Below, piece by piece: positions 1 through 64,000 of a stretch of 64,000 nucleotides of DNA. The notes under the pieces are model-generated. The model was not told where the DNA came from. It did no database searches and saw only the letters and a list, made by a program, of their open reading frames with translations. Source of the DNA: Escherichia phage inny; sequence record MN850601.1; one strand, 5' to 3'. Numbering within the stretch: the stretch's first letter is position 1; every line of letters starts with the position of its first letter. The position numbers were made by a program, and so were the translations under genes.

Positions 1-80
1 GAACTTCAATAAGAGTAGTAAGTAAGGTATAAAGAGTATATAGTTAGTTATAGAGTTAGTAACATTACATATACTCTTTC

Positions 81-95
81 CATGTATAACATGGA
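81..95. promoter_or_regulatory. perfect palindrome CCATGT-ATA-ACATGG upstream of first ORF; possible operator-like site
   Basis: 6-bp inverted repeat with 3-nt spacer read directly in sequence; function unknown. Confidence 0.15.
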
Positions 96-219
96 ATATT
101 CTCTACCTCGCTATCGCTCGGTATATAAGATTAGGGTAGCATGTTTTTTACGAAAAGTAAAACTGTTTATACCGATTGATAGCAGGTTTTTAATAGATTC
201 TATCTATGAGGAGTAGAAA

Positions 220-438
220 GTGTACAAATTATATAAAGGAAAAGATAAGTTTACGGGTAATACATCTGGTTTCTATGTAACACCACATGGCGTTGCCGTA
301 TTTGATTGGATTCCTGGTACTCCAGATCGTGAAATGATTTCTCTTGTAAAACTGTCGGAACAAGAGTACACTTACGGTGACATTACAACATTCTATTCTC
401 GTGCAGAAAATCCAAAACTGATTGCGGAGTGGGAATAA
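220..438 (+). CDS. hypothetical protein (72 aa)
   Basis: ORF track; GTG start 8 nt after GAGGAG RBS; tightly packed with following genes. Confidence 0.5.
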   Translation: MYKLYKGKDKFTGNTSGFYVTPHGVAVFDWIPGTPDREMISLVKLSEQEYTYGDITTFYSRAENPKLIAEWE

Positions 439-701
439 TGGTTACACGATATGATTTAGAGGTGTACAGCCAAGGTGCTGCTGGTCAATGTGATATTGTA
501 CCAGATCCAGAAGGGGATTATGTTCTTCTTGCTGATTACAATAAGCTAGAAGAAAGACTTCTGGCTGTGTATGCTAAAGAGAACAAAACAATCTGTCCTT
601 ATTGCAATGGAATGGGTTGGGTTGTTGCAGATGTTGGACAAATGTATGAATGTGTGCCTTGTAAAACCACAGGATTTATTGAAAAGGATACTGACAAATG
701 A
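429..701 (+). CDS. hypothetical protein with putative zinc ribbon (CPYC...CVPC)
   Basis: ORF track; two CxxC pairs near C-terminus; start overlaps previous stop. Confidence 0.5.
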   Translation: MGIMVTRYDLEVYSQGAAGQCDIVPDPEGDYVLLADYNKLEERLLAVYAKENKTICPYCNGMGWVVADVGQMYECVPCKTTGFIEKDTDK

Positions 702-946
702 CTGTAGCAGATAAAATGAGAGAACTGGCAGAAAACGCAGAACTTAACAAAGCAAAGGAGAGTTTACAAAATATCTACGCGTATATTGAGAGAGCAGCTA
801 AAGATGGAGACAGAGAAGTTGCTATATACACGCTTTATCCAACTTTCGCAAAAGTTAGCTTGGATGCTGAAGGTTTTTCAACTTTTATTGATACAGAAAC
901 ATCTCATTACGATGAAAACTTTACTCGAATAGTTATTCGATGGTAA
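698..946 (+). CDS. hypothetical protein (82 aa)
   Basis: ORF track; ATGA start/stop overlap with upstream gene. Confidence 0.5.
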   Translation: MTVADKMRELAENAELNKAKESLQNIYAYIERAAKDGDREVAIYTLYPTFAKVSLDAEGFSTFIDTETSHYDENFTRIVIRW

Positions 947-1051
947 ATTTCTGATATTTATGCGCCCTGGCTACCTGGGCGTAATAAATTCAGCTTATAT
1001 TTGATCCGCGCCTTCGGCGCTTAGGCAAAGCCACGCCACACAGGAGAGTTT

Positions 1052-1462
1052 ATGTTCAAATGGTTAAAAGAGTTTCTAACATCTTTGGCAGAACCTAAGC
1101 AAGATGTTATTAAAAGCTCTATCACAGGAAAACCGCTTGTTATAGTTACAGGCGGCTTTGGTCATGGGTTTTCTCTTAAACAAACAGATATAGGTTTACA
1201 GGGATCTTTGATTAGTTTTAGAATCACTCAATTAGGAGATAATAGACAAACAATCTTAGACCTTTTCAATGGGGAATTTGATGACTATTTATCCAAGAGT
1301 GGTAAAGAACGTCTGATCGAGCATATAAAACACCGCTATGAGCATGGTGGTTACTACTTAGATACAAAACGTAATGCACAAGGTGATCTTGACATAGTTC
1401 GTATAGCGTGGGATAATGAATTTAAAACTAAACTTGGTAAACTTCTGGAGGAGTTATGGTAA
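1052..1462 (+). CDS. hypothetical protein (136 aa)
   Basis: ORF track; RBS-like CAGGAGAG upstream of ATG. Confidence 0.5.
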   Translation: MFKWLKEFLTSLAEPKQDVIKSSITGKPLVIVTGGFGHGFSLKQTDIGLQGSLISFRITQLGDNRQTILDLFNGEFDDYLSKSGKERLIEHIKHRYEHGGYYLDTKRNAQGDLDIVRIAWDNEFKTKLGKLLEELW

Positions 1463-1638
1463 ATATTAAAACAGGTGATATTGTACGTCTTGCTAGTGAA
1501 GAAATGTTAATGACTGTAATGGTATCTACCTACGATACTTGCGAAGTGGTGTGGTTTGATGTTAATGAACAACTACAGAAAGCTACATTTGATAAACGTA
1601 TGCTTCGTAAAGTTGAAGAAGTGAAGGAGGAAGAATAA
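1456..1638 (+). CDS. hypothetical protein (60 aa)
   Basis: ORF track; start overlaps preceding stop; GGAGGAG upstream. Confidence 0.45.
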   Translation: MVNIKTGDIVRLASEEMLMTVMVSTYDTCEVVWFDVNEQLQKATFDKRMLRKVEEVKEEE

Positions 1639-1639
1639 T

Positions 1640-1852
1640 ATGACAATGTTGCTTCGTATGTTTGTGTTTCTTATGTTCTGGATTATCGTTGGTAACGGTA
1701 TTGTGTTTTTGATTTTTCCTGAAGTAATGACAGGTAATGAAAATAAGGCAGTGCCTTACATTATGCTTATCGGTTACGGTATTGGTACACTCGGATTACT
1801 GTTTGCTGACTGGTTAGTCAATACTTTGTTCTCTAAGTACAGGAACAACTAA
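1640..1852 (+). CDS. small membrane protein (two hydrophobic segments)
   Basis: ORF track; hydrophobic stretches FVFLMFWIIVGNGIVFLIF and IMLIGYGIGTLGLLF. Confidence 0.45.
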   Translation: MTMLLRMFVFLMFWIIVGNGIVFLIFPEVMTGNENKAVPYIMLIGYGIGTLGLLFADWLVNTLFSKYRNN

Positions 1853-1853
1853 T

Positions 1854-2126
1854 ATGTCGGAAAAATTACCTAATGTTTTCTTTTGTTTTGTAGATTGTGT
1901 TACACAAGAAATTATAGTTGACGAAGAAGGTATGTTTACTTATTTTGCATCTGAAGAAGAGGCAAAACTGTCAGCTATGAAATGTATAAGCCAATTGTCA
2001 GTACCTGCTGTCAACAGGTTCGGTATTGCACAGGTGTATAAAACAGTAACAGAGTTTACACCAGATCGAAAACTAACTTTTCTTAACGTTCACTTTGTTT
2101 GTAAGTTTAGTGAACTACGACATTAA
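1854..2126 (+). CDS. hypothetical protein (90 aa)
   Basis: ORF track; start 2 nt after upstream stop. Confidence 0.45.
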   Translation: MSEKLPNVFFCFVDCVTQEIIVDEEGMFTYFASEEEAKLSAMKCISQLSVPAVNRFGIAQVYKTVTEFTPDRKLTFLNVHFVCKFSELRH

Positions 2127-2139
2127 AGCAGGAGTAAAA

Positions 2140-2739
2140 ATGAAAGAATATTGGAGTGGTGAGAAGGGCTTACTAAAGCCAGGAATGCTTTTGCGAGTAA
2201 AGAACATGTTGATCACACAAGATTACATAATGCCTAATCCTGGAGCATTAGTAGAATTCCTTACTGCGCGAGATCAACCTGGGATTGGTGAAATGTGGAT
2301 TGTAACGTGGATATCTCTCGATGGTAAATTGCGCGTTGCTCCTATTGATCCAAAACACCTAGAATCCCCTTACGCCAGTATTGATCCTCGGATCATAGAT
2401 TTGGCTAGAGTTTATAAAGCTCGTACTGGTGTAGAATTAAATGTGGAAATTTTAAATCAATGTATTGACTTCTTACCGGAAAAAGTGCATAATGCTCAAC
2501 AAGAAGGTAACGGTTTAGAAGTTGTTCTTCTTAATGATGGGATGTTCTCTGGTTTGGCATCCGTAGATTTTCCAATAACATTAAGATTGTTACCTGGAGA
2601 ATATGTACTGGATGAAGATACTATTGCTATATCCTCTAAAATTTTAGAACTCATTCCAGGTGCAAGGTGTGTTGGTGATACATCTTCCTTGCTGTTTACT
2701 CTGAATGAAGAAGCCATTATAGTTAAAAAGGAGAAGTAA
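2140..2739 (+). CDS. hypothetical protein (about 199 aa)
   Basis: ORF track 2095-2739 trimmed to internal ATG (MKEYW) preceded by AGGAGT RBS. Confidence 0.5.
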   Translation: MKEYWSGEKGLLKPGMLLRVKNMLITQDYIMPNPGALVEFLTARDQPGIGEMWIVTWISLDGKLRVAPIDPKHLESPYASIDPRIIDLARVYKARTGVELNVEILNQCIDFLPEKVHNAQQEGNGLEVVLLNDGMFSGLASVDFPITLRLLPGEYVLDEDTIAISSKILELIPGARCVGDTSSLLFTLNEEAIIVKKEK

Positions 2740-2844
2740 ATGATGACGTTTATTGTTGGTGTTGTTGTTGGTTATTTTGGTCACAAGTACCAAGATGTTA
2801 TCATCGCTAAAGTTGACGAAGTAATCGAAAAATTTAAACACTAA
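2740..2844 (+). CDS. small hydrophobic peptide (about 34 aa)
   Basis: ATG immediately after upstream stop; MMTFIVGVVVGYFGHKYQDVIIAKV...; below ORF-track size cutoff. Confidence 0.3.
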   Translation: MMTFIVGVVVGYFGHKYQDVIIAKVDEVIEKFKH

Positions 2845-2895
2845 TTTTTTAAAAGGCTGTACTGCTGTGCAGCCTATCTTTCAAAGGAGAGTAAA

Positions 2896-3069
2896 ATGTT
2901 CAAAGATACCAATTATAAATGTGTACATTGTGGTAAATCTTTTGGTGATCACAAAGCTAAAACATTCAATTGTCCACGAAAAGGGCGAGGTAGCTTTAAA
3001 GGTTTTAATCCATCCCACGTTTATTCTCCCAACTACGAGAAACCAGAAGAAGAAAAATTTGTAATCTGA
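2896..3069 (+). CDS. small zinc-ribbon protein (57 aa; CVHCG...NCPRKG)
   Basis: Hand-translated frame with AAAGGAGAG RBS 7 nt upstream of ATG; replaces ORF-track 2867-3064 in another frame lacking an RBS. Confidence 0.4.
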   Translation: MFKDTNYKCVHCGKSFGDHKAKTFNCPRKGRGSFKGFNPSHVYSPNYEKPEEEKFVI

Positions 3070-3078
3070 GGAGGCAAT

Positions 3079-3366
3079 ATGGAACTAGTGCAAGAAGTTT
3101 ATGAAAAACTGAAAGAAGAGAATCTTGATTGGCCTGAACATGCTCTTATTGTCGTCAAAGATACTAATGGTGAAATAAAATTCTCAAGTGTAAGTGAAGA
3201 TGATGTTGTTTTAAGTCCTACAGGATATTATATGAGAGGTGTTACGTGTCTATTCAACACCAAAGTGTATCCTGAAATTAAACTTAGTTACGGTGAACCT
3301 GATCATCCAGAAATCGTTACACGTAATGAATATGAAAATTATTATTTTGCTCGTGAAAGCAAATAA
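3079..3366 (+). CDS. hypothetical protein (95 aa)
   Basis: ORF track; GAGGAGG RBS upstream of ATG. Confidence 0.5.
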   Translation: MELVQEVYEKLKEENLDWPEHALIVVKDTNGEIKFSSVSEDDVVLSPTGYYMRGVTCLFNTKVYPEIKLSYGEPDHPEIVTRNEYENYYFARESK

Positions 3367-3374
3367 GGAAAACT

Positions 3375-3698
3375 ATGCAAAAAATAAACACTGGTTCTCG
3401 TCCTAAACAGAAGCAAACAAAAGCAAGGGTATCTTATGTTGACAACTCTTGTTATAATTTCAAAAATGTTAAAGAAGTTATCATTGATGAAAAAGAAGGT
3501 TTGATTCACATTTCATCTGAACGTTTGAAAGGTAGTGTTACTCTTCGTGAGAATGTATCTATACCTATGAAAGTTGTGGCTACACTCTGTGTTGATAAAC
3601 CAGATGTTGTTAACTACTATGTGTTCCGTGATAGTTGTATTTCATTACATAATAAGATTTTTAAATCTTCGCACGTTAAAACAAAACACATTGTATAA
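3375..3698 (+). CDS. hypothetical protein (107 aa)
   Basis: ORF track; RBS AAGGAAAA; followed by intrinsic terminator. Confidence 0.5.
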   Translation: MQKINTGSRPKQKQTKARVSYVDNSCYNFKNVKEVIIDEKEGLIHISSERLKGSVTLRENVSIPMKVVATLCVDKPDVVNYYVFRDSCISLHNKIFKSSHVKTKHIV

Positions 3699-3704
3699 CA
3701 CATA

Positions 3705-3727
3705 AACCCGCTTCGGCGGGTTTTCTT
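3705..3727 (+). terminator. rho-independent terminator
   Basis: hairpin CCCGC-TTCG-GCGGG followed by TTTTCTTG. Confidence 0.7.
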
Positions 3728-3772
3728 GTATGTGTGTTTTTATTTGTCTTAGCATAAACAATAGGAGGTATT

Positions 3773-3994
3773 ATGTCTGTAGTTGTAGAAGGTAGTATTG
3801 GTTTCTTAGTAGATAACCCTCACCCTTTCGTGGTTAAGGTTCATATTCAAGAAAAGGTAAGCAACAATACGTGGTTGTGCTTGTTAGATAGTAAGATACA
3901 CTCTTATACAGAGGTTTATCTTCACACTTGGCAAATTGGTACGATAACAGCAGAGGATGAATTGATAATTGAACTATATGAACGAGATCTGTAG
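3773..3994 (+). CDS. hypothetical protein (73 aa)
   Basis: ORF track; AGGAGG RBS upstream. Confidence 0.45.
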   Translation: MSVVVEGSIGFLVDNPHPFVVKVHIQEKVSNNTWLCLLDSKIHSYTEVYLHTWQIGTITAEDELIIELYERDL

Positions 3995-4072
3995 ATGACT
4001 TTATTAGAGAGTATCGTAGTGTTAATCATCTTTATCATTGTTGTCATAGGATATTTTACAGAAGACTAAAAT

Positions 4073-4106
4073 AAAGCCCCTAGAATCGCTTCTAGGGGCT
4101 TTTGTT
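4073..4106 (+). terminator. rho-independent terminator closing the + strand early block
   Basis: perfect hairpin GCCCCTAGAA-TCGC-TTCTAGGGGC followed by TTTTGTTTG. Confidence 0.7.
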
Positions 4107-4169
4107 TGCATTAGATAGGGAAACGTATTACTAAAATAAAAAGTGCGTTAGAATGCGTTACAGGAGGTT

Positions 4170-4427
4170 TTAAGAATGCATAAAATCTTCTTCAGGGCAG
4201 GTTGAGAGATAAGAGATGCACGTTGGGACAACAACAACATTATCTTTAAGGTTTGCAACCAAGCCTTTTGTGATTCCAGCCACTGCCCCGTTAATATCTG
4301 CTTGACGGATACCAAAACCTTGTTGTGCGGATAGATAACAAAATCCCTCACCTTTCTGTTGATTATTATTGAAGTAATAAACGTAGTGCATCATAAAATG
4401 GTCTTTAACGATTTGTTCTGTGGTCAT
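4170..4427 (-). CDS. hypothetical protein (85 aa)
   Basis: ORF track; AGGAGA RBS upstream on - strand. Confidence 0.45.
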   Translation of the reverse strand: MTTEQIVKDHFMMHYVYYFNNNQQKGEGFCYLSAQQGFGIRQADINGAVAGITKGLVANLKDNVVVVPTCISYLSTCPEEDFMHS

Positions 4428-4435
4428 AATATTCT

Positions 4436-4461
4436 CCTATAAGAAAAGGGGCTTTCGCCCC
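4436..4461 (-). terminator. rho-independent terminator (hairpin AGGGGCTTTCGCCCCT, copy 1 of 3)
   Basis: GC hairpin followed on - strand by TTTTCTTAT; identical hairpin recurs near 15733 and 28821. Confidence 0.6.
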
Positions 4462-4470
4462 TTGGTCAAG

Positions 4471-5283
4471 TTACTTAGTCAAATGATCTTCTATCATTTT
4501 TATGAAAGCAGGATTGCTAAAAGCATCTGCTGCCTTTTCTCTGTAAACAAAGACTCCTCTATCTTCGTAAAGAAGAGTTTCTTCGTAATTAATTCCTGGG
4601 TTAACAACAATCATTTTTGTACCCATATTAAGTGCAGGGAATAATTCCCAATTAAAATTGATAACTTGGTTTGAACATCCTACTACAACAACCAAATCTT
4701 GCATGGTCAAAGTATCAAACAAGTGAGCCATATCTGCATACAAAGGTGCAGCCTCACCAAAAAATACAACATTAGGCTTCACCCAGTTATAATCATCTAT
4801 GTTTATACTATTGTAACCAATATCTACCAGTGTTTTGTAATCTCCAGGATGCATACGGTAAACTACTTCAGGAAGATACCCGTGCACGTGAATAACAGAA
4901 TCCCTGTCCACACCTGCTCGCTCTAGTAGATCATCAACGTTTGTTGTCAAGTTTACTACTTGGTTAGGATATTCCTTAAACCACTTTGCTATTTGAATAT
5001 GTGCAGCATTAGGTTGTACATCTTTAAGCTCAACACGTCTTTTGTTATAAAATTCGTGTGTTTTGGCATACAAGTCCATACCGTTCTCGTCTACACCACC
5101 GACCACTGGAAGATCTGGAGATGTTCTCACACGATAACCTGCTTGGAAAGCTCCAATATCGCAGACCTCTTCTAAGTCATATTCTTCCCATAAGGCACGA
5201 CCACTATCTGTGTCTGTTCGGAACGTTCGAATCCCACTGTCTGCACTTAAACCTGCGCCACTAACAAAAATTACTCTTCGCAT
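4471..5283 (-). CDS. Sir2-family NAD-dependent protein (deacylase/ADP-ribosyltransferase-like)
   Basis: GAGLSADSGIRTFR (Sir2 GAGxS...GIPxFR), TTNVDDLLERAG (TQNxD), HVHG catalytic His, VVFFGE; only two Cys so no zinc ribbon. Confidence 0.75.
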   Translation of the reverse strand: MRRVIFVSGAGLSADSGIRTFRTDTDSGRALWEEYDLEEVCDIGAFQAGYRVRTSPDLPVVGGVDENGMDLYAKTHEFYNKRRVELKDVQPNAAHIQIAKWFKEYPNQVVNLTTNVDDLLERAGVDRDSVIHVHGYLPEVVYRMHPGDYKTLVDIGYNSINIDDYNWVKPNVVFFGEAAPLYADMAHLFDTLTMQDLVVVVGCSNQVINFNWELFPALNMGTKMIVVNPGINYEETLLYEDRGVFVYREKAADAFSNPAFIKMIEDHLTK

Positions 5284-5294
5284 TCAATATCCTC

Positions 5295-5825
5295 TTAGTA
5301 ATCATCATCCCAAGAAGATGCGTCGTAACGCTCTTCCTCTTCGAAATCCCAATTAATTTCTACTCCAAAATCTAAAAACAATTTAACAATGTTTTCTGTA
5401 GAGTAGTATTTATCATAAGCATTAGCTAGTTCCCAATACTTGTCACTCAATTTTTTATATTTAGGATCATTATAGTCATAATCTACTTTATAACCATAAT
5501 CATACATCTCTTGTTCAGCTTTAAGCATAGCTTCTGGTGTAAGAAGATTAGGGAACGGACGATTTCTTTCTTTTAACTTAGAAGCAATCCAGTTTGCAAC
5601 ATTCGCCACTTCACCATCTCGATTATCACCTAAACAACTTGCATAATCTCCATCTTCGTAAGTGCCTAAATCCCCACAGACCACATGTACAATACTTGAA
5701 TACGATCCACACGTTTCACAATCTGAAAAAGTGTCTACTGTTGTAATATCAATAGATAAAACTGGTAAAGCCATAGCTTCTTTCACACAAGCCTCCTCAT
5801 ATAATAACATATCATCAAAACCCAT
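5295..5825 (-). CDS. hypothetical acidic protein
   Basis: ORF track 5295-5840 trimmed to ATG (MGFDD) preceded by GGAGG RBS. Confidence 0.5.
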   Translation of the reverse strand: MGFDDMLLYEEACVKEAMALPVLSIDITTVDTFSDCETCGSYSSIVHVVCGDLGTYEDGDYASCLGDNRDGEVANVANWIASKLKERNRPFPNLLTPEAMLKAEQEMYDYGYKVDYDYNDPKYKKLSDKYWELANAYDKYYSTENIVKLFLDFGVEINWDFEEEERYDASSWDDDY

Positions 5826-5835
5826 ATATCCTCCA

Positions 5836-5860
5836 CACAAATAAAGCCCCTGATTGGGGC
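5836..5860 (-). terminator. rho-independent terminator
   Basis: hairpin GCCCC-TGATT-GGGGC followed on - strand by TTTATTTG. Confidence 0.6.
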
Positions 5861-5879
5861 TTTGGTTAAGTTTTATGGA

Positions 5880-6491
5880 TTATACCAGACTTTTAAGGTA
5901 CTTGTCAAGGGCTTCTTGATCACCTTGACAAACATAGCAACGGAAGTCTTGAGCAGAAGGTTCTTTGTCCTCGTCCCAATCCCAATAAACAGTACCTTTA
6001 TAACGTGAACCTGGGAACTCGAAATATGCCACATGAGTAATATGGTGTGGGCCACCCCAAAATTCTGTAAAAGTAAATTGAGGATACGCTGCTTTAACTG
6101 TATTCTCAAACCAAGTTTTACGATCTAATGCTTCGTTTATAAAATAAGCATGGCGTTCCATTTCATCCCAATCTTTCCAAACGCATTTTTCATCCAGAGA
6201 AAAAACAAAATCTTCACTGTTAAAATCGTCTGTATCTGATTCCAAAATATCATAATCATGTGCACTAGGTATCCACCATCCAGCTTCTAATAGTGCTTTT
6301 GCAGGTACAAAACCTTTTTCAGCATATTGATCAAATTCTTTTACTCTACGTACAGTGCAGTATTCATCTTCACCACCAATGTCCAGCAGACAAGCACCTT
6401 TGCGTCTTGCTGCAAGACCATGTGTATCAAAAATTACAACACTACCTTCACCATCTTCACGATCTACTTGATATGCAACTTTTTGAGTCAT
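5880..6491 (-). CDS. hypothetical protein (203 aa)
   Basis: ORF track; long ORF with no recognisable motif. Confidence 0.5.
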   Translation of the reverse strand: MTQKVAYQVDREDGEGSVVIFDTHGLAARRKGACLLDIGGEDEYCTVRRVKEFDQYAEKGFVPAKALLEAGWWIPSAHDYDILESDTDDFNSEDFVFSLDEKCVWKDWDEMERHAYFINEALDRKTWFENTVKAAYPQFTFTEFWGGPHHITHVAYFEFPGSRYKGTVYWDWDEDKEPSAQDFRCYVCQGDQEALDKYLKSLV

Positions 6492-6614
6492 ATTACCCCC
6501 AATGTATATGGGAAATTAACCAAAAGATAAATTCCCAAAAACACCAACCAAGAAAAGTTAATGGAATTATAAAAGCTATCAGAGCAGTCTTCCAGCCTTT
6601 CCACAATGTTTCCA

Positions 6615-7604
6615 CTATTCCTCCATACATTTAAGAATATGTGCAATGACAGGTATAGTCCAACCGTTACCTAACATCTTATATGCTTGTGTGTTACTAC
6701 TCACTTTAAAGTAGTCATCTGGCACACCTTGCAAGCGGCAACACTCTTTAACCGTTAACTTTCTATAATGTACGCCTTCACTCAATTTTTCAAAAGCATC
6801 TAGATATCTTCCAGGTGGAATGTAGGCTAATAGTACGTCTTTAGGCACAGTCGTGAGGCAACGAGTTTTTTCACTGTCCTGAACTTCCAAACAATGTACC
6901 AAACGATCAGTTTTAGATGTACTACGTTTGCCATTTTCATTAATTCTACGCCCATATATTGCTGCCGGATAAAAAACCAGTTGTCTGCGACTCTTTTCAA
7001 AATACTGTTCTATATTACCACCTTTGGCATAATTTGCATCTATGCAATAAGCCTTATCTCTGTCTACAATACTATCATCTTCAATGATATCTTGCAACAC
7101 TTCATTGGTAATCTCCCAGGGTTTTATTTCCCAGTTGCACCAGTATAAACGTTGTCTATTCTGTGCCGTGAAATCTGCGGAGTTAATGAATACGGGATCA
7201 ACACCTAAGTAACTTGTGATCACGTTTTCCCACTCCACTTTCATCTTAACGTTTTCAAGCATGAACTTAACATTAGGATTAAACTTTTTAATATGTTCAA
7301 GAATTTCAACATATTCGAAGAATAGTTTAGATCGCGGATCTTGAAAGTTCAAACCCTTACCAGAAGAAGAGAAGCCTTGACACGGACTACCACCTAACAA
7401 AAGATCAATTTCTCCCCACGGGATATCCCATTCTCTCCATTTTGTAACATCACCTAACTGAATAATATCTGGAAAATTTGCTTGGCTTTCAGCTACGGCA
7501 AATTTGTCTAATTCTGAAGCGTAATATGTATCTACTTCAATACCTGCACTTTTTAGCGCAAGCATTCCTCCTGACATACCATCAAAAAGACTTAAAACTT
7601 TCAT
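6615..7604 (-). CDS. DNA (cytosine-5)-methyltransferase
   Basis: C5-MTase motifs: LFDGMSGG (motif I), GGSPCQGFS (PCQ catalytic motif IV), ENV (motif VI). Confidence 0.85.
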   Translation of the reverse strand: MKVLSLFDGMSGGMLALKSAGIEVDTYYASELDKFAVAESQANFPDIIQLGDVTKWREWDIPWGEIDLLLGGSPCQGFSSSGKGLNFQDPRSKLFFEYVEILEHIKKFNPNVKFMLENVKMKVEWENVITSYLGVDPVFINSADFTAQNRQRLYWCNWEIKPWEITNEVLQDIIEDDSIVDRDKAYCIDANYAKGGNIEQYFEKSRRQLVFYPAAIYGRRINENGKRSTSKTDRLVHCLEVQDSEKTRCLTTVPKDVLLAYIPPGRYLDAFEKLSEGVHYRKLTVKECCRLQGVPDDYFKVSSNTQAYKMLGNGWTIPVIAHILKCMEE

Positions 7605-7606
7605 TA

Positions 7607-8017
7607 TTACTTCTTCTCCTTAACACTAGCTGGTAATTCTGCCTTGAGGCAGAAGTTTAAACGGTAAGCCTCATTCTCATTTAAAAGTACAGATTCACAC
7701 GATAACCAGAACAAGAGATCCTCAATACCAGGGCTGTTAAGCCAACAGTGCAGAAGAGAATGTTGTTCTATATCAATGTAATTTAGTAACAAGGCTTGTA
7801 AGGCGTAACTAGTTCCTGTCGTTTTTGCTTTTTCAAGGATGATATTGTGTTTACTAACAACTTTCTTCTTAAGACCAAACCATTTATTAACAACAACAGT
7901 CTCTTCTTGTAGTTGTTTTCTTATTTTCTCACATTCTTTAACTACAATCTGCATCTTATCCACTGCTGATTGAAGTTGTTCTTTTGTTGGGTTTACAAAA
8001 TAATCACTATAATACAT
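7607..8017 (-). CDS. hypothetical protein (136 aa)
   Basis: ORF track; directly downstream of C5-MTase. Confidence 0.45.
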   Translation of the reverse strand: MYYSDYFVNPTKEQLQSAVDKMQIVVKECEKIRKQLQEETVVVNKWFGLKKKVVSKHNIILEKAKTTGTSYALQALLLNYIDIEQHSLLHCWLNSPGIEDLLFWLSCESVLLNENEAYRLNFCLKAELPASVKEKK

Positions 8018-8043
8018 GCTAAACTCCTCTTCTGTTTTTCTGT

Positions 8044-8071
8044 AGTTTATTCGAAAAAACTGGTGTTGTCA
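8044..8071 (-). promoter_or_regulatory. sigma70-like promoter (TTGACA-N16-TAAACT)
   Basis: - strand -35 TTGACA (rc of 8066-8071) and -10-like TAAACT upstream of 7607-8017. Confidence 0.35.
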
Positions 8072-8093
8072 ACAAAAAACCCGCCGAAGCGGG
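8072..8093 (-). terminator. rho-independent terminator
   Basis: hairpin CCCGC-TTCG-GCGGG followed by TTTTTT on - strand. Confidence 0.7.
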
Positions 8094-8099
8094 TTTATA

Positions 8100-8357
8100 T
8101 TATTCTACAGGAACTTCTTCACCAAGAGAAACTTCTAAACGGAATGCTTTACTTTCAATACATTCACTACCTTTTAGAAAATCAAATTGCACTATAGACT
8201 GACTTAATAGAATAGATAGAATCACATCGCAATCTTCACTAGGAGCTAGATGTTTGTATTCTTCCTTCAAGGTAACATCATAAAAACATAAATCCCCTAC
8301 TCCTAGTTCATCCCATCCTTCCCACGCATCTACAAAGTTAAACTCTAAACCTTTCAT
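8100..8357 (-). CDS. hypothetical acidic protein (85 aa)
   Basis: ORF track. Confidence 0.4.
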   Translation of the reverse strand: MKGLEFNFVDAWEGWDELGVGDLCFYDVTLKEEYKHLAPSEDCDVILSILLSQSIVQFDFLKGSECIESKAFRLEVSLGEEVPVE

Positions 8358-8878
8358 ACAACCTCCTCGTAGTTGTTATTGTGTTTTACTGTCTCAACAT
8401 ACAATAAAGATTCCATCTGTAATACATTACCAGAAATAATAAACCCATAAGCCATTTCAGATGTGTCTATATCATATGCCCCGTCTTCCGGTTTAGCAAA
8501 GTGTAAAACTATTTCATCTGGGTTTTCTGCATCCCATAGTTTAGAAATTTTCCGAACCAGAATGTTAGCTAAAATAGTTGACATTCGGGATAAAGCTGTA
8601 TCCTCATATCTTTTAAAACCTAGCCAATAGAGGTTAAGAATTTCTACTTCTTCTTGTGTTAAGTTTTTGTCTAAAGTAATCAGATCTGTAGAGCACGGCG
8701 TTTTTGTTGAACCTACTGTTACAAAACCTGGAGTGTTATGAAAAACAATCTTAACTTTATCACGTATAAAGTTTAAACCTTGTGCCTCAACTATATATTG
8801 TATTGTAGGTACAATATCGTTTGTTACATCAATAAAACTATCTTTAATGACGCTTATATTATTTCTGGACAAGACCAT
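8354..8878 (-). CDS. hypothetical protein (174 aa)
   Basis: ORF track; 4-nt overlap with downstream gene. Confidence 0.45.
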   Translation of the reverse strand: MVLSRNNISVIKDSFIDVTNDIVPTIQYIVEAQGLNFIRDKVKIVFHNTPGFVTVGSTKTPCSTDLITLDKNLTQEEVEILNLYWLGFKRYEDTALSRMSTILANILVRKISKLWDAENPDEIVLHFAKPEDGAYDIDTSEMAYGFIISGNVLQMESLLYVETVKHNNNYEEVV

Positions 8879-9440
8879 TCTCCTCTAAAATAGGCTTAAT
8901 AAATTCGAAAATTTGTTTTTTACTTTTACCTCGAATATTAAAACAAGGAACATTAAACTTTTTAGCCAACATCCAAGCTGTTCTTGTACCACCTAAAGGA
9001 TCTCCATTTTTATCTGTATTTGCACAAGCTAAAAGAAAACAAGATGGTTTTGGATTCTCAAGATCTCTTCCAAGAACTTGGTGGATATTTCTTTGATGTA
9101 ATTTTTTAGCACCTTGAGATAATCTGTCCCAAGCTGGATGCAATTCTTTTGCATATTGCAAGGTTAGAGCATAGTTTACACTATCTGGTCTGTCAAGAAC
9201 AATAACCTCTCCCTCTATTTCATTACCTTTAAACGAGAGCCAAGGGATGTATATTTCTTTCTTTGTATTGTTCCCACTATCATATACCCCGCATTCAAAT
9301 GCGGAATCTGCACCTTCTGCTTTACCAGATCGCAAAATGAACCATGTAGATAACCATTTTGCAACAGATACCATAGTATCCCATTCTTCGTCTGTAATAT
9401 CTCTGCTACCAACACCTGTGTAGAATAAATCGCTCATGGT
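8859..9440 (-). CDS. hypothetical protein with Rossmann-like GVGSR and GGTRT motifs (possible SLOG/DprA-like nucleotide-binding fold)
   Basis: ORF track 8859-9521 trimmed to ATG (MSDLF) after AAGGAGAA RBS; motif resemblance only. Confidence 0.4.
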   Translation of the reverse strand, partial: TMSDLFYTGVGSRDITDEEWDTMVSVAKWLSTWFILRSGKAEGADSAFECGVYDSGNNTKKEIYIPWLSFKGNEIEGEVIVLDRPDSVNYALTLQYAKELHPAWDRLSQGAKKLHQRNIHQVLGRDLENPKPSCFLLACANTDKNGDPLGGTRTAWMLAKKFNVPCFNIRGKSKKQIFEFIKPILEENGLVQK

Positions 9441-9447
9441 TTTCTCC

Positions 9448-9768
9448 TTAACAAGTAATATTGGGAGTAACAATTGGATTAACAATTGGAGTAATAGGGT
9501 ACGTAAACCAAGGGCTTCCAATTTCCCAAGGATAATAAGGTCTACGAGGATCGTATGGAGGAGTTACTTCAGGCTTTTTCCAAATCTCCGCTAATTGTTT
9601 CTTCCATTTATCCCTTGCTGTCTCATTATCTTCATCCAACTGTTCATCATTATCTTTTATTTCTGGTTTTGGAAATAAAAGCTCTTTGACTAATTCAACA
9701 TCTTCCGTCTCAATAGTAGTTTCTTTCGTAAGTTCTCCTACTGTTTCTTTAATTGTGATTTTATACAT
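9448..9768 (-). CDS. hypothetical proline-rich protein (106 aa)
   Basis: ORF track; C-terminal PxxP-rich segment. Confidence 0.4.
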   Translation of the reverse strand: MYKITIKETVGELTKETTIETEDVELVKELLFPKPEIKDNDEQLDEDNETARDKWKKQLAEIWKKPEVTPPYDPRRPYYPWEIGSPWFTYPITPIVNPIVTPNITC

Positions 9769-10514
9769 TAGTCCTCCTCTAAAGTAGAATAAAATTGTAA
9801 CGTATTTGAATCATCAAAATATGCAAAGGTTAAATTACCATTGAAGCAAGATCCTGTGTCCATATATACCCTATTACTGCTAATCACAGGTTTAGGAACA
9901 TAAGAATGCCCGTGAAATACATAATCTACTCCTGAAACCCTAGGAAGAAGAATCCCTTCAAGTGCGCAATCTATCATATCACGATCCCACATTAAAGATT
10001 CTGTGAATTGAGAAACTTGCTCTTTATTCATATTCAAACAAAATGGCAAAACTTCTGTCACTGGTAAATGTTCCAAAACTGAAGGATACCCACCGTGAAT
10101 AAAGCCTAGTTTCATATTACGATAATTGACAACAAGTACAACAGGTAAATCTTCTAGCATCAAAGCAAGAGCAGTTGCACCCTCTTCTCCACACTCGTCT
10201 AGAACTGTATGGCCTCCGTTCTGAAACCAACATTCGTAATATCGTCTATCACCTTCTAGCAACCCTTTAATCATCATATCTTCATGATTTCCACGAATAC
10301 CATAACGATTTAGCTTTCTGGTGAATTCAACAACACAACGAAAATTCTGCTTGCCGCGATCTGTAAGATCTCCTAAAGATACAACAACATCTTGATCTCG
10401 GATACCTAAAGTATTAACACCTTTCTGGTACAAATCAAAGCAACCATGTAAATCACCAATAATAAACAGGTCTTGATCATCTTTTACACTAATTTCTTGA
10501 TATACTAACATCAA
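9768..10514 (-). CDS. Ser/Thr protein phosphatase (calcineurin-like metallophosphoesterase, PPP family)
   Basis: GDLHGCFD, GDLTDRG, GNHEDMM signature motifs (GDxHG / GDxxDRG / GNHE). Confidence 0.75.
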   Translation of the reverse strand: MMLVYQEISVKDDQDLFIIGDLHGCFDLYQKGVNTLGIRDQDVVVSLGDLTDRGKQNFRCVVEFTRKLNRYGIRGNHEDMMIKGLLEGDRRYYECWFQNGGHTVLDECGEEGATALALMLEDLPVVLVVNYRNMKLGFIHGGYPSVLEHLPVTEVLPFCLNMNKEQVSQFTESLMWDRDMIDCALEGILLPRVSGVDYVFHGHSYVPKPVISSNRVYMDTGSCFNGNLTFAYFDDSNTLQFYSTLEED

Positions 10515-10837
10515 CTCTCCTCAAAATCCATAAGTATAAAGATATTAACTTTACCTTCTATATTATGTTCTACAACAAGATCTGCAAATTCTTTGTAGGC
10601 TTTTTCTTCTATTTGTTCAATGTGAGACGCTACATCTTTGTATATAGCGTCACCATCTACTTTAACAAGGAGGAATAGAGATCTTACTTCAATCTCTTTA
10701 TTTTTACGGGGTAGAAAATCGACGGCTTCTTGTATACGCCAGCCGAGATACCCTGGAGTCCTTTGAATATCCTCCAAATGACTTTCTAAGATTTCCCTTC
10801 CTTTGTCTATTAAAGCCTGTTCTGTCGTTATTTTCAT
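10511..10837 (-). CDS. hypothetical protein (108 aa)
   Basis: ORF track. Confidence 0.45.
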   Translation of the reverse strand: MKITTEQALIDKGREILESHLEDIQRTPGYLGWRIQEAVDFLPRKNKEIEVRSLFLLVKVDGDAIYKDVASHIEQIEEKAYKEFADLVVEHNIEGKVNIFILMDFEES

Positions 10838-10847
10838 CCCCTTCTCC

Positions 10848-11420
10848 TTAATGTGTTAATGAAACTGCGTAGCTAAACACAGGTTCAGATATTACATCGG
10901 CTACAGTAATAAAAACGTCTTCGTCTTGAGTTGTTTCTACACGACATACAGTTACACCATTCACCACGAATTCAACGCAATGTGGAATATCTTCACAAAC
11001 GAAGGTAGTGTAAGTAACACCCAAAGCATCATACAAAGATTTAACAGTGTTTGCAAGTGCCGCAGTTTCTTCTTTTTCTGAGACAATGAATGCTGTAACA
11101 ACAAGATTGTTTGCATAGTTTAGACTGTCCTCTATAGCCAATGATTTACAAGGTAGTAATGCAAAATATTTACCTGGTTTAATCAGACCTGCTTCCCATT
11201 GATTCAAAATTGCCTGGGATGGTTTAGTAATATAAAACAGATTTTCACTTGGGTTATCAATATTACTTCTGGCGATACAACGTGAAGGATTATTAATATC
11301 AAATACATGATCAAAATCTACACAAACAGGTAAACTGAAAGGTGTGAATTTTTTACCTAATAATCCTATGGCTGATAATATGTTTGCTGTGCTTATCTTC
11401 CCGTTAAAAGCTAAACGCAT
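10848..11420 (-). CDS. hypothetical protein (190 aa)
   Basis: ORF track. Confidence 0.45.
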   Translation of the reverse strand: MRLAFNGKISTANILSAIGLLGKKFTPFSLPVCVDFDHVFDINNPSRCIARSNIDNPSENLFYITKPSQAILNQWEAGLIKPGKYFALLPCKSLAIEDSLNYANNLVVTAFIVSEKEETAALANTVKSLYDALGVTYTTFVCEDIPHCVEFVVNGVTVCRVETTQDEDVFITVADVISEPVFSYAVSLTH

Positions 11421-11431
11421 ATTTAACTCCT

Positions 11432-11635
11432 TTAACTAGCAACCGTAACTTCCGAACTTTCTTCTTTCGTACTGTCTACGATATGCCTGGTGGCAATATA
11501 CGAGACTTGCCAGTTACCATCTGGTGTAGTCTCAATAAGTACCCTATCTACTTCGAGAAAATGCAAAAATTCAACCATCGCTCGCTTCGATAGGAATTGT
11601 TTTTTAACAGTCTCCTCAAAAGATTGAACTGCCAT
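11432..11635 (-). CDS. hypothetical protein (67 aa)
   Basis: ORF track. Confidence 0.4.
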   Translation of the reverse strand: MAVQSFEETVKKQFLSKRAMVEFLHFLEVDRVLIETTPDGNWQVSYIATRHIVDSTKEESSEVTVAS

Positions 11636-11644
11636 GTTTCCTCC

Positions 11645-12307
11645 TTATTTAATATTCAATTTTGCACAAAGACGTTGTACCGCTTTGGCATCGAACAAAC
11701 TCCCACGAATAGTTCTCTTTCCTGATTCATTCAGATGTTTTGCAATCGTCATATATGGCGTTTTACAAGCTCTGTATGCAACTAAAGAATCTTTTAAAGA
11801 AAGCGCAAACTCTTTTGAGCGTTTTGCTTCTTCCGTTTTCGTATAATCTGTTCTTTTGTATTTAGGGTTTGCTGCACCAAGAAGCGTTCCCTTCGCTTTT
11901 GCTACTTTAAGGCTCTTCTTAACACGATCAGATATTGCACGAGCCTCTTCTTCTGCCAGAACTGCTAAAATATTTATTATCATATTTTCAGCGGAGGGCA
12001 TAGTTGCTATTCGTACATTAATCATCTCTAACAAGGTTGCAACAGAAGCTGTGTTACGTCCAAGACGGTCAACCTTAGCAACAACAAGTGTAGCACCTGT
12101 TTCTTTGCAAAGATTAACAGCTTTTACAAGCTCTCTACGTTGCTTCCAATCGCCTTTACCCGAATAAAACTCTGCAAAGCTACCTACAATAGTATAATTT
12201 TCTTGTGAATCCAGGAAGCGTTGGATATCTGCTTCCTGTGATTCTATACCATACTGGTTGCCTTGTTGTTTCTTCTTAGAAAGTCGATGATACAGTACAA
12301 ACTTCAT
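11645..12307 (-). CDS. serine recombinase (resolvase/invertase family)
   Basis: N-terminal catalytic Ser in YHRLSKKKQ, ATLVVAKVDRLGRN resolvase motif, C-terminal HTH-like region. Confidence 0.7.
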   Translation of the reverse strand: MKFVLYHRLSKKKQQGNQYGIESQEADIQRFLDSQENYTIVGSFAEFYSGKGDWKQRRELVKAVNLCKETGATLVVAKVDRLGRNTASVATLLEMINVRIATMPSAENMIINILAVLAEEEARAISDRVKKSLKVAKAKGTLLGAANPKYKRTDYTKTEEAKRSKEFALSLKDSLVAYRACKTPYMTIAKHLNESGKRTIRGSLFDAKAVQRLCAKLNIK

Positions 12308-12364
12308 AATACCCTCCTGTTCTGTTACAGGAAGTATGCACTACCTTAACGTTAAAGTCAACAG

Positions 12365-12580
12365 TTAAGTAGTGGTAATATCATCTTCTTGAATATCAGG
12401 ATCAACTTCTGCAAAGATAGCTTCTACAGGAATTTCTTCACCTGCTATTCTAGAAAGAAGCACTGAACCAATAGCTTTTGCGTGTTCTTCGGATTCCGCA
12501 TAAACATTAGTCCCTGTGTCTTTTTTCTTAGTTTCGTTAAAATATACCAGATAGTAATTGTATGCCATTATTCTTCCCAA
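12365..12580 (-). CDS. hypothetical protein (71 aa)
   Basis: ORF track. Confidence 0.4.
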   Translation of the reverse strand: MGRIMAYNYYLVYFNETKKKDTGTNVYAESEEHAKAIGSVLLSRIAGEEIPVEAIFAEVDPDIQEDDITTT

Positions 12581-12819
12581 TCGTTGTTACGAGCATTTTC
12601 AAGAACCTTGACAACTTCTGCATACTCTACAGCTAAACCAGCACACACTTCAGCTTGTTTTGCAATTGCTTGTTTAAAGAACATAGCGATTGCAACACTC
12701 TGTGTTGTGTGAATGTTATCTGCTTTAGTTGATACGTGAAGATCAAAATCTTCTTCATCAAAGGTGAGTTCCATAGTAACAATAAATTTCTCGGTCATAA
12801 AAATGCTCCTCTTAAACAA
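12568..12819 (-). CDS. hypothetical protein (83 aa)
   Basis: ORF track. Confidence 0.4.
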   Translation of the reverse strand: MFKRSIFMTEKFIVTMELTFDEEDFDLHVSTKADNIHTTQSVAIAMFFKQAIAKQAEVCAGLAVEYAEVVKVLENARNNDWEE

Positions 12820-13321
12820 AATAGAAAGGTTGAGTTAAACCCAGCCTGTTTTTTGGGTCGTAGACGTACCAAGCATATGCTGTCTTATCAGTACCACCTG
12901 CAACAAAAGATGGTCGTTCAGAAAGAACAATCAAATTTGTTGGTGGATTCTGTTTATGGAATTCCCTTCGTTTAATAGACTCTAGGAAACCAAGACGCAA
13001 CAAGTATATGCAAACGTCTGCTTCTTTTAAGCTCTTTTGCAAGAACTCAAGTGCAAGTTTGAATGGGGGATTTGTGATTATAATATCCGGCTTAGTATGC
13101 CATTCATGGTTAAAATAATCTTTCCCTTCTTCTAACTCACAATATTCTGATCCTTCTGGAAAATGTTGATAAATTGCAGCAGCAGCGCCTTTACACGGTT
13201 CTGCAAAAATAAAACCTTCTTCTTTAAGGTTATTAAAATCTATTACACTAAATAATGCATTTATACATTTTTGTGGAGTAGGATAGTAATCAGTTGGTGG
13301 ACGATCATACTTATTTGCCAC
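12812..13321 (-). CDS. DNA N6-adenine methyltransferase (Dam-like, NPPF motif)
   Basis: DYYPTPQ near N-terminus and catalytic NPPF (motif IV [DN]PP[YF]). Confidence 0.6.
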   Translation of the reverse strand: MANKYDRPPTDYYPTPQKCINALFSVIDFNNLKEEGFIFAEPCKGAAAAIYQHFPEGSEYCELEEGKDYFNHEWHTKPDIIITNPPFKLALEFLQKSLKEADVCIYLLRLGFLESIKRREFHKQNPPTNLIVLSERPSFVAGGTDKTAYAWYVYDPKNRLGLTQPFYFV

Positions 13322-13739
13322 TACTTAAAATCTCCTCTTTTGTGATTTCAGGGTCTTCTTCAAAAACCATAATATCTCTTAAGAACGTTAATTCTTCCAT
13401 AGATACTGGTATTGTATCTTCTTCTGTTTTTCGTTTACATAAATCGTCAAGAAAGTTTTTAAAGTTTTCTGACAAATCGTAAAATTTCAACAGTTGATAA
13501 TCACAGGAGGAGATCCTATCTAGTTCTAACATTCTTTCTAAGATATTTTCTGTGTTGCCATACAGCACACGAACTTCTCCGAAAGGGTTGACTGAATATT
13601 GTGAAGTTCTGAACCATCCCTTTTTAGATACAGTGTAACGCTGTTCTGCTAAACTTTCAATAAAATTTTTAGCTCTTTTACAGTTTTGTTCTAAAGAGTA
13701 GTAGGCTTTTTCTACAAAGGTTACAGGTACTGGTAACAT
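13311..13739 (-). CDS. hypothetical protein (142 aa)
   Basis: ORF track. Confidence 0.45.
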   Translation of the reverse strand: MLPVPVTFVEKAYYSLEQNCKRAKNFIESLAEQRYTVSKKGWFRTSQYSVNPFGEVRVLYGNTENILERMLELDRISSCDYQLLKFYDLSENFKNFLDDLCKRKTEEDTIPVSMEELTFLRDIMVFEEDPEITKEEILSSGK

Positions 13740-13747
13740 ATCTCCTC

Positions 13748-13772
13748 CTAATAAACCCCCTTGAGGGGGTTT
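13748..13772 (-). terminator. rho-independent terminator
   Basis: hairpin AAACCCCC-TTGA-GGGGGTTT followed on - strand by TTTATTAG. Confidence 0.55.
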
Positions 13773-13780
13773 GTGTTAGA

Positions 13781-14434
13781 TTAATTATCAGAGGATACTT
13801 TATCAAGTTTTTCAGAGACTGTCAATACTTTTTCTTGTGATTCTTTCATTTCTGCTAAAATACTTTCAGCTTCATCACTATCAGGATCACCAGTCAACAG
13901 CATACTAATTAGTTGCTCCTTGCTGAAGTTCAGAATATCTTCCGCTGTTAGTTCCAGTTGTTCTTCGATCTCTTCAATAAAAGTTTCACCACCGGAAAAA
14001 GCATCTCGTAGTTTTGCAACTTCCATCGCTTCTTCTGGAGTTGCCCCTGCATCTAAAGCTGCTAAAGCAAAATCTGCCCCACTACCAACAGCATAATAAT
14101 CTTCAGTTAAAGGATATGCTCGCGTTGGATTATTACCCTCGTGCATATAAATTTTACCGTCTGGGTGAACAACCAATGCCACAAACTCTTCATCTTCTTT
14201 ATCAGGATCTGACTGGATCACCAAACCTGGGATTGTCTCTTGTGCTGCTTGGCATTGTAAGTTTTGTTCGAACCAAGAAAAGAAAGTCAGGATAGAAGAC
14301 AGACGTCCTGCACCACCAACAAGGTAATCCCCAATTTTACGCACTTTCTTGAAATTTAAAGTGTCTACACGACTACCTACTGTTACTTTACCATCAGATA
14401 GAATTTTGTTATGTGTTGCAATAATTGTTGTCAT
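13781..14434 (-). CDS. HslV-like (proteasome beta/ClpQ family) Ntn-hydrolase peptidase with acidic C-terminal extension
   Basis: MTTIIATHNK (Thr right after Met, as HslV TTIV), KKVRKIGD, GGAG, AVGSGADFALAA (HslV AIGSGG); about 60 aa acidic tail. Confidence 0.65.
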   Translation of the reverse strand: MTTIIATHNKILSDGKVTVGSRVDTLNFKKVRKIGDYLVGGAGRLSSILTFFSWFEQNLQCQAAQETIPGLVIQSDPDKEDEEFVALVVHPDGKIYMHEGNNPTRAYPLTEDYYAVGSGADFALAALDAGATPEEAMEVAKLRDAFSGGETFIEEIEEQLELTAEDILNFSKEQLISMLLTGDPDSDEAESILAEMKESQEKVLTVSEKLDKVSSDN

Positions 14435-14925
14435 TGTACTTCCTCCTGTAGTGTTTTAAGGACTGCTTTACCACCGCTTACATATTTACGGAGGTAATCA
14501 ATAGCTCTTAGTGTTTCTTTATCCACAAGAATTTTATTAGTTCTTGTCAATGGATGATTGAGTAAGTCACTGCAATTTCTTACTAACATAGATTTCTTGT
14601 GAAAGATACTGCTAAGAAAAAGAAGTTTAGAATCTTCTTCATCAATCAGGAGTAATTCTGAATTAGACCCAGCTACATTTATTATACACTCAAACAAGCC
14701 TTCTTGACTATCAGATAATTCCTGGTAATATTTAGTTAGCCAATCCTCTCCTTTTAACCAACTAAAAAACATCTGAACTTTTTGCAAAGTTGTCATGTTC
14801 TCTAAACGAAGAGATATTTCTTTTTCAATCTTGTCAATATAAATCTGTCTAAACTCATTCGGCTTAACTAAGCCAGCTTGATAGCATTCATCAATACCAT
14901 TGCGATCAATCTCAATTAGCGTCAT
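14431..14925 (-). CDS. hypothetical protein (164 aa), translationally coupled to HslV-like gene
   Basis: ORF track; 4-nt overlap with downstream HslV-like gene. Confidence 0.45.
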   Translation of the reverse strand: MTLIEIDRNGIDECYQAGLVKPNEFRQIYIDKIEKEISLRLENMTTLQKVQMFFSWLKGEDWLTKYYQELSDSQEGLFECIINVAGSNSELLLIDEEDSKLLFLSSIFHKKSMLVRNCSDLLNHPLTRTNKILVDKETLRAIDYLRKYVSGGKAVLKTLQEEVQ

Positions 14926-14961
14926 TTAACCTCCATAATAGGCATCCTTGCCTTGTAATTA

Positions 14962-15714
14962 TTAATATACTTCCGTGATGAACTGAGACAAACGGGAACG
15001 TTGGTTATCAGCAGTTGTCATTTCAACATAACCAATAAAATCTACAATAGCTTCCCTTTCTCCTTCTTCGTTAATAGGAACAACACGATCTAACAAATCA
15101 CCTAACCCGTTAGCTCTTCGTTTAATTGCATATGTTTGATTAACATCGCCCATAATGACAATACGTGTATTAAGACCTGCTCGCTCAAGGAGAAGTTTTA
15201 CTGTATTTGGTGACATAAGTTGAACTTCATCAATAAGAATAATGCTGTTATCCCACGTAGCACCTAGTGCATAGTTTGGAATATTAAGTTCAATTTTGCC
15301 ACTTGCAATATCGTTTTCCAATTTATTTGCAGTCATAAACTGTTGGAAAATTCTCTTAGTTGATTCGTAGTGTGCTGCTAGTTTATCAGTCTTATCTCCA
15401 GATAAGAAACCAATTTGATCATCACCTACTTCTGTCGGGTTTTTAAGGAAAATCAACTTTCTGAAATCACCAGCTTTAAGCATTTGCAATGCTTTCCACA
15501 GTGCTGTTGTCGTTTTTCCTGTTCCTGCTGGGGCATTAACAATGGTTAAATCATTCCAAACCATGCTTCTTACAATAGCTTCTTGATTCCCAACAGGGGT
15601 AAATTCATCAAGACGGTAATCATCATTTCCTACTGCTTTAGCCGCATAACGACTGGCACGTTTGTCATCATTGGCTGCTGATTGACGACGAGCCTTTGCG
15701 GTTTTATTTCCCAT
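14962..15714 (-). CDS. phoH: PhoH-like ATPase
   Basis: Walker A NAPAGTGKTT; overall PhoH-family pattern. Confidence 0.85.
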   Translation of the reverse strand: MGNKTAKARRQSAANDDKRASRYAAKAVGNDDYRLDEFTPVGNQEAIVRSMVWNDLTIVNAPAGTGKTTTALWKALQMLKAGDFRKLIFLKNPTEVGDDQIGFLSGDKTDKLAAHYESTKRIFQQFMTANKLENDIASGKIELNIPNYALGATWDNSIILIDEVQLMSPNTVKLLLERAGLNTRIVIMGDVNQTYAIKRRANGLGDLLDRVVPINEEGEREAIVDFIGYVEMTTADNQRSRLSQFITEVY

Positions 15715-15725
15715 GTTTGCACTCC

Positions 15726-15748
15726 TTATAAAAGGGGCTTTCGCCCCT
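15726..15748 (-). terminator. rho-independent terminator (AGGGGCTTTCGCCCCT, copy 2 of 3)
   Basis: GC hairpin followed on - strand by TTTTATA. Confidence 0.6.
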
Positions 15749-15752
15749 TTGT

Positions 15753-16253
15753 TTAGTTATAAGCGTCTAATGTTCCAGTTTTAAGTACCTGAATTACACG
15801 CTCTGCGCGATTAGGCGTTTGGCGATACCATTTACTTTTACGTAAATTTATAGAGGCTTGAGTATAATATGAATTACTCACTAAAGTCAAGCTATTTTTG
15901 AAAGATTCTGCACCTTTCAATCCCATTTGAAATACCATATTGATAATAGCCATTTTACGATTAGGACTTACTTTATCGTAAATAGGAGATAATATGGTAC
16001 TTGAATGGATTTGTTGTATCGCTTTCTTTACGTCACTTTCAAAGATTCTTCTAGCTTCCGCTTCAGTAATAACTCCATTGGTTTTTCTACCTACTAAGTT
16101 ATCAAGAATGCGTATAGCTTCTGCTTTATCTTTGCGTTTTGTCAGAAGGTGTCCAATACCAACTGTCCAATACCCTTCGGTATCAGGATATACAGTTAGC
16201 TTTAGTCCTTCATCAAAACGTAACATATCAAACACATCAACTACTTTAGCCAT
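15753..16253 (-). CDS. e: T4-type lysozyme (endolysin, GH24)
   Basis: FDMLRFDEGLKLTVYPDTEGYWTVGIGHL closely matches T4 lysozyme N-terminus including catalytic Glu/Asp; C-terminal SRWYNQTPNRA-like. Confidence 0.92.
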   Translation of the reverse strand: MAKVVDVFDMLRFDEGLKLTVYPDTEGYWTVGIGHLLTKRKDKAEAIRILDNLVGRKTNGVITEAEARRIFESDVKKAIQQIHSSTILSPIYDKVSPNRKMAIINMVFQMGLKGAESFKNSLTLVSNSYYTQASINLRKSKWYRQTPNRAERVIQVLKTGTLDAYN

Positions 16254-16413
16254 GTTTTCCTTATATCAGTCGCCCTCCCCATGATCTAGCTCTTGAAACA
16301 GTAGGTGTTCAGGAGACATTTCACGTTTAGGCTTCGTCTTTTTAGTTTGGGACTTAAGCTCTGTTGCCAAAGCACGAGAAAAGATCTTACGTTTCTGTTT
16401 ACCTTTCATATTG

Positions 16414-16680
16414 TTACTCCGCAATCTGAGCCATGAATTCACGTAGTTCAGAAAAACCTCCTACGTGGGTTAGCTGTTCACCATCTTCCACAAAAATCTG
16501 AGGAAATGTGCGTGGTAGAACACCTGTTTTCTCTAAAACCAGATTCTGAATCTGATCTAAAGAATAGTCTTCATCTAAGGTAAGATATTTAAAATCCTGT
16601 TCACGCTGTTCTAGTAGAATCTTAGCGTTAGTGCAGAAAGGACAATTTGGTTTACCGTAGATAATAAAATTCATTTTCAC
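16414..16680 (-). CDS. nrdC: glutaredoxin (NrdC-like, CPFC active site)
   Basis: FIIYGKPNCPFCTNAKILL and GGFSELREF resemble T4 NrdC glutaredoxin. Confidence 0.8.
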   Translation of the reverse strand: MKMNFIIYGKPNCPFCTNAKILLEQREQDFKYLTLDEDYSLDQIQNLVLEKTGVLPRTFPQIFVEDGEQLTHVGGFSELREFMAQIAE

Positions 16681-17507
16681 TCCTTGTTTAAAAGTATAGT
16701 TAAAGTTCTTACAATACCGCTATCAACACTTCGCGGATTTAAAGTAGGATCTGTTTTTAAATAAGATGTTGCTGGTCTGACTGCTTTGGAATTATAGGTT
16801 GAAGCAGATACAGGATTAACTGTAACAGATAAATCTATAACAAGAAATATCTTTCGTGCAAAATCATACCAAGAAATATAATCTGCACCTGCATAGTGTA
16901 CAACTTTACTATTTACACCATCTTTTACAAGTTTAAAAATTGTTTCTGCAAGATCAGGTGCATAAGTAGGACATGACAAATGATCACATACTACATTAAA
17001 TTCTTTTTGACCACCGTTGTAGCGTTCCAACATAGTTTTCAAAAAGTTATGTCCAAATTCACTATAAACAGAAGCTGTTCTGATAATAAGTGCTGTAGGA
17101 CAAACTGTTTGTACTAAAGTTTCACCTAATTGTTTACTGTAACCGTAGGTGTTCAAGGGGTTTGTTTTACTATCTTCTGTGCCAGCAACATGCCCATCAA
17201 AAACATAGTCTGTTGAAATATGTACAAACTGTATCAGTAAATCATTACATGCTTTGGCAATGTTTGTTGCACCGTATGCATTAACATTTATACAGGTGTT
17301 AACATCTTCTTCAGCTTTATCTACTGCCGTGTAAGCCGCACAATTCACAACAACATCAGGCACATGCTGTACAAGACTATTCATAACATCTTTAAAGTTG
17401 GTAATGTCTACATCACTTGCTTCAATCAAAATAACATCTTCGGGCGCAACTTTTGCCAAAGACTGTCCTAATTGACCTTTTGAACCAAAGATTAAAAATT
17501 TTGTCAA
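16677..17507 (-). CDS. rmlD: dTDP-4-dehydrorhamnose reductase
   Basis: N-terminal LIFGSKGQLGQSL Rossmann motif, VDKAE, STDYVFDG as in RmlD/RfbD. Confidence 0.8.
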   Translation of the reverse strand: MTKFLIFGSKGQLGQSLAKVAPEDVILIEASDVDITNFKDVMNSLVQHVPDVVVNCAAYTAVDKAEEDVNTCINVNAYGATNIAKACNDLLIQFVHISTDYVFDGHVAGTEDSKTNPLNTYGYSKQLGETLVQTVCPTALIIRTASVYSEFGHNFLKTMLERYNGGQKEFNVVCDHLSCPTYAPDLAETIFKLVKDGVNSKVVHYAGADYISWYDFARKIFLVIDLSVTVNPVSASTYNSKAVRPATSYLKTDPTLNPRSVDSGIVRTLTILLNKE

Positions 17508-18058
17508 AATATGATCTCCTTTAGTGTTTTGGCTTGCTGATCTTTTTGTGACAAGATAGGTTTAAAATTAATATCATTAAAGATTAAATCAAAACCCCAA
17601 TCAATATTGATATCTGGATCATTCCACGCAAGACTACACTCTGAAGTCGGATCGTAATATTCTGTACATTTATATTCAAAATCAGCAATGTCACTAATCA
17701 CAACAAAGCCATGAGCGAAACCAGGAGGAATCCAAAATTGTGTTTTATTCTTTTCAGATAAGAGAACACCTACCCATTCTCCAAATGTTGGACTACCAAC
17801 CCTAATATCTACAGCAACATCATAAACTTCACCACGAACACAACGTACTAACTTCCCTTGTGGGTTTTTCTTTTGAAAATGAAGCCCACGTAGAACTCCT
17901 CGAATAGAACGTGAATGGTTATCTTGGACAAAGTTTTGTTTACCTATGTATTGATCATATAAAGCCTGATTAAAACTTTCTAAGAAAAAACCACGTTCAT
18001 CTCCGTAAACGTCAGGTTGAATGATCAACAAATCTTCGATTTTTGTTGCTTGAATCAT
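17504..18058 (-). CDS. rmlC: dTDP-4-dehydrorhamnose 3,5-epimerase
   Basis: GDERGFFLESF signature of RmlC cupin epimerases. Confidence 0.85.
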   Translation of the reverse strand: MIQATKIEDLLIIQPDVYGDERGFFLESFNQALYDQYIGKQNFVQDNHSRSIRGVLRGLHFQKKNPQGKLVRCVRGEVYDVAVDIRVGSPTFGEWVGVLLSEKNKTQFWIPPGFAHGFVVISDIADFEYKCTEYYDPTSECSLAWNDPDINIDWGFDLIFNDINFKPILSQKDQQAKTLKEIIF

Positions 18059-18070
18059 TTAATTCCCCCT

Positions 18071-18940
18071 TTATTTTAATTTAAGTAAATACTTACCGTA
18101 GTCTGTTTTACTTAAAACCTCTCCAGAACTTTTTACAGAGTCTAAAGTAATCCATTCATTTTTAAAAGCAATCTCTTCCAGGCATGCAACCTTCATACCT
18201 TGTTGCTTTTCTATTGCATGAACAAATTGAGATGCTTCCATAAGACTTTCATGTGTTCCTGTATCCAGCCAAGTGAAACCTCTTCCTAGTTTACAGACAC
18301 GTAAAGCCTTTTCTTTCCAGTACATCTCATTTATATCTGTAATCTCTAACTCCCCTCTAGCAGAAGGTTTAACGCTTTTAGCTTTCTGTACAACAGAATT
18401 ATCGTAAAAGTACAAACCTGTGATTGCATAGTTGCTTTTTGGTGCTTTTGGTTTTTCTTCAATACTCACCACTGTACCTTCAGAATCAAACTCAACAACA
18501 CCAAATCTTTCAGGATCATTTACGTGATACCCAAAAATATTAGCTCCACCATTCTTTTCAATATGTTCTTTAGCAGAATCTAAAATGCTACCAAAACTCT
18601 GACCAAAGAATAAATTATCACCTAGCACAAGTGCTACAGAATCTTCACCAATAAAGTTCTCACCAATAATAAACGCTTCTGCTAAACCTCTTGGGCTATC
18701 CTGTATTGCATACTGTAGGGAAATACCAAAAGAAGAACCATCACCTAGAAGATTTACAAAATTAATTTGATCTTCTGGTGTTGTAATTATTAGTATTTCC
18801 CTAATTCCAGAAAGCATTAGGACAGAGAGTGGATAATAAATCATAGGCTTATCATAAATTGGTAATAGTTGTTTACTAACCCCTTTAGTAACTGGGTAAA
18901 GTCTTGTTCCACTACCACCTGCTAAGATAATACCTTTCAT
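18071..18940 (-). CDS. rmlA: glucose-1-phosphate thymidylyltransferase
   Basis: [39 protein letters not shown] nearly identical in pattern to enterobacterial RfbA/RmlA. Confidence 0.9.
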
Positions 18941-18948
18941 ACTCCTCC

Positions 18949-19938
18949 TTAAACTTTATTTTCCCACCACTCTTTGTTATCTACATACCAATCAACGGTT
19001 GAATAAAGTTTTTCTTCAAATGTGCCTTTAGCTTTCCACCCTAATTCCTTTTCAATCTTATAAGGATTCACTTCGTATCTTAAATCATGTCCAGGTCTAT
19101 CTGTAACCATTTCAATGAGGCTACAAGCATCTGTTTCAGATGGATACACCGCATCCATATAATCACAAATCATATAGATTACATCAATATTAGTTCTAGG
19201 GTTTCTGCTCCCAATATTATATGTTTCTCCAGATTTGCCTTTAGTTACTACTAGGTGTAATGCTTCTGCGTGATCGTCAACGTATAACCAATCTCTTACT
19301 TGAAGACCATTGCCATAAACAGGGATTGGTTTATGCATCAAGATATTTGTTATCGTTTTAGGTATTAGTTTTTCTGGATGATGATATGCTCCAAAATTAT
19401 TTGAACAATTTGTTATAACTGTCGGAATACCATAAGTACGATGCCATGCTCTTACCAAATGATCGCTTGCAGCTTTAGATGCAGCATATGGACTACTTGG
19501 TTTATAAGGATTCTGTTCTGTAAACGGATAATCCCCTTCTTCCATATCACCATACACTTCATCTGTTGAAATATGATGGAACATTTTAAGATTTGATTTA
19601 TCTCCCATTAAACGAACAGCCTCTAGAAGATTAAATGTTCCAACAATATTTGAATTTATAAAAACACTCGGTGATGCTATTGAATTATCTACGTGACTCT
19701 CTGCTGCAAGATGCATTATATAATCTGGATTAACATCTGCCACAATCTTAGCAGTTAACTGCGCATTTGTCAAGTCAACACGACAAAACTTTACATTAGG
19801 TGTTTCTGATAAATTTCTAGGGTCTGAAGCGTAACCCCATTTATCTATAACGTAAATATCATTCTTAGTATTTTTAGCCAGGAAACGAACTACTGCACTT
19901 CCAATAAAGCCTAAACCACCTGTTACTAAGTATTTCAT
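18949..19938 (-). CDS. rmlB: dTDP-glucose 4,6-dehydratase
   Basis: [21 protein letters not shown]-binding motif; SDR-type YxxxK region; size 329 aa as RmlB. Confidence 0.9.
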
Positions 19939-20135
19939 TTAGTCTCCTTCCAATTATTCCCTTCAGTAAAAATAATACCTTCATAAAACAACCATCTGGA
20001 ACCTTTTTCAACAGGAACAGGAATCTCTTCTTCAGTAAAGTTATAAACCTCTCTAGCATCTTCTAAAAGTGATGCAAATGTTTTTGGACTTACTGTTACG
20101 CGAGGAGCATTGATCAGTTGATCTAGCATCATTCT
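19935..20135 (-). CDS. hypothetical protein (about 66 aa)
   Basis: ORF track 19935-20225 trimmed to ATGATG preceded by AAGGAGG RBS. Confidence 0.4.
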   Translation of the reverse strand, partial: RMMLDQLINAPRVTVSPKTFASLLEDAREVYNFTEEEIPVPVEKGSRWLFYEGIIFTEGNNWKETK

Positions 20136-20145
20136 ACTATCCTCC

Positions 20146-20472
20146 TTACCAAACGTGTTGAGAAATAATAGTTTCCGTTTCAATGTTATATTTTTCAAGA
20201 AGTTGTGCATAGGCTTCTTTTGCATTTTTATTTAGTTGCTCAAGATCTACAGCTATACTTCCTTCGCCACCTTCTAAATAAATGCCATATATGCAATAAT
20301 ATTCATCAGCATCATAGAAAGGAGAGATACGGCTTAAATCAAGACCTTCTTGTAAGAACCAATTAAAATCTCCATCAAATTCTTCTTCAATTCTAGGATC
20401 TTCTCCTACAGCCTCTTCCCATTTATTAAAAGGTGCACCCTGTAACATACGCCATGCAATATCAACCCCCAC
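20146..20472 (-). CDS. hypothetical acidic protein (108 aa)
   Basis: ORF track; GTG start preceded by GAGGAGGAAG. Confidence 0.4.
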   Translation of the reverse strand: MGVDIAWRMLQGAPFNKWEEAVGEDPRIEEEFDGDFNWFLQEGLDLSRISPFYDADEYYCIYGIYLEGGEGSIAVDLEQLNKNAKEAYAQLLEKYNIETETIISQHVW

Positions 20473-20608
20473 TATCTTCCTCCTCTTCTTTTTCTTCTGT
20501 ATGAACGAAACCTAAGCCGTTACAATTCCAACAAGGAATAAATTGTTCCATACTAACAATAAAATTCCCAGTACCCCCGCAGATAGGACAAATACTTACA
20601 TCATCCAT
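20462..20608 (-). CDS. small zinc-finger protein (48 aa; CPICGG...CWNCNG)
   Basis: Hand-translated; two CxxC pairs; ATG 2 nt after upstream stop; below ORF-track cutoff. Confidence 0.35.
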   Translation of the reverse strand: MDDVSICPICGGTGNFIVSMEQFIPCWNCNGLGFVHTEEKEEEEDSGG

Positions 20609-20610
20609 TA

Positions 20611-20817
20611 TTAAAGCTCCTCAATCTTTTCTAACATCTGTTTTAACTCATTCTCTGTTAACAGAATTTCTGTGATACCATCATAAGTTTCTACCATCAG
20701 AGTAAAACATTTTTCCCCATCTGAACACACAAAAGCGCCACCTTCATCTTCTGTTAAGTCAGAATTAATATCTACATCAACAAAATCAATCATCTTTTTC
20801 TCCTTTGATAATTTCAA
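20611..20817 (-). CDS. hypothetical acidic protein (68 aa)
   Basis: ORF track. Confidence 0.4.
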   Translation of the reverse strand: MKLSKEKKMIDFVDVDINSDLTEDEGGAFVCSDGEKCFTLMVETYDGITEILLTENELKQMLEKIEEL

Positions 20818-21004
20818 ACTTGGCTACACCATTAACTATAATATGACCGCAAGACAGAACTCCTAGCCAATGATCACCATTCTTTTTTAAACGTTTACCG
20901 TAAACATCACAGAAACCATTCTGCAATTCGGAAGCCTCGTAAGAGGCTCCCTTTTCGAAAACGTCTTTGAAGTCAGAAATTAATCCAACACAAAGTAGTT
21001 TCAT
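20786..21004 (-). CDS. hypothetical protein (72 aa)
   Basis: ORF track; start overlaps nrdB stop. Confidence 0.4.
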   Translation of the reverse strand: MKLLCVGLISDFKDVFEKGASYEASELQNGFCDVYGKRLKKNGDHWLGVLSCGHIIVNGVAKFEIIKGEKDD

Positions 21005-22089
21005 TAAAAATCTAACTCCTCATCGTCACTTACATCTTTATTTGCTGAATTCAGTTTGTAAGCTGTAATTTGGATCTCCTGTGCTGCTGCTTGAATTTGA
21101 TCTGGATTTAACCAAACATCCATCCAAGGCAGTGGACTTTTCTTCGGTGCACGGAATTTGTGTTTCATTTTCAGTCTGCGATAGATAGGCGCGGCATTGA
21201 AGTAAACCCAAAGTTTGAACAACTCTGCGTTACCACCAACGATAACCCTTCCTTCACTAAACAGATAGTCACACCAATCTTCCTCTTGTCCAACTACCGT
21301 ATCAAGAATTTCTGTCAGAACGTCGATATTGTCTTCGTATACTTTTCTCCAAACAGGATCTTTCAGCAGTGCATCAATAATAGCATAATCCATTTTAACG
21401 TGCAATAGTTCATCCAACATAATTTTTTGAATGAGTTTAGCTGCACCTACAAACAATTGCTGCTCTGCTAAGGCAAATGTTGCAGCAAAAGAGGAGATGA
21501 ACTGAATACCTTCCAGACCGATAAGTGCAATCATTCCTTTCAGGATTAGTAGACGAAGGTTATCATCCTTCTCAATCAGACCTAGAGCATATTTATGTCC
21601 TGCCTCTGCCAGATCACTCATTATCTCTTCAACTATACCCATCCTCTGGAAGATTCTTTCATTCTCCATGATCTGATCGATAACTTCATTTGGATTAGGG
21701 ATACACTGACGAATAATTTCAGAATATGTCAAAGCGTGTAAAACTTCCATTTCTGATTGCTTCATCATCATTGCACATGCTTCGTTGTTGCTTAAAAATG
21801 GTGCAAACAAAGTGATGATTGATTTAGCAAGTGAATCATTTTCCCATTGGAAAGATAGGTTTTTGATCATAACATCATAGTTGCTTTTAGAACAAGCTAC
21901 GAAATCTTTTCGTGTCTGATCTAAGTTTACTTCGTTTTCATCCCAATCTTGCTGTTTTTGTAGTTTGTACAGACGATGCATTTCTGGGTATGTTACGTTA
22001 ATAGAATCAAAAATACCTAACTGTTCTCCCAAAAATACAGGGTAGAAACCTTCTTTGTAAGTGTCGTTGTATAAATTAATTGCTGCCAT
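21004..22089 (-). CDS. nrdB: ribonucleotide reductase class Ia beta subunit
   Basis: Size and ferritin-like pattern; paired downstream of NrdA; EGIQFISSFAATFALAEQ helix typical of R2. Confidence 0.85.
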   Translation of the reverse strand: MAAINLYNDTYKEGFYPVFLGEQLGIFDSINVTYPEMHRLYKLQKQQDWDENEVNLDQTRKDFVACSKSNYDVMIKNLSFQWENDSLAKSIITLFAPFLSNNEACAMMMKQSEMEVLHALTYSEIIRQCIPNPNEVIDQIMENERIFQRMGIVEEIMSDLAEAGHKYALGLIEKDDNLRLLILKGMIALIGLEGIQFISSFAATFALAEQQLFVGAAKLIQKIMLDELLHVKMDYAIIDALLKDPVWRKVYEDNIDVLTEILDTVVGQEEDWCDYLFSEGRVIVGGNAELFKLWVYFNAAPIYRRLKMKHKFRAPKKSPLPWMDVWLNPDQIQAAAQEIQITAYKLNSANKDVSDDEELDF

Positions 22090-22411
22090 TTAAATCCTCC
22101 ACAATATCACACATTGCTTTTATTGTATCAATGTGTTCTCTCTCCATACCATTCTCTATGTAAGCCTTCTCTAATGCGTTCCATACACTCTTTGTGAGTA
22201 GTACAGTAACTTCTCCCTCATATCTTGCCCTGGTTAAAGCATACCAGGTAGCTTCGGGATCATTGGAAGCCCATATTTCAACACTGGAAAATTGAAAACC
22301 TGCAATATAATGACAACACCAATCGAATGTAAAATCTTTACTATCTACCAGTGTATAATTGCCCCAACGCCTTTGTGGTGTTGCCCCAGGTAATACAACT
22401 AATGTAGGCAT
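22076..22411 (-). CDS. hypothetical protein between nrdA and nrdB
   Basis: ORF track 22076-22453 trimmed to ATG (MPTLVV) with AAGGAGG RBS. Confidence 0.45.
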   Translation of the reverse strand: MPTLVVLPGATPQRRWGNYTLVDSKDFTFDWCCHYIAGFQFSSVEIWASNDPEATWYALTRARYEGEVTVLLTKSVWNALEKAYIENGMEREHIDTIKAMCDIVEDLNGSN

Positions 22412-22419
22412 ATTCCTCC

Positions 22420-22444
22420 TTAAGAAATGGGGGACAAAGCCCCC
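22420..22444 (-). terminator. hairpin/terminator-like element downstream of nrdA
   Basis: GGGGG-ACAAAG-CCCCC hairpin followed on - strand by ATTTCTT; overlaps RBS of next gene, may attenuate. Confidence 0.4.
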
Positions 22445-22452
22445 TAGCTTCA

Positions 22453-24714
22453 TTACATCTTACAAGCCTCACAACCGGATTCTTCATCCTCTTGAGCGAG
22501 TGAGGTTGCTGATTTTGTTCGACTATTTAGATAGTACAAAGATTTACCACCAAGTTTTGCAAACTGAAGGATATATTGCATTTCTGATTTAATGGATAAA
22601 CGACCACCTTCCATCTTAGAATAGTCAATCCACTTGTCACATGATGCACCTTGATCTAAGAATTTAGTCAATAGTCCATATGCTTCAGCCATATCTTTAT
22701 CTGGCGTATCCCAAGCCGATTGGTAAATATCTTTTAGTTTATCGTAATCTGGCACAATAAACAAGACATTACCTTTTTGGCTTTGTTTATAAACTATAGT
22801 ATCACGTACAGGATACACAGAGTTAGTCGTATTACTTACAAGACTACTAGACTCATTCGGAGCAATAGCTGCTAATACACTATTTCGGATACCACCTTGT
22901 GCAATTATATCTTGTCGTAAACCTTCCCAATCCATTTTAAGTTTAAAATTGCCAATATCGTCTACAGCTTTAGCGTAGGTATCAATAGGCAACCATCCTT
23001 CAGGCCATTTGGTTTTATGCATCCATTCTGCATTACCTTTCTCTTTTGCCAAACGAAGAGAAGCTCTTGCTAACCAGTAATAATGTCTTTCTGCTAATTC
23101 GTGAATTAGTTTTTTGCCGTAAGGATCTGAATAAGTAACAAAATTACTTGCCAGATAATGTGCCAGGTTTGTAATACCCACACCGATAGACCTACGTGCT
23201 TTAGCAGTGATTTCGTTATGTTTAAACGGATACTGCATTGTTTCAATAACATTATCAATAGTTAGAACGGTATAATATGCAACATCTTCATATTCTTCTG
23301 GTGTAACGCGACCAGCTACAATAGAAGACAGGAAGCATAATGCCAATTCTTGATCTTCTGTATTCTCACCTGTGAAAAGATCAGTCATACTGTGAAATGC
23401 TTTCGTAGGTAAGAAAATTTCTTGGCACAAGTTTGACTGATAAATAACATCCTTAAACGGAGTATGCTTATTAGCATTATCCGCAAAGAACATATAAATA
23501 CGTCCTGTCTCTGCTCTTTGTGTAATAATTTCTGCCAGAAGATCTCGTGCTTTTACAAACTTCTTCTTAATTCGTTTGCGACTAACTTTTTCATATACTT
23601 CTTCAAACTCTTCCTCGCTTTTATAAAGCGCCTCATAGAGTTCTGGTGCTTCGTCATAACTGACTAGCATCCAATCTTTACCTTTTGCTGCACGGCGCAG
23701 GAAAGCATTGTTTACTACAATAGAGTAATCAAGTTTATCTACTCGTTTTTCACTAACAGTAGTTGGGTTTTTCAAACGTACCAGATCTTCAAAATCAGGT
23801 TCTAATATTGTAAACGTTACTGTTGCACTTCCACCACGACTTGCTTGTTTTGATGCTCCAACACTTGTTTCCATCCATTTCAGATATGGTAAAAGACCAC
23901 CGTGAACGATACGGTTGTTCTTAACACCTTGTCCTGTAGCACGGGTTTGGAGGTTAACACCAATACCTGCATTATTCAATGTATACTCATGAGCAAGATA
24001 GTTAGCAATTGCTAAAGATTCTGCTGTATCGTCTGCTCTAAACAGACAACAAGAAGCACTACCTTTAATCTTAGTACGCAAAGTTGTTAAATAAGGTGAT
24101 GGTAAATTAATCTTAAGATCACTTACGTAGGTATATAGACGTTTAATGTCTTCTACTCTGCGATCTTTTGGTTGGATTTCCATTACCTTCATTGCTACAC
24201 CAATGAATAAAAATTGTGGTGATTCAAAAACCACATCATTGATCGCATCTTTCACAAGATACTTATCAACCATCTGGCGCAGTACGGAATAACCATAAGT
24301 TAGGTTTTTATCATGATTGATAATTTTACCAATCTCAATAATTTCTTCTTCTGTATAATCCATTTTCCCCCAATAGCCTTTACTTACAGACATATTGTAG
24401 AAATCCAGGAGGGAGGGGATATTGTGATATCCCCCATGAGCCTGTTTATAGATCATACCAAGAAGTAACCGACCTGCCATATCACTATATGCCTGATCTT
24501 TCTTATCAATACATGCTGCTATCATAGCTTTATGTAAATCACGAGTAGGCACACCGTCGTAACAACGTTTAACAGCTTCGAGTTCAATTTCAGACCAATT
24601 TAATTTACCAGCAGCAAACTCTGACCATTTACGAAGTTTTTCTGGATTAAATTCTTCTTTCTTGCCGTTTGTTTTTGTTACATAACGGATAGATTTGCTT
24701 AGATACTGAGTCAC
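22453..24714 (-). CDS. nrdA: ribonucleotide reductase class Ia alpha subunit
   Basis: 753 aa; conserved blocks NxCxE-like SNLCQEI, C-terminal CEACKM redox cysteines, GGIRNS as in NrdA. Confidence 0.9.
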   Translation of the reverse strand: MTQYLSKSIRYVTKTNGKKEEFNPEKLRKWSEFAAGKLNWSEIELEAVKRCYDGVPTRDLHKAMIAACIDKKDQAYSDMAGRLLLGMIYKQAHGGYHNIPSLLDFYNMSVSKGYWGKMDYTEEEIIEIGKIINHDKNLTYGYSVLRQMVDKYLVKDAINDVVFESPQFLFIGVAMKVMEIQPKDRRVEDIKRLYTYVSDLKINLPSPYLTTLRTKIKGSASCCLFRADDTAESLAIANYLAHEYTLNNAGIGVNLQTRATGQGVKNNRIVHGGLLPYLKWMETSVGASKQASRGGSATVTFTILEPDFEDLVRLKNPTTVSEKRVDKLDYSIVVNNAFLRRAAKGKDWMLVSYDEAPELYEALYKSEEEFEEVYEKVSRKRIKKKFVKARDLLAEIITQRAETGRIYMFFADNANKHTPFKDVIYQSNLCQEIFLPTKAFHSMTDLFTGENTEDQELALCFLSSIVAGRVTPEEYEDVAYYTVLTIDNVIETMQYPFKHNEITAKARRSIGVGITNLAHYLASNFVTYSDPYGKKLIHELAERHYYWLARASLRLAKEKGNAEWMHKTKWPEGWLPIDTYAKAVDDIGNFKLKMDWEGLRQDIIAQGGIRNSVLAAIAPNESSSLVSNTTNSVYPVRDTIVYKQSQKGNVLFIVPDYDKLKDIYQSAWDTPDKDMAEAYGLLTKFLDQGASCDKWIDYSKMEGGRLSIKSEMQYILQFAKLGGKSLYYLNSRTKSATSLAQEDEESGCEACKM

Positions 24715-24725
24715 TTCCTCTCCTA

Positions 24726-24986
24726 TTAATTGTGCATGTTTAGAACATCTACATCATAACCGCCACGCATCTCATTATATAAGCCATTTGCGTATAGAAA
24801 ACCTTCAAAATGATCTATACCTTCAAAACCTTTTGCCTTTGCTTTGCGGTCTGCTTCTTGTCTTTTTGGGGATAATCTTTTAGATGTATCAAGAATAACT
24901 GTTACATTGCAACCTAATGTTTCATCAAAATAGACTTCAATTTCACAGCCTTCATATTTATTACTTTCTGTCATTTGGCCTCTCAA
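24726..24986 (-). CDS. hypothetical protein (86 aa)
   Basis: ORF track. Confidence 0.4.
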   Translation of the reverse strand: MRGQMTESNKYEGCEIEVYFDETLGCNVTVILDTSKRLSPKRQEADRKAKAKGFEGIDHFEGFLYANGLYNEMRGGYDVDVLNMHN

Positions 24987-25397
24987 TTAGAATTCAGAAT
25001 CATCATCTCGTGATGGATCATGTTCATTTCCGAAGTCTTCCATTTTGATATGAGAGCTACCCCAACCTGTAAAATCTTCTTCTCCAAAGTGCAAAATATC
25101 TACACCTTGATAGATTCGCTTATATTTATAGTCTTGTCGAACTGGGAAAGTATACAATGTAGTATTTGCAAACACCACACGTCGATTGTTGTTACTACGA
25201 ATATTAACACCACGTTCTACTGTATAATGTCCATCGGTAGACATACCAAGCATTACTAATGCTGCTCGCAATGTAGTGTTATGATACTCGTGAGGAATTT
25301 TTCCTCCGTGTTTTTTAGCCATTTCTTTCCAGATCGGTGTAGCCTTAATGGTAGACATACTTACGGTCGCCCAAATGGTTGTATTAATTAGTGACAT
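24987..25397 (-). CDS. hypothetical protein (136 aa)
   Basis: ORF track. Confidence 0.45.
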   Translation of the reverse strand: MSLINTTIWATVSMSTIKATPIWKEMAKKHGGKIPHEYHNTTLRAALVMLGMSTDGHYTVERGVNIRSNNNRRVVFANTTLYTFPVRQDYKYKRIYQGVDILHFGEEDFTGWGSSHIKMEDFGNEHDPSRDDDSEF

Positions 25398-25494
25398 AAA
25401 TTCTCCTTCTCTCTTTTAAGGAGAGCATAGCTCTCCTAACGTTAGCCTATACTACACGAATCTCAATTAAAAGTCAACTATAATTTTAAGTTGA

Positions 25495-26466
25495 TCACCA
25501 TTTTGTATGGTTAGTCAAAAGTTGACGATGTTGAATCCAACCACAGAAGTTTCCACTCCACAAACGATGTTTACGATCCATGTGTGTAATACCTTCTTCC
25601 CAAGAAGTAGGGAACGGAGGAATATTAATACCACCTTTCTGTTGTTTTAATCCTGACAAATCCATTTCTTTCATTGGTGTTGCCTGGTGTTCAAACGGAG
25701 ATGCATGTACCTTTTGTCCAGACAGCAAACGAGAATAGATATCCAATGCTTTATCTTTAGTATCATTCAATTTACGATAACTTACCTGAGCGCAACAAGA
25801 AGCTGAAATAGCTTTTGCTTCCTCTTCTGTCAACATTTTCTCGTTGGAGAAGGTTTCACCCAAGAAATAACGGATCATACCAGTTTCTGGATCTCGATCA
25901 CGATTAACGTAAGGTGTATGCCATTCCCCTGGGAAAAGAAGATATGGTTCAGAAGATTCATACAGTTTTTTAATTTCTTTAGCAAGAGCCTCAATAGTAG
26001 GATCTGCATCAGCATCTACACGCAACCACAAGAAGTTTTCTAGCTCTGTAGTGGTTACTACAGTCTTCATACGCTGGAATGGTTCTAGTAGGCGGTTTGC
26101 AACCTGTTTATGATAACCAGCAAGGGCAAACTCTTCTGCAAAACGTGCAGCACTTAGTGCAGCCAAGTCCCACCATTCTTTTGCAGTGTAACCTGCATCA
26201 ATCAGGGCATCGTGATCTGTGCCTTTATCTTGCATACCTGGTTGGTTAGCACCAAAACGATAAGGACGTGCTGGAGATTGCCGTACCATTTCAATTAGAG
26301 TTTTAACAGGGATAGCTCGACTTGATGCGGCATTACGAGAAAACAAACGATGCGTCATCAATTCAGAGTGAATGATTCGAGGATATTCAAGTTCAAAGGT
26401 AACAATATCCTTACCTTCAGATGTTTGAGAGTGTGCAATAATTTTTGCTGAAATAGAGTTTGTCAT
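25495..26466 (-). CDS. ThyX-like flavin-dependent thymidylate synthase family protein
   Basis: ELMTHRLFSRNAASSRAIP resembles ThyX RHRxxSxxxxSxR motif (first Arg replaced by Thr); sits in dNTP module. Confidence 0.55.
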   Translation of the reverse strand: MTNSISAKIIAHSQTSEGKDIVTFELEYPRIIHSELMTHRLFSRNAASSRAIPVKTLIEMVRQSPARPYRFGANQPGMQDKGTDHDALIDAGYTAKEWWDLAALSAARFAEEFALAGYHKQVANRLLEPFQRMKTVVTTTELENFLWLRVDADADPTIEALAKEIKKLYESSEPYLLFPGEWHTPYVNRDRDPETGMIRYFLGETFSNEKMLTEEEAKAISASCCAQVSYRKLNDTKDKALDIYSRLLSGQKVHASPFEHQATPMKEMDLSGLKQQKGGINIPPFPTSWEEGITHMDRKHRLWSGNFCGWIQHRQLLTNHTKW

Positions 26467-26475
26467 TATTTCTCC

Positions 26476-27066
26476 TTAAGGTAGTAAAATACTTTCAATT
26501 TCTTCCCACTGATTATCTAAACCAGTGATAATTACATTAGGAAGTTTCTTTAACTCTTCCAAGTATGGATCTTCGTAAATAGTGTTGAAATATATTTTCA
26601 ACGTTTCATCTGGAAATAGGACAAGATTTTCAGCCCTATCGTCAATAGTTACGTCGCAAGGTAATAAGTATTTTTCTTTTGTTGCGAAAAAGCCATTACC
26701 AGATGTTCTACTAAAGTCCACTTTATCTAAAGATCGTGTTACGTGTCTATATTTAGAACTAAGGTGTCCACCCTTAGTGTGGCTTGCTATAGATATATTA
26801 GCTCCATTTGCAATTATACGATGAACAACATCTGTACTATTAGGTACTACTCCCATAGTATCATATAGATGTTGGTTATCCCAAAAAGAGTAAGGATCTA
26901 CACCAAATTGCTTTTTAAAATCAGGAAAATATTTCGTAATATCATAATGCACAGTCTTTTGTGTCTTATCAAACTTGATATTAGATCTACTTACCGCATT
27001 TAACCAACTCAACCATTCTATATCGGCAGGAGCTATTACTAAATCCCAATCACATACTAGACGCAT
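26476..27066 (-). CDS. HAD-superfamily phosphatase (5'(3')-deoxyribonucleotidase-like)
   Basis: ORF trimmed to ATG with AGGAG RBS; N-terminal LVCDWDLV (HAD DxDx[TV]), later IDDRAEN (motif IV). Confidence 0.45.
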   Translation of the reverse strand: MRLVCDWDLVIAPADIEWLSWLNAVSRSNIKFDKTQKTVHYDITKYFPDFKKQFGVDPYSFWDNQHLYDTMGVVPNSTDVVHRIIANGANISIASHTKGGHLSSKYRHVTRSLDKVDFSRTSGNGFFATKEKYLLPCDVTIDDRAENLVLFPDETLKIYFNTIYEDPYLEELKKLPNVIITGLDNQWEEIESILLP

Positions 27067-27613
27067 TATTTCTCCTGTTATAACATTTTCTACACATTGT
27101 TTCGTAAATGTCTTCTCCTCCAATAACAATCTGTTCTTTAGAGTCGATAAGTCTAGCATTGAAAATAGCTTTTCTTCCACATTTACAAATGCTTTTCAAT
27201 TCTGTAATTGAATCTGCTATGGCTAATAACCGTTCAGAACCTTCAAACAATTCTGTAGCAAAATCTGTTTTAAGCCCATAACAGAATACAGGAATATCGT
27301 AATTATCTACCACATCTCCAAGAATGTCAACCATATCTTTAGTTAGGAATTGTGATTCGTCCACAAATACTGCATCTACTGGATTTTCTTTAAGTTGTGT
27401 ATAAATTTCCAGCATATCTTCTTTTGTTTTAACTGGTTTTGCTTCCTCTTTAATACCTATCCTAGAAGCAATAGCACAACCAGATCTGGTATCTAAAGCT
27501 GAAGTTAAAAGAAGAACTTTCATATTTCTTTCTTTATAGTTCCAAGCTGTTTGTAGCAGATGTGTGCTTTTACCACTGTTCATCGGACTATATCGGAAAT
27601 AAAGTTTAGCCAT
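27050..27613 (-). CDS. tdk: thymidine kinase
   Basis: YSPMNSGKST P-loop, VDESQF, C-terminal zinc-binding CKCGRKA...CRKC typical of Tdk. Confidence 0.9.
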   Translation of the reverse strand: MAKLYFRYSPMNSGKSTHLLQTAWNYKERNMKVLLLTSALDTRSGCAIASRIGIKEEAKPVKTKEDMLEIYTQLKENPVDAVFVDESQFLTKDMVDILGDVVDNYDIPVFCYGLKTDFATELFEGSERLLAIADSITELKSICKCGRKAIFNARLIDSKEQIVIGGEDIYETMCRKCYNRRNNASSM

Positions 27614-27658
27614 ATTTTCTCCTCTAACGCTCCCATTTGTGGGAGCGATAATACTTTA

Positions 27659-28234
27659 TTATTTCTCTTCGTCAAGAAGAATTTTTACTATTTGTTTTCT
27701 TCGCTTACTTACTGTACTTTCTGGTGAAATTCCGCGCTTCGTTAGCCAATTTTTATCCTTTTTAGACTGGCATAAAGCTATCGCTTCCTTCTCCGCTTTT
27801 GCTTCCCTGAATGTCATATCGTGCTTGTCAGCATAAGCCAGGATAGCGTTACACTGCTTACAAACTACACGCAGGTCGTCTTCTGTTACGTACAATAGGC
27901 GTAAAACAAAACTTGGGATATCTTCATAACAGGTTAATGTACCTGCTGCATTAATATGGTCTACTTGAAAGTCTTTCATACCTCCTGTATGTCCACACAA
28001 TTCACACTTACAATTCCAAACCTGTTTCGGTTTGCCTGTTTTCTTATCTAAAACTATATTTCCATCTTTATCCAACCTATCCGCTTTAAATCGTACAGAT
28101 TGGATCTTTTTTATCTTATTCGGGTGTCTCACCCATGCTTTCCTTAAGCAACCCCTTAAATATGTATAAAAGGCTGCTTGAGTTTTCCAAGGTGTTCCAT
28201 CTCCCCAAATAACTTTAGGTTCTTTATTTTCCAA
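27659..28234 (-). CDS. HNH endonuclease (homing-endonuclease-like)
   Basis: CELCGH...DHINAAG...CKQCN matches HNH ββα-metal motif. Confidence 0.6.
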   Translation of the reverse strand: MENKEPKVIWGDGTPWKTQAAFYTYLRGCLRKAWVRHPNKIKKIQSVRFKADRLDKDGNIVLDKKTGKPKQVWNCKCELCGHTGGMKDFQVDHINAAGTLTCYEDIPSFVLRLLYVTEDDLRVVCKQCNAILAYADKHDMTFREAKAEKEAIALCQSKKDKNWLTKRGISPESTVSKRRKQIVKILLDEEK

Positions 28235-28418
28235 TAGTGCTCACCTTTTTAGCTACATAATCTCCTGGTGGAATGTTATATTTAAAGAAAAGCATACGGT
28301 CTAAACCAGCTTTACACATGTTTTCTGGGATTGTGATTGTATATAGGAGTTTATCTCCACGTTTATTGTATATTTTATATACTTCACCCTCTCCGTATTG
28401 TTTACCGTGAGAAGCCAT
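28224..28418 (-). CDS. hypothetical protein (64 aa)
   Basis: ORF track. Confidence 0.4.
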   Translation of the reverse strand: MASHGKQYGEGEVYKIYNKRGDKLLYTITIPENMCKAGLDRMLFFKYNIPPGDYVAKKVSTIGK

Positions 28419-28803
28419 CTACACTCTCCTTCAATGTTTCAATAGCATCTGCTGCTTCAATATACTTACCTTTGTACATTGCTTTTAAAGCCTTACGAAC
28501 AAGATCATCGTCTGTGTATAAATCAATTAGCTGATTAGCTAACTCAATTTTTACAGGATTTTTTAAGTTAGGGTAGGCTTCATACAACATATTGTAATAC
28601 TTATCACTTAATTCTTTTTCAATATGAATAACGTGAATCGCTTTGTTTAGGTTGATCACACGATCACCTTTGTTTCGACAAGCATACTTAGCTAACTTAG
28701 TGAAACAAGGAGTTGCACCAATTAGATATGCAAGTTCCAAAGGTTGCATACGCATACGTTTGTAGTGATCACCATCAATTTGAATATCCAGTGCTGTAGT
28801 CAT
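28402..28803 (-). CDS. hypothetical protein (133 aa)
   Basis: ORF track. Confidence 0.45.
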   Translation of the reverse strand: MTTALDIQIDGDHYKRMRMQPLELAYLIGATPCFTKLAKYACRNKGDRVINLNKAIHVIHIEKELSDKYYNMLYEAYPNLKNPVKIELANQLIDLYTDDDLVRKALKAMYKGKYIEAADAIETLKESVDGFSR

Positions 28804-28812
28804 AAATCCTCC

Positions 28813-28841
28813 AAAAATAAAGGGGCTTTCGCCCCTTTTTT
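28813..28841 (-). terminator. rho-independent terminator (AGGGGCTTTCGCCCCT, copy 3 of 3; T-tracts on both sides)
   Basis: GC hairpin flanked by TTATTTTT on - strand and TTTTTT on + strand. Confidence 0.65.
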
Positions 28842-28842
28842 A

Positions 28843-29805
28843 TTAAATTCCAATAACAGTGTTTACACGCTTCTCTTTGCTACGCAAATTAACACGTCCA
28901 CGAGACAGGCTATTACATGATGTGCATCTTAGCACTTGGAATGTACTAACCGCTGTTGTGTAAACCTTACCAGGAACAACTTCAAGGTGCTCTTTACCGC
29001 AACGAGGACAACGAAGTTTTTCATCGTCATAGAATGCAGATACGTTAGGATGTTGTGGAATCCATGCACGAAGTTTGATGTAAAGATCTCTAAGAGAAAC
29101 AACATCACCATCATTGTATGTTTGCATACGGAAGAAGGCATGTCTATCTCCTTCACAACATGCTTTCCACAAAGGAAAACCTTCATTATCAAGTTTAAAG
29201 TTTTCTGTATCAAAATACAAACACATTTCTTTAAGCGCATTAGAAGGTAGTGCAAACTGCTTCTTAGCTGCCTTGAGTGTATCAATTACAACATAATGTG
29301 ATGGTGGCTCCATACCGTGAAAAGCAAAACGTTGGTTAATATAAGCCTTATCAAACTTAATACCGTTGTGCGCGATCACAATATCTGCATCGTCAAGCAA
29401 GTGCCAGAGATCTTGACATAATTCCCAATCATCTGTATGATCTATGTCAAACAAAGGGTAATTGCTAAGGTTCTTACCTTCTACTTCCCCTGTTTCTAAA
29501 TCAGCAGATGAATAGGAAAGCAAGTAACCTCGACGAATAACTTGTTCAGGTGCAATAAAGGCTTTGAAACGTGAGAAGCTATACACAATCTCCGGTGCTG
29601 TCTCTACGTCAATAATTTTAATTACTGGCCCACCTTTATCTTGCGGAGCACCACGATGTGGTGAATTTACACGAGCTAAGTAATCATTTACTGTGCTCTT
29701 CTTAGTAGAACTTCCCAACACCTCTTGTGCAATCTTACGCGAAGAATAACCTTGTGCTTTCATAGATACAATCAAGGCTTTCTGTTCGTCTGTTAATTTA
29801 CTCAA
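28843..29805 (-). CDS. DnaQ-like 3'-5' exonuclease (DEDD) with N-terminal HTH and C-terminal zinc finger
   Basis: IIDVETA (Exo I D-x-E), HNGIKFD (Exo II), YNDGD; CPRCG...CTSCN zinc ribbon; N-terminal HTH-like SSRKIAQEV. Confidence 0.5.
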   Translation of the reverse strand: MSKLTDEQKALIVSMKAQGYSSRKIAQEVLGSSTKKSTVNDYLARVNSPHRGAPQDKGGPVIKIIDVETAPEIVYSFSRFKAFIAPEQVIRRGYLLSYSSADLETGEVEGKNLSNYPLFDIDHTDDWELCQDLWHLLDDADIVIAHNGIKFDKAYINQRFAFHGMEPPSHYVVIDTLKAAKKQFALPSNALKEMCLYFDTENFKLDNEGFPLWKACCEGDRHAFFRMQTYNDGDVVSLRDLYIKLRAWIPQHPNVSAFYDDEKLRCPRCGKEHLEVVPGKVYTTAVSTFQVLRCTSCNSLSRGRVNLRSKEKRVNTVIGI

Positions 29806-30836
29806 TGTTCCTCCTGCTCTGAAATATATGCTTGTAGCATACTTTCAAAAGTTGTTTCATCATTCGCCCAACGTTTCATATATACCAACTGAAAAATTGT
29901 CTCTATCCATTCATCAGTTGTCATTTCTACTTCTTCACCATCCCAAGAAGTAAATTTAACGCCATCTGGGAACCATTCATAATACTGATCTTTAACTGTC
30001 TGAAAAAGTTCAGCCTGTGTTTTACATTTGGAAATAAGATTAAAGCAAGTAATATCTCCAAACTTAACATCGAAATCTTGGTAAGGTCGAATACTATCTG
30101 TCTTATCGCCCATTAGCATTTGATAAGCTAACCAGTAACTACCCCAACCCTTAACTTCTTTTTTCTTACCTTTTTCTACGATCCAGATATCACCGATAGA
30201 TTCATCAATCAGAATAACACAAGGATTTTTATAAACACCATCCTCTTTATAAAAGTTAAAGAGTAAACTTGGTGTGTGTAAGCTATCTTTGTCGATAGAT
30301 GCTACAATATGAGAAAACTTACCAGTTTCCTTGTAGGCTTTATACCCTGCATATCCATATATTTCTAAAGCATCATCTGCCTCAATACCAGTAACAACGT
30401 CACCGTTATGTTTTTCAACTAGATAATCTTTAGTATCTGATAATTGGATTGGTCTTAAATCTGATCGTTCTGATTTATATTCTTTTGGCATTTTGAAAGA
30501 ATGCCGGAATGTTTTTCCTACCCCGATGACACCGCAATACTTTTGAAGTTTTAGGTGATCCACCATCTGGGTTATTTTTGTCTTTGCAGCTTGAAACGTA
30601 AAAGAAATATTCTCTGGGACTATTTGAACATCTTTTATTTCAAAATCTTCCTTGGAGAACAACTTCTTACCAGCAGCTTCGCGTTGCGCGTTAAGTGCTC
30701 CTAACCATCCTCCAATATTTTTTGAAGATTTACCCCAAAAATCTGTTCTTGTTTCAAACTCTTTTACATTACCGGAAGCCTTGTGTACAGCGTGGATTTT
30801 TCTTTGTTCTAAAGCTGAAGACGCTTGGAACGCCAC
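29802..30836 (-). CDS. 5'-3' exonuclease / flap endonuclease family protein (RNase H-like)
   Basis: GIEADDALEIYGY (FEN G[YF]EADD) followed by SIDKDSL (FEN xDKD motif). Confidence 0.5.
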   Translation of the reverse strand: MAFQASSALEQRKIHAVHKASGNVKEFETRTDFWGKSSKNIGGWLGALNAQREAAGKKLFSKEDFEIKDVQIVPENISFTFQAAKTKITQMVDHLKLQKYCGVIGVGKTFRHSFKMPKEYKSERSDLRPIQLSDTKDYLVEKHNGDVVTGIEADDALEIYGYAGYKAYKETGKFSHIVASIDKDSLHTPSLLFNFYKEDGVYKNPCVILIDESIGDIWIVEKGKKKEVKGWGSYWLAYQMLMGDKTDSIRPYQDFDVKFGDITCFNLISKCKTQAELFQTVKDQYYEWFPDGVKFTSWDGEEVEMTTDEWIETIFQLVYMKRWANDETTFESMLQAYISEQEEH

Positions 30837-30928
30837 TTGATCGTAGTCTATTGCAAGAATTGTGTTCTCGTCAACATATTTGTGCAGGTCTTCCGGTTGG
30901 ATTAAAATGTAACCGCTAATATTACCTC

Positions 30929-31141
30929 CTATTCATCATCTGAACTCTCTGTTGAGAATGTTCGTGTGTAGGGACACTGACGACTTGCAGAAACCTCTAT
31001 AACCTTGTCGTACATACCGTTAGAGTAAAAACAGTATTTTGTACTTCCAGAAACTTGTTCTCCAGAATTAATTAAAGTTATTTGACCAGCATAAGAATAA
31101 GAACTGATTACTAAAAGTAAACCGACAAGAAGTTTTTTCAT
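30929..31141 (-). CDS. small secreted protein with signal peptide
   Basis: MKKLLVGLLLVISSYSYA signal peptide; two Cys in mature part. Confidence 0.5.
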   Translation of the reverse strand: MKKLLVGLLLVISSYSYAGQITLINSGEQVSGSTKYCFYSNGMYDKVIEVSASRQCPYTRTFSTESSDDE

Positions 31142-31215
31142 GGTGTGTCTCCTTAAAAGCCCACCTAACTAAGTAGGTAGGCATATTAACACATATTAAA
31201 TTAGTAAGTCAAGTA

Positions 31216-32100
31216 TTATTTTTGAATAGTTGACTTAATAAGGTCTTGCATAATACCACGGATTTCATTAAAGCACAGAAGGACAGATGCTTCAAAAGAT
31301 CCTTCTTCATCGTTAAAGTATTTAGGGAATTTAATACCACTCAACTTAAATTCTTTATCAACAATAAAGTTAACGAAACCGTCATATTCCAGGCCAATGG
31401 CAACAACGTGCTTACCATCTTCCATAAGTTCTACTGCACGAGATTCATAAAGGGATTCTTTACTCCATACAACCACACCTTCAGAATCTTCAAGTTTAAT
31501 ATAATTACCAAGGGTCAGTCGTTCAGCCTCATGTTCTTCTAAGATGGTATCAAAACCTTTAATAATGGCCTCTTCGTGTACACTAAACGGCAGGACTGGG
31601 AAAGTACCCAACACCTCACGAAGAAACACAGCAATATCTTCACTAATTTTCTTAGTACCATTAAGAACGTAGGTAATACTGTTTTCAGTGTCTACAACAA
31701 CATAGTTATAGAAATCATCTGCCTCTGTTTCTGGGAGCAGAGAAAACACGATATCAGCCTCAATTGCTTTCTTACTTTCTTTGTCCAAGAAGAATTCTTT
31801 AGTAGGATTTGCAGCAATAAACTCTTGTTCCATCTCTTTGAGTTTTTCATTAAGAATGCGTTTAACTTTTTTCTTGTTAACTTTCTTAACAGATTGCCCT
31901 ACTTTAATAACCTCTAAACCAGAGAACACTTTTACATAGGAACCATCATCTTCAAAACGAACAAGACCAATGGTATGCGCTTGTTGACCCTGTGCCACAA
32001 CAAAATCCAGCGGTTTGTCTGTTACTGTGTTCAGTGCGGAAATAGACAGACCATCACCAGAAATCAGGGTTACGCAAGATTTGAAATTTTTAGCAAACAT
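31216..32100 (-). CDS. RdgC-like recombination-associated protein
   Basis: LGTFPVLPFSVHE vs RdgC LGSLPVVPLSMEN; FVNFIVDKEFKLSGIKF vs RIQFVMCDDGSLKRLKF; size about 300 aa. Confidence 0.6.
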   Translation of the reverse strand: MFAKNFKSCVTLISGDGLSISALNTVTDKPLDFVVAQGQQAHTIGLVRFEDDGSYVKVFSGLEVIKVGQSVKKVNKKKVKRILNEKLKEMEQEFIAANPTKEFFLDKESKKAIEADIVFSLLPETEADDFYNYVVVDTENSITYVLNGTKKISEDIAVFLREVLGTFPVLPFSVHEEAIIKGFDTILEEHEAERLTLGNYIKLEDSEGVVVWSKESLYESRAVELMEDGKHVVAIGLEYDGFVNFIVDKEFKLSGIKFPKYFNDEEGSFEASVLLCFNEIRGIMQDLIKSTIQK

Positions 32101-32110
32101 AGTTTTCTCC

Positions 32111-32389
32111 TCAAATAATAACTACAAAATATTTTACACCATCATATTCGACAATATGATCAGGATATTTAAATCCTTTATAAGATTTACCAAACAGACT
32201 AACAGCCTCATTAGCTTTGTTTTGCGGATTACTCAGCCACTGTTCTTCTGTGTAAAACTTAAACTCTGTTCTCTTACCTTCTTTTTCTAAACCAACAATT
32301 TCCTGTGTGATATCTTCAATACCTGCATTCTTCAAGGATTTGATTACCTGACGCAAACCGTGTTTAAAGATATCTTCTGCTGTTAACAT
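32111..32389 (-). CDS. hypothetical protein (92 aa)
   Basis: ORF track. Confidence 0.45.
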   Translation of the reverse strand: MLTAEDIFKHGLRQVIKSLKNAGIEDITQEIVGLEKEGKRTEFKFYTEEQWLSNPQNKANEAVSLFGKSYKGFKYPDHIVEYDGVKYFVVII

Positions 32390-32397
32390 AATACCTC

Positions 32398-32425
32398 CAA
32401 TAAGCCCCCGAAGGGGCTTTATTTC
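32398..32425. terminator. terminator-like GC hairpin (orientation ambiguous)
   Basis: GCCCC-CGAA-GGGGC followed by TTTATTTCTT on + strand; lies between two - strand genes. Confidence 0.4.
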
Positions 32426-33148
32426 TTAAGCAATGATTGCTGCGATATTAGGTTTAACAAAGGTAGATGGTTTCATAATTTTACCTTTGTCATCAAAGAA
32501 TACGTATACCTTTTGAACTTCGTTATATACAGCATGTACCCCAGTATAAGAACCTTCTGCACGATCTTTGCTTCGCATCTCGATAGCATCGCACTCTTTT
32601 TCAAGAGCTTCAATAATATCCTTAGTTTCCCAAATAGCCAGGAGTTGCTTCTTGGTAGGATACTTGGACTCATTGCTATTCAACACTTCACGCATAACCT
32701 TCTTCTCGTTATAAACAGAACGCACCAAAGTATCTCGTGCCATACGGGTAAGTGTAAGAGACATTAAGGCAAATTGCAAGTCATTTTCTACCATTTTATC
32801 AAATTCAATGATAACATCGTAAATGTTCTCTGCCAGAACATCTCCTGTTGGCATTTCCAGAGCTTTATCAACACCTTCTTTACCAAAGAACATAAATGCC
32901 AGGTAGGATGCTACCACAAAAATATCTGCTGCTGCATCAAGTAATTCAACGTGATCATTTTCCTGTGCTGCTGCTTGAAACTCTTTAAGTTCTTCTCGTA
33001 CAAAAGAAAGTTGAGCTTCAAACATCTCTTGAGTAAATTCTGGGGTTACTCCACCACGTGCCTTAGCATTCCAAGCAACAATTTGATCGGCAGTTTTGAT
33101 AAAGAAGCTATTGTCCACTTTTACTTGTTTGAAAAAATTCTCGATCAT
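32426..33148 (-). CDS. MazG-like nucleotide pyrophosphohydrolase domain protein (putative)
   Basis: REELKEF...ELLDAAADI resembles MazG/all-alpha NTP-PPase ExxE...ExxD metal-binding helices; weak. Confidence 0.35.
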   Translation of the reverse strand: MIENFFKQVKVDNSFFIKTADQIVAWNAKARGGVTPEFTQEMFEAQLSFVREELKEFQAAAQENDHVELLDAAADIFVVASYLAFMFFGKEGVDKALEMPTGDVLAENIYDVIIEFDKMVENDLQFALMSLTLTRMARDTLVRSVYNEKKVMREVLNSNESKYPTKKQLLAIWETKDIIEALEKECDAIEMRSKDRAEGSYTGVHAVYNEVQKVYVFFDDKGKIMKPSTFVKPNIAAIIA

Positions 33149-33157
33149 TGTTTCTCC

Positions 33158-33337
33158 TTATTTAAAATATTGTTCTAACAAAACACTAATGCGAACTACC
33201 GATTCGCCCATATACGCCCCAGCACAGAGGAAAACAACAAATCTACAAAAATTGCAGTACCATTTGTCCACTGGAAACGAGGCTAACATTATAATTGCAA
33301 TAGCAATTAACATCATAAGAACTGTTACTAATACCAT
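33158..33337 (-). CDS. small membrane protein
   Basis: ORF trimmed to ATG after AAGAGG RBS; hydrophobic MVLVTVLMMLIAIAIIMLA. Confidence 0.4.
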   Translation of the reverse strand: MVLVTVLMMLIAIAIIMLASFPVDKWYCNFCRFVVFLCAGAYMGESVVRISVLLEQYFK

Positions 33338-33345
33338 ATTACCTC

Positions 33346-34461
33346 TTACTCTGCTGGTTCCCAAGTACCTGGAATCATCTTACGTACACGTACCCCAACA
33401 GGCTTGGTAGGAATACCTTCGTCTGAAAATTCTTCGTACTCTATTTCAACAAATTGACCAATAAGTGTCAAAGCATTTTCTTCTTTACGATAGTTAATGG
33501 TTTCATCTGAATCCTTACGCATCAGGAATTCGACTACTTTACCATTTTCCATCTCTCCTGTCAATACCCCGTCACCATTTTTATCACGCTTTGCACTTAC
33601 CACTTTAACTTCAAGCGTCTGCCGTGGTTTACGTTTAATAACATCATAAGAACGTTTATCGAATTCGTAAACACCTTTTGCGTTACGATACACCACACCT
33701 TCCGCTTTCTCACGTAGAGCTTTTGCATAGAAAGCATCAAACTGTTCTTGGTTTTCAATGTACTCTGTATGTACTACACAAATAAGTTCATCTAAACCTT
33801 TATCTTCAACAACTTCTTTTAGAGCAGCCAAAACTTGAACCCTCTTCTCAAATGGTACAGATGCCACAGGAACATCATATACATAGTATTTAAGAAGTGG
33901 TGTGTTAGCATTATGCTTTTTCCACGCACTATTAATTTGTTGAAGGCTAAGGACACCCAAACCAGCAAAAACTTCACCGTCAAGAGGATGACCAACTACT
34001 TCTTTAATGAAGGTTGGAATTTCTTCCCAGTGAGGTGGAAGTTTATATACCTCCCCAGCTTTAGATAAACATTCACCTTGCATGTTAATCATTGAACGTA
34101 GACCATTCAATTTATATTGTGCATAACCAGGGAACAAAACACGATCAGCATAATCTTTATAATCCTGACATTTCATGGGTGTGGAAGGAACATGGTTTTC
34201 AGCTTCCTCTTTTGTTTTATAGTACCCATTCTTAAGTTGCTTTGTCCATTTGGCAAGAGCTTCTATTTCAGCTTGTTCTTCTGCTGTTGTTTCATTTGAG
34301 CGACCAATATTTTTAGGTTCTGCCGTATAAGATTTGCTAGTGATCTTTCCACCTAATTGACCATGAGCAACAGTTACAACACTACCTTCGGTATAGACTG
34401 ACCACTGTCTAATTTTACCTGTAGAAGTTTTACCATATAATGTAGGATTAGTTTGTTTCAT
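33346..34461 (-). CDS. ATP-dependent polynucleotide ligase (DNA-ligase-like) with atypical motif I KLNGLR
   Basis: Motif I YKLNGLR (Asn where KxDGxR has Asp), motif III PLDGEVFA, motif IV EGVVYRN, motif V DVIKRKP, C-terminal OB-like; start trimmed to ATG after GGAGG. Confidence 0.65.
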   Translation of the reverse strand: MKQTNPTLYGKTSTGKIRQWSVYTEGSVVTVAHGQLGGKITSKSYTAEPKNIGRSNETTAEEQAEIEALAKWTKQLKNGYYKTKEEAENHVPSTPMKCQDYKDYADRVLFPGYAQYKLNGLRSMINMQGECLSKAGEVYKLPPHWEEIPTFIKEVVGHPLDGEVFAGLGVLSLQQINSAWKKHNANTPLLKYYVYDVPVASVPFEKRVQVLAALKEVVEDKGLDELICVVHTEYIENQEQFDAFYAKALREKAEGVVYRNAKGVYEFDKRSYDVIKRKPRQTLEVKVVSAKRDKNGDGVLTGEMENGKVVEFLMRKDSDETINYRKEENALTLIGQFVEIEYEEFSDEGIPTKPVGVRVRKMIPGTWEPAE

Positions 34462-34651
34462 CTTTAACCTCCAGTTGCGAAAGAACCCATTTAGCCATTT
34501 CAATTTCACCGTGTAGTCTGCCTAGTTCATAGGCATCATCAATATTACCACCAGTGTAATCATCCACCATAAAGTAAGGATCTTCACTACTGTTAGGCGC
34601 GTTTGCAATTCTCGTTAGTTCTTCAATAAATGTCATAGTTAACCTTACCAA
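34448..34651 (-). CDS. hypothetical acidic protein (67 aa)
   Basis: ORF track. Confidence 0.4.
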   Translation of the reverse strand: MVRLTMTFIEELTRIANAPNSSEDPYFMVDDYTGGNIDDAYELGRLHGEIEMAKWVLSQLEVKDETN

Positions 34652-34869
34652 TTATACACAAGAGTTTGAATTTCTTCCATCAAATCTTCAAGATCTGTAT
34701 CAACATATTCAGAAGATGTTGCCATAAAGTATGTAATCATTGTGAACCCTTCCGAAGAAAGGGCATCAAGGATATCATTAAACATATCTTCCATTTCAGT
34801 ATTCTCACCAAATGAAAATAACATTTGTTGATCTTCGCTTACACCTTTAACATAGATAGCTGTGCTCAT
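34645..34869 (-). CDS. hypothetical acidic protein (74 aa)
   Basis: ORF track. Confidence 0.4.
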   Translation of the reverse strand: MSTAIYVKGVSEDQQMLFSFGENTEMEDMFNDILDALSSEGFTMITYFMATSSEYVDTDLEDLMEEIQTLVYNW

Positions 34870-34872
34870 ATA

Positions 34873-35193
34873 TTAATCCTTAAGACGTTCATTTAAATCT
34901 GCAATAACATCATTTAAATCTTCACATTCCAGTGTTAACTCTGAAACTTGTTCATTCAAACAAGAAACTTCTTCATTTAGATCTGAAATAATGTTTTCTA
35001 ATGAATCTACTTGATCATCATATGAACGTTTTGTTTCTTCAAGGTCTTCCATAAGACTATCAATCAAATGCAGCAAAGATAAGATATAGCCGTCTCCTGT
35101 TTCGTTCCTCCACTCACTTCCGTAGCGATAAATAATAATTTCACCATCATCGACTACTGTAAAATACTTACCTTTACCAGAATAAATTTCCAT
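34873..35193 (-). CDS. hypothetical coiled-coil protein (106 aa)
   Basis: ORF track; heptad-like LxxLxxE repeats in C-terminal half. Confidence 0.45.
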   Translation of the reverse strand: MEIYSGKGKYFTVVDDGEIIIYRYGSEWRNETGDGYILSLLHLIDSLMEDLEETKRSYDDQVDSLENIISDLNEEVSCLNEQVSELTLECEDLNDVIADLNERLKD

Positions 35194-35202
35194 AAACTCT
35201 CC

Positions 35203-35607
35203 TTATTGTAGCTTAAGTGAACTGCGAAGACGTTCCTCTTGCTGATCACGAATATGTTGTGGAACCTCATGAATTGAATCGTTACCGTGCCTATTCTCCA
35301 CAACTAAAGAAATAACTTGATAACCAAACTCTTCAGCAAGAGTTAAATAAGGTTTAAGTTCTTTTTCTGTAGTAGAGGTATTAGAAACAATAATCTTTTC
35401 AACACCATACTGCATATATTTTTGTACTTTGACACGACACCATTGGTGTGCTTTATGGATATTCTCTTGTTTCCACTCATACACACCATCTTCAGTGTAG
35501 TGGTATTGATCTGCCTCACAAATAGGCCAATGATTTTCAGAGATAATTTCTGCTACTGTAGATTTACCTGCACCTGAAACACCACGTAAAATGATAAGTT
35601 GTTTCAT
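35203..35607 (-). CDS. P-loop polynucleotide kinase-like protein (Pnk kinase domain-like)
   Basis: MKQLIILRGVSGAGKSTVAEII resembles T4 Pnk N-terminal kinase P-loop; immediately follows ligase gene. Confidence 0.6.
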   Translation of the reverse strand: MKQLIILRGVSGAGKSTVAEIISENHWPICEADQYHYTEDGVYEWKQENIHKAHQWCRVKVQKYMQYGVEKIIVSNTSTTEKELKPYLTLAEEFGYQVISLVVENRHGNDSIHEVPQHIRDQQEERLRSSLKLQ

Positions 35608-36540
35608 TTAGCCTCCAAAGAAGTTTTCTATTTCTTTACGTCGCTCTTGTGGATCGAGAGCAGCCCATTGAGCCTTCGTAAATTTATTTCGAAGCCATTC
35701 TAGCAAAGTATAATATTCTTCGTCAACAATTTGTTTAGCATTGTTTGGGTTGTCCCAAATCATATCCCACTTCTTATTGCCACCACGCATAAGGAATTTC
35801 TTAGCAAGATAGTATGGTGACTTAATCTTTAAGAGTAAGTTAAACGGATAGTTTGTTTCACGAACAACAAAGCCTTCGTGTCTACAATGTTTAGACATTT
35901 CAACAACATCTGAAAATTTAATCATTGGATAAACTTCAGGACGTTTAAATTTTGTAATAGATGCAATCCCATCAAGAACACCTTCAGGTAACATGAAACT
36001 TGTCCCATCAAGATTTTGAATTCTTGCTCCAATTAAGTATGCGCCTGGTTCTTCTTCGACAATATGTGGATCAGAAGGATCACAGATTTCAAAAAGGAAA
36101 GTTGCTTTTGCACTTTCTGTCCACTTAATGAAATACTCTATGTCATCACACTCGGAAACAATACGGTTCTTGGCAATAGTTGCAAAGTCTGACTCTAGGC
36201 TCCCTGTTGTTGATACAACAAGTTGCCCTTTGTACACACCTACAGATGCCATAAAACCGTTTACTTTACGGACAGCATCTACAAATTCATCTCCTGGAAG
36301 ATCTGTACCATTCTCAAAACGATTAAAGATTTTAGTAAAAGGCCAAATAACAATATTATCTTCTGAATCAACAACCAACCCACGACAATCTAAAAGTCGT
36401 TTGTCAACGTTCCACAAGTTATCCCAGAATACATTGTTTTTGTATTTAAGTACAGCAAGACCAGCATACTCTCCAGATTTAACTTCTTTTTTATGCACTA
36501 AACCTTTTGCAATCAGGTCATCACAATTGAACTTAGCCAC
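35608..36540 (-). CDS. RNA ligase-like nucleotidyltransferase (Rnl family, motif I KVNG)
   Basis: VRKVNGFMASV (KxNG motif I), EGFVVRE (motif IV), LLLKIK (motif V); flanked by kinase and phosphoesterase. Confidence 0.55.
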   Translation of the reverse strand: MAKFNCDDLIAKGLVHKKEVKSGEYAGLAVLKYKNNVFWDNLWNVDKRLLDCRGLVVDSEDNIVIWPFTKIFNRFENGTDLPGDEFVDAVRKVNGFMASVGVYKGQLVVSTTGSLESDFATIAKNRIVSECDDIEYFIKWTESAKATFLFEICDPSDPHIVEEEPGAYLIGARIQNLDGTSFMLPEGVLDGIASITKFKRPEVYPMIKFSDVVEMSKHCRHEGFVVRETNYPFNLLLKIKSPYYLAKKFLMRGGNKKWDMIWDNPNNAKQIVDEEYYTLLEWLRNKFTKAQWAALDPQERRKEIENFFGG

Positions 36541-36541
36541 C

Positions 36542-37093
36542 TTAATCTCCTTTGATTATCTTATGATGATCTACAACAATAATATCACGCTTATCCATAA
36601 TAGAGATGATTTCGTCAAAATGTAAGATTTTCCCGTGTGCATCCCAACCAACATCCAACATTTTCCCATACAAATGATCAGGGAATGATCCGTGAGAGTG
36701 TCCGTGTAGCATGATTGATCCATGCCCTTGTTTATTCCAGGCAGCCATAGGGTAATGACTTAAGACGAAGAACAGCTTCTGATATTTCACTTCGTCATAA
36801 TACACAACTTCTCCATACTCTGCAAGCACTTTTCTGTGTTTACTGTAATCATGGTTCCCAACACAGTAAGTAATATCCCCTTGGAGACGGGAAGCAATCT
36901 TACGGGTATCTTCTTCAGTCCCGAAACAGAAGTCCCCAAGATGGTACATCTTTACTCCTGGTGTTGTGGCACATTTATTCCATGCTTCGATCAGTGCTTC
37001 TGTCATATGCTCCATATCTTCCCACGGGCGATATTCAGGAGCAAACTCTCGGATACGTTTGTGCATAAAATGCAAATCACTTGTAATAAACAT
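36542..37093 (-). CDS. calcineurin-like metallophosphoesterase
   Basis: SDLHF, GDFCFG, GNHDY, HGHSHG metal-binding motifs. Confidence 0.75.
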   Translation of the reverse strand: MFITSDLHFMHKRIREFAPEYRPWEDMEHMTEALIEAWNKCATTPGVKMYHLGDFCFGTEEDTRKIASRLQGDITYCVGNHDYSKHRKVLAEYGEVVYYDEVKYQKLFFVLSHYPMAAWNKQGHGSIMLHGHSHGSFPDHLYGKMLDVGWDAHGKILHFDEIISIMDKRDIIVVDHHKIIKGD

Positions 37094-37452
37094 TAGTATA
37101 ATCCCTCGCTGAATAGTTCACTGTTGTGACCATTTCTTTCGTAGTTAATTTGTTTGGCGTTATCTGCAATGATATAAGCATCTTTGCGACTCCACCAGTT
37201 ATAATACTGATCAATAAACCCTTGATTATCAGGTAAGCAAAACAGTTTATCAATCAATCCTGCATCTTTTAAAACATTAAGTTGTGCAGATAGTACAGGA
37301 TTTGCATGCCTAACACAAGGAATAATTAACTCTTCGCCATTATTGAGAATATACTTATTCGCAGCGCAGACTATAACACGTTGAGCATAGTGATCCTCAC
37401 CAAGCCAAGTAAGAGGTTGGTAACAAATATCATGTTGATTAGTAGCGCACAT
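37093..37452 (-). CDS. hypothetical protein (about 119 aa)
   Basis: ORF track 37093-37455 (TTG) trimmed to adjacent ATG. Confidence 0.45.
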   Translation of the reverse strand: MCATNQHDICYQPLTWLGEDHYAQRVIVCAANKYILNNGEELIIPCVRHANPVLSAQLNVLKDAGLIDKLFCLPDNQGFIDQYYNWWSRKDAYIIADNAKQINYERNGHNSELFSEGLY

Positions 37453-37601
37453 CAATTTTCTCCATACTCTTTTAATCTATCAGCGAAAAAACTGTAATCA
37501 GGAAGTAAAAGATCATTACTCGTATCGCTACAGTTTTCTTCCTCTTTATAGATAAAATGCCCTTCATCCTCTTCTTGCTCTGACCAAACTGAGTAATGCA
37601 T
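37452..37601 (-). CDS. small acidic protein (49 aa)
   Basis: Hand-translated; TGATG stop/start overlap with downstream gene suggests coupling; below ORF-track cutoff. Confidence 0.35.
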   Translation of the reverse strand: MHYSVWSEQEEDEGHFIYKEEENCSDTSNDLLLPDYSFFADRLKEYGEN

Positions 37602-37610
37602 AATACCTAC

Positions 37611-37985
37611 TTAATAGTTAACACGTTTAATTTCAACACCATAGGATGAAATAAAATTTTCCTTAGCTAACATATATTTACCAGCAGCAGAAGGATTTGA
37701 TGTATGAACATAGATAGTTTTAAGAGCATCCCATTCACCAGCGTACAACATACATTCTACATCTAAGAACGCATGATAGCCTTCTTGATCTTCTCCAAGA
37801 TCATTATCGAAGTGTATTTCTGAGATATTATTGAAATTATCTTCATCTGAAACAAAAGATGACCAATCCCCAAAAGATTTTAACCAAATGGCATCCTCAT
37901 AACCATAATCTTTAGGATCTCTTAAATCGTCTAACCAAATAATTTTAGCCACTATCAACCCCCTTCCTGTTTCTCTTCTTTCCAA
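37611..37985 (-). CDS. hypothetical protein (124 aa)
   Basis: ORF track. Confidence 0.45.
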   Translation of the reverse strand: MERRETGRGLIVAKIIWLDDLRDPKDYGYEDAIWLKSFGDWSSFVSDEDNFNNISEIHFDNDLGEDQEGYHAFLDVECMLYAGEWDALKTIYVHTSNPSAAGKYMLAKENFISSYGVEIKRVNY

Positions 37986-38146
37986 GTTTTACCTTTATCT
38001 ACCAATTGCTTAGAAACAGCAAATCTTTCTCCATTGACATAAAACAGATAAAGAATAAAGGATTTTCCTATAGTTACAGTATCTACTACTTCTACACGCT
38101 TTACACCTTGCATGTATTTGGCTTTACCTGAATAAATAAGGAACAT
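37955..38146 (-). CDS. hypothetical protein (63 aa)
   Basis: ORF track; overlaps neighbour by 31 nt so start uncertain. Confidence 0.35.
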   Translation of the reverse strand: MFLIYSGKAKYMQGVKRVEVVDTVTIGKSFILYLFYVNGERFAVSKQLVDKGKTWKEEKQEGG

Positions 38147-38424
38147 TATTTATTCCTTTTGTTGTTGATCACATCTAAAGCTGTATAAGGTTTGTTTGTA
38201 CCGCTGTATTCAAGAATAATTGGTGCATGTTCATAGACAAACTCAAAAGTACCATACACAGAATCTGCAACTGAAATAAGCATTTCAGTGCCTTCATCGT
38301 TCTTAATTAATGAAAACCTTGCCCCTGGTTTATTGAGCACTTCATATTTCTTACCTACTGTCAGCAAACCTGAATACCATTCATTTTGCACAACAGACAA
38401 ACACTTCAGATAGGTTTTTCTCAT
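38146..38424 (-). CDS. hypothetical protein (92 aa)
   Basis: ORF track. Confidence 0.45.
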   Translation of the reverse strand: MRKTYLKCLSVVQNEWYSGLLTVGKKYEVLNKPGARFSLIKNDEGTEMLISVADSVYGTFEFVYEHAPIILEYSGTNKPYTALDVINNKRNK

Positions 38425-38762
38425 TTCTTTTTGCTCCTTCTTTTAGGCTTCTCGTATAAACCTAACACAGCAGACTCTTTTGCACAGATAGGAACTGACT
38501 TCATTCCTCGTTTTTTGGCTTCTGGTAGATTCAAAACCCACCAGCCAAACCAATACAATTCATCTTCTGTGAAAGGATCTGCCATAGGATCTGCATCACG
38601 TTCTTCAAATTTAGCAAGAGCTTCTTCTATCTTTTCTATTGGAGTATCAAAGACAAAAGCCTCTGTGTCAAATTTTTGTTTCTTAGGAGCGGCCTTTGCC
38701 GCCCCCTCTTTAGATGCGTGCTTTGTTACGGATCGCTTCTTCGGTGTTTTCGCCATCAACAA
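38421..38762 (-). CDS. hypothetical basic protein (113 aa)
   Basis: ORF track; Lys/Arg-rich termini. Confidence 0.45.
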   Translation of the reverse strand: MLMAKTPKKRSVTKHASKEGAAKAAPKKQKFDTEAFVFDTPIEKIEEALAKFEERDADPMADPFTEDELYWFGWWVLNLPEAKKRGMKSVPICAKESAVLGLYEKPKRRSKKK

Positions 38763-38949
38763 CCTCCATACGGTGTAAGAAATCTTGCTGGAATCGCCAA
38801 TACTGTTGACCAGTCCTTACATCTTCGTAGATCACAACAGGATCAAACACTTTAGATACACCCGCTGGTTTAGGAAAACCAACTACACGATATAAACCAC
38901 CTTTACTAATACAAGAATATGTTACATCAGTTAAAATTTCTTTTTTCAT
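38710..38949 (-). CDS. hypothetical protein (79 aa)
   Basis: ORF track. Confidence 0.4.
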   Translation of the reverse strand: MKKEILTDVTYSCISKGGLYRVVGFPKPAGVSKVFDPVVIYEDVRTGQQYWRFQQDFLHRMEVVDGENTEEAIRNKARI

Positions 38950-39143
38950 TTTTTAATAAACTCCAAAACAGGTACGTGATCAGCAGTCAAAGTTACACAA
39001 TTGTAACTTACCTTTTCAACTTCAGAGAATGCTTCAACCCAAAGCAAGAAATTCTCTTTAGCTTCTTCATAATTCAATGTTGACTTAACAACATGGAACT
39101 CACCAAGAATTACTCTATAGATTGTTTGCATAGTTTGATTCAT
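38946..39143 (-). CDS. hypothetical protein (65 aa)
   Basis: ORF track. Confidence 0.4.
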   Translation of the reverse strand: MNQTMQTIYRVILGEFHVVKSTLNYEEAKENFLLWVEAFSEVEKVSYNCVTLTADHVPVLEFIKK

Positions 39144-39209
39144 TTATTTTTCCTTTGTTTAAAATGTGTTAAACAATCGCAAATGCTCGTGACGCACTTT
39201 GTGATCCCA

Positions 39210-39578
39210 CTAATTAACGTCAGCACTATGATTGTTGAGAGTATAGGATACTCCATCGCCCAAGTCAACATGAATCTCAACTCCTAACTGTCTTTCTAAT
39301 GGTAAACGTTTTGAGAATTGATAATTACAAAGTTTGCAATCTAAGTCAAGCAACTCATGTTTGCTTAAACCTGGGATGATAACTTTGCTTCCCACTGTCC
39401 ACTCAATACCTTCAAAGTTATCTCTTCTTTTCAAAATGTCAAGTAAGAAGATGATTTGTTGCCATTCCGTAGACAAGTCTTCTTCATAGAACGCAGAACA
39501 AAAAGTTTTATCATCGTAGAAAGCATACATTATGCCTCCATCTACTGTTTCACTTCTAACGTAACGTGTGACCCTCAT
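39210..39578 (-). CDS. hypothetical protein (122 aa), first gene of the - strand block
   Basis: ORF track; GGAGG RBS upstream on - strand. Confidence 0.45.
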   Translation of the reverse strand: MRVTRYVRSETVDGGIMYAFYDDKTFCSAFYEEDLSTEWQQIIFLLDILKRRDNFEGIEWTVGSKVIIPGLSKHELLDLDCKLCNYQFSKRLPLERQLGVEIHVDLGDGVSYTLNNHSADVN

Positions 39579-39709
39579 TATTCCCTCCTGTATAGCTCTG
39601 TAACGAGCTAATGGCCTTTAAGATATGCAATCACCTTACCTCACAGTAAAACTCGTTACAATCGTTTTTAGGAGGTTTAGGTTGTACTTAAAAATAATCT
39701 AAAAAGGTG

Positions 39710-39738
39710 TTGACAAACGCAAAAAAGTATGCTACCCT
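39710..39738 (+). promoter_or_regulatory. promoter-like element (TTGACA-N17-TACCCT) in divergent intergenic region
   Basis: Good -35 with weak -10; no ORF follows for about 260 nt. Confidence 0.25.
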
Positions 39739-39885
39739 AACCCCCGAAAAACGCCGAGCGCAGCGAGGGGGTGTTATCTAATCTTGTGATACATGATCTA
39801 ACAGACAACTGAGTAGTCTACATATAGCACTATGTTATGTCTATAATACTAACATACATACTCTATACTAACAATAGATTCTTTA

Positions 39886-39926
39886 TTAATTTTATTATTA
39901 ATTAAATAATAAATTAAATAATAAAT
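39886..39926. repeat. AT-rich tandem repeat (TTAAATAATAAA x2 plus related TTATTA units)
   Basis: Direct 12-mer duplication read in sequence immediately upstream of promoter at 39932; UP-element-like. Confidence 0.5.
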
Positions 39927-39931
39927 ATCTA

Positions 39932-39960
39932 TTGACTTTAGATCTATCTGTATGTAGAGT
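39932..39960 (+). promoter_or_regulatory. sigma70-like promoter (TTGACT-N17-TAGAGT)
   Basis: Consensus-like hexamers 40 nt upstream of gene at 40000. Confidence 0.5.
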
Positions 39961-39999
39961 AGAGAACATAAAGTCCTAACTCAACTAAGGAGATAAACA

Positions 40000-40893
40000 A
40001 TGAAAGTTAGTATTCTACATGGTGTTGACTGTTATGTTACTGATGTAGACGTTAAAGTCTTTACATTCTCTGGTGGAGAACAACATGTTCAACTAGACAC
40101 GAATCTATCAGGTTTCAATCATGCTACAGACAGAATCTTACTCTCTTTAGAAGTAAGATCTGCTAAAGACTTGATGACTTTGGTTATGACTAAGAATGCA
40201 TTGGACAATATGCTATATCATAAACCATATTGTGTTGATTTACTCATGTTGTATGTGCCGTATGCACGACAAGACAGAGTGTGTGAGCCTGGGGAAGCAT
40301 TCGGAGTTAAAGCCTTTGCTTCTATAATTAATTCATTAAATTTCTCACGTGTTATCGTTGCTGATCCACATAGTGATGTTACTCCGGCAGTGTTTGACAG
40401 ACTCTGTGTAATACCTCAAGAAGAGATTGCTTACGAAACTTTAAAGTGGAAGTTACGTATGGAGAATTTTGCTCTTGTTAGTCCTGATGGTGGTGCTCTT
40501 AAGAAAATATTTAAATTATCTAAGAAAATGTCTTTAGATGTGTTCTGTGCAGAGAAGGTTAGAGATACTGCAACAGGTGCTATTGTTCGTACAGACATTT
40601 CTGTACAGGATTTCAATAAGCGTAACCTGATGATCGTAGATGATATCTGTGACGGCGGTAGAACTTTTATTGAATTGGCTAAAGTGCTACGTGCTCGTAA
40701 CGCAGGTAAGATTGAGTTATATGTTACACACGGTATCTTTTCTAAAGGTCTTAAAGAGTTAAGTGAGCACTTTGACTGCATTCATTCTCTTAATGTGTGG
40801 GAAGATAACATCCAAGAAGATTCCGGTGTTCTTGTTAAGAATCAGTCAGATTTGCAACAACAAATTGTATCTCCATACGTGTGGAATTTTTAA
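40000..40893 (+). CDS. ribose-phosphate pyrophosphokinase family protein (Prs-like; candidate ADP-ribose pyrophosphokinase of an NAD+ reconstitution pair)
   Basis: PRPP-synthetase-like motifs VADPHSD and MIVDDICDGGRTF; 297 aa; AGGAGA RBS. Confidence 0.8.
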   Translation: MKVSILHGVDCYVTDVDVKVFTFSGGEQHVQLDTNLSGFNHATDRILLSLEVRSAKDLMTLVMTKNALDNMLYHKPYCVDLLMLYVPYARQDRVCEPGEAFGVKAFASIINSLNFSRVIVADPHSDVTPAVFDRLCVIPQEEIAYETLKWKLRMENFALVSPDGGALKKIFKLSKKMSLDVFCAEKVRDTATGAIVRTDISVQDFNKRNLMIVDDICDGGRTFIELAKVLRARNAGKIELYVTHGIFSKGLKELSEHFDCIHSLNVWEDNIQEDSGVLVKNQSDLQQQIVSPYVWNF

Positions 40894-40903
40894 ATAATAA
40901 GTG

Positions 40904-40932
40904 TTGACAATAGGGAGTATGCTTAGTAAGAT
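40904..40932 (+). promoter_or_regulatory. sigma70-like promoter (GTGTTGACA-N17-TAAGAT)
   Basis: Consensus -35 with -10-like TAAGAT upstream of 40965. Confidence 0.5.
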
Positions 40933-40964
40933 ACTCCCACACTAACAAACAAGGAGACATAACT

Positions 40965-42698
40965 ATGAATATTTTTGCACCTTTTGCTACTGATTGGTAT
41001 AAACCTGGTCACAAGCAGATGTACAACCAAAATACAAAACTCATTTTCTCTAATTTAACTCCTCGTAATGATAAAAACTTTGCACACTATGCAGATCGTG
41101 AAGCACGTGGTGTAATTGTTTTAGGTATTCGTCGAGCAGTTACTGATGCTCTTGTAACTATGTGGGATAGCTTCTTTAAAATGTCTCGTAGTGCAGCAGT
41201 AAATAAATTTTATCGTATGTCTAAAAATGCATTAGGTGCTTCTGCTCCTTCTGCTGAATGTTGGGGAGAATTGCACGATTTAGGTTATCTTCCGCTGGAA
41301 GTTCGATCTCTGCCAGAAGGTGTTTTGTGTCCTATTGGTGTTCCTGTGTTTACTGTGCATAATACTTTAGAAAAATTCTTTTGGTTAACTAACTATGTGG
41401 AAACACTATTGTCAGATGAAACTTGGAAGACAATGACTAATGCTACAGCAGCTTTTCAGTATAAGCGTATTGCTATGGCATATGCGATGGCAACGTGTGA
41501 TAATATTGATCATGTTAACTTCCAGTGTCATGATTTTAGCCTACGTGGTTTAAGTAATATCGAAGATGGTTATAAGAGTGGTATCGCTCATTTGGCATCT
41601 TTCACAGGAACAGATAACATTCTGGCTATTGAGACTGTGCATGATTATTATGGTATTGATTATGATCAGTTTGTTGCAGGTTCTATTCCGGCAACAGAAC
41701 ATTCAGTAGCAACGACTAACATTGGAGCTATTGTTGAAGATCTGAAGAAACATTTCCCACATCTTAAAGATGATGTTGATGGGCTTCGTTATGTAGCAGA
41801 GAAAGAGTTTCTTCGCCGCTATATTGAAGAAATTGTTCCAGAAGGTTTTTGTTCATATGTAGCAGATTCTTATGACTACTGGGCTGTCTTGACTCGCATT
41901 CTGGTCGAGTTGAAAGATTCCATTATGTCACGAAATGGTCGTCTTGTTATTCGTCCAGATTCAGGAGATCCGGTTAAAGTTGTTGCAGGATACAATGTTG
42001 AATCTTTTGATAACTATGAAGACCTTTTAAATAATGGTATTGCTACAGCCACTGAAGTAGTTCATTTGGCTGATGTTAATAAGTATTACAATGTTCTTCA
42101 GGATTGCAGTGTTGCTGATTGTATTGATGAAACTTATGAGATTCCTTATTGTGAAGCAGTAGGTTCTATTCAAATCCTTTGGGAAGTGTTTGGTGGTACT
42201 ATCAACCGAAAAGGCTACAAGGTTCTTGATCAGCACATCGGTATGATTTATGGTGATTCTATTACTGTTGAACGAGAACACGAAATCTTACGCCGACTGA
42301 AGAAGAAAGGTTTTGCAGCTTCCAATATTGTATTTGGTGTTGGTAGTTATACTTATCAGTTCAATACACGAGATACTTTTGGTTTTGCTGTTAAAGCAAC
42401 AGGTAGTATCATCGGTGAACACGAAATTTTGGTAAGTAAGGAGCCTAAAACTGATCCTGGTAAACGTTCTGCAAAAGGTTTTATTAAGGTTGTTAAGGAT
42501 ACAAACGGTAAACTTTCTCTCGTGGATAATCTTTCTTTTAAAGATATTCAAGATGAAGACAATGAGTTAAAAGTTATCTTCAGGGATGGTACGGTTATTA
42601 CACCACAAGTAGAAGGACGTGATGAAACATTTACGGATATCCGCAATCGTGTTGATGTAGAGGTTCTTCGTACTATGGGAACCATCCAGGTTGACTAA
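40965..42698 (+). CDS. nicotinamide phosphoribosyltransferase family protein (NadV/NAMPT-like; candidate nicotinamide ADP-ribose transferase)
   Basis: N-terminal FATDWYKPGHK (NAMPT DxYKxxH), 577 aa, family-typical size. Confidence 0.8.
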   Translation: MNIFAPFATDWYKPGHKQMYNQNTKLIFSNLTPRNDKNFAHYADREARGVIVLGIRRAVTDALVTMWDSFFKMSRSAAVNKFYRMSKNALGASAPSAECWGELHDLGYLPLEVRSLPEGVLCPIGVPVFTVHNTLEKFFWLTNYVETLLSDETWKTMTNATAAFQYKRIAMAYAMATCDNIDHVNFQCHDFSLRGLSNIEDGYKSGIAHLASFTGTDNILAIETVHDYYGIDYDQFVAGSIPATEHSVATTNIGAIVEDLKKHFPHLKDDVDGLRYVAEKEFLRRYIEEIVPEGFCSYVADSYDYWAVLTRILVELKDSIMSRNGRLVIRPDSGDPVKVVAGYNVESFDNYEDLLNNGIATATEVVHLADVNKYYNVLQDCSVADCIDETYEIPYCEAVGSIQILWEVFGGTINRKGYKVLDQHIGMIYGDSITVEREHEILRRLKKKGFAASNIVFGVGSYTYQFNTRDTFGFAVKATGSIIGEHEILVSKEPKTDPGKRSAKGFIKVVKDTNGKLSLVDNLSFKDIQDEDNELKVIFRDGTVITPQVEGRDETFTDIRNRVDVEVLRTMGTIQVD

Positions 42699-42769
42699 AT
42701 AAAAACTTCGTGATAAGATTAAGGTAAGGAGAGCCTGCAACTGCCCTGGATGGGCTTCACGAAGGATTT

Positions 42770-42991
42770 ATGAAACAACATAATTTTTATTTTCGTTGCC
42801 GAGCCTGTAACAGACACTTGACTAATCATTCCCGTAGAGACAGGAATGGTAATATTCAAGAGTCGGATCTATGCTCGATTTGTACAAGTTTGGCATTCGA
42901 CGACAGTCCCGAAAGGGTTTATCAACATCAAAGTGTAACTGATCTTCTTCTAAATTACACAGCACCAGAGGAGGAATTAGATTTCACATAA
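42770..42991 (+). CDS. hypothetical protein with CxxC...CxxC zinc-finger-like motif
   Basis: ORF track; CRACNRH...CSICTS. Confidence 0.45.
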   Translation: MKQHNFYFRCRACNRHLTNHSRRDRNGNIQESDLCSICTSLAFDDSPERVYQHQSVTDLLLNYTAPEEELDFT

Positions 42992-43004
42992 TTAAGGAAA
43001 CAGT

Positions 43005-43115
43005 ATGTCTACAGAAATTATTTTTGGCTTATCTGTTTTTATTGCTATTGTATCTTTTGTATGCGGTTATACACTAGGTTACAGATCAAGAAAAAATATT
43101 GTAAAAACTAGTTGA
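43005..43115 (+). CDS. small membrane peptide (36 aa)
   Basis: Hand-translated; AAGGAAACAG upstream; single TM-like segment IIFGLSVFIAIVSFVCGYTLGY. Confidence 0.3.
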   Translation: MSTEIIFGLSVFIAIVSFVCGYTLGYRSRKNIVKTS

Positions 43116-43141
43116 CAACATAGCTAGTTATTTGCTAAGAT
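43112..43141 (+). promoter_or_regulatory. sigma70-like promoter (TTGACA-N18-TAAGAT)
   Basis: Consensus hexamers upstream of 43172. Confidence 0.45.
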
Positions 43142-43171
43142 AAGCACAAGTTAAACAAAAAGGAGAAAACT

Positions 43172-43438
43172 ATGACAGAAAAGACTTATGGTAAAGAATT
43201 GATTGAGAAGCACGTATTGATTGATAATAAAGGTGGAGCAATCTTTATTTTTGAACCTGAATCAGTTCTTACTGAAAACGAAAATGGTAGCGTTAGCCTT
43301 AAAACAGAAAGTTTGGTAATTGACTTCCTTGCTCTTCTGGATGAAATGGGGCTTCCTCACGAAGAAGAAGCAGCTATTGCTTTGATTGCAGTTCTTCTGG
43401 AGAAACGCGAAGCTGGTGAAATGACCCAGTATGCTTAA
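43172..43438 (+). CDS. hypothetical acidic protein (88 aa)
   Basis: ORF track; AAAGGAGAAAAC RBS. Confidence 0.45.
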   Translation: MTEKTYGKELIEKHVLIDNKGGAIFIFEPESVLTENENGSVSLKTESLVIDFLALLDEMGLPHEEEAAIALIAVLLEKREAGEMTQYA

Positions 43439-43445
43439 TATTCAA

Positions 43446-43521
43446 GGTTCCATAGCTCACTGACGAGAGCGCACACCTCATAAGTGTCGAGGGCAGGGAT
43501 TGTAACCCTGGGGAACCACCA
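43446..43521 (+). tRNA. tRNA-like gene, anticodon CAT (Met or Ile2), non-canonical T-loop ATTGTAA
   Basis: Hand fold: acceptor GGTTCC/GGAACC, D-arm GCTC...GAGC, anticodon loop CTCATAA, T-stem CAGGG/CCCTG, encoded ACCA end. Confidence 0.45.
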
Positions 43522-43552
43522 TTTAAAAGGAGGTGCTATGCATCTCCTATAT

Positions 43553-43638
43553 GCAAGTGTGGTGGAATTGGTGATACACATTGTGCTTAAAACGCAACGC
43601 TTAAATGATTGAGGGTTCGAATCCCTCCACTTGCACCA
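43553..43638 (+). tRNA. tRNA-Leu (anticodon TAA), type II
   Basis: Hand fold: acceptor GCAAGTG/CACTTGC, anticodon loop CTTAAAA, long variable arm, T-arm GAGGG-TTCGAAT-CCCTC, encoded CCA. Confidence 0.75.
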
Positions 43639-43640
43639 AC

Positions 43641-43746
43641 GCCTAGTAGGGTATTTGGTAATTCCGAGGCCATCAAAGCCTGAAAAATATGTTAGACCGT
43701 TTTGTCTAACTAAATACGAAATATGGTTCGATTCCATAACTAGGCT
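43641..43746 (+). tRNA. atypical long tRNA-like gene (106 nt); possible anticodon TCA (opal-reading) - uncertain
   Basis: Perfect acceptor GCCTAGT/ACTAGGC and T-arm TATGG-TTCGATT-CCATA; candidate anticodon loop CATCAAA; 7-bp hairpin in extended variable region; no encoded CCA. Confidence 0.3.
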
Positions 43747-43781
43747 CCCGATTTAAATAGTAATTTTTTAATAAAAATATC

Positions 43782-43810
43782 TTGACATTTACTTAGTTTT
43801 TTGTTATAGT
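43782..43810 (+). promoter_or_regulatory. sigma70-like promoter (TTGACA-N17-TATAGT)
   Basis: Near-consensus; transcript would start right at tRNA-like gene at 43822. Confidence 0.55.
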
Positions 43811-43821
43811 CATTATGAAAA

Positions 43822-43903
43822 CGGGGTGTATCTCACCTGACTTCTAATCAGGCGTTAACCGAGTAATTGGAGTATGCAGGTTCGAATCCTGTCACCCCGG
43901 CCA
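43822..43903 (+). tRNA. tRNA-Arg-like (anticodon TCT) with non-canonical architecture (no D-arm, 23-nt insert before T-arm)
   Basis: Perfect acceptor CGGGGTG/CACCCCG, anticodon arm CCTGA-CTTCTAA-TCAGG, T-arm GCAGG-TTCGAAT-CCTGT, encoded CCA; only 7 nt between acceptor and anticodon stem. Confidence 0.4.
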
Positions 43904-43920
43904 AAAAGTTTTAAAAACTA

Positions 43921-43949
43921 CTTGACAAGCAAGATAGTTTTATGTTAGA
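43921..43949 (+). promoter_or_regulatory. sigma70-like promoter (TTGACA-N17-TTAGAT)
   Basis: Consensus -35; upstream of tRNA-Ser. Confidence 0.45.
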
Positions 43950-43965
43950 TTTAAAGTATGGTAAC

Positions 43966-44055
43966 AGGAAGGTAGGGCGCAGCGGTGCGCAACCAGGTTT
44001 GAACCCTGGCCCATTGTAGCGATACGGTGATGGTTCGACTCCATTATCTTCCTCC
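43966..44055 (+). tRNA. tRNA-Ser (anticodon TGA), type II
   Basis: Hand fold: acceptor GGAAGGT/ATCTTCC, anticodon arm CCAGG-TTTGAAC-CCTGG, long variable arm, T-loop TTCGACT, encoded CCA. Confidence 0.65.
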
Positions 44056-44236
44056 AAATTCGCTTAGGAGCTTTATGAATTATAAAACTATTGGACAGAT
44101 TGTTACCGGAGTTAAGATTGTAAATAATAAAGTTGTTTATGAGTATTCTAATCTTCAACAATCTGAAGATGGTAAGAATATTCGTATGGTAAAAGCAGAA
44201 CAAAAAGATTCCGGTTGTTTTGAATAATTAAGAACG

Positions 44237-44321
44237 GTAGATTGGTGAAATGGTAGCCACAACAGTTTGCTAAACTGTCGTCGGAAACGGCGTGTAGGTT
44301 CAAGTCCTACATCTACCGCCA
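44237..44321 (+). tRNA. tRNA-Ser (anticodon GCT), type II
   Basis: Hand fold: acceptor GGTAGAT/ATCTACC, anticodon arm ACAGT-TTGCTAA-ACTGT, variable hairpin CGTCG-GAAA-CGGCG, T-arm GTAGG-TTCAAGT-CCTAC, CCA. Confidence 0.7.
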
Positions 44322-44491
44322 AGTTATCTTTAATGTAGCTTGTTGCTCTTAGTTGCTTGGTGTAACTTTTTGGAAGGATGGCTGCAACCATCTTACTTTA
44401 ATAGAGTAAACTTTCGGCAGATGGCCCCCACCATCTTACCGATACCTCATAGTTAGTGGTGCGAACACTGGCTATTTTAAAGATAATTTAT
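44322..44491 (+). other. unassigned structured spacer inside tRNA array (two GATGG-loop-CCATCTTAC hairpins)
   Basis: Repeated motif CCATCTTAC and hairpins resembling the 3' end of adjacent tRNA-Ser; no complete cloverleaf found by hand. Confidence 0.3.
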
Positions 44492-44567
44492 ACATCGTTA
44501 GCTTAGTTGGTAGAGCAAGGGGCTTTTAACTCCAAGGTCGAAGGTTCGAATCCTTCACGATGTACCA
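44492..44567 (+). tRNA. tRNA-Lys (anticodon TTT)
   Basis: Hand fold: acceptor ACATCGT/ACGATGT, D-arm GCTT-AGTTGGTA-GAGC, anticodon loop CTTTTAA, T-arm GAAGG-TTCGAAT-CCTTC, CCA. Confidence 0.7.
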
Positions 44568-44572
44568 AACAC

Positions 44573-44659
44573 GTAGGTATCGCATAGCGGCAATTGCTGG
44601 AGACTGTAAATCTCCTGCCCTTCGGGGCTTCGTTGGTTCGAGTCCAACTACCTGCACCA
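44573..44659 (+). tRNA. tRNA-Tyr (anticodon GTA), type II
   Basis: Hand fold: acceptor GTAGGTA/TACCTGC, anticodon arm GGAGA-CTGTAAA-TCTCC, variable hairpin, T-arm GTTGG-TTCGAGT-CCAAC, CCA. Confidence 0.7.
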
Positions 44660-44666
44660 AATTAAA

Positions 44667-44751
44667 GATGGATTGGCCTAGTGGTTGGGCGACGGACTGT
44701 TAATCCGTGAACGAAAGTTCTAGCAAGGTTCAAATCCTTGATCCATCGCCA
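44667..44751 (+). tRNA. tRNA with Asn-type anticodon arm (GTT) but long 15-nt variable arm
   Basis: Hand fold: acceptor GATGGAT/ATCCATC, anticodon arm ACGGA-CTGTTAA-TCCGT, variable hairpin GAAC-GAAA-GTTC, T-arm CAAGG-TTCAAAT-CCTTG, CCA. Confidence 0.6.
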
Positions 44752-44830
44752 AATAGTGCTTGTAGAGTTAATAGAAACCTCTAGAATTTTCTAGAATTGT
44801 AGGTATCAAATCCTACCAAGCAAATATTTT

Positions 44831-44905
44831 GCTCCTATCGTATAACGGCTATTACGGTTGCCTTGTAAGCAACTTATCAGGGTTCGAGTCCTTGTGGGAG
44901 CACCA
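44831..44905 (+). tRNA. tRNA-Thr (anticodon TGT)
   Basis: Hand fold: acceptor GCTCCTA/TGGGAGC, anticodon arm GTTGC-CTTGTAA-GCAAC, T-arm CAGGG-TTCGAGT-CCTTG, CCA. Confidence 0.7.
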
Positions 44906-44927
44906 ATTTAACTCTAAAGGAGTGTAT

Positions 44928-45251
44928 GTGACAGAAAAAGAGTTAGAGAAATATTTTAATATCAATGTTTTCGATGGTTTTGATGATATTGAAGATGTTG
45001 AAAGATATTATGAAGTAGAGTTAGATAAGGATAACATTGTAATTCTTTCTGCCACTTATGATTGTGCATATTATGAAGGCGAATCTCACGTTTATTTCTA
45101 TGATATGAAAACATCTTTGTTTTATGAAGTACACGCATATCATTGTTCTTGTTATGGCTTAGAAGGTCAGTGGGAACCTGAAGAAATAGGTGATTTGAGC
45201 TTTACGGTTGCATATCTAAACAGACGTGGTGCATCTACTATTTTAAAATAA
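44928..45251 (+). CDS. hypothetical protein embedded in tRNA array (about 107 aa)
   Basis: ORF track 44829-45251 trimmed to GTG after AAGGAG RBS to avoid overlap with tRNA-Thr; Cys/His/Tyr-rich. Confidence 0.45.
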   Translation: MTEKELEKYFNINVFDGFDDIEDVERYYEVELDKDNIVILSATYDCAYYEGESHVYFYDMKTSLFYEVHAYHCSCYGLEGQWEPEEIGDLSFTVAYLNRRGASTILK

Positions 45252-45265
45252 ATATTAAAAGCCTC

Positions 45266-63519: not shown

Positions 63520-64000
63520 ATGGCAGAAGAAAGAAATTACACAAAAGCTCCTGCACCAAATCTAAACAGAGCATACAAACTATTAATAGGTACAGCTACT
63601 AATACTAAAGAAAAAAGGACAAAAAATTCCTCTTTCAAATCTACAGTAGACTTAGATACTAAATTAGGGGATGCTAAAAAATCAACCCCTAATTTGTATG
63701 TTATTACGGAGCACCAAATATCTTTCACAATAAGAAAAGATAATAATAAAGATCCTAATCAAGCCGAGATAACTATTTATAACCTAAGTGATGATACTGT
63801 TAATTATATTAACAAGGGTATTCGTAACAACTTGGCTGTTGCTTTGGCGGTAGGTTATGAAGGTCAAGAGTTAATTATGATCTTTAAGGGAACGGTGCAA
63901 TGGGTGAGTGATACCTTTAACAATACAGACAGACGTACAGTGTTACATTGTCTGGATGGTGGTATTAACATCTCCGAAGCAAGGACAAGCAGAAGTTATC
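63520..64000 (+). CDS. hypothetical tail/baseplate protein (3' end beyond window)
   Basis: ATG after AAAGGAG RBS; frame open to window end, so absent from ORF track. Confidence 0.4.
   Translation, partial: MAEERNYTKAPAPNLNRAYKLLIGTATNTKEKRTKNSSFKSTVDLDTKLGDAKKSTPNLYVITEHQISFTIRKDNNKDPNQAEITIYNLSDDTVNYINKGIRNNLAVALAVGYEGQELIMIFKGTVQWVSDTFNNTDRRTVLHCLDGGINISEARTSRSY

Follow-up and report, generated by a model that had tools for sequence, protein, structure and literature searches.

The window analysed here is the whole 64,000-nucleotide stretch of Escherichia phage inny (MN850601.1), a phi92-like E. coli myophage. Its open reading frame list includes a complete gene on the minus strand at 33346..34461, coding for 371 aa plus the stop, with an ATG at 34461 and a stop codon at 33346-33348. 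The sequence reads a Shine-Dalgarno GGAGG (34468..34472, minus strand) 6 nt 5' of this ATG; the same ribosome-binding site is annotated in phi92, and the gene coordinates agree with those of phi92 gp091. A GTG start would extend the reading frame to 34509, but this longer frame overlaps the upstream gene and differs from the start annotated in phi92. The encoded protein is 100% identical to the 'putative ATP-dependent DNA ligase' of phage Paula. Relatives occur in 958 phage records, and in 877 of these the match covers at least 80% of the protein. More than 100 genomes already have the gene annotated as a DNA ligase, and the Asn is a natural variation of motif I that was known before.

Three domains can be distinguished in the ligase, all on the minus strand. 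[quoted passage not shown] It is followed by a nucleotidyltransferase (adenylation) domain (about residues 96-280; 33622..34176), seen both in the AF2 model with Foldseek and by Pfam, where PF01068 (DNA_ligase_A_M) matches residues 96-278 with 44 bits against a cut-off of 26.2 (E 2.7e-11) and is found in all 123 family members scanned. An OB-fold domain (about residues 281-371; 33349..33621) completes the protein. PF14743 (DNA_ligase_OB_2) matches it weakly (E 0.006; found in 95/123 family members), and the AF2 model aligns by Foldseek over the ASFV OB domain, which bears out the OB-like C-terminal region proposed in the first-pass annotation. Consistent with these assignments, the protein matches PHROG 114 'ATP-dependent DNA ligase' (E 1.8e-74), its best NCBIfam match is PRK09125 (LigE-type) with a score far under the cut-off of that model, and the Foldseek matches of its AF2 model (pLDDT 93.8) are DNA ligases throughout.

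The conserved motifs are in place, again all on the minus strand. Motif I reads K117-L-N119-G-L-R122 (34096..34113) and aligns with K151-R-N153-G-V-R of the ASFV ligase and K-I-D-G-I-R of PBCV-1, with the Asn119 codon read as AAT at 34105-34107. K117 and G120 are found in 144/144 aligned distant representatives and R122 in 133. The predicted acceptor of AMP is K117, whose counterparts in the alignment are the catalytic Lys151 in ASFV and Lys27 in PBCV-1. Motif III is L160-D-G-E163 (33973..33984; E163 in 146/147 aligned representatives). A motif IIIa region, K191-YYVYDV197 (33871..33891), is putatively assigned through its alignment with PBCV-1 'YYWFDY'; a Tyr or Phe occupies position 195 in 148/149 aligned representatives, and Y195 is predicted to be the aromatic residue that stacks on adenine. 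Motifs IV, E254-G-V-V-Y-R259 (33685..33702), and V, V274-I-K276-R-K278 (33628..33642), are similarly conserved, with E254, G255, K276 and K278 each in 148/149 aligned representatives; conservation of motifs III, IIIa, IV and V was read from a set of 150 distant representatives. In the OB domain, a motif VI-like stretch, G356-V-R-V-R360 (33382..33396), aligns with ASFV 'VGFRE' and PBCV-1 'IGIRH', and R360 is found in 141/141 aligned representatives. [quoted passage not shown] The protein has what defines the DNA ligase family, namely the adenylation model, the Lys nucleophile, motifs III, IIIa, IV and V and an OB domain with the motif VI Arg, except that the textbook motif I Asp (KxDGxR) is Asn119.

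The cofactor is probably ATP. In favour of NAD+ or GTP instead, nicotinamide phosphoribosyltransferase and PRPP synthetase genes (NAD salvage) lie about 6 kb away. However, neither the LigA-type adenylation domain nor domain Ia, a zinc finger, HhH or BRCT was found in the protein with Pfam and NCBIfam, whose matches were all to ATP-dependent models. Weak capping-enzyme matches occur in just 8/123 relatives and not for the phage ligase itself, viral NAD+- and ATP-dependent ligases form separate lineages (PMC9503650), and crystals of the homologous ASFV enzyme were obtained with ATP (PMC6344480). Use of NAD+ or GTP is accordingly a very remote prospect.

The closest structural relative is the ASFV ligase (AsfvLIG, NP419L; PDB 6IMJ/6IMK/6IML/6IMN; Chen et al. 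2019, PMC6344480). Searched against PDB chains, the family profile matches it with E 6.2e-25 (profile positions 38-365), with LigE (1.4e-18) and PBCV-1 (7.5e-16) next, and the top six Foldseek PDB matches of the AF2 model are ASFV ligase chains. The match to 6iml_A (E 4.9e-25, TM 0.78 query-normalised) spans 405 aligned columns and all three domains, while the TM of the remaining ligases is at most 0.61. The homology includes the N-terminal domain, once called 'unique' to the ASFV enzyme. AsfvLIG binds ATP and seals DNA nicks, and its motif I is K151-R-N153-G-V-R (PMC6344480). Ligase activity, cofactor and substrate of the phage protein would follow from this homology, at about 22% identity.

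Asn in motif I is widespread among the relatives of the phage ligase. KxNGxR is found in 111/120 close homologues, and in about 143 distant representatives the residue is Asn in 53 and Asp in 87-90, with at least 24 D/N changes at this position on an NJ tree of the family. In other active ligases the third position of motif I may be Asp, Asn, His, Met or Ser (PMC4797309). With Asn153 in the ASFV enzyme and these further active variants, an Asp in motif I cannot count as a strict hallmark of DNA ligases. Since Asn is common in a very large phage ligase family and is present in the solved ASFV ligase, it is no anomaly in the phage enzyme; Asn119 is neither a defect nor a specificity switch but one of two common, repeatedly swapped states. 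The first-pass annotation had named, as a finding that would refute its view, a firm place among ordinary phage DNA ligases with this substitution, and phylogeny gives the protein that place.

Asn119 has a negligible chance of being a sequencing error or the mark of a decaying, inactive gene, an explanation whose sole point is the departure from textbook KxDGxR. Were it an error, re-sequencing should give Asp (GAT), but the codon context AAA TTG AAT GGT CTA CGT is identical in the independently sequenced phi92 and EmilieFrey. Synonymous differences exceed non-synonymous ones across the gene (25:9 against phi92 and 16:3 against EmilieFrey), the catalytic residues are kept and the Asn recurs in the homologue clusters counted above; error and decay were rejected on these grounds.

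Tolerance of Asn in these enzymes may depend on a second site. In human LIG1 and human LigIV the motif I Asp forms a salt bridge with an Arg of the OB domain (Asp570-Arg871 and Asp275-Arg577, respectively; PMC6344480, PMC6035275). The LigIV D275A change abolishes nick sealing (PMC6035275), and the motif I Asp of the Chlorella virus ligase is reported, in work cited in PMC4797309 and PMC6035275, to be essential for step 2. Together these suggest that, where the active site is canonical, an Asn would do harm. In the phage ligase the Arg partner is missing: P351-T352-K353-P354 (33400..33411, minus strand) aligns with the OB position of ASFV Leu402-Gln403, human LIG1 R871-F872 and the PBCV-1 Arg-Phe, so that T352/K353 stand there. 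Among the distant representatives, Arg at position 352 accompanies a motif I Asn in 0/53 and a motif I Asp in 28/87 (Fisher 3e-7, with sequences counted and kinship ignored). Based on this co-occurrence count, we propose that loss of the Arg compensates for Asn. In the family, Asn is found only in members where the OB-domain Arg, the salt-bridge partner of Asp in the closed complex of canonical ligases, is also lost, and the neutral Asn probably keeps a hydrogen bond or a water-mediated metal contact for which a charged partner is not needed. Such a contact is known from fungal Trl1, where Asn150 reaches the catalytic metal via water (PMC6379707).

A second ligase-fold enzyme with Asn in motif I had been noted about 1 kb away, and this too is confirmed. 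The gene (35608..36540, minus strand) codes for a 310-aa protein that matches PF09511 (RNA_lig_T4_1) with 53 bits against a cut-off of 28.3 and PHROG 562. Its motif I, at 36256-36267 on the minus strand, reads K92-V-N-G-F; KxNG is kept in 121/121 homologues, and K92, N94, G95, E151, E222, G223, K238 and K240 are invariant among the 121 sequences. A sequence search of PDB chains with this protein gave no meaningful match, only one ribosomal protein at E 0.26. Two genes on the same strand adjoin it. One (35203..35607) encodes a 134-aa P-loop kinase (AAA_33 E 1.8e-10; PHROG 2071 and PHROG 505 'polynucleotide kinase'), whose counterpart in EmilieFrey is annotated as a polynucleotide kinase; the other (36542..37093) encodes a 183-aa metallophosphoesterase with a weak Metallophos_2 match and PHROG 547 phosphoesterase at E 8.5e-55. 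The kinase is a polynucleotide-kinase-like candidate for end healing and the metallophosphoesterase a candidate end-healing phosphatase. On sequence grounds, then, the KVNG enzyme belongs to the Rnl1 family of RNA ligases and lies within a putative phosphoesterase/ligase/kinase RNA-repair cassette.

Since characterised RNA ligases, fungal Trl1 (PMC6379707) and MthRnl (PMC4797309) among them, normally have KxNG as motif I, Asn119 could be taken to mark an RNA ligase, or one acting on RNA-splinted or hybrid substrates. Weak PF09414 (RNA_ligase) matches in 28/123 family members point the same way but are expected from similarity at the superfamily level, and the phage protein itself has no RNA-ligase Pfam match. 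Its significant sequence and structure matches are all to OB-domain DNA ligases, its N-terminal domain resembles a duplex-DNA-binding domain, D and N swap freely inside one orthologous family, and the phage already encodes a dedicated Rnl1-type RNA ligase. RNA specificity is thus very unlikely for this enzyme. The earlier view that substrate specificity was not obvious for either enzyme gives way to a division in which the first groups within phage DNA ligases, with its prevalent Asn and ASFV relative, and the second within the Rnl1 family, with its uniform KxNG.

The likeness to AsfvLIG raises the further question of fidelity. The residues called 'unique' to the ASFV nick site are Asn153, Leu211, Leu402 and Gln403. 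Two are shared by the phage ligase: Asn153 corresponds to N119 and Leu211 to L173 in S172-L173-Q174 (33940..33948, minus strand), a site that is invariant among close homologues and where human LIG1 has Phe635; the role of Leu211/Phe635 at the nick has been described (PMC6344480). The phage enzyme might therefore, like that of ASFV, be a repair specialist of low fidelity that tolerates mismatches, with the combination of Asn, Leu and no Arg at the nick site relaxing discrimination on the 3' side. The rigid Asp-Arg/Phe-Phe set of high-fidelity human LIG1 is missing from it, with T352/K353 instead, and its N-terminal domain is homologous to that of ASFV, which binds DNA strongly and is indifferent to mismatches. 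However, the phage ligase has Thr at position 352 and Lys at 353, where ASFV has Leu and Gln. According to Chen et al., the cause of the low fidelity 'remains elusive', and fidelity was not carried over when the four residues were exchanged (PMC6344480). No PolX or BER partner is found in the annotation. Furthermore, the annotation of EmilieFrey, a near-identical complete genome, gives one DNA ligase only, the counterpart of this gene, and that genome encodes its own DNA polymerase, primase/helicase, 5'-exonuclease and DnaQ-like exonuclease. The phage has a proofreading replisome and no other annotated DNA ligase, so the enzyme must also seal the bulk of Okazaki fragments, which counts against a low-fidelity specialist. 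Such a role is compatible with that of an ordinary phage DNA ligase but claims more, and we consider it rather improbable.

The explanation we regard as very likely is that this is the gene for the ATP-dependent DNA ligase of the phage itself, an enzyme with a WGR-like N-terminal domain followed by nucleotidyltransferase and OB domains in an ASFV-type architecture, and that Asn is a normal variant in it. From the homology, residue conservation, Asn distribution and genomic context we infer its activity, its use of ATP, its biological role and the reason for the Asn. Under this scenario, Lys117 would attack ATP at its alpha-phosphate, giving ligase-AMP, and the N-terminal domain, through its KN-G--NET loop and long helix, would clamp nicked duplex DNA together with the OB domain. 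The AMP would then be moved onto the 5'-phosphate at the nick, and attack by the 3'-OH would seal it. The role of the ligase is most likely the joining of Okazaki fragments and of recombination and repair nicks from the phage replisome.

Fold comparison gives the N-terminal domain a WGR fold, with an antiparallel sheet packed on a C-terminal helix. The Pfam WGR model (PF05406) does not match this domain at E up to 1 and is matched by 1/123 family members (E 0.007), so that the fold comparison and one weak profile match are the basis for calling it WGR-like. A more far-reaching idea, which we hold only tentatively and think more doubtful than not, is that the 'completely novel' fold of the ASFV N-terminal domain and the motif I Asn are hallmarks of a huge phage and giant-virus family that numbers over 3,400 clusters at 50% identity. 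The N-terminal domain would be a divergent WGR, the break-sensing module of PARP, and Asn would be permitted only after loss of the OB Arg, yielding a sub-class with a 'soft' nick site that may accept mismatched or unusual ends at the nick, as in ASFV. The ASFV ligase is a candidate drug target whose N-terminal domain and Asn153 were called unique; tying it to thousands of phage homologues offers possible tractable models, and its N-terminal domain can be recognised as WGR-like. The suggested coupling of motif I Asp or Asn with the OB-domain Arg is testable, and members of the phage family are candidates for new ligation reagents.

A survey of NAD systems (PMC9503650) does not mention WGR-ligase fusions, and a literature search found no characterised Cronobacter-phage ligase; a bioRxiv study of phage polymerases with a PolX-and-ligase repair system does not deal with this ligase family. 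The KVNG enzyme is like T4 Rnl1 with Pnkp in being an RNA_lig_T4_1 member with end-healing candidates alongside, though kinase and phosphatase are two separate small proteins here and a single Pnkp in T4. T4 Rnl1 has KEDG as its motif I. That its motif I residue is Asp is also recorded in PMC4797309, and in its KxNG the KVNG enzyme is like fungal Trl1 (PMC6379707).

The DNA ligase has counterparts in both bacteria and viruses. PBCV-1 ligase (1FVI, 2Q2T) and bacterial LigE (4D05, 6GDR) share its adenylation/OB_2 core with motifs I, III, IIIa, IV, V and VI. Unlike the phage ligase, they are without an N-terminal DNA-binding domain and have a canonical KxDGxR and the OB Arg-Phe pair. The bacterial 'WGR + NT + OB_2' ligases of Williamson & Leiros 2020 (PMC7470946) likewise fuse a WGR-type N-terminus to an NT-OB_2 core; in them Pfam sees the WGR, whereas it does not in the phage domain, which is likened to theirs by description and on that footing has an additional conserved loop. 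AsfvLIG is like the phage ligase in lacking Arg-Phe in the OB domain, although that pair of positions is Leu-Gln in AsfvLIG and Thr-Lys in the phage ligase, whose N-terminal domain is also about 25 residues shorter N-terminally. AsfvLIG is the BER ligase of a eukaryotic virus, whereas the phage enzyme is probably the replicative ligase of a bacteriophage.

The ligase gene (33346-34461, minus strand) encodes 371 aa from an ATG with GGAGG 6 nt upstream; a longer, GTG-initiated ORF that extends to 34509 overlaps the upstream gene, and the phi92 annotation uses the other start. All the motifs listed in the first-pass annotation were found in the sequence: motif I as K117-L-N-G-L-R122, with Asn119 encoded by AAT at 34105-34107, along with L160-D-G-E163, E254-G-V-V-Y258 and I275-K-R-K278. 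The protein matches PHROG 114 'ATP-dependent DNA ligase' (E 1.8e-74) and Pfam DNA_ligase_A_M (44 bits, above the cut-off of 26.2), and has a weak Pfam match to OB_2.

Escherichia phage Paula matches this region at 99.4% identity, the complete genome of EmilieFrey at 99.3%, and phi92, which is classified in Justusliebigvirus, Stephanstirmvirinae, at 97.7%. The Paula 'putative ATP-dependent DNA ligase' is 100% identical to the ligase, and the phi92 counterpart is gp091. A sequencing error at the Asn codon, or a pseudogene, is vanishingly improbable, as the same AAT is found in phi92 and EmilieFrey and synonymous differences exceed non-synonymous ones (25:9 and 16:3, respectively). Judging from these comparisons, Asn119 is real and the gene is under purifying selection.

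[quoted passage not shown] With the family profile, ASFV ligase is matched at E 6.2e-25 over profile positions 38-365, ranking above the bacterial minimal ligase LigE (1.4e-18) and the Chlorella virus PBCV-1 ligase (7.5e-16). A template-free AlphaFold2 model (pLDDT 93.8) has ASFV ligase chains as its top six Foldseek hits in the PDB (E 4.9e-25, TM 0.78), the alignment spanning about 405 columns and all three domains in the closed, DNA-bound form; for ligases other than ASFV, the catalytic core alone was aligned (TM <=0.61). Motif I of ASFV ligase reads K151-R-N153-G-V-R, with Asn as at N119 of the phage ligase, and this viral ligase both binds ATP and seals nicked DNA (PMC6344480). Chen et al. 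described four ASFV residues at the nick site as 'unique': Asn153, Leu211, Leu402 and Gln403, where human LIG1 has Asp570, Phe635, Arg871 and Phe872, in that order (PMC6344480). An ASFV-like low-fidelity specialisation of the phage ligase, which would be compatible with a role as an ATP-dependent DNA ligase rather than exclusive of it, is possible but unlikely.

Asn in motif I is common in this family. KxNGxR is found in 111 of the 120 best homologues (47-99% identity) and KxDGxR in the other nine. When 1.84 billion cluster representatives were searched with a profile, 3,447 matched at E <=1e-30; of the best 150 of these, nearly all full length with the N-terminal domain included, 87-90 carry Asp in motif I and 53 carry Asn. 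On a rough neighbour-joining tree of 143 of the 150, parsimony requires at least 24 Asp/Asn changes, compared with about 43 when tips are randomly shuffled; the position flips often. The remaining catalytic residues, K117, G120, E163, E254, G255, K276, K278 and R360, are essentially invariant across the 150. In the phage collection, relatives occur in 958 records, almost always annotated as DNA ligase, including Felixounavirus, PB1- and PaP1-like Pseudomonas phages, rV5-like phages and phages of Vibrio, Erwinia and Campylobacter. Given the Asn counts and these records, the ligase is therefore placed within ordinary phage DNA ligases that carry the same Asn, which the first-pass annotation had seen as a departure from KxDGxR.

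Motif I is also a typical active-site position for inteins. Six long relatives of 706-785 aa were seen (P0123, P0147, P0156, P0176, P0184 and P0191), five of them with an intein-like insertion of ~330-400 aa inside motif I; the junctions read KLDG | C...VHN | CR, the +1 Cys supplying the 'x' of KxDGxR. In P0123 the C-terminal HN | C junction alone is visible.

In the closed complex of human LIG1, motif I Asp570 is salt-bridged to OB-domain Arg871 (PMC6344480), as is Asp275 to Arg577 in that of LigIV. T352-K353 of the phage ligase (T352 codon at 33406-33408, minus strand) align to ASFV L402-Q403 and to the Arg-Phe pair found in the PBCV-1 and human enzymes. Among the best 150 of the 3,447 representatives, Arg occupies position 352 in 28 sequences with motif I Asp and is absent from 59, while none of the 53 with Asn has it (Fisher 3e-7, a test that ignores kinship among representatives). 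The neighbour-joining tree implies at least 14 changes in the Arg352 state, and the canonical quartet D/F/R/F is present in 23 representatives of the same family bearing this N-terminal domain. Close homologues pair Asn with Thr or Gln (112 cases) and Asp with Leu (eight) or Thr (one). We infer that Asn is tolerated, or favoured, after loss of the charged Arg partner.

Active ligases have Asp, Asn, His, Met or Ser at the motif I position; MthRnl Asn99 and the Trl1 Asn are dispensable, and Trl1 Asn150 contacts the catalytic metal via water (PMC4797309, PMC6379707). The literature thus shows that the position is not a specificity determinant. The alternatives raised by the Asn, that the enzyme is an RNA or hybrid ligase or that it uses NAD+ or GTP, are very improbable and highly improbable, respectively.

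The N-terminal domain (residues 1-95; 34177-34461, minus strand) is WGR-like in fold, as is that of ASFV ligase, to which it is homologous. A profile of this domain alone matches the ASFV domain (E 2.3e-7) and 2ra8 (E 0.018), the matched 2ra8 segment being a true Pfam WGR domain (E 6.6e-19); the Pfam WGR model did not pick up the phage domain. The ASFV match takes in an invariant K-N-x-G-x-x-N-x-T-T loop, residues 85-92 in ASFV, whose Lys89/Lys90/Asn91 tip fits the DNA major groove (PMC6344480). The ASFV domain was described as a 'completely novel' DNA-binding fold similar in sequence to no other DNA ligase (PMC6344480). However, it is not unique but common to a very large family of phage and giant-virus ligases, since it is matched by the phage family profile and, in BFVD, the same domain occurs in DNA ligases of Solivirus and of pithovirus-like giant viruses, standing at the head of the latter. 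Yutin & Koonin had earlier grouped ASFV ligase with bacterial and phage ATP-dependent ligases, and Williamson & Leiros noted WGR-NT-OB_2 ligases of bacteria, leaving ASFV ligase as a single node.

The phage protein is very probably a functional ATP-dependent DNA ligase. By homology, ATP would adenylylate Lys117, the WGR-like and OB domains would encircle nicked duplex DNA, the 5'-phosphate at the nick would receive AMP and 3'-OH attack would seal it. The enzyme likely serves the phage replisome by joining Okazaki fragments and closing nicks that arise in recombination or repair. It is the only DNA ligase annotated in EmilieFrey, which has genes of its own for a DNA polymerase, a primase/helicase, a 5'-exonuclease and a DnaQ-like exonuclease. 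The gene sits in a long minus-strand early/middle block, adjoining genes just downstream for an RdgC-like recombination-associated protein (31216-32100; Pfam RdgC, E 3.7e-19) and a MazG/PRA-PH-like nucleotide pyrophosphohydrolase (32426-33148; Pfam), both on the minus strand. GC skew changes sign at ~4 kb and ~40 kb, coinciding with the switches between plus- and minus-strand gene blocks.

On the plus strand, ORFs of 297 and 577 aa (40000-40893 and 40965-42698) are the counterparts of the PRPP synthetase and nicotinamide phosphoribosyltransferase genes of phi92 and EmilieFrey, which serve NAD+ salvage; EmilieFrey also has a sirtuin-family and a macrodomain protein. These genes suggest NAD-related counter-defence, which has no connection to the ligase cofactor.

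The second ligase-fold enzyme (35608-36540, minus strand) does have Asn in motif I (K92-V-N-G), as noted in the first-pass annotation, and belongs to Pfam RNA_lig_T4_1 (Rnl1 family), with KxNG[F/Y] in 121 of 121 homologues; no sequence relative was detected among solved structures. Genes for a metallophosphoesterase (36542-37093) and for a P-loop protein resembling polynucleotide kinase (35203-35607) abut it on either side with no intergenic gap, and 35203-37093 (minus strand) appears to be a cassette for heal-and-seal RNA repair like T4 Pnkp with Rnl1, in which, unlike in T4, kinase and phosphatase are separate small proteins. A cluster of 15 tRNA genes (43446-46196, plus strand) includes tRNA-Lys(UUU), which fits the nearby cassette because this tRNA is a classic target of host anticodon nucleases. 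With one enzyme in the DNA-ligase family and the other in the Rnl1 family with its cassette, the two assignments are clearly separable, and the view that substrate specificity is not obvious does not hold.

The ligase is thus of ASFV type, ordinary among phage DNA ligases and already annotated as one. Its Asn is frequent, has arisen repeatedly in the family and is found in a solved, active homologue, and the implied specificity puzzle is therefore resolved. The added value is modest: features thought 'unique' to ASFV ligase are tied to a vast phage family, in which the N-terminal domain is WGR-like and Asn and the OB-domain Arg are mutually exclusive, kinship being ignored in that test.

Follow-up and report, generated by a model that had tools for sequence, protein, structure and literature searches.

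Genomic setting of the intergenic region

The window analysed here is the whole 64,000-nt stretch of Escherichia phage inny (MN850601.1). It comes from a phi92-like coliphage (Justusliebigvirus, Stephanstirmvirinae); megablast comparisons give identities of 99.6% with AV123 and ESCO32 and of 97.7% with phi92. The locus of interest is the gap between a leftward gene block, which opens with the homologue of phi92 gp106A, and a rightward block, which opens with prs:

39210 to 39578, - strand: gp106A homologue, first gene of the leftward block (ORF list and phi92 annotation)
39579 to 39999: intergenic gap of 420 nt
39583 to 39589, - strand: Shine-Dalgarno sequence AGGAGGG of the gp106A homologue (read from the sequence; a ribosome-binding site is annotated at the equivalent place in phi92)
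40000 to 40893, + strand: prs (ribose-phosphate pyrophosphokinase), first gene of the rightward block (ORF list and phi92 annotation)

The first-pass annotation had described this gap as a divergent control region, in agreement with the opposite orientation of its two flanking genes, and the elements that it had listed there (a promoter, a palindrome, repeats and a prs promoter) were all recovered at their positions. The gp106A homologue is a protein of 122 aa that matched no Pfam family, and its counterpart in Citrobacter phage Tr1 is 31% identical. On the other side, prs is followed by nadV and then by 15 tRNA genes. Tr1 provided the sole DNA-level match outside the genus (70% identity over 39703-39915), and a search with the Prs protein added three Klebsiella phages (63-64% identity). 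The number of promoter-like matches in the region (12, compared to 8.4 +/- 3.1 in shuffled sequences) is not above chance, so the case for the elements described below rests on their conservation in distant relatives. We know of no mapping of transcription or of origins in phi92-like and related large coliphages, and no transcriptome or origin study of the Stephanstirmvirinae was found in the literature.

The orphan promoter

The left half of the gap holds a rightward promoter, P+1, recognised from its sequence, from a layout common to other promoters of the + strand block and from its conservation in relatives:

39700 to 39738, + strand: P+1, the orphan promoter
39700 to 39705, + strand: TAAAAA tract, four bases upstream of the -35 element
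39710 to 39715, + strand: -35 element TTGACA, followed by a 17-nt spacer
39730 to 39731, + strand: TG of the extended -10 element, at -15/-14
39733 to 39738, + strand: -10 element TACCCT

The first pass had pointed out the TTGACA-N17-TACCCT sequence, which is indeed present, and had missed the TG that makes it an extended -10 promoter. P+1 carries the -35 hexamer, the TG and the TAnnnT hexamer of sigma-70 promoters of this type, its 17-nt spacer falls within their range of 16-18 nt, and its transcripts would start at about 39745-39747 according to consensus and conservation. The layout TAAAAA-N4-TTGACA ... TGn-TAnnnT is common to P+1 and about nine other promoters of the + strand block, which places P+1 among a set of early promoters of the host type that the phage has as its own family.

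P+1 and the hairpin core that follows it are almost invariant in Citrobacter phage Tr1, the Klebsiella phages and Phapecoctavirus. Across the Stephanstirmvirinae, conservation of the -10 region and the core reaches about 90%, far above the identity of the proteins on either side (31% for gp106A, 62-64% for Prs). In the alignments with Tr1 and the Klebsiella phages, no other part of the gap is as well conserved as TATGCTACCCTAA and, a few bases later, GCCGAGCG(A/C)AGCGAGG. The -10 hexamer varies in more remote lineages (TACCCT, TAAGCT, TACCTT, TATCCT, TATAAT), while the hairpin and the 17-18 nt spacing are kept; the spacing is found in nearly all the relatives compared, the exception being a contig (L155) without a recognisable -35 element. 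This variation within TAnnnT, combined with a fixed spacing and hairpin, indicates that the hexamer behaves as a genuine -10 element. Judged by this conservation, the orphan promoter is real and under strong selection, and it is presumably active.

The near-invariance of TGCTACCCTAA within the Stephanstirmvirinae exceeds what a -10 element needs, and a promoter and its leader do not explain it. This sequence might be read as boxA-like or as sigma-S-like, and both readings were considered. It resembles TGCTCTTTAA of the lambda boxA but occupies the -10 position, so it would not be transcribed.

P+1 had also been presented as a promoter without a gene. This holds for conserved ORFs, as the only ones behind P+1 encode 22-25 aa and none is common to Tr1; the small ORFs were accordingly rejected as its gene for lack of conservation in that comparison. 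Yet the description goes too far, since prs lies some 255 nt further downstream and the stretch before it contains no convincing terminator. The terminator scan detected no + strand terminator-like site in the gap. The + strand candidate is a weak CCCCC...GGGGG stem followed by TGTTATCT, the - strand candidate a 5-bp stem followed by TTTTT, and neither is conserved in Tr1 or the Klebsiella phages. A terminator on the antisense strand (GGGTAGCAT then T6) was rejected because it is absent from Tr1 and from the corresponding Klebsiella copy.

A hairpin with tandem G·A mismatches

Immediately after P+1 lie two nested inverted repeats:

39741 to 39771, + strand: outer GC-rich palindrome CCCCC/GGGGG, which encloses the hairpin core
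39754 to 39768, + strand: hairpin core of 15 nt, CCGAGCGCAGCGAGG, of the form CC-GA-GC-[GCA]-GC-GA-GG

The core is made up of two C-G pairs, tandem G·A mismatches, a GC clamp and a G...A loop. Its mismatches are purine-purine on the promoter-sense strand only, and the pattern would be expected 0.05 times per window by chance. The outer repeat corresponds to the GC-rich palindrome already noticed in the first pass: CCCCC(G) at 39741-39746 pairs with GGGGG at 39767-39771. This palindrome is specific to the phi92-like version of the locus, with no conservation in Tr1 or in the Klebsiella phages, and its 5' arm coincides with the predicted P+1 start or precedes it.

Across the copies that were compared, the loops are GCA, GAA, GATA, GGGA, GAAA, GTAA, GTCTA or longer, and almost always of the form G...A. 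The outer stems differ in sequence yet pair, as 14 of the 28 distinct variants extend by at least 3 pairs (G·U allowed) where about 5% would be expected. The covariation of the outer stems and the G...A loops of varying length (3-6 nt) argue that the hairpin is real. A search of viral contigs for the 16-mer GCCGAGCGNAGCGAGG returned at least 120 matches, a total close to the chance expectation; the matches are clearly non-random only in a low-GC subset (37/43 with an extra closing pair) and in contigs with several copies.

Outer-stem pairs are often G·U on the sense strand, and RNA folding finds the sense strand stabler than the antisense strand in 11 of 14 sequences (summed energies of -110.8 and -75.1 kcal/mol, respectively). 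As a small conserved hairpin with a G...A (GNRA-like) loop, found soon after an early promoter and at several operon starts, it invites comparison with promoter-proximal RNA hairpins that affect the transcribing polymerase or the RNA, namely lambda nut boxA-boxB, HK022 put and 5' stabiliser stem-loops such as that of the ompA leader, but boxB has no tandem G·A pairs. The hairpin generally begins 6-17 nt after the -10 element. In four remote lineages, the outer stem begins only 3-4 nt after it, upstream of a normal start site, which counts against a promoter with a transcribed leader and would better fit a hairpin formed in DNA. The same can be said of the GCA and GAA triloops and of the GAUA loop, which are not favoured by RNA hairpins and fit d(GCGNAGC) DNA mini-hairpins, reportedly found by Hirao et al. 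to be very stable.

Copies and distribution of the cassette

Taken together, the promoter and the hairpin are a strongly conserved and previously undescribed cassette with three copies per genome. The copies are located as follows in AV123:

138190, + strand: copy 1, sense to prs and facing the leftward promoter P-
98622, - strand: copy 2, antisense inside an early operon
71451, - strand: copy 3, between genes of the same strand

Copy 1 is the one described above. Copy 2 is also present in the window:

78 to 161, - strand: copy 2, between the gp023 and gp024 homologues (+ strand) and pointing against them
161 to 156, - strand: -35 element TTTACT
141 to 140, - strand: TG
138 to 133, - strand: -10 element TACCCT
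121 to 106, - strand: hairpin CCGAGCGATAGCGAGG
96 to 78, - strand: second hairpin, TTCCATG-N5-CATGGAA

Orthologues of the antisense copy 2 exist in a Klebsiella phage and in Phapecoctavirus, and the consensus of these elements keeps two hairpins with variable loops and one compensatory change. phAPEC8 carries a copy in sense orientation. Copy 3 of AV123, given its place between genes of the same strand, probably forms an mRNA leader. In relatives, copy-3-type cassettes precede additional hairpins and then a Shine-Dalgarno sequence with its ATG; behind a Klebsiella-type copy 3, a strong terminator-like hairpin occupies +49 to +93. Copy 2 and the copy on contig L155 drive no gene. The sequences 3' of the hairpin differ among the three copies, which have no common RNA body. 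The motifs ACTAAC and CTCTATA occur downstream of both copies 1 and 2, where they are locally clustered.

Pattern scans recovered the promoter-hairpin pair in unrelated viral contigs as well, in some of them with other -10 hexamers. The survey of -10 hexamers used a reverse-strand pattern instead of a TTGAC-N-hairpin scan of the viral contigs, which yielded mostly chance occurrences among the matches listed. The cassette is also present in metagenomes, and in metagenome-assembled genomes of Buttiauxella and Scandinavium it stands immediately behind an integrase gene, on contigs of 0.5 Mb. The 62-nt consensus of the cassette had no match in E. coli genomes, a result that is uninformative for so short a query.

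A putative facing promoter and the predicted transcript overlap

The right half of the gap holds a putative leftward promoter and the prs promoter, back to back on either side of an A+T tract:

39794 to 39820: conserved block GATCTAACAGACAACTGAGTAGTCTA, identical to Tr1 at 25 of 27 positions
39846 to 39874, - strand: P-, putative leftward promoter of the gp106A block (read from the sequence)
39874 to 39869, - strand: -35 element TTGTTA of P-, followed by a 17-nt spacer
39854 to 39853, - strand: TG of P-
39851 to 39846, - strand: -10 element TAGTAT of P-
39873 to 39865: a second TGTTAGTAT, within the P- region
39880 to 39931: almost pure A+T tract with AT palindromes, between P- and Pprs
39900 to 39926: 12-nt AT-only tandem repeat, 2.2 exact copies
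39932 to 39960, + strand: Pprs, proximal prs promoter TTGACT-N17-TAGAGT (promoter scan; position conserved in Tr1 and the Klebsiella phages)

P- would start transcription near 39839. It scores 8/12 plus the TG, below the 9/12 threshold of the promoter scan, which counts against the explanation favored below. Its layout is kept in the relatives, as TTGTAA-N17-TAGTAT in Tr1 and, with a different sequence, as TTGATT-N17-TATAGT in the Klebsiella phages. P+1 points towards P- from a position 100-130 nt further left, and the predicted transcripts would overlap by 93 nt in the window, 94 nt in Tr1 and 98 nt in a Klebsiella phage. Promoters arranged convergently in this way either interfere with one another or give rise to RNAs that pair. 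The conserved block GATCTAACAGACAACTGAGTAGTCTA falls in this part of the gap and contains an imperfect palindrome (AGACnACTnAGTnGTCT, 39803-39819) within the overlap of the facing transcripts. The block is a candidate operator or RNA element that the Klebsiella phages have not retained. The palindrome was rejected as a repeated operator, since it occurs in a single copy in the window.

Facing promoters whose transcripts are complementary over their first ~90 nt are reminiscent of P22 Pant/Psar, 186 pR/pL and ColE1 RNA I/RNA II. Here the arrangement is known from sequence, with a spacing conserved in three lineages. Contrary to P22 and 186, a phi92-like phage is virulent and has no lysis-lysogeny switch, and the rightward RNA of the phage probably continues into genes, which sets it apart from those systems.

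The latter point bears on one of the possible explanations of the locus. P+1 could produce a stand-alone small regulatory RNA of tens to ~100 nt that begins with the hairpin and is antisense to the leftward gp106A leader, and copy 2 would act likewise on the early mRNA of gp023, on the model of lambda OOP, P22 sar and ColE1 RNA I. The conserved facing layout, with its overlap of 93-98 nt in three lineages, is in keeping with this scenario, and so are the antisense position of copy 2 relative to its neighbours in phi92-like, Klebsiella and Phapecoctavirus phages, the compensatory change in its paired hairpins and the terminator-like hairpin that follows a Klebsiella-type copy 3. Nevertheless, neither copy 1 nor copy 2 is followed by a conserved terminator, and the three copies diverge 3' of the hairpin. 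Known RNA families offer one weak match. At the gathering level, a scan of the whole window and of 20 related loci with Rfam found tRNAs only. A permissive scan matched copy 1 to GA-cis (RF02987), a family of unknown function, with 21.3 bits (E = 0.053) compared to a gathering score of 34.7, and there was no match in seven other cassette loci, even at E <= 10. The 3' hairpin of the GA-cis model (Cc-GA-gc-GaAa-gc-GA-gG) is built like the phage hairpin, with tandem GA, and differs little from it in sequence, but in its 5' half the match runs over the promoter. Membership of this family was rejected in view of the low score and of the other copies without a match. We consider the small-RNA scenario unlikely, slightly more so than the transcription-primed origin discussed below.

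The A+T tract and the prs promoter

The tandem AT repeats and the promoter of the Prs-like gene, both mentioned in the first-pass annotation, are present at 39900-39926 and 39932-39960, respectively. In Tr1 the prs promoter reads TTGACC-N17-TAGTAT. One 12-nt repeat unit is absent from phi92, and the matches in most close relatives are likewise 12 nt shorter, from which it follows that the repeat is dispensable. Tr1 and the Klebsiella phages have an AT-rich tract at the same place, without any similar repeat being kept. Iterons would be several direct repeats kept in relatives, and the tract has 2.2 AT-only copies that Tr1 and the Klebsiella phages lack. The first-pass suggestion that these are origin repeats was thus not borne out, given the unit missing from phi92 and the location of the repeats between back-to-back promoters. 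We read the tract as an UP-element-like upstream sequence common to P- and Pprs rather than as iterons.

The gap had also been proposed as a packaging site. The idea that it is a pac/cos site or genome terminus, or that the AT-rich tandem repeats form an iteron-type origin, is very improbable. The AT-rich palindromes and the 12-nt repeat are real, and the GenBank record of phage ALITA opens inside the A+T tract. But direct terminal repeats of 343 bp are annotated at the physical ends of phi92 (1-343 in its record), ~40 kb away from this locus at 47.8-48.2 kb, which already contradicts a terminus here; phi92 and most relatives have a single repeat unit. The other records listed open elsewhere, and the ALITA break looks like a choice of the assembly or of the submitter.

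Replication and the likeness to ColE1-type plasmids

The same locus had been put forward as a candidate replication origin, with cumulative GC skew as a check. In AV123 the global minimum of the cumulative skew does fall at 137-138 kb, which is this locus, but the skew tracks the coding strand throughout: the other divergent junction, at ~73 kb, has a minimum of its own, and the maxima at ~36 and ~102 kb correspond to the convergent junctions. As there is an extremum at all four strand-switch points, the skew reports the coding strand and is no independent evidence for an origin. No skew change is seen at cassette copy 2. No DnaA boxes or conserved iterons were noticed when the gap sequence was read by eye.

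A different argument comes from plasmids. More than 2000 ColE1-type plasmids contain the 14-mer core CCGAGCGCAGCGAG unchanged, located ~140 nt downstream of the origin and on the strand displaced by leading-strand synthesis. The p15A-type variant differs from it only in the middle loop base (GCGTAGC), and a literature string search indicated that GAGCGCAGCGAG is common in plasmid sequences. The region beside the ColE1 origin has been described as the ssiA or n'-pas primosome site, which is exposed by polymerase I extension (PMC3167613). As in ssiA, the hairpin-forming sequence of the cassette is on the strand that would become single-stranded. Given the limits of the ssiA/n'-pas site reported in the older literature, the plasmid hairpin is probably the functional part of ssiA.

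The cassette shares with the ssiA of ColE1, pMB1 and p15A the identical CCGAGCGCAGCGAG, the tandem G·A mismatches, the GC clamp and the GNA loop. In both cases the hairpin strand has the sense of the upstream transcript (RNA II in ColE1, the P+1 RNA here) and the middle loop base is free, being C or T in plasmids and C, A or part of a longer loop in phages. Nevertheless, the ColE1 hairpin is ~140 nt past the RNA/DNA switch and ~700 nt from the promoter, whereas that of the phages is 6-17 nt from the -10 element; the rest of the plasmid site (~70-80 nt, including AAGCGG) is absent from the phage, and the flanks are unrelated. A second likeness is to T4 oriF/oriG and the T7 primary origin, which combine a promoter with an AT-rich unwinding element, as the phage has ~50 nt of nearly uninterrupted A+T some 110 nt beyond P+1; the phage tract differs in lying exactly between back-to-back promoters and in its variable number of repeats.

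On this basis, the locus may be explained as a transcription-primed (R-loop) origin. The RNA from P+1 would stay hybridised, the displaced non-template strand would fold into a very stable G·A/GNA DNA hairpin acting as a single-strand initiation or primosome-assembly signal, and the A+T tract, 110-160 nt downstream, would melt easily. The scheme would be that of ColE1, T4 oriF/oriG and the T7 primary origin, and the three copies of the cassette would be three origins. This hypothesis makes sense of the identity to the plasmid hairpin on the equivalent strand, of the p15A-type variant, which changes the middle loop base only, and of GNA and GNNA loops that match stable DNA mini-hairpins. It would also account for outer stems that begin upstream of a normal start site, for the copies without a gene (copy 2 and that of contig L155) and for the AT-rich tracts found behind copy 1 in each of three lineages and behind two further cassettes, the Klebsiella copy 2 and that of contig L151. 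The skew minimum, which could be cited in its favor, adds nothing for the reasons given above, and copy 2 would be an origin without a skew change. Moreover, the A+T tract, whose repeat is polymorphic, is explained by the back-to-back promoters, copy-3-type cassettes directly precede a structured leader, a Shine-Dalgarno sequence and a gene, and the frequent G·U pairs of the outer stems favor RNA. The distance of the ColE1 hairpin from the RNA/DNA switch, instead of a position at the start of the transcript, and the lack of noticeable DnaA boxes or conserved iterons point in the same direction. An R-loop origin therefore seems doubtful to us, although it is the best of the alternatives. About as doubtful is the broader proposal that the cassette represents an unrecognised and widespread class of transcription-activated single-strand initiation signals, in which transcription from the cassette's own promoter would open the duplex and the displaced strand would form an ultra-stable DNA mini-hairpin, the one known from beside the ColE1 origin, which would recruit a primosome or a phage helicase-primase.

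A proposed compound early-promoter region

The explanation that we favor, with a probability of roughly one half, is that the gap is a compound early-promoter region in which the conserved cassette would start transcripts with a very stable 5' hairpin. Three host sigma-70 type promoters would operate here, P- leftward, Pprs rightward and P+1 rightward against P-. The P+1 transcript would begin at the base of the hairpin or a few bases before it, and it is plausible that this RNA is antisense to the leftward leader, of which it would cover the first ~93 nt, so that the two promoters may interfere. Since there is no convincing terminator downstream, the transcript would then run across the AT tract into prs, nadV and the tRNA genes, and P+1 would be a distal promoter of this block. 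The hairpin itself most likely acts in RNA: placed at the 5' end of transcripts from this class of promoters, it would stabilise or mark them. The comparisons establish the sequence elements, how well they are conserved, how many copies there are and which way they point, whereas the start sites, the activity of the promoters, their interference and the action of the hairpin in RNA are deductions. A role in RNA is favored because the cassette precedes varied sequences (a leader in one case, an antisense position in another, a facing promoter here), because the -10 element varies as a -10 element should and because the outer stems are rich in G·U pairs. Besides the subthreshold score of P-, the near-invariance of TGCTACCCTAA and the position and loops of some hairpins, two observations fit this explanation poorly: copy 2 and the contig L155 copy have no gene to express, and the identity to the ColE1 hairpin points to a role in replication.

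Implications

Phage-therapy collections make use of phi92-like and related large coliphages. The cassette is a short non-coding element that is far better conserved in them than the neighbouring proteins and that also occurs in unrelated phages and integrative elements. Whichever reading holds, it speaks against the annotation of small ORFs over the cassette, as practised in several GenBank records. If the hairpin acts in RNA, the cassette would be a portable 5' module, involved in transcript stability or in the modification of the polymerase, and of interest for phage engineering. If it acts in DNA, the cassette would link phage origins to the primosome site of ColE1, and, should it be an initiation signal, the origin module of ColE1 plasmids would also be that of phi92-like phages, of other phage lineages and of some integrative elements.

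Possible pairing in the leftward leader and motifs near the cassettes

The leftward leader, which precedes the gp106A homologue, contains two long-range inverted repeats that are confined to the phi92-like genus:

39584-39607 with 39652-39675: inverted repeat
39663-39682 with 39734-39753: inverted repeat

In the minus-strand RNA, an upstream CCUCC would pair through one of these repeats with the Shine-Dalgarno sequence ahead of the gp106A homologue; through the other, this upstream segment would pair with the sequence antisense to the -10 region of the promoter. The arrangement resembles an alternative-pairing switch, with modest fold z-scores of -2.1 and -2.6. Both copies of the promoter-hairpin cassette in the window are followed, 46-80 nt downstream and on the same strand, by a pair of ACTAAC motifs enclosing CTCTATA:

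39848 and 39867, plus strand: ACTAAC pair of copy 1
60 and 48, minus strand: ACTAAC pair of copy 2

Since only 39 ACTAAC occur in the 64 kb (both strands), this clustering near the cassettes is unlikely to be due to chance. The motifs of copy 1 overlie the inferred leftward promoter.

Related elements in other genomes

The cassette was also found in two bacterial genomes:

L174 2150-4183 (contig DAMBYU010000003.1): region with the cassette in a Buttiauxella metagenome-assembled genome
L170: region with the cassette in a Scandinavium metagenome-assembled genome

At both loci it lies in a chromosomal island bordered by Hcp and chemoreceptor genes, immediately 3' of a tyrosine-integrase gene. Downstream of it are about 750 nt devoid of convincing ORFs, with two CTGTTCCTGT repeats, and then a set of small genes, one of them coding for a homologue of endonuclease VII. 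The tandem-GA hairpin GCCGAGCGNAGCGAGGC is present in many copies in a very large viral contig, IMG/VR contig 3300014204_000106 (403 kb; loci L016, L020, L065, L079 and L084, with L117 presumably from the same contig). In the 403-kb contig, the hairpin is the tip of a longer repeated one (AGCTTCTTTC ... GAAAGAAGCT). A giant-virus contig (L022) has three copies, each followed by GAAAAAATTTTTT.

Annotation of the database records

Small hypothetical proteins are annotated at the cassette in several phage records:

L002 1626-1814: KMB37, overlapping the cassette
L005 1386-1643 and L130 1177-1296: Klebsiella phage phi1_175008, overlapping
L166 21346-21471: AV123, overlapping
L003 2578-2667: Citrobacter phage Tr1, directly beside the cassette

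None of these ORFs is conserved from one phage to another, and they are probably annotation artefacts. The record of phage ALITA (PP359570.1) was opened at about 39873-39907 of the window, within the AT-rich tract, and approximately 33 nt of the tract are seemingly absent between the end and the start of the record; the record ends probably reflect a break introduced at the AT palindrome during assembly, not a physical end. Four records carry Campylobacter jejuni phage labels (MG065639, MG065645, MG065656 and MG065689; A150, A145, C3 and A110a). Compared with E. coli phi92-like phages, they are 95.6% identical in the intergenic region and 98.7% in Prs, and their host label looks doubtful.

tRNA genes and promoters of the rightward block

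The rightward block includes a tRNA gene array, in which the callers are partly discordant: ARAGORN counts 15 genes and Rfam 14, one Rfam match (43822-43900) lacking an ARAGORN counterpart.

43446-46196, plus strand: array of 15 tRNA genes, 3' of prs and nadV
49736-49886 of the phi92 record (L001 5546-5696): 151-nt 'hypothetical tRNA' annotated within the nadV coding sequence
40904-40932, 43112, 43782, 43922, 45266, 46638, 50087 and 62276, plus strand: promoter-like sites

Neither ARAGORN nor Rfam detected a tRNA at the window position equivalent to the phi92 'hypothetical tRNA'. The promoter-like sites are placed between the genes and tRNAs of the block and share a common layout (TAAAAA-N4-TTGACA, an AT-rich spacer and TGn-TAnnnT); this family probably represents the early promoters of the phage.

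Follow-up and report, generated by a model that had tools for sequence, protein, structure and literature searches.

NAD+ reconstitution pathway 1 (NARP1) is a recently discovered viral way of undoing metabolite-depletion immunity. The pathway has been validated in vivo for Escherichia phage JohannRWettstein (Bas63), whose genes 79-80 encode Adps (QXV81770.1) and Namat (QXV81771.1) (bioRxiv 10.1101/2024.02.11.579819), and both biochemistry and structure have been reported for the Bacillus phage SPbetaL1 module (Adps WIT26982.1; Namat PDB 9W5W/9W5X) (PMC12774641). Enzyme assays are confined to the SPbetaL1 and P. foliorum proteins, with Bas63 represented by in vivo metabolites. In a variant, NARP1-AP, Vibrio phage Gary carries the same Adps and Namat core in the order Adps-Adpp-Namat (bioRxiv 10.64898/2026.01.28.702374); this variant is recognized by a Macro_2 gene (PF14519, Poa1p-like) no more than two genes from the pair. 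NARP2 and canonical Nampt/NadV are represented by NadV and NatV of Vibrio phage KVP40, H. ducreyi NadV (9KE8), and human, mouse, and rat NAMPT; NARP2 needs an Nmnat.

Here, we analyzed a 64,000-nucleotide stretch of DNA (the window) from Escherichia phage inny (MN850601.1), a phi92-like coliphage (Justusliebigvirus). Two adjacent genes in the window form, with a probability of roughly 0.85, a NARP1 module. The original prediction had read the Prs-like protein as Adps and the NAMPT-like protein as Namat. This NARP1 reading of the phi92-like pair is correct but already published (Osterman et al.), and it adds no new kind of system. Table S1 of that survey enters phi92 FR775895_00103, which differs from the window Prs-like protein by one residue, as a Prs/Adps homologue with "Namat within 10 genes: Yes," and Table S2 labels the NAMPT homologues of phi92, PaulScherrer, and EmilieFrey "Adps-associated" (bioRxiv 10.1101/2024.02.11.579819). 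A literature search found no deletion or complementation study of the pair in a phi92-like phage.

Organization of the locus

The gene pair region is 100% identical to that of phages ALITA and KMB37, and the pair is kept in 55 phage records at 97 to 100% nucleotide identity. Translation of the open reading frames (ORFs) reproduced exactly the coordinates, strands, and motifs first proposed for the two genes (Table 1), with VIVADPHSDV, LMIVDDICDGGRTF, and FATDWYKPGHK all found. The genes lie 71 bp apart on the + strand, and the adps-then-namat order is preserved in relatives with Namat identities of 50 to 54%. Bas63 shows the same order, with a short gap that also contains a GC-rich hairpin, and both phages are virulent E. 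coli myophages. Their lineages differ, however (Felixounavirus, 87 kb, for Bas63; Justusliebigvirus, about 148 kb, for inny), and so do the surroundings of the pair, which in Bas63 lies within a unidirectional block of early genes by nrd genes and in inny is at the start of a + strand block. SPbetaL1, in contrast, is a temperate Bacillus phage. Upstream of adps is a 420-bp intergenic region between divergent genes, in which both the coding strand and the GC skew change over, and the + strand block that the pair opens lies ahead of a tRNA cluster.

Table 1. Features of the adps/namat locus in the inny window
Feature	Coordinates	Strand	Basis
Sigma-70-like promoter candidate upstream of adps, TTGACT-N17-TAGAGT (9/12 matches)	39932..39960	+	Consensus match only
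adps ribosome-binding site, AAGGAGA	39987..39993	+	Sequence; 6 nt 5' of ATG at 40000
adps, ADP-ribose diphosphokinase candidate, Prs family, 297 aa	40000..40893	+	ORF, PHROG 619
Adps catalytic-loop motif, K186-V-R-D-T-A-T-G-A-I	40555..40584	+	Residue mapping
Sigma-70-like promoter candidate in the adps-namat gap, TTGACA-N17-TAAGAT (10/12 matches)	40904..40932	+	Consensus match
GC-rich intercistronic hairpin (GGGAGTAT / ATACTCCC)	40913..40938	+	RNA fold
namat ribosome-binding site, AAGGAGA	40951..40957	+	Sequence
namat, nicotinamide ADP-ribose transferase candidate, long-form NAMPT family, 577 aa	40965..42698	+	ORF, PF04095
Selectivity-clamp loop (SCL) region, residues 35-49 (NDKNFAHYADREARG)	41067..41111	+	Alignment
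Namat insertion 1 (about residues 253-282), absent from SPbetaL1 Namat and NAMPT	41721..41810	+	Alignment gaps
Namat insertion 2, about residues 343-399	41991..42161	+	Alignment gaps and model
Namat SCH adenine-clamp motif GSYTYQFNTRD, residues 460-470 (Y462, F466)	42342..42374	+	Definition in PMC12774641

Each gene had been credited with its own TTGACA-type promoter. Such a site is present in the adps-namat gap, where Bas63 has no counterpart, but only a weaker TTGACT-type match lies upstream of adps. The pattern of the gap site, TTGACA-N17-TAAGAT, occurs six times in the window against 0.84 expected, a count reached in 0 of 100 shuffles, and given this recurrence it is probably a real promoter class; a generic promoter scan of the region showed no enrichment (19 sites versus 14.9 ± 4). 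The function of the gap candidate is nevertheless ambiguous, since it overlaps the intercistronic hairpin. The hairpin (-15.3 kcal/mol; z = -2.8) lies about 12 nt 5' of the namat ribosome-binding site, and Bas63, L006, and L009 have a hairpin of different sequence at the equivalent place. Because it is followed by no T-run, it is not a canonical intrinsic terminator.

Adps and Namat compared with characterized enzymes

Both family assignments are far beyond chance. The Prs-like protein matches PHROG 619 ("ribose-phosphate pyrophosphokinase"; E = 5e-91) and PF00156/PF14572, and the NAMPT-like protein matches PHROG 448 ("nicotinamide phosphoribosyl transferase"; E = 7e-188) and PF04095 (E = 6e-38). 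Window Adps is 35% identical to the Adps proteins of Bas63 and SPbetaL1, 40 to 41% identical to other catalogued Adps, and 28% identical to E. coli Prs, and its pairwise score of 83 bits with the biochemically characterized SPbetaL1 Adps is hardly above the 72 bits that it gives with E. coli Prs. It reaches none of the Prs equivalog models (best score, 98 bits versus a cutoff of 296; cutoffs, 296 to 536); the only Prs model that it passes is the broad subfamily TIGR01251 (118.8 versus a cutoff of 113). The in vivo-validated Bas63 Adps likewise fails these equivalogs, and the Bas63 and inny proteins behave identically against the NCBIfam models.

K186, in the catalytic loop, aligns with K162 of SPbetaL1 Adps, the residue whose change to alanine inactivates that enzyme (Osterman Table S3; bioRxiv 10.1101/2024.02.11.579819). 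The loop K-x-R-[DN]-x-x-T-G-x-I is complete in six of eight catalogued Adps that we aligned, and its core, K-x-R-[DN]-x-x-T, is retained in all eight, whereas E. coli Prs has KRRPRANVSQ at this position. DPHS is likewise common to window Adps and the eight aligned proteins, while E. coli Prs has DLHA-QIQGFF. Window Adps also contains FSGGE, YARQDR, and DDICDGGRT. Class I Prs (E. coli Prs, PDB 4S2U), a member of the same two-domain PRTase-type fold family, also retains YARQDR, DD..GG.T, and the catalytic-loop Lys/Arg but has a longer C-terminal region. DPHS, KVR[ND]xxTGxI, and DDICDGGRTF are shared by the Bas63 and inny proteins, but SPbetaL1 Adps is of the Gram-positive type (DDLSSFGGT). No solved Adps structure was found in a PDB sequence search or in the literature consulted.

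In a PDB sequence search, the best match of window Namat was SPbetaL1 Namat (9W5X/9W5W; E = 8e-118); H. ducreyi NadV scored 6e-100, and among mammalian NAMPT entries the best, from mouse and human, reached 4e-48. Foldseek with an AF2 model (pLDDT, 91.5) likewise returned 9W5X/9W5W as the top matches (TM, 0.93; 38% identity). H. ducreyi NadV, a true Nampt that is 34 to 35% identical to window Namat, is globally almost as similar (339 bits and TM 0.93, versus 398 bits for SPbetaL1 Namat), so that it is chiefly the clamp motif and the gene association that carry the Namat assignment. NadV and Nampt proteins share with inny Namat the type II phosphoribosyltransferase fold, a core that binds nicotinamide and ribose-phosphate, and the catalytic His, but their clamp positions are nonaromatic.

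Of 20 published NAD+-contact residues of SPbetaL1 Namat, 16 are identical in the window protein and 4 differ conservatively (SPbetaL1 to window: R40 to K, A362 to S, F392 to Y, and Y396 to F). The catalytic core aligns as well (D10, Y12, F191, S192, R194, D217, A243, H246, R330, D332, G430, D431, G460, and S461), with the catalytic His and the residues that contact nicotinamide, ribose, and phosphate all retained. The published Namat SCH signature is GSX-phi-X-phi-X-phi-TRD, in which positions 3 and 7 are aromatic (PMC12774641). It is present in inny and SPbetaL1 Namat, and the Bas63 motif, GSYTYQYMTRD, is close to that of inny. Each of 46 long-form homologues, the most distant at 49% identity, keeps the GS...(T/S)RD frame with Y or F at position 3; at position 7, 43 of them have Y or F and the other three have M. 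At the same site, H. ducreyi NadV has GAQTYQRNTRD, with Q and R at the stacking positions, and Xanthomonas (Xcc) Nampt has GGALLQKVDRD, with A and K. For the SCL, the picture is less clear. Its third residue is Arg, Lys, or Tyr in described enzymes, and after a Lys the adenine-stacking residue is the fourth one (PMC12774641), which is W in Bas63 (DKWF). In inny (DKNF), K37 aligns with SPbetaL1 R40 and is followed by the nonaromatic N38 and a nearly invariant F39.

SPbetaL1 Namat is a short form (491 aa) that lacks both inny insertions, whereas Bas63 Namat, 40% identical to the inny protein over the full length, is a long form (593 aa) that has an insertion at each of these sites, the first shorter than in inny and the second longer and of different sequence. 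In the AF2 model, insertion 1 is a helical hairpin (helices 246-263 and 271-290), and R275 and E279 in its region are invariant among the 46 long-form homologues. Insertion 2 is a small alpha/beta excursion directly past the ribose-binding R330-P-D332-S-G-D loop (strands 345-348, 365-368, and 373-376, with short helices; pLDDT mostly 87 to 96), and its sequence is poorly conserved among the same homologues. Both insertions lie near the active-site face.

We infer the substrates, products, and anti-defense effect of the inny pair from its homologues, studied in vivo for Bas63 and both in vitro and in crystals for SPbetaL1; even the closest of the validated proteins show just 35 to 40% identity to the inny pair. 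By this analogy, an NAD+-depleting defense (SIR2-HerA/Nezha, DSR1/2, type I Thoeris, SEFIR, and similar systems) would split NAD+ into ADP-ribose and nicotinamide. Adps would transfer pyrophosphate from ATP to the 1'' position of ADP-ribose, forming ADPR-PP, and Namat would swap the pyrophosphate for nicotinamide, yielding NAD+ directly without an NMN intermediate or an adenylyltransferase. Adenine would be recognized by the SCH aromatic pair (Y462 and F466) together with T468/R469/D470 and an SCL residue, and ADPR-PP would thus be preferred over PRPP.

NMNAT, Macro proteins, and the genome neighborhood

The original prediction had reported no visible NMNAT, and this holds for the window and for two complete near-identical genomes, KMB37 and alia. 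The P-x-[HT]-x-G-H nucleotidyltransferase motif is absent from all six frames of the three sequences, in a scan that did detect the positive control in L009. A tblastn search with a relative's NadR-type NMNAT returned nothing better than E = 0.6, and none is annotated in KMB37. The inny module differs from NARP2 both in this absence and in the Prs-family partner of its Namat. That the absence of NMNAT favors NARP1, as had been argued, is a weaker point than it looks, because in Erwinia phage Hena1 and contig L009, both close relatives, the same pair occurs alongside PnuC and a NadR-type NMNAT.

No Macro match, including Macro_2, was found in the ten ORFs flanking the pair; the sole Macro protein of the genome is a PF01661 member about 65 kb away, in a Ter/PRTase_3/HAD cluster. 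With no flanking Macro_2 phosphatase, the inny module is plain NARP1, not NARP1-AP. Since the Macro_2 gene Adpp is lacking, the module is predicted to give no rescue from aRES, whose product is ADPR-1''-phosphate, and inny is predicted to be sensitive to that system.

The divergent block beside the pair encodes a metallophosphoesterase, an RNA ligase, and a cREC protein whose predicted substrates are cyclic phosphates or cADPR; the equivalent block of relatives additionally has PnuC and the NadR-type NMNAT. It is conceivable, although we consider it unlikely, that the pair is one arm of a larger island for handling NAD+ and ADP-ribose. In such an island, the neighbors could turn other ADP-ribose-derived products into ADP-ribose for Adps. 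Candidate inputs could be cADPR isomers, the ADPR-1''-phosphate that aRES makes, and ADPR-1'',2''-cyclic phosphate, into which ADPR-PP decays spontaneously. If so, the island would be a Macro-free, RyR-free functional analogue of NARP1-AP or RyDEP. Separately, and just as speculatively, the two Namat insertions, on the catalytic face past the R-P-D-S-G-D loop, might give the long form a function missing from the short SPbetaL1 enzyme, for instance in substrate gating, in docking of Adps, or in regulation.

Alternative roles and implications

The same two genes could encode canonical salvage, in which a true PRPP synthetase and a true NadV make NMN that host NadR or PncC/NadD carries on to NAD+; the pair would then be a general metabolic booster and not a specific ADP-ribose recycling device. 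GenBank annotation names fit this role, as do the high similarity of window Namat to H. ducreyi NadV and the ability of Namat enzymes to form NMN from PRPP in vitro (PMC12774641). The proteins also pass TIGR01251 and the PRK09198 equivalog (461 versus 405), but the validated Bas63 Adps and Namat pass the same library models, so database names do not discriminate. What makes salvage quite improbable is that window Namat has the SCH stacking aromatics missing from NadV, that window Adps falls about 200 bits or more short of every Prs equivalog cutoff, and that phi92 genes are counted within the NARP1 set. In addition, SPbetaL1 Adps converts ADP-ribose and ATP to ADPR-PP, with no product in the Prs control reaction. 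That result also bears on a mixed role, with NARP1 operating upon ADP-ribose buildup and the pair also feeding NMN or PRPP into the nucleotide and NAD+ supply in ordinary infection, in which case its selective value would not be purely anti-defense. Namat retains about half of the NMN-forming activity of human NAMPT (PMC12774641), the phage encodes NAD+-consuming or NAD+-related proteins of its own (a SIR2-family protein at 4471-5283 and cREC), PnuC and NadR adjoin the same pair in relatives, and NARP1 homologues occur in nonmobile bacterial regions. However, the ADPR-PP intermediate in Bas63 was seen only with an active defense system, and PRPP synthesis is not evidenced for any Adps, which leaves this mixed role a slim chance.

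A decayed, nonfunctional remnant of a salvage module is by far the least probable origin. The locus is able to decay, as a truncated Adps-Namat chimeric ORF in some rV5-like phages indicates (Shigella phage Ag3; PHROG 12872). In inny, however, neither ORF is truncated, each is preceded by a good ribosome-binding site, no catalytic residue has been lost, and the Namat model is confident; the near-identity of the pair across the 55 phages and the 100 or more invariant positions among the 46 long-form Namat homologues also argue against decay.

Correct recognition of NARP1 helps predict how phages plate on SIR2, TIR, SEFIR, or DSR hosts, for example in choosing therapeutic phages, and phi92-like phages are in use for such purposes. 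Current names are of little help here: all 49 annotated GenBank/RefSeq records of this phage group that the search returned call the proteins PRPP synthetase and nicotinamide/nicotinate phosphoribosyltransferase, or hypothetical proteins, and curated HMM libraries give misleading names even to validated NARP1 proteins. The clamp motif and the Adps loop motif, taken together, offer a practical discriminator.

Gene pair and published classification

The original prediction read two adjacent ORFs as a PRPP-synthetase-family and a nicotinamide-phosphoribosyltransferase-family gene; both were recovered at exactly the predicted coordinates, with the listed motifs present in both translations. The two genes are separated by 71 bp on the same strand. 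The upstream product matched PHROG 619 (E = 5e-91), with weak matches to the PRTase and Prs domains of Pfam, while the downstream product matched PHROG 448 (E = 7e-188) and PF04095 (E = 6e-38). Coding strand and GC skew switch at this locus, and the + strand block begins with the pair. The tRNA cluster that follows contains two genes each for Met, Leu, and Ser and single genes for Lys, Tyr, Asn, Thr, Gly, Gln, Pro, Phe, and Ile. The GenBank record of phage vB-Eco-KMB37 (KMB37) places over these tRNAs several "hypothetical protein" CDSs, which are probably spurious.

The source of the window is a phi92-like Escherichia coli myophage (Stephanstirmvirinae, Justusliebigvirus). Across both genes, nucleotide identity was 100% with phages ALITA and KMB37 and 97 to 99% with phi92 and the BASEL phages PaulScherrer, EmilieFrey, and JohannJBalmer. 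The full pair was present in 55 records; where annotated, its products are named ribose-phosphate pyrophosphokinase/PRPP synthetase and nicotinamide (or nicotinate) phosphoribosyltransferase, and otherwise hypothetical proteins. Four records—MG065639, MG065645, MG065656, and MG065689—bear the name "Campylobacter phage," give C. jejuni as the host, and carry a pair 98% identical to that of E. coli phi92-like phages; these host labels look doubtful.

Identification of the pair as NAD+ reconstitution pathway 1 (NARP1) is already known. NARP1 was defined by Osterman et al. (bioRxiv 10.1101/2024.02.11.579819) in vivo with phage Bas63 and enzymologically with SPbetaL1; Bas63 (JohannRWettstein) is a Felixounavirus and not phi92-like. 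Table S1 of that preprint lists phi92 FR775895_00103, from which the window Adps differs by one residue, and the PaulScherrer and EmilieFrey orthologues as "Namat within 10 genes: Yes," and Table S2 lists the NAMPT homologues of the same three phages as "Adps-associated." Because phi92-like proteins appear in both tables, the original interpretation coincides with the published classification of the same genes. Our literature search found no experiments on phi92-lineage NARP1. The published tables, clamp motif, residue conservation, fold, and context all support the NARP1 reading; gene identity and the last four of these were observed directly here. In the likeliest mechanism (probability of about 0.85), Adps would pyrophosphorylate ADP-ribose freed by NAD+-depleting defences to ADPR-PP, which Namat would join to nicotinamide, regenerating NAD+. 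The substrates, products, and phenotype assigned to the pair are those expected from homologues with 35 to 40% identity. The insertions in Namat, the hairpin between the two genes, and the adjoining cREC and phosphoesterase genes remain as leads.

Features of the adps-namat locus and of related loci (nucleotide positions refer to the window unless another sequence is named; L002, L005, L006, and L009 are the loci of KMB37, Bas63, and two relatives)
Feature	Sequence	Position	Strand	Details
SIR2-family protein	window	4471-5283	-	PF02146, E = 1e-22
RNA-repair-like cluster	window	35203-37093	-	P-loop kinase (AAA_33), T4 Rnl1-type RNA ligase (PF09511), calcineurin-like metallophosphoesterase (36542-37093)
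cREC protein	window	37611-37985	-	124 aa; PF20274 cREC_REC, "cyclic-phosphate processing Receiver domain," E = 4e-13
Weaker promoter candidate	window	39932-39960		TTGACT-N17-TAGAGT
adps candidate ORF	window	40000-40893	+	297 aa; AAGGAGA ribosome-binding site
Promoter candidate	window	40904-40932		TTGACA-N17-TAAGAT; between adps and namat
GC-rich hairpin	window	40913-40938		-15.3 kcal/mol, z = -2.8; overlaps the 40904-40932 promoter candidate
namat candidate ORF	window	40965-42698	+	577 aa; AAGGAGA ribosome-binding site
Namat insertion 1	window Namat	about residues 253-282		helical hairpin; R275 and E279 invariant
Namat insertion 2	window Namat	about residues 343-399		alpha/beta excursion directly after the ribose-binding R330-P-D332-S-G-D loop
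15-tRNA-gene cluster	window	43446-46196	+	directly 3' of the pair
namat-upstream hairpin	L005 (Bas63)	23637-23652
namat-upstream hairpin	L006	about 5955-5972
namat-upstream hairpin	L009	about 9967-9982
PnuC and NadR-type region	L009	2109-4798	-	PnuC (NMN_transporter, E = 3e-40) and NadR-type NMNAT/RNK (motifs GKFAPLTLGH, ISATKIR), for L009 and Hena1 together
NadR-type NMNAT/RNK region	Erwinia phage Hena1 MN732867	99021-100103		as for L009
Macro (PF01661), ComF-like PRTase_3, HAD hydrolase	KMB37 OR525700	113804-116019 (L002 42805-45020)	-	outside the window

Assignment of Namat and Adps

Pfam, PHROGs, and NCBIfam do not separate Adps from Prs or Namat from Nampt, since the validated Bas63 proteins receive the same names and scores. 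In a sequence search of solved structures, the window Namat best matched SPbetaL1 Namat (9W5X/9W5W; E = 8e-118), followed by H. ducreyi NadV (HdNadV; 6e-100) and, as the best mammalian (mouse/human) entries, NAMPT (4e-48). An AlphaFold2 model built with 46 homologues as input reached a pLDDT of 91.5, and Foldseek again placed the Namat crystal structures at the top (TM 0.93, 38% identity), with HdNadV a close second. Since HdNadV scores nearly equal, global sequence and fold similarity discriminate only weakly between Namat and Nampt; the published clamp discriminator was therefore used, and the Namat call rests on the clamp motif.

The specificity of Namat for ADPR-PP arises from a "selectivity clamp" (Lan et al., PMC12774641). 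The motif in the window Namat (GSYTYQFNTRD, residues 460 to 470) resembles those of the SPbetaL1 (GSFTYQYNTRD) and Bas63 (GSYTYQYMTRD) Namats, whereas true Nampt enzymes have GAQTYQRNTRD (HdNadV) or GGALLQKVDRD (Xanthomonas). The signature frame with Y/F at position 3 was found in all 46 long-form homologues, with identity down to 49%; position 7 was Y/F in 43 of them and M in the other three. The variable clamp loop gives a less clear signal: the third residue of the window Namat is K37, of the allowed class, and the fourth is N38, followed by the nearly invariant F39; in Bas63 Namat, by contrast, the fourth residue is a W that stacks on adenine. Of 20 NAD+-contact residues mapped from SPbetaL1 Namat, 16 are identical and 4 are conservative swaps (R40 to K37, A362 to S432, F392 to Y462, and Y396 to F466). 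The catalytic His is H246.

The window Namat has the long form, with two insertions relative to SPbetaL1 Namat. The in vivo-functional Bas63 Namat also carries insertions at both sites, so a long-form enzyme is compatible with function in NARP1. Among other architectures, one Namat homologue of 867 aa (P0097) was considered as an Adps-Namat fusion, or Rosetta-stone evidence, and rejected, as BLASTP gave no Adps similarity. It is ~290 aa longer than the others, and the extra part is internal, not Adps-like, and could be an intein or homing-endonuclease insertion. A single ORF of Shigella phage Ag3 (FJ373894_00125) fuses the first ~225 Adps residues to the part of Namat that starts near Namat residue 225; it resembles a deletion chimera without the Namat N-terminal domain, and this chimera type has its own family, PHROG 12872.

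The window Adps shares 35% identity with Bas63 Adps, 40 to 41% with other catalogued Adps, and 28% with E. coli Prs; identity with SPbetaL1 Adps is 35% across a shorter stretch. Its K186 aligns with K162 of SPbetaL1 Adps, the K162A mutant of which is inactive. In an alignment of nine sequences (eight Adps and E. coli Prs), every Adps has [DE]-[PL]-H-S together with the core of the catalytic-loop motif K-x-R-[DN]-x-x-T-G-x-I, whereas DLHA and KRRPRANVSQ are found in E. coli Prs. The shared H-S and catalytic-loop motifs are an observation original to this analysis. The only NCBIfam model passed was the broad TIGR01251 (118.8 versus a cutoff of 113); the window Adps scored some 200 bits or more below each Prs equivalog cutoff, and the validated Bas63 Adps behaved in exactly the same way. 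No solved Adps structure turned up in PDB sequence or literature searches.

NMN adenylyltransferase and Adpp

The original prediction favoured NARP1 over canonical salvage partly because no NMN adenylyltransferase (NMNAT) was visible. The absence was borne out for the window and for the complete KMB37 and Justusliebigvirus alia genomes: the P-x-[HT]-x-G-H nucleotidyltransferase signature occurs in none of the six frames of these sequences (a relative's NadR-type enzyme, the positive control, was detected), tblastn with the relative's NadR-type NMNAT gave a best match of only E = 0.6, and no NMNAT is among the KMB37 annotations. The argument drawn from it, however, is not diagnostic alone, because a NadR-type NMNAT also occurs in relatives that have the same Adps/Namat pair. 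In contig L009, Erwinia phage Hena1, Klebsiella phage KB57, and others, a pair with the Namat-type clamp motif lies a few kilobases from a NadR-type NMNAT/ribosylnicotinamide kinase and a PnuC transporter. The phi92-like genomes do not have this insert, despite syntenic flanks. The Namats of these relatives were nevertheless labelled only "Adps-associated" by Osterman et al. (bioRxiv 10.1101/2024.02.11.579819), who reported no phage with both pathways. In relatives with a 50 to 54% identical Namat, a Prs-like gene is immediately upstream or two small ORFs away. NadR-like genes were found by tblastn in 743 phage records.

The NARP1-AP variant is defined by an associated phosphatase, Adpp (Macro_2, PF14519) (Osterman et al. 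2026, bioRxiv 10.64898/2026.01.28.702374). No Macro_2 phosphatase was found in the ten ORFs flanking the pair, which therefore represents plain NARP1 rather than NARP1-AP; the module is not expected to overcome the aRES system. KMB37 also encodes a Macro-domain protein, but this candidate for an Adpp in trans was rejected, as it belongs to PF01661, not PF14519, and lies ~65 kb from the pair. This gene and its PRTase_3 and HAD neighbours, located inside a TerD, TerF-vWA, TelA, and TerC cluster, constitute another ADP-ribose- or nucleotide-related gene set.

Intercistronic element and neighbouring genes

TTGACA-N17-TAAGAT occurs six times in the window (7377, 19745 on the - strand, 29413, 40904, 42691, and 43922) versus 0.84 expected by chance, and is therefore likely a genuine promoter class; a further copy at 43112 has an 18-nt spacer. 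Several copies are directly 5' of + strand genes or tRNAs. Just 5' of the namat ribosome-binding site, four distantly related phages have GC-rich hairpins of unrelated sequence (z of -2.8 in the window, -2.5 in Bas63, -1.3 in L006, and -2.5 in L009); these may be attenuators or mRNA-stability elements. The element in the window gap may act as a promoter, an attenuator/stabiliser, or both.

The cREC gene is 2 kb from the pair and divergently transcribed, and the RNA-repair-like cluster is directly beyond it, near the tRNA cluster. Iyer et al. 2021 (PMC7824862) predicted a role for the cREC domain in the processing of cADPR or of 2',3'-cyclic phosphates and reported its linkage to genes for NAD+ processing and to RNA ligases. 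In L009, a 46%-identical cREC homologue adjoins PnuC and NadR. The phage also encodes a SIR2-family (NAD+-dependent or NAD+-consuming) enzyme, placing it in one genome with an NAD+-rebuilding pathway.

What the first reader, a model, noticed from the sequence alone, without database searches (positions are those of the whole stretch)
43641..43746. 106-nt tRNA-like gene with possible UCA anticodon (opal-reading) - speculative
A perfect 7-bp acceptor pair (GCCTAGT/ACTAGGC) and canonical T-arm (TATGG-TTCGATT-CCATA) bracket a 4-bp hairpin with loop CATCAAA, where TCA would read UGA, and a long extra arm with a 7-bp stem. Length and long extra arm recall tRNA-Sec or suppressor tRNAs. Position 33 is A rather than U, so the anticodon assignment is tentative.
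Basis: inference. Interest (0 to 1): 0.45.

Follow-up and report, generated by a model that had tools for sequence, protein, structure and literature searches.

The report
Atypical phage tRNA with UCA anticodon
This is a real, conserved but dispensable transfer-RNA-like gene of E. coli phages, with an oversized extra arm and an anticodon that matches the stop codon UGA, yet nothing in the phage genomes shows that UGA is actually read through.

Summary
The described sequence is real and is a gene. Window 43641-43746 folds as a 7/5 cloverleaf. All four stems are backed by compensatory changes in 20 distinct homologues from at least six phage lineages (98% of pairs kept; shifted controls 48% or less).

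It belongs to a phage-only family: none in 185,579 bacterial/archaeal genomes, not in Rfam, missed or mis-called by ARAGORN. The family has a 31-40-nt variable region, swapped A8·U14 and U15·A48 tertiary pairs, and a 4-bp anticodon stem closed by G·G.

The anticodon loop differs between lineages on this one scaffold: YAUCAAA (UCA; this window), UUUUUAA (Lys-like, rV5), UUUAUAA (Ile-like) and a 6/8-nt CAUCCA loop. tRNA-Sec and ARAGORN's 'Leu-CAA with intron' reading both fail.

Opal reading remains unproven. TGA ends 16-25% of genes in UCA-type phages, no gene needs read-through, the candidate junctions have other explanations, and near-identical viable phages have deleted the gene.

Best reading: an accessory, probably weak UGA-decoding tRNA. 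A non-decoding tRNA mimic remains a serious rival.

The parts
43641..43647 (+). Acceptor stem, 5' strand (GCCUAGU). G1 lies 2 nt after the CCA of the preceding tRNA-Leu(UAA).
   Evidence: Pairs 1-7 with 66-72 are kept in 99.3% of cells, with 5 of 7 pairs changed on both sides.
43648..43649 (+). Positions 8-9 (A8, G9). A8 is invariant in the family, where canonical tRNAs have U8.
   Evidence: A8 with U14 in 20/20 sequences.
43650..43665 (+). D arm: stem GGUA/UUCC (one U.U mismatch in this lineage) and loop UUUGGUAA carrying G18 G19.
   Evidence: D stem 97.5% paired, 3 of 4 pairs changed on both sides. G19-C56 in 19 sequences, with compensatory U19-A56 in VIK251.
43666..43666 (+). G at position 26/27. 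It faces G 43682, and this G.G is invariant in the family.
   Evidence: G.G in 20/20 sequences.
43667..43681 (+). Anticodon arm: 4-bp stem AGGC/GCCU and 7-nt loop CAUCAAA (C32 A33 U34 C35 A36 A37 A38). The anticodon-position triplet UCA is 43673-43675.
   Evidence: Stem 96.3% paired, 2 of 4 pairs changed on both sides. The loop is YAUCAAA in all UCA-type lineages. The rival intron-model stem is only 54.6% paired.
43682..43690 (+). Variable region, A-rich 5' linker (GAAAAAUAU). G-A/U-A-A-A is conserved across the family.
43691..43710 (+). Variable-region hairpin: 7-bp stem GUUAGAC/GUCUAAC, loop CGUUUU. The hairpin is present in all lineages but its sequence is lineage-specific.
   Evidence: The outer pairs covary among lineages that align (helix 4).
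43711..43721 (+). Variable region, 3' linker (UAAAUACGAAA). AAUAC is invariant, and the last A is A48, which pairs with U15.
   Evidence: U15-A48 in 20/20.
43722..43738 (+). T arm: stem UAUGG/CCAUA and canonical loop UUCGAUU.
   Evidence: 100% paired. U54-A58 and G18-U55 in 20/20.
43739..43746 (+). Acceptor stem, 3' strand (ACUAGGC), and discriminator U73.
   Evidence: U73 is found in all UCA-type and CAUCCA-type members, A73 in the UUU type.
43747..43749 (+). 3' trailer CCC where CCA is expected. Sister phages have UCA, other UCA-type and CAUCCA-type lineages encode CCA, and the 15 ARAGORN-called tRNAs of this cluster plus the D-arm-less Arg-like gene all encode CCA (the Trp-like gene at 46034-46114 ends in GCC).
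43112..43141 (+). Sigma-70-like promoter (TTGACA-18-TAAGAT) that probably drives the unit small ORF (43172-43438) - tRNA-Met - tRNA-Leu - this gene.
   Evidence: consensus scan only. The next promoter-like site, 43782-43810, lies just downstream of the gene.

Best explanation
Window 43641-43746 is a functional but accessory gene for a structurally atypical tRNA.

Shown:
- It belongs to a phage-only family with one copy per genome.
- The fold is a 7/5 cloverleaf that keeps the L-shape tertiary contacts in altered form (A8.U14, U15.A48, G18/G19 with the T loop).
- It has a 4-bp anticodon stem closed by G.G.
- A 31-40-nt variable region is built from two conserved A-rich linkers and a lineage-specific hairpin.

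Inferred mechanism:
1. It is co-transcribed with tRNA-Met and tRNA-Leu.
2. RNase P cuts it 2 nt after the preceding CCA.
3. It is 3'-trimmed and given CCA by the host enzyme, because this lineage encodes CCC.
4. A host synthetase that tolerates the UCA anticodon charges it. U73, G1-C72, C2-G71 and C35 point to Gly or Cys. The long arm with U73 also allows Ser.
5. Its anticodon U34-C35-A36 then pairs with UGA in the ribosomal A site in competition with RF2.

Because U33 is replaced by a conserved A33 and the arm is non-canonical, decoding is expected to be weak. The likely result is low-level extension of UGA-terminated proteins, not recoding. The gene gives a conditional rather than an essential benefit.
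For: A gene under selection:
- Covariation in all four stems.
- 1.9% variable sites against 9.4% in spacers.
- Present in Stephanstirmvirinae, three genera of Vequintavirinae, an N4-like Schitovirus and several uncultured lineages.
- The family covariance model gives 96.7 bits here and 32 bits or less for ordinary tRNAs, with one copy per genome.

tRNA-like biogenesis:
- It always sits in a tRNA cluster, and most members start 2 nt after the CCA of the preceding tRNA.
- CCA is encoded after N73 in most lineages.

Anticodon:
- The contiguous stem covaries and the loop is Y32-A33-U34-C35-A36-A37-A38 in every UCA-type lineage.
- Hena1's copy was annotated tRNA-sup(tca).

Family members look like decoders:
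- The rV5 type has a canonical loop UUUUUAA with U33 and A73, the LysRS identity set, and rV5 has no other tRNA-Lys.
- The Av-05 type has UUUAUAA.

Precedent:
- U73 plus a UCA anticodon occurs in the selC* tRNA-Cys species, and some CysRS forms charge tRNA-Cys(UCA) (PMC5389517).
Against: - No positive evidence of UGA decoding. TGA ends 16-25% of ORFs in UCA-type genomes.
- Only two same-frame TGA junctions exist in VEcB. One is a stop overlapping a Shine-Dalgarno sequence that reads TAA-TAA in the sister genus. The other is polymerase followed by a homing HNH gene.
- The excess of nearby back-up stops after TGA is equally present in rV5, which has no UCA member.
- The gene is deleted in about 25 of 55 close relatives, verified in two.
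- A33, the 4-bp stem and the 40-nt variable region are all unfavourable for ribosomal decoding.
- In Seunavirus and Mydovirus the orthologous gene has a 6- or 8-nt loop (CAUCCA) that cannot decode normally yet is equally conserved.
- This lineage's copy lacks an encoded CCA and has a U.U mismatch in its D stem.
Confidence: 0.45

Rival explanations
1. It is a non-decoding tRNA mimic. The RNA is made and folds like a tRNA but acts off the ribosome. It could serve as a decoy, sponge or ligand for a tRNA-binding factor, such as a host anticodon nuclease, a modification enzyme or a synthetase. The anticodon-arm sequence would then be a recognition module that differs between phage lineages.
For: - The anticodon arm is more conserved than pairing alone requires: GGCYAUCAAAGCC is invariant while the other stems drift.
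- The CAUCCA type has a 6/8-nt loop that is incompatible with normal decoding, yet it is conserved in two genera alongside a compensatory U19-A56 change.
- A33, the G.G closure and the giant variable region depart from decoding tRNAs.
- One scaffold carries interchangeable anticodon arms.
- The gene is accessory, as anti-defence genes usually are.
- tRNA-targeting defences against these phage groups are documented (PMC11464382; PMC12916289).
Against: - No partner was identified.
- The PHROG-4806 'HisRS-like' protein does not co-occur with the family.
- The UUU and UAU types have fully canonical loops, and the UUU type has a discriminator that fits LysRS.
- The encoded CCA and the retained T-loop/D-loop contacts are what a charged, ribosome-bound tRNA needs.
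Confidence: 0.3
2. In this particular (phi92-like) lineage the copy is a decaying remnant of a once-functional family member and now does nothing.
For: - CCC or UCA replaces CCA, while the 15 ARAGORN-called tRNAs of the cluster and the D-arm-less Arg-like gene all encode CCA.
- U12.U23 mismatch in the D stem.
- A1.C72 in ESCO32.
- Clean deletions in many sister phages, and absence from phi92 itself.
Against: - 2/106 variable sites, like bona fide tRNAs and unlike spacers.
- Lineage-specific changes in the acceptor, T and anticodon stems are compensatory, so pairing was selected after the split.
- The anticodon loop is identical to that of distant lineages.
- The host CCA-adding enzyme can supply CCA (established knowledge).
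Confidence: 0.12
3. It is a tRNA-Leu(CAA) carrying a short intron after position 37, as ARAGORN reports when introns are allowed.
For: ARAGORN -i calls Leu(caa) with a 24-nt intron here and an 11-nt intron in Hena1. This register would restore a U at position 33.
Against: - The same option gives Met(cat), Gln(ttg) and Tyr(ata), each with a different intron, for orthologous members.
- The required anticodon stem pairs in only 54.6% of cells against 96.3% for the contiguous stem.
- Bacteria have no enzyme for such introns (established knowledge).
Confidence: 0.03
4. It is a selenocysteine tRNA.
For: UCA anticodon, a long extra arm, and tRNA-Sec as the best Rfam family.
Against: - 29.4 bits here and 36-41 bits in relatives, against a gathering score of 47.
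- A 7/5 rather than 8/5 acceptor/T domain.
- A 4-bp D stem with an 8-nt loop.
- U73 rather than G73.
- No selA/selB-type gene is annotated in VEcB.
- The same scaffold carries UUU and UAU anticodons elsewhere.
Confidence: 0.02

Closest known systems
Natural and phage-borne nonsense-suppressor tRNAs (opal suppressors; 'Sup' tRNAs of recoded phages)
   Same: The anticodon is complementary to a stop codon. The gene sits in a phage tRNA cluster, and some records annotate it tRNA-sup(tca)/tRNA-TERM.
   Different: The host genomes here are not recoded: TGA is a normal terminator. The gene is dispensable. The body is far from canonical, with A33, a 4-bp anticodon stem, a 40-nt variable region and A8.U14.
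selC* tRNA-Cys(UCA) and allo-tRNAs (Mukai et al., PMC5389517)
   Same: tRNA-Sec-like hits found in searches, a long extra arm, a U73 discriminator, opal UCA or assorted anticodons on one unusual scaffold, and a proposed role as suppressors or regulatory RNAs.
   Different: Those have 8/4 or 9/3 acceptor/T configurations and ordinary-length V-arms. This family is 7/5 with long single-stranded linkers around the hairpin. It is confined to lytic enterobacterial phages and was not found in any of 185,579 cellular genomes.
Class II tRNAs (Leu, Ser, Tyr)
   Same: A hairpin in the variable region and an overall cloverleaf.
   Different: The variable region is 31-40 nt, against roughly 10-24 nt, and has 7-11-nt unpaired linkers on both sides. 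The discriminator is U73 (A73 in the rV5 type). The anticodons are not Leu, Ser or Tyr.
Bacterial tRNA-Sec (Rfam RF01852)
   Same: UCA anticodon, the AAA that follows it, and a long extra arm.
   Different: It fails the gathering score and every structural hallmark (see the membership test).
T4 stable RNAs C and D (species 1 and 2), recalled from memory and not tested here
   Same: Extra stable RNAs encoded within a phage tRNA cluster, with tRNA-like ends and no established function.
   Different: Those RNAs are not known to keep a full cloverleaf with an anticodon loop.

Membership tests
Canonical bacterial elongator tRNA (Rfam RF00005) | 7-bp acceptor stem plus 5-bp T stem with a UUCRAUU-type T loop | tested here: met
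   (99.3% and 100% paired; T loop UUCGAUU; U54-A58 in 20/20).
Canonical bacterial elongator tRNA (Rfam RF00005) | D arm with G18 G19 contacting the T loop | tested here: met
   D stem covaries. G18-U55 in 20/20. G19-C56 in 19 sequences plus a compensatory U19-A56.
Canonical bacterial elongator tRNA (Rfam RF00005) | U8-A14 and R15-Y48 tertiary pairs | tested here: not met
   A8-U14 and U15-A48 in 20/20. Both pairs are swapped, though still potentially pairing.
Canonical bacterial elongator tRNA (Rfam RF00005) | 5-bp anticodon stem, 7-nt loop with U33 | tested here: not met
   4 Watson-Crick pairs closed by an invariant G.G. The loop is 7 nt but has an invariant A33.
Canonical bacterial elongator tRNA (Rfam RF00005) | Variable region of 4-5 nt (class I) or about 10-24 nt (class II) | tested here: not met
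   40 nt here, 31-40 nt across the family.
Canonical bacterial elongator tRNA (Rfam RF00005) | Reaches the family's gathering score / is called by tRNA finders | tested here: not met
   No RF00005 hit at the gathering score. ARAGORN default finds nothing.
Canonical bacterial elongator tRNA (Rfam RF00005) | Aminoacylated and used on the ribosome | not testable with these tools
   Needs acid-gel northern, tRNA-seq and reporter assays.
tRNA-Sec (Rfam RF01852) | Gathering score of 47 bits | tested here: not met
   29.4 bits here; 36-41 bits in other lineages.
tRNA-Sec (Rfam RF01852) | 8/5 acceptor/T domain, 6-bp D stem with 4-nt loop, G73 | tested here: not met
   7/5, a 4-bp D stem with an 8-nt loop, and U73.
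tRNA-Sec (Rfam RF01852) | UCA anticodon | tested here: met
Suppressor tRNA of a stop-codon-recoded phage | The cognate stop codon is used in frame within genes and is depleted as a terminator | tested here: not met
   TGA accounts for 19/102, 35/224 and 24/96 stops. No gene is interrupted by TGA.
Suppressor tRNA of a stop-codon-recoded phage | Anticodon complementary to a stop codon | tested here: met
   UCA sits at positions 34-36 of the covariation-supported loop.
allo-tRNA / selC* tRNA (PMC5389517) | 12-bp acceptor branch in an 8/4 or 9/3 configuration | tested here: not met
   7/5 configuration.
New phage family defined here (covariance model R1) | Full-length match to the family model, well separated from ordinary tRNAs | tested here: met
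   96.7 bits, E = 3e-20, against 32 bits or less for other tRNAs. The window sequence was part of the seed, so it matches partly by construction.

The most novel reading that the evidence does not exclude
The family is a previously undescribed, phage-specific class of tRNA. Its re-wired core (A8.U14, U15.A48, G.G-closed 4-bp anticodon stem) and 31-40-nt variable domain would make it invisible or resistant to host tRNA-targeting enzymes, and its anticodon arm is swapped between lineages like a cassette. The UCA type, with its conserved A33, would then be a deliberately attenuated opal suppressor (or a UGA/RF2-directed regulator) carried as an accessory gene by non-recoded lytic coliphages.
Probability: 0.2. 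Interest if true: 0.75.

Novelty: new variant of a known kind. Interest (0 to 1): 0.5.

Why it matters
If the RNA is charged and decodes UGA, ordinary lytic coliphages that use the standard code would be carrying a natural, structurally orthogonal-looking opal suppressor. That raises the question of what low-level UGA read-through, or interference with RF2, does during infection.

The scaffold tolerates a 40-nt insertion, swapped tertiary pairs and several different anticodons, so it could interest genetic-code engineers.

If it does not decode, it is a new kind of tRNA mimic with exchangeable anticodon arms, which fits the current picture of an arms race around tRNA-cleaving defence systems.

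In practical terms, the family is missed or mislabelled in well over a hundred deposited phage genomes (none, OTHER, ???, Lys, TERM), and a covariance model would fix that.

Tried and rejected
1. tRNA-Sec: fails the score and all structural hallmarks.
2. ARAGORN with introns allowed gives Leu(caa) here but Met, Gln and Tyr for orthologues. Its anticodon stem is only 54.6% paired across the family.
3. Genome recoding: TGA is a normal stop.
4. Read-through fusion at window 2896-3366 (57-aa ORF, TGA, 3 codons, 95-aa ORF). The TGA overlaps the Shine-Dalgarno sequence of the next gene, and the sister genus has TAA-TAA at the same place.
5. DNA polymerase-TGA-HNH in the same frame in VEcB. The polymerase is full length at 859 aa and the HNH gene looks like a free-standing homing gene. 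I treated this as coincidence and did not pursue it.
6. Excess of back-up stops within 6 codons after TGA (63% vs 42%, p = 0.03 in VEcB). The same trend appears in rV5, which has no UCA member (61% vs 47%), so it is not informative.
7. A dedicated synthetase. The 190-aa 'histidyl tRNA synthetase' (PHROG 4806) has no Pfam domain and no PDB sequence match, and its distribution differs from that of the RNA family.
8. Minus-strand intrinsic terminator formed by the variable hairpin plus a U-run. No convergent genes exist, so it is probably a by-product of the A-rich linker.
9. Pairing between the two variable-region linkers, or between the linkers and the D loop, is not conserved across lineages (by inspection).
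10. A D-arm-anchored pattern scan of viral contigs produced only chance hits beyond the known members.
11. Literature searches (rV5 genome paper, virus-tRNA surveys, PARIS, retron Eco2, Schlafen) found no description of the family.

Full report
WHERE WE ARE. The window comes from a phi92-like E. coli myovirus (Justusliebigvirus, Stephanstirmvirinae). A 3-kb stretch around the finding is 96-99% identical to many such phages, and the element itself is 100% identical to that of phage VEcB. The finding lies in a dense tRNA cluster at 43446-46196. ARAGORN tRNAs there and Rfam, but neither calls 43641-43746.

The minimum-energy fold recovers the acceptor stem, T arm and extra hairpin, and the centroid fold also gives the 4-bp anticodon hairpin (z = -3.0). 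With a lax threshold the best Rfam family is tRNA-Sec at 29.4 bits, well below its gathering score of 47.

IT IS A CONSERVED GENE WITH A COVARYING CLOVERLEAF.
- blastn with the element alone found 30 near-identical copies and four copies at about 70% identity. These were in Erwinia phages Hena1 and pEa_SNUABM_55 (Vequintavirinae, Henunavirus) and in the N4-like Salmonella phage UTK0002 (Schitoviridae).
- Pattern scans of viral and metagenomic contigs, and blastn with a relative, added uncultured lineages (L014-L016, L038-L052, L046), rV5-like phages, Av-05-like phages, Seunavirus and Mydovirus.
- On 20 distinct sequences, the cloverleaf I wrote down is kept in 98.4% of pair cells. Eleven pairs change on both sides, in all four stems. 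Sliding the 3' partners by 1-3 columns gives 48% or less pairing and at most two such pairs (16-sequence version).
- The 4-bp stem flanking the CAUCAAA loop covaries itself (A-U/G-C/G-U at 27-42; C-G/A-U at 31-39).
- Among four near-identical phi92-like genomes the element has 2 variable sites in 106. That is like the neighbouring tRNAs (0-4%, apart from the hypervariable second tRNA-Met at 13.9%) and unlike spacers and small ORFs (9.4%).
- A covariance model of the family scores the window copy at 96.7 bits and other members at 97-120 bits. Ordinary tRNAs score 32 bits or less. There is one copy per genome.
- Two scans of one genome from each of 185,579 bacterial and archaeal species found none.

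ANATOMY OF THE FAMILY.
- A 7-bp acceptor stem and a 5-bp T stem with a canonical UUCGAUU loop.
- A 4-bp D stem with G18 G19.
- Invariant A8 with U14 and U15 with A48. Both pairs are swapped relative to the canonical U8-A14 and R15-Y48.
- G19-C56, with a compensatory U19-A56 in Klebsiella phage VIK251.
- An anticodon stem of only four Watson-Crick pairs, closed by an invariant G.G.
- A variable region of 31-40 nt, made of an A-rich 5' linker (G-A/U-AAA...), a lineage-specific hairpin, and a 3' linker containing invariant AAUAC.
- Most members begin 2 nt after the CCA of the preceding tRNA (the rV5 type has no tRNA directly upstream), and most encode CCA after the discriminator.
- In this window the trailer is CCC (UCA in sister phages). 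The 15 ARAGORN-called tRNAs of the cluster and the D-arm-less Arg-like gene all encode CCA.

ONE SCAFFOLD, SEVERAL ANTICODON ARMS.

| Type | Anticodon stem and loop | Lineages | Discriminator |
|---|---|---|---|
| UCA (this window) | (A/G)GGC - YAUCAAA | phi92-like, Henunavirus, UTK0002, at least three uncultured lineages | U73 |
| CAUCCA | AGGUC - CAUCCA - GACCU (6-nt loop, or 8-nt if the inner C-G opens) | Seunavirus, Mydovirus | U73 |
| UUU | AGGA - UUUUUAA (canonical U33) | rV5-like | A73 |
| UAU | AGGA - UUUAUAA | Av-05-like | U73 or C73 |

- In the UCA type, positions 33-38 (A-U-C-A-A-A) never vary, while position 32 is C or U.
- In the UUU type, the anticodon and A73 together form the LysRS identity set, and rV5 has no other tRNA-Lys.
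- Deposited records label these genes inconsistently as nothing, tRNA-OTHER, tRNA-???(atcc), tRNA-Lys, or tRNA-TERM/sup(tca).
- No paper I could search describes the family.

WHICH ANTICODON? ARAGORN finds the gene only if introns are allowed. It then reads Leu(CAA) with a 24-nt intron, which would restore U33. The same option gives Met, Gln and Tyr with other introns for orthologues. The anticodon stem that reading needs pairs in only 54.6% of cells, against 96.3% for the contiguous stem. tRNA-Sec is excluded by the 7/5 configuration, the D arm, U73 and the score.

IS UGA READ?
- In the window, 102 long ORFs end in TAA 77, TGA 19 and TAG 6. No TGA-terminated ORF has an in-frame extension above 25 codons.
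- In the whole VEcB genome the figures are 167, 35 and 22. Four TGA ORFs have extensions of 30 codons or more. Two of these just run out of frame through an overlapping gene, and two are same-frame neighbours.
- One of the same-frame pairs, window 2896-3366, is conserved in frame in the sister genus. There, however, the junction reads TAA-TAA-GGAGGT-CAT-ATG. It is therefore a stop overlapping a Shine-Dalgarno sequence, not a read-through site.
- UTK0002, which acquired the gene horizontally, has 24 TGA stops in 96 ORFs and no interrupted gene.
- Back-up stops within six codons are commoner after TGA in VEcB (63% vs 42%). rV5, which lacks a UCA member, shows the same trend (61% vs 47%).
- The flanking Met-Leu pair occurs at 99% identity or more in 55 records, but the element occurs in only about 30. 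In JLBYU50 and J-01 it is removed by a clean deletion of about 127 nt that leaves only ACCT. phi92 itself is not among the hits.
- The gene is therefore accessory, and nothing essential depends on UGA decoding.

WHAT IT MOST LIKELY DOES.
- Shown: it is a selected, tRNA-shaped, phage-specific RNA gene placed for tRNA-type processing, with UCA at the anticodon position.
- Inferred: it is processed, receives CCA, is charged by a host synthetase and decodes UGA weakly.
  - U73 with G1-C72, C2-G71 and C35 resembles the Gly set.
  - U73 with C35-A36 resembles the Cys set. The selC* tRNA-Cys(UCA) species are a precedent (PMC5389517).
  - The long arm with U73 also allows Ser.
- A33 and the short stem should lower efficiency, as replacing U33 is known to reduce but not abolish tRNA function (from memory). 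I put this reading at 0.45.
- The main rival (0.3) is a non-decoding mimic. The strongest argument for it is the equally conserved CAUCCA type, whose loop cannot decode normally.
- A decaying copy in this lineage (0.12) is suggested by the missing CCA, the U.U mismatch and frequent loss. The low substitution rate and the compensatory changes argue against it.

COMPARISON WITH KNOWN THINGS.
- It works like, and is sometimes annotated as, a suppressor tRNA, but it does not sit in a recoded genome.
- It resembles allo-tRNAs and selC* tRNAs in being an odd scaffold with assorted anticodons, including UCA with U73. It lacks their defining 8/4 or 9/3 branch.
- It is not tRNA-Sec.
- It fails several defining features of canonical tRNAs (U8, U33, a 5-bp anticodon stem, variable-region length, model score) while meeting the core ones.
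- I therefore file it as a new variant of a known kind: a tRNA.

SIDE OBSERVATIONS. The same cluster holds two more uncalled, conserved, odd tRNA-like genes:
- An Arg(UCU)-like gene without a D arm, behind its own strong promoter (43822-43903).
- A Trp(CCA)-like gene with an aberrant D arm and U73 (46034-46114).

Noticed in passing
window 43822-43903 (+): A tRNA-like gene with anticodon loop CUUCUAA (UCU, Arg/AGA), a 7-bp acceptor stem, a canonical T arm and an encoded CCA, but no D arm. A 7-nt linker replaces the D arm, and there is a 4-bp extra hairpin in the variable region. Rfam tRNA gives 38.6 bits with the D arm deleted, and ARAGORN misses it. It is invariant among 4 sister phages and sits behind a strong promoter-like site at 43782-43810 (TTGACA-17-TATAGT). 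Hena1 and rV5 carry a canonical tRNA-Arg(UCU) instead.
   Followed up: partly
window 46034-46114 (+): An uncalled tRNA-like gene between tRNA-Met and tRNA-Ile. Its acceptor is GCCGGGU/ACCUUGC (5' half like the family's), with U73, anticodon loop CUCCAAA (CCA, Trp-like) and an aberrant D arm (5-bp stem, 3-nt loop). Its only Rfam match is tRNA-Sec at 22 bits. It has 1/81 variable sites among sister phages and was found only in phi92-like loci.
   Followed up: partly
window 10848-11420 (-): A 190-aa protein labelled 'histidyl tRNA synthetase' or 'putative aminoacyl-tRNA synthetase' in many records, solely through PHROG 4806. It has no Pfam domain and no PDB sequence match. VEcB has a second copy next to a YqeY/GatB-like protein. 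It is restricted to Stephanstirmvirinae (132 records). Its fold and function are untested.
   Followed up: partly
window 45896-45974 (+): The second tRNA-Met(CAU) gene is hypervariable among four otherwise near-identical phages: 11 of 79 sites, against 0-4% for the other tRNAs.
   Followed up: no
window 2896-3366 (+): Two small ORFs in one frame, separated by TGA and three codons. The first is a 57-aa protein with a CxxC motif (possibly zinc-ribbon-like). The arrangement is conserved in frame in Phapecoctavirus, but there it has a TAA-TAA junction. It is a stop/Shine-Dalgarno overlap, not a read-through site.
   Followed up: yes
L036 45480-48683 (VEcB 95480-98683, outside the window): DNA polymerase I (859 aa) ends in TGA and is in the same frame as the downstream HNH endonuclease gene, nine codons later. 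UTK0002's polymerase also ends in TGA.
   Followed up: no
window 43691-43719 (-): Read on the minus strand, the variable-arm hairpin followed by AUAUUUUUC matches an intrinsic terminator. The equivalent U-run is present in all family members, but no convergent genes exist.
   Followed up: partly
L002 2563-2922 (VEcB) vs window 45556-45562: VEcB carries an HNH endonuclease gene inserted between tRNA-Gln and tRNA-Pro that is absent from the window. The tRNA cluster is a hotspot for homing-endonuclease insertions and small deletions.
   Followed up: no
L056 16779-17714 (rV5): rV5, whose family member has a Lys-type anticodon, also encodes a T4 RnlA-like RNA ligase. This is consistent with pressure from tRNA-Lys anticodon nucleases.
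   Followed up: no
L016 about 11440-11482: In the uncultured L014/L016 lineage, the family member is preceded by ...GGTTCGAGTCCTGTTACGCATCAACCAAC. This looks like the 3' half of another tRNA-like gene that ARAGORN does not call.
   Followed up: no
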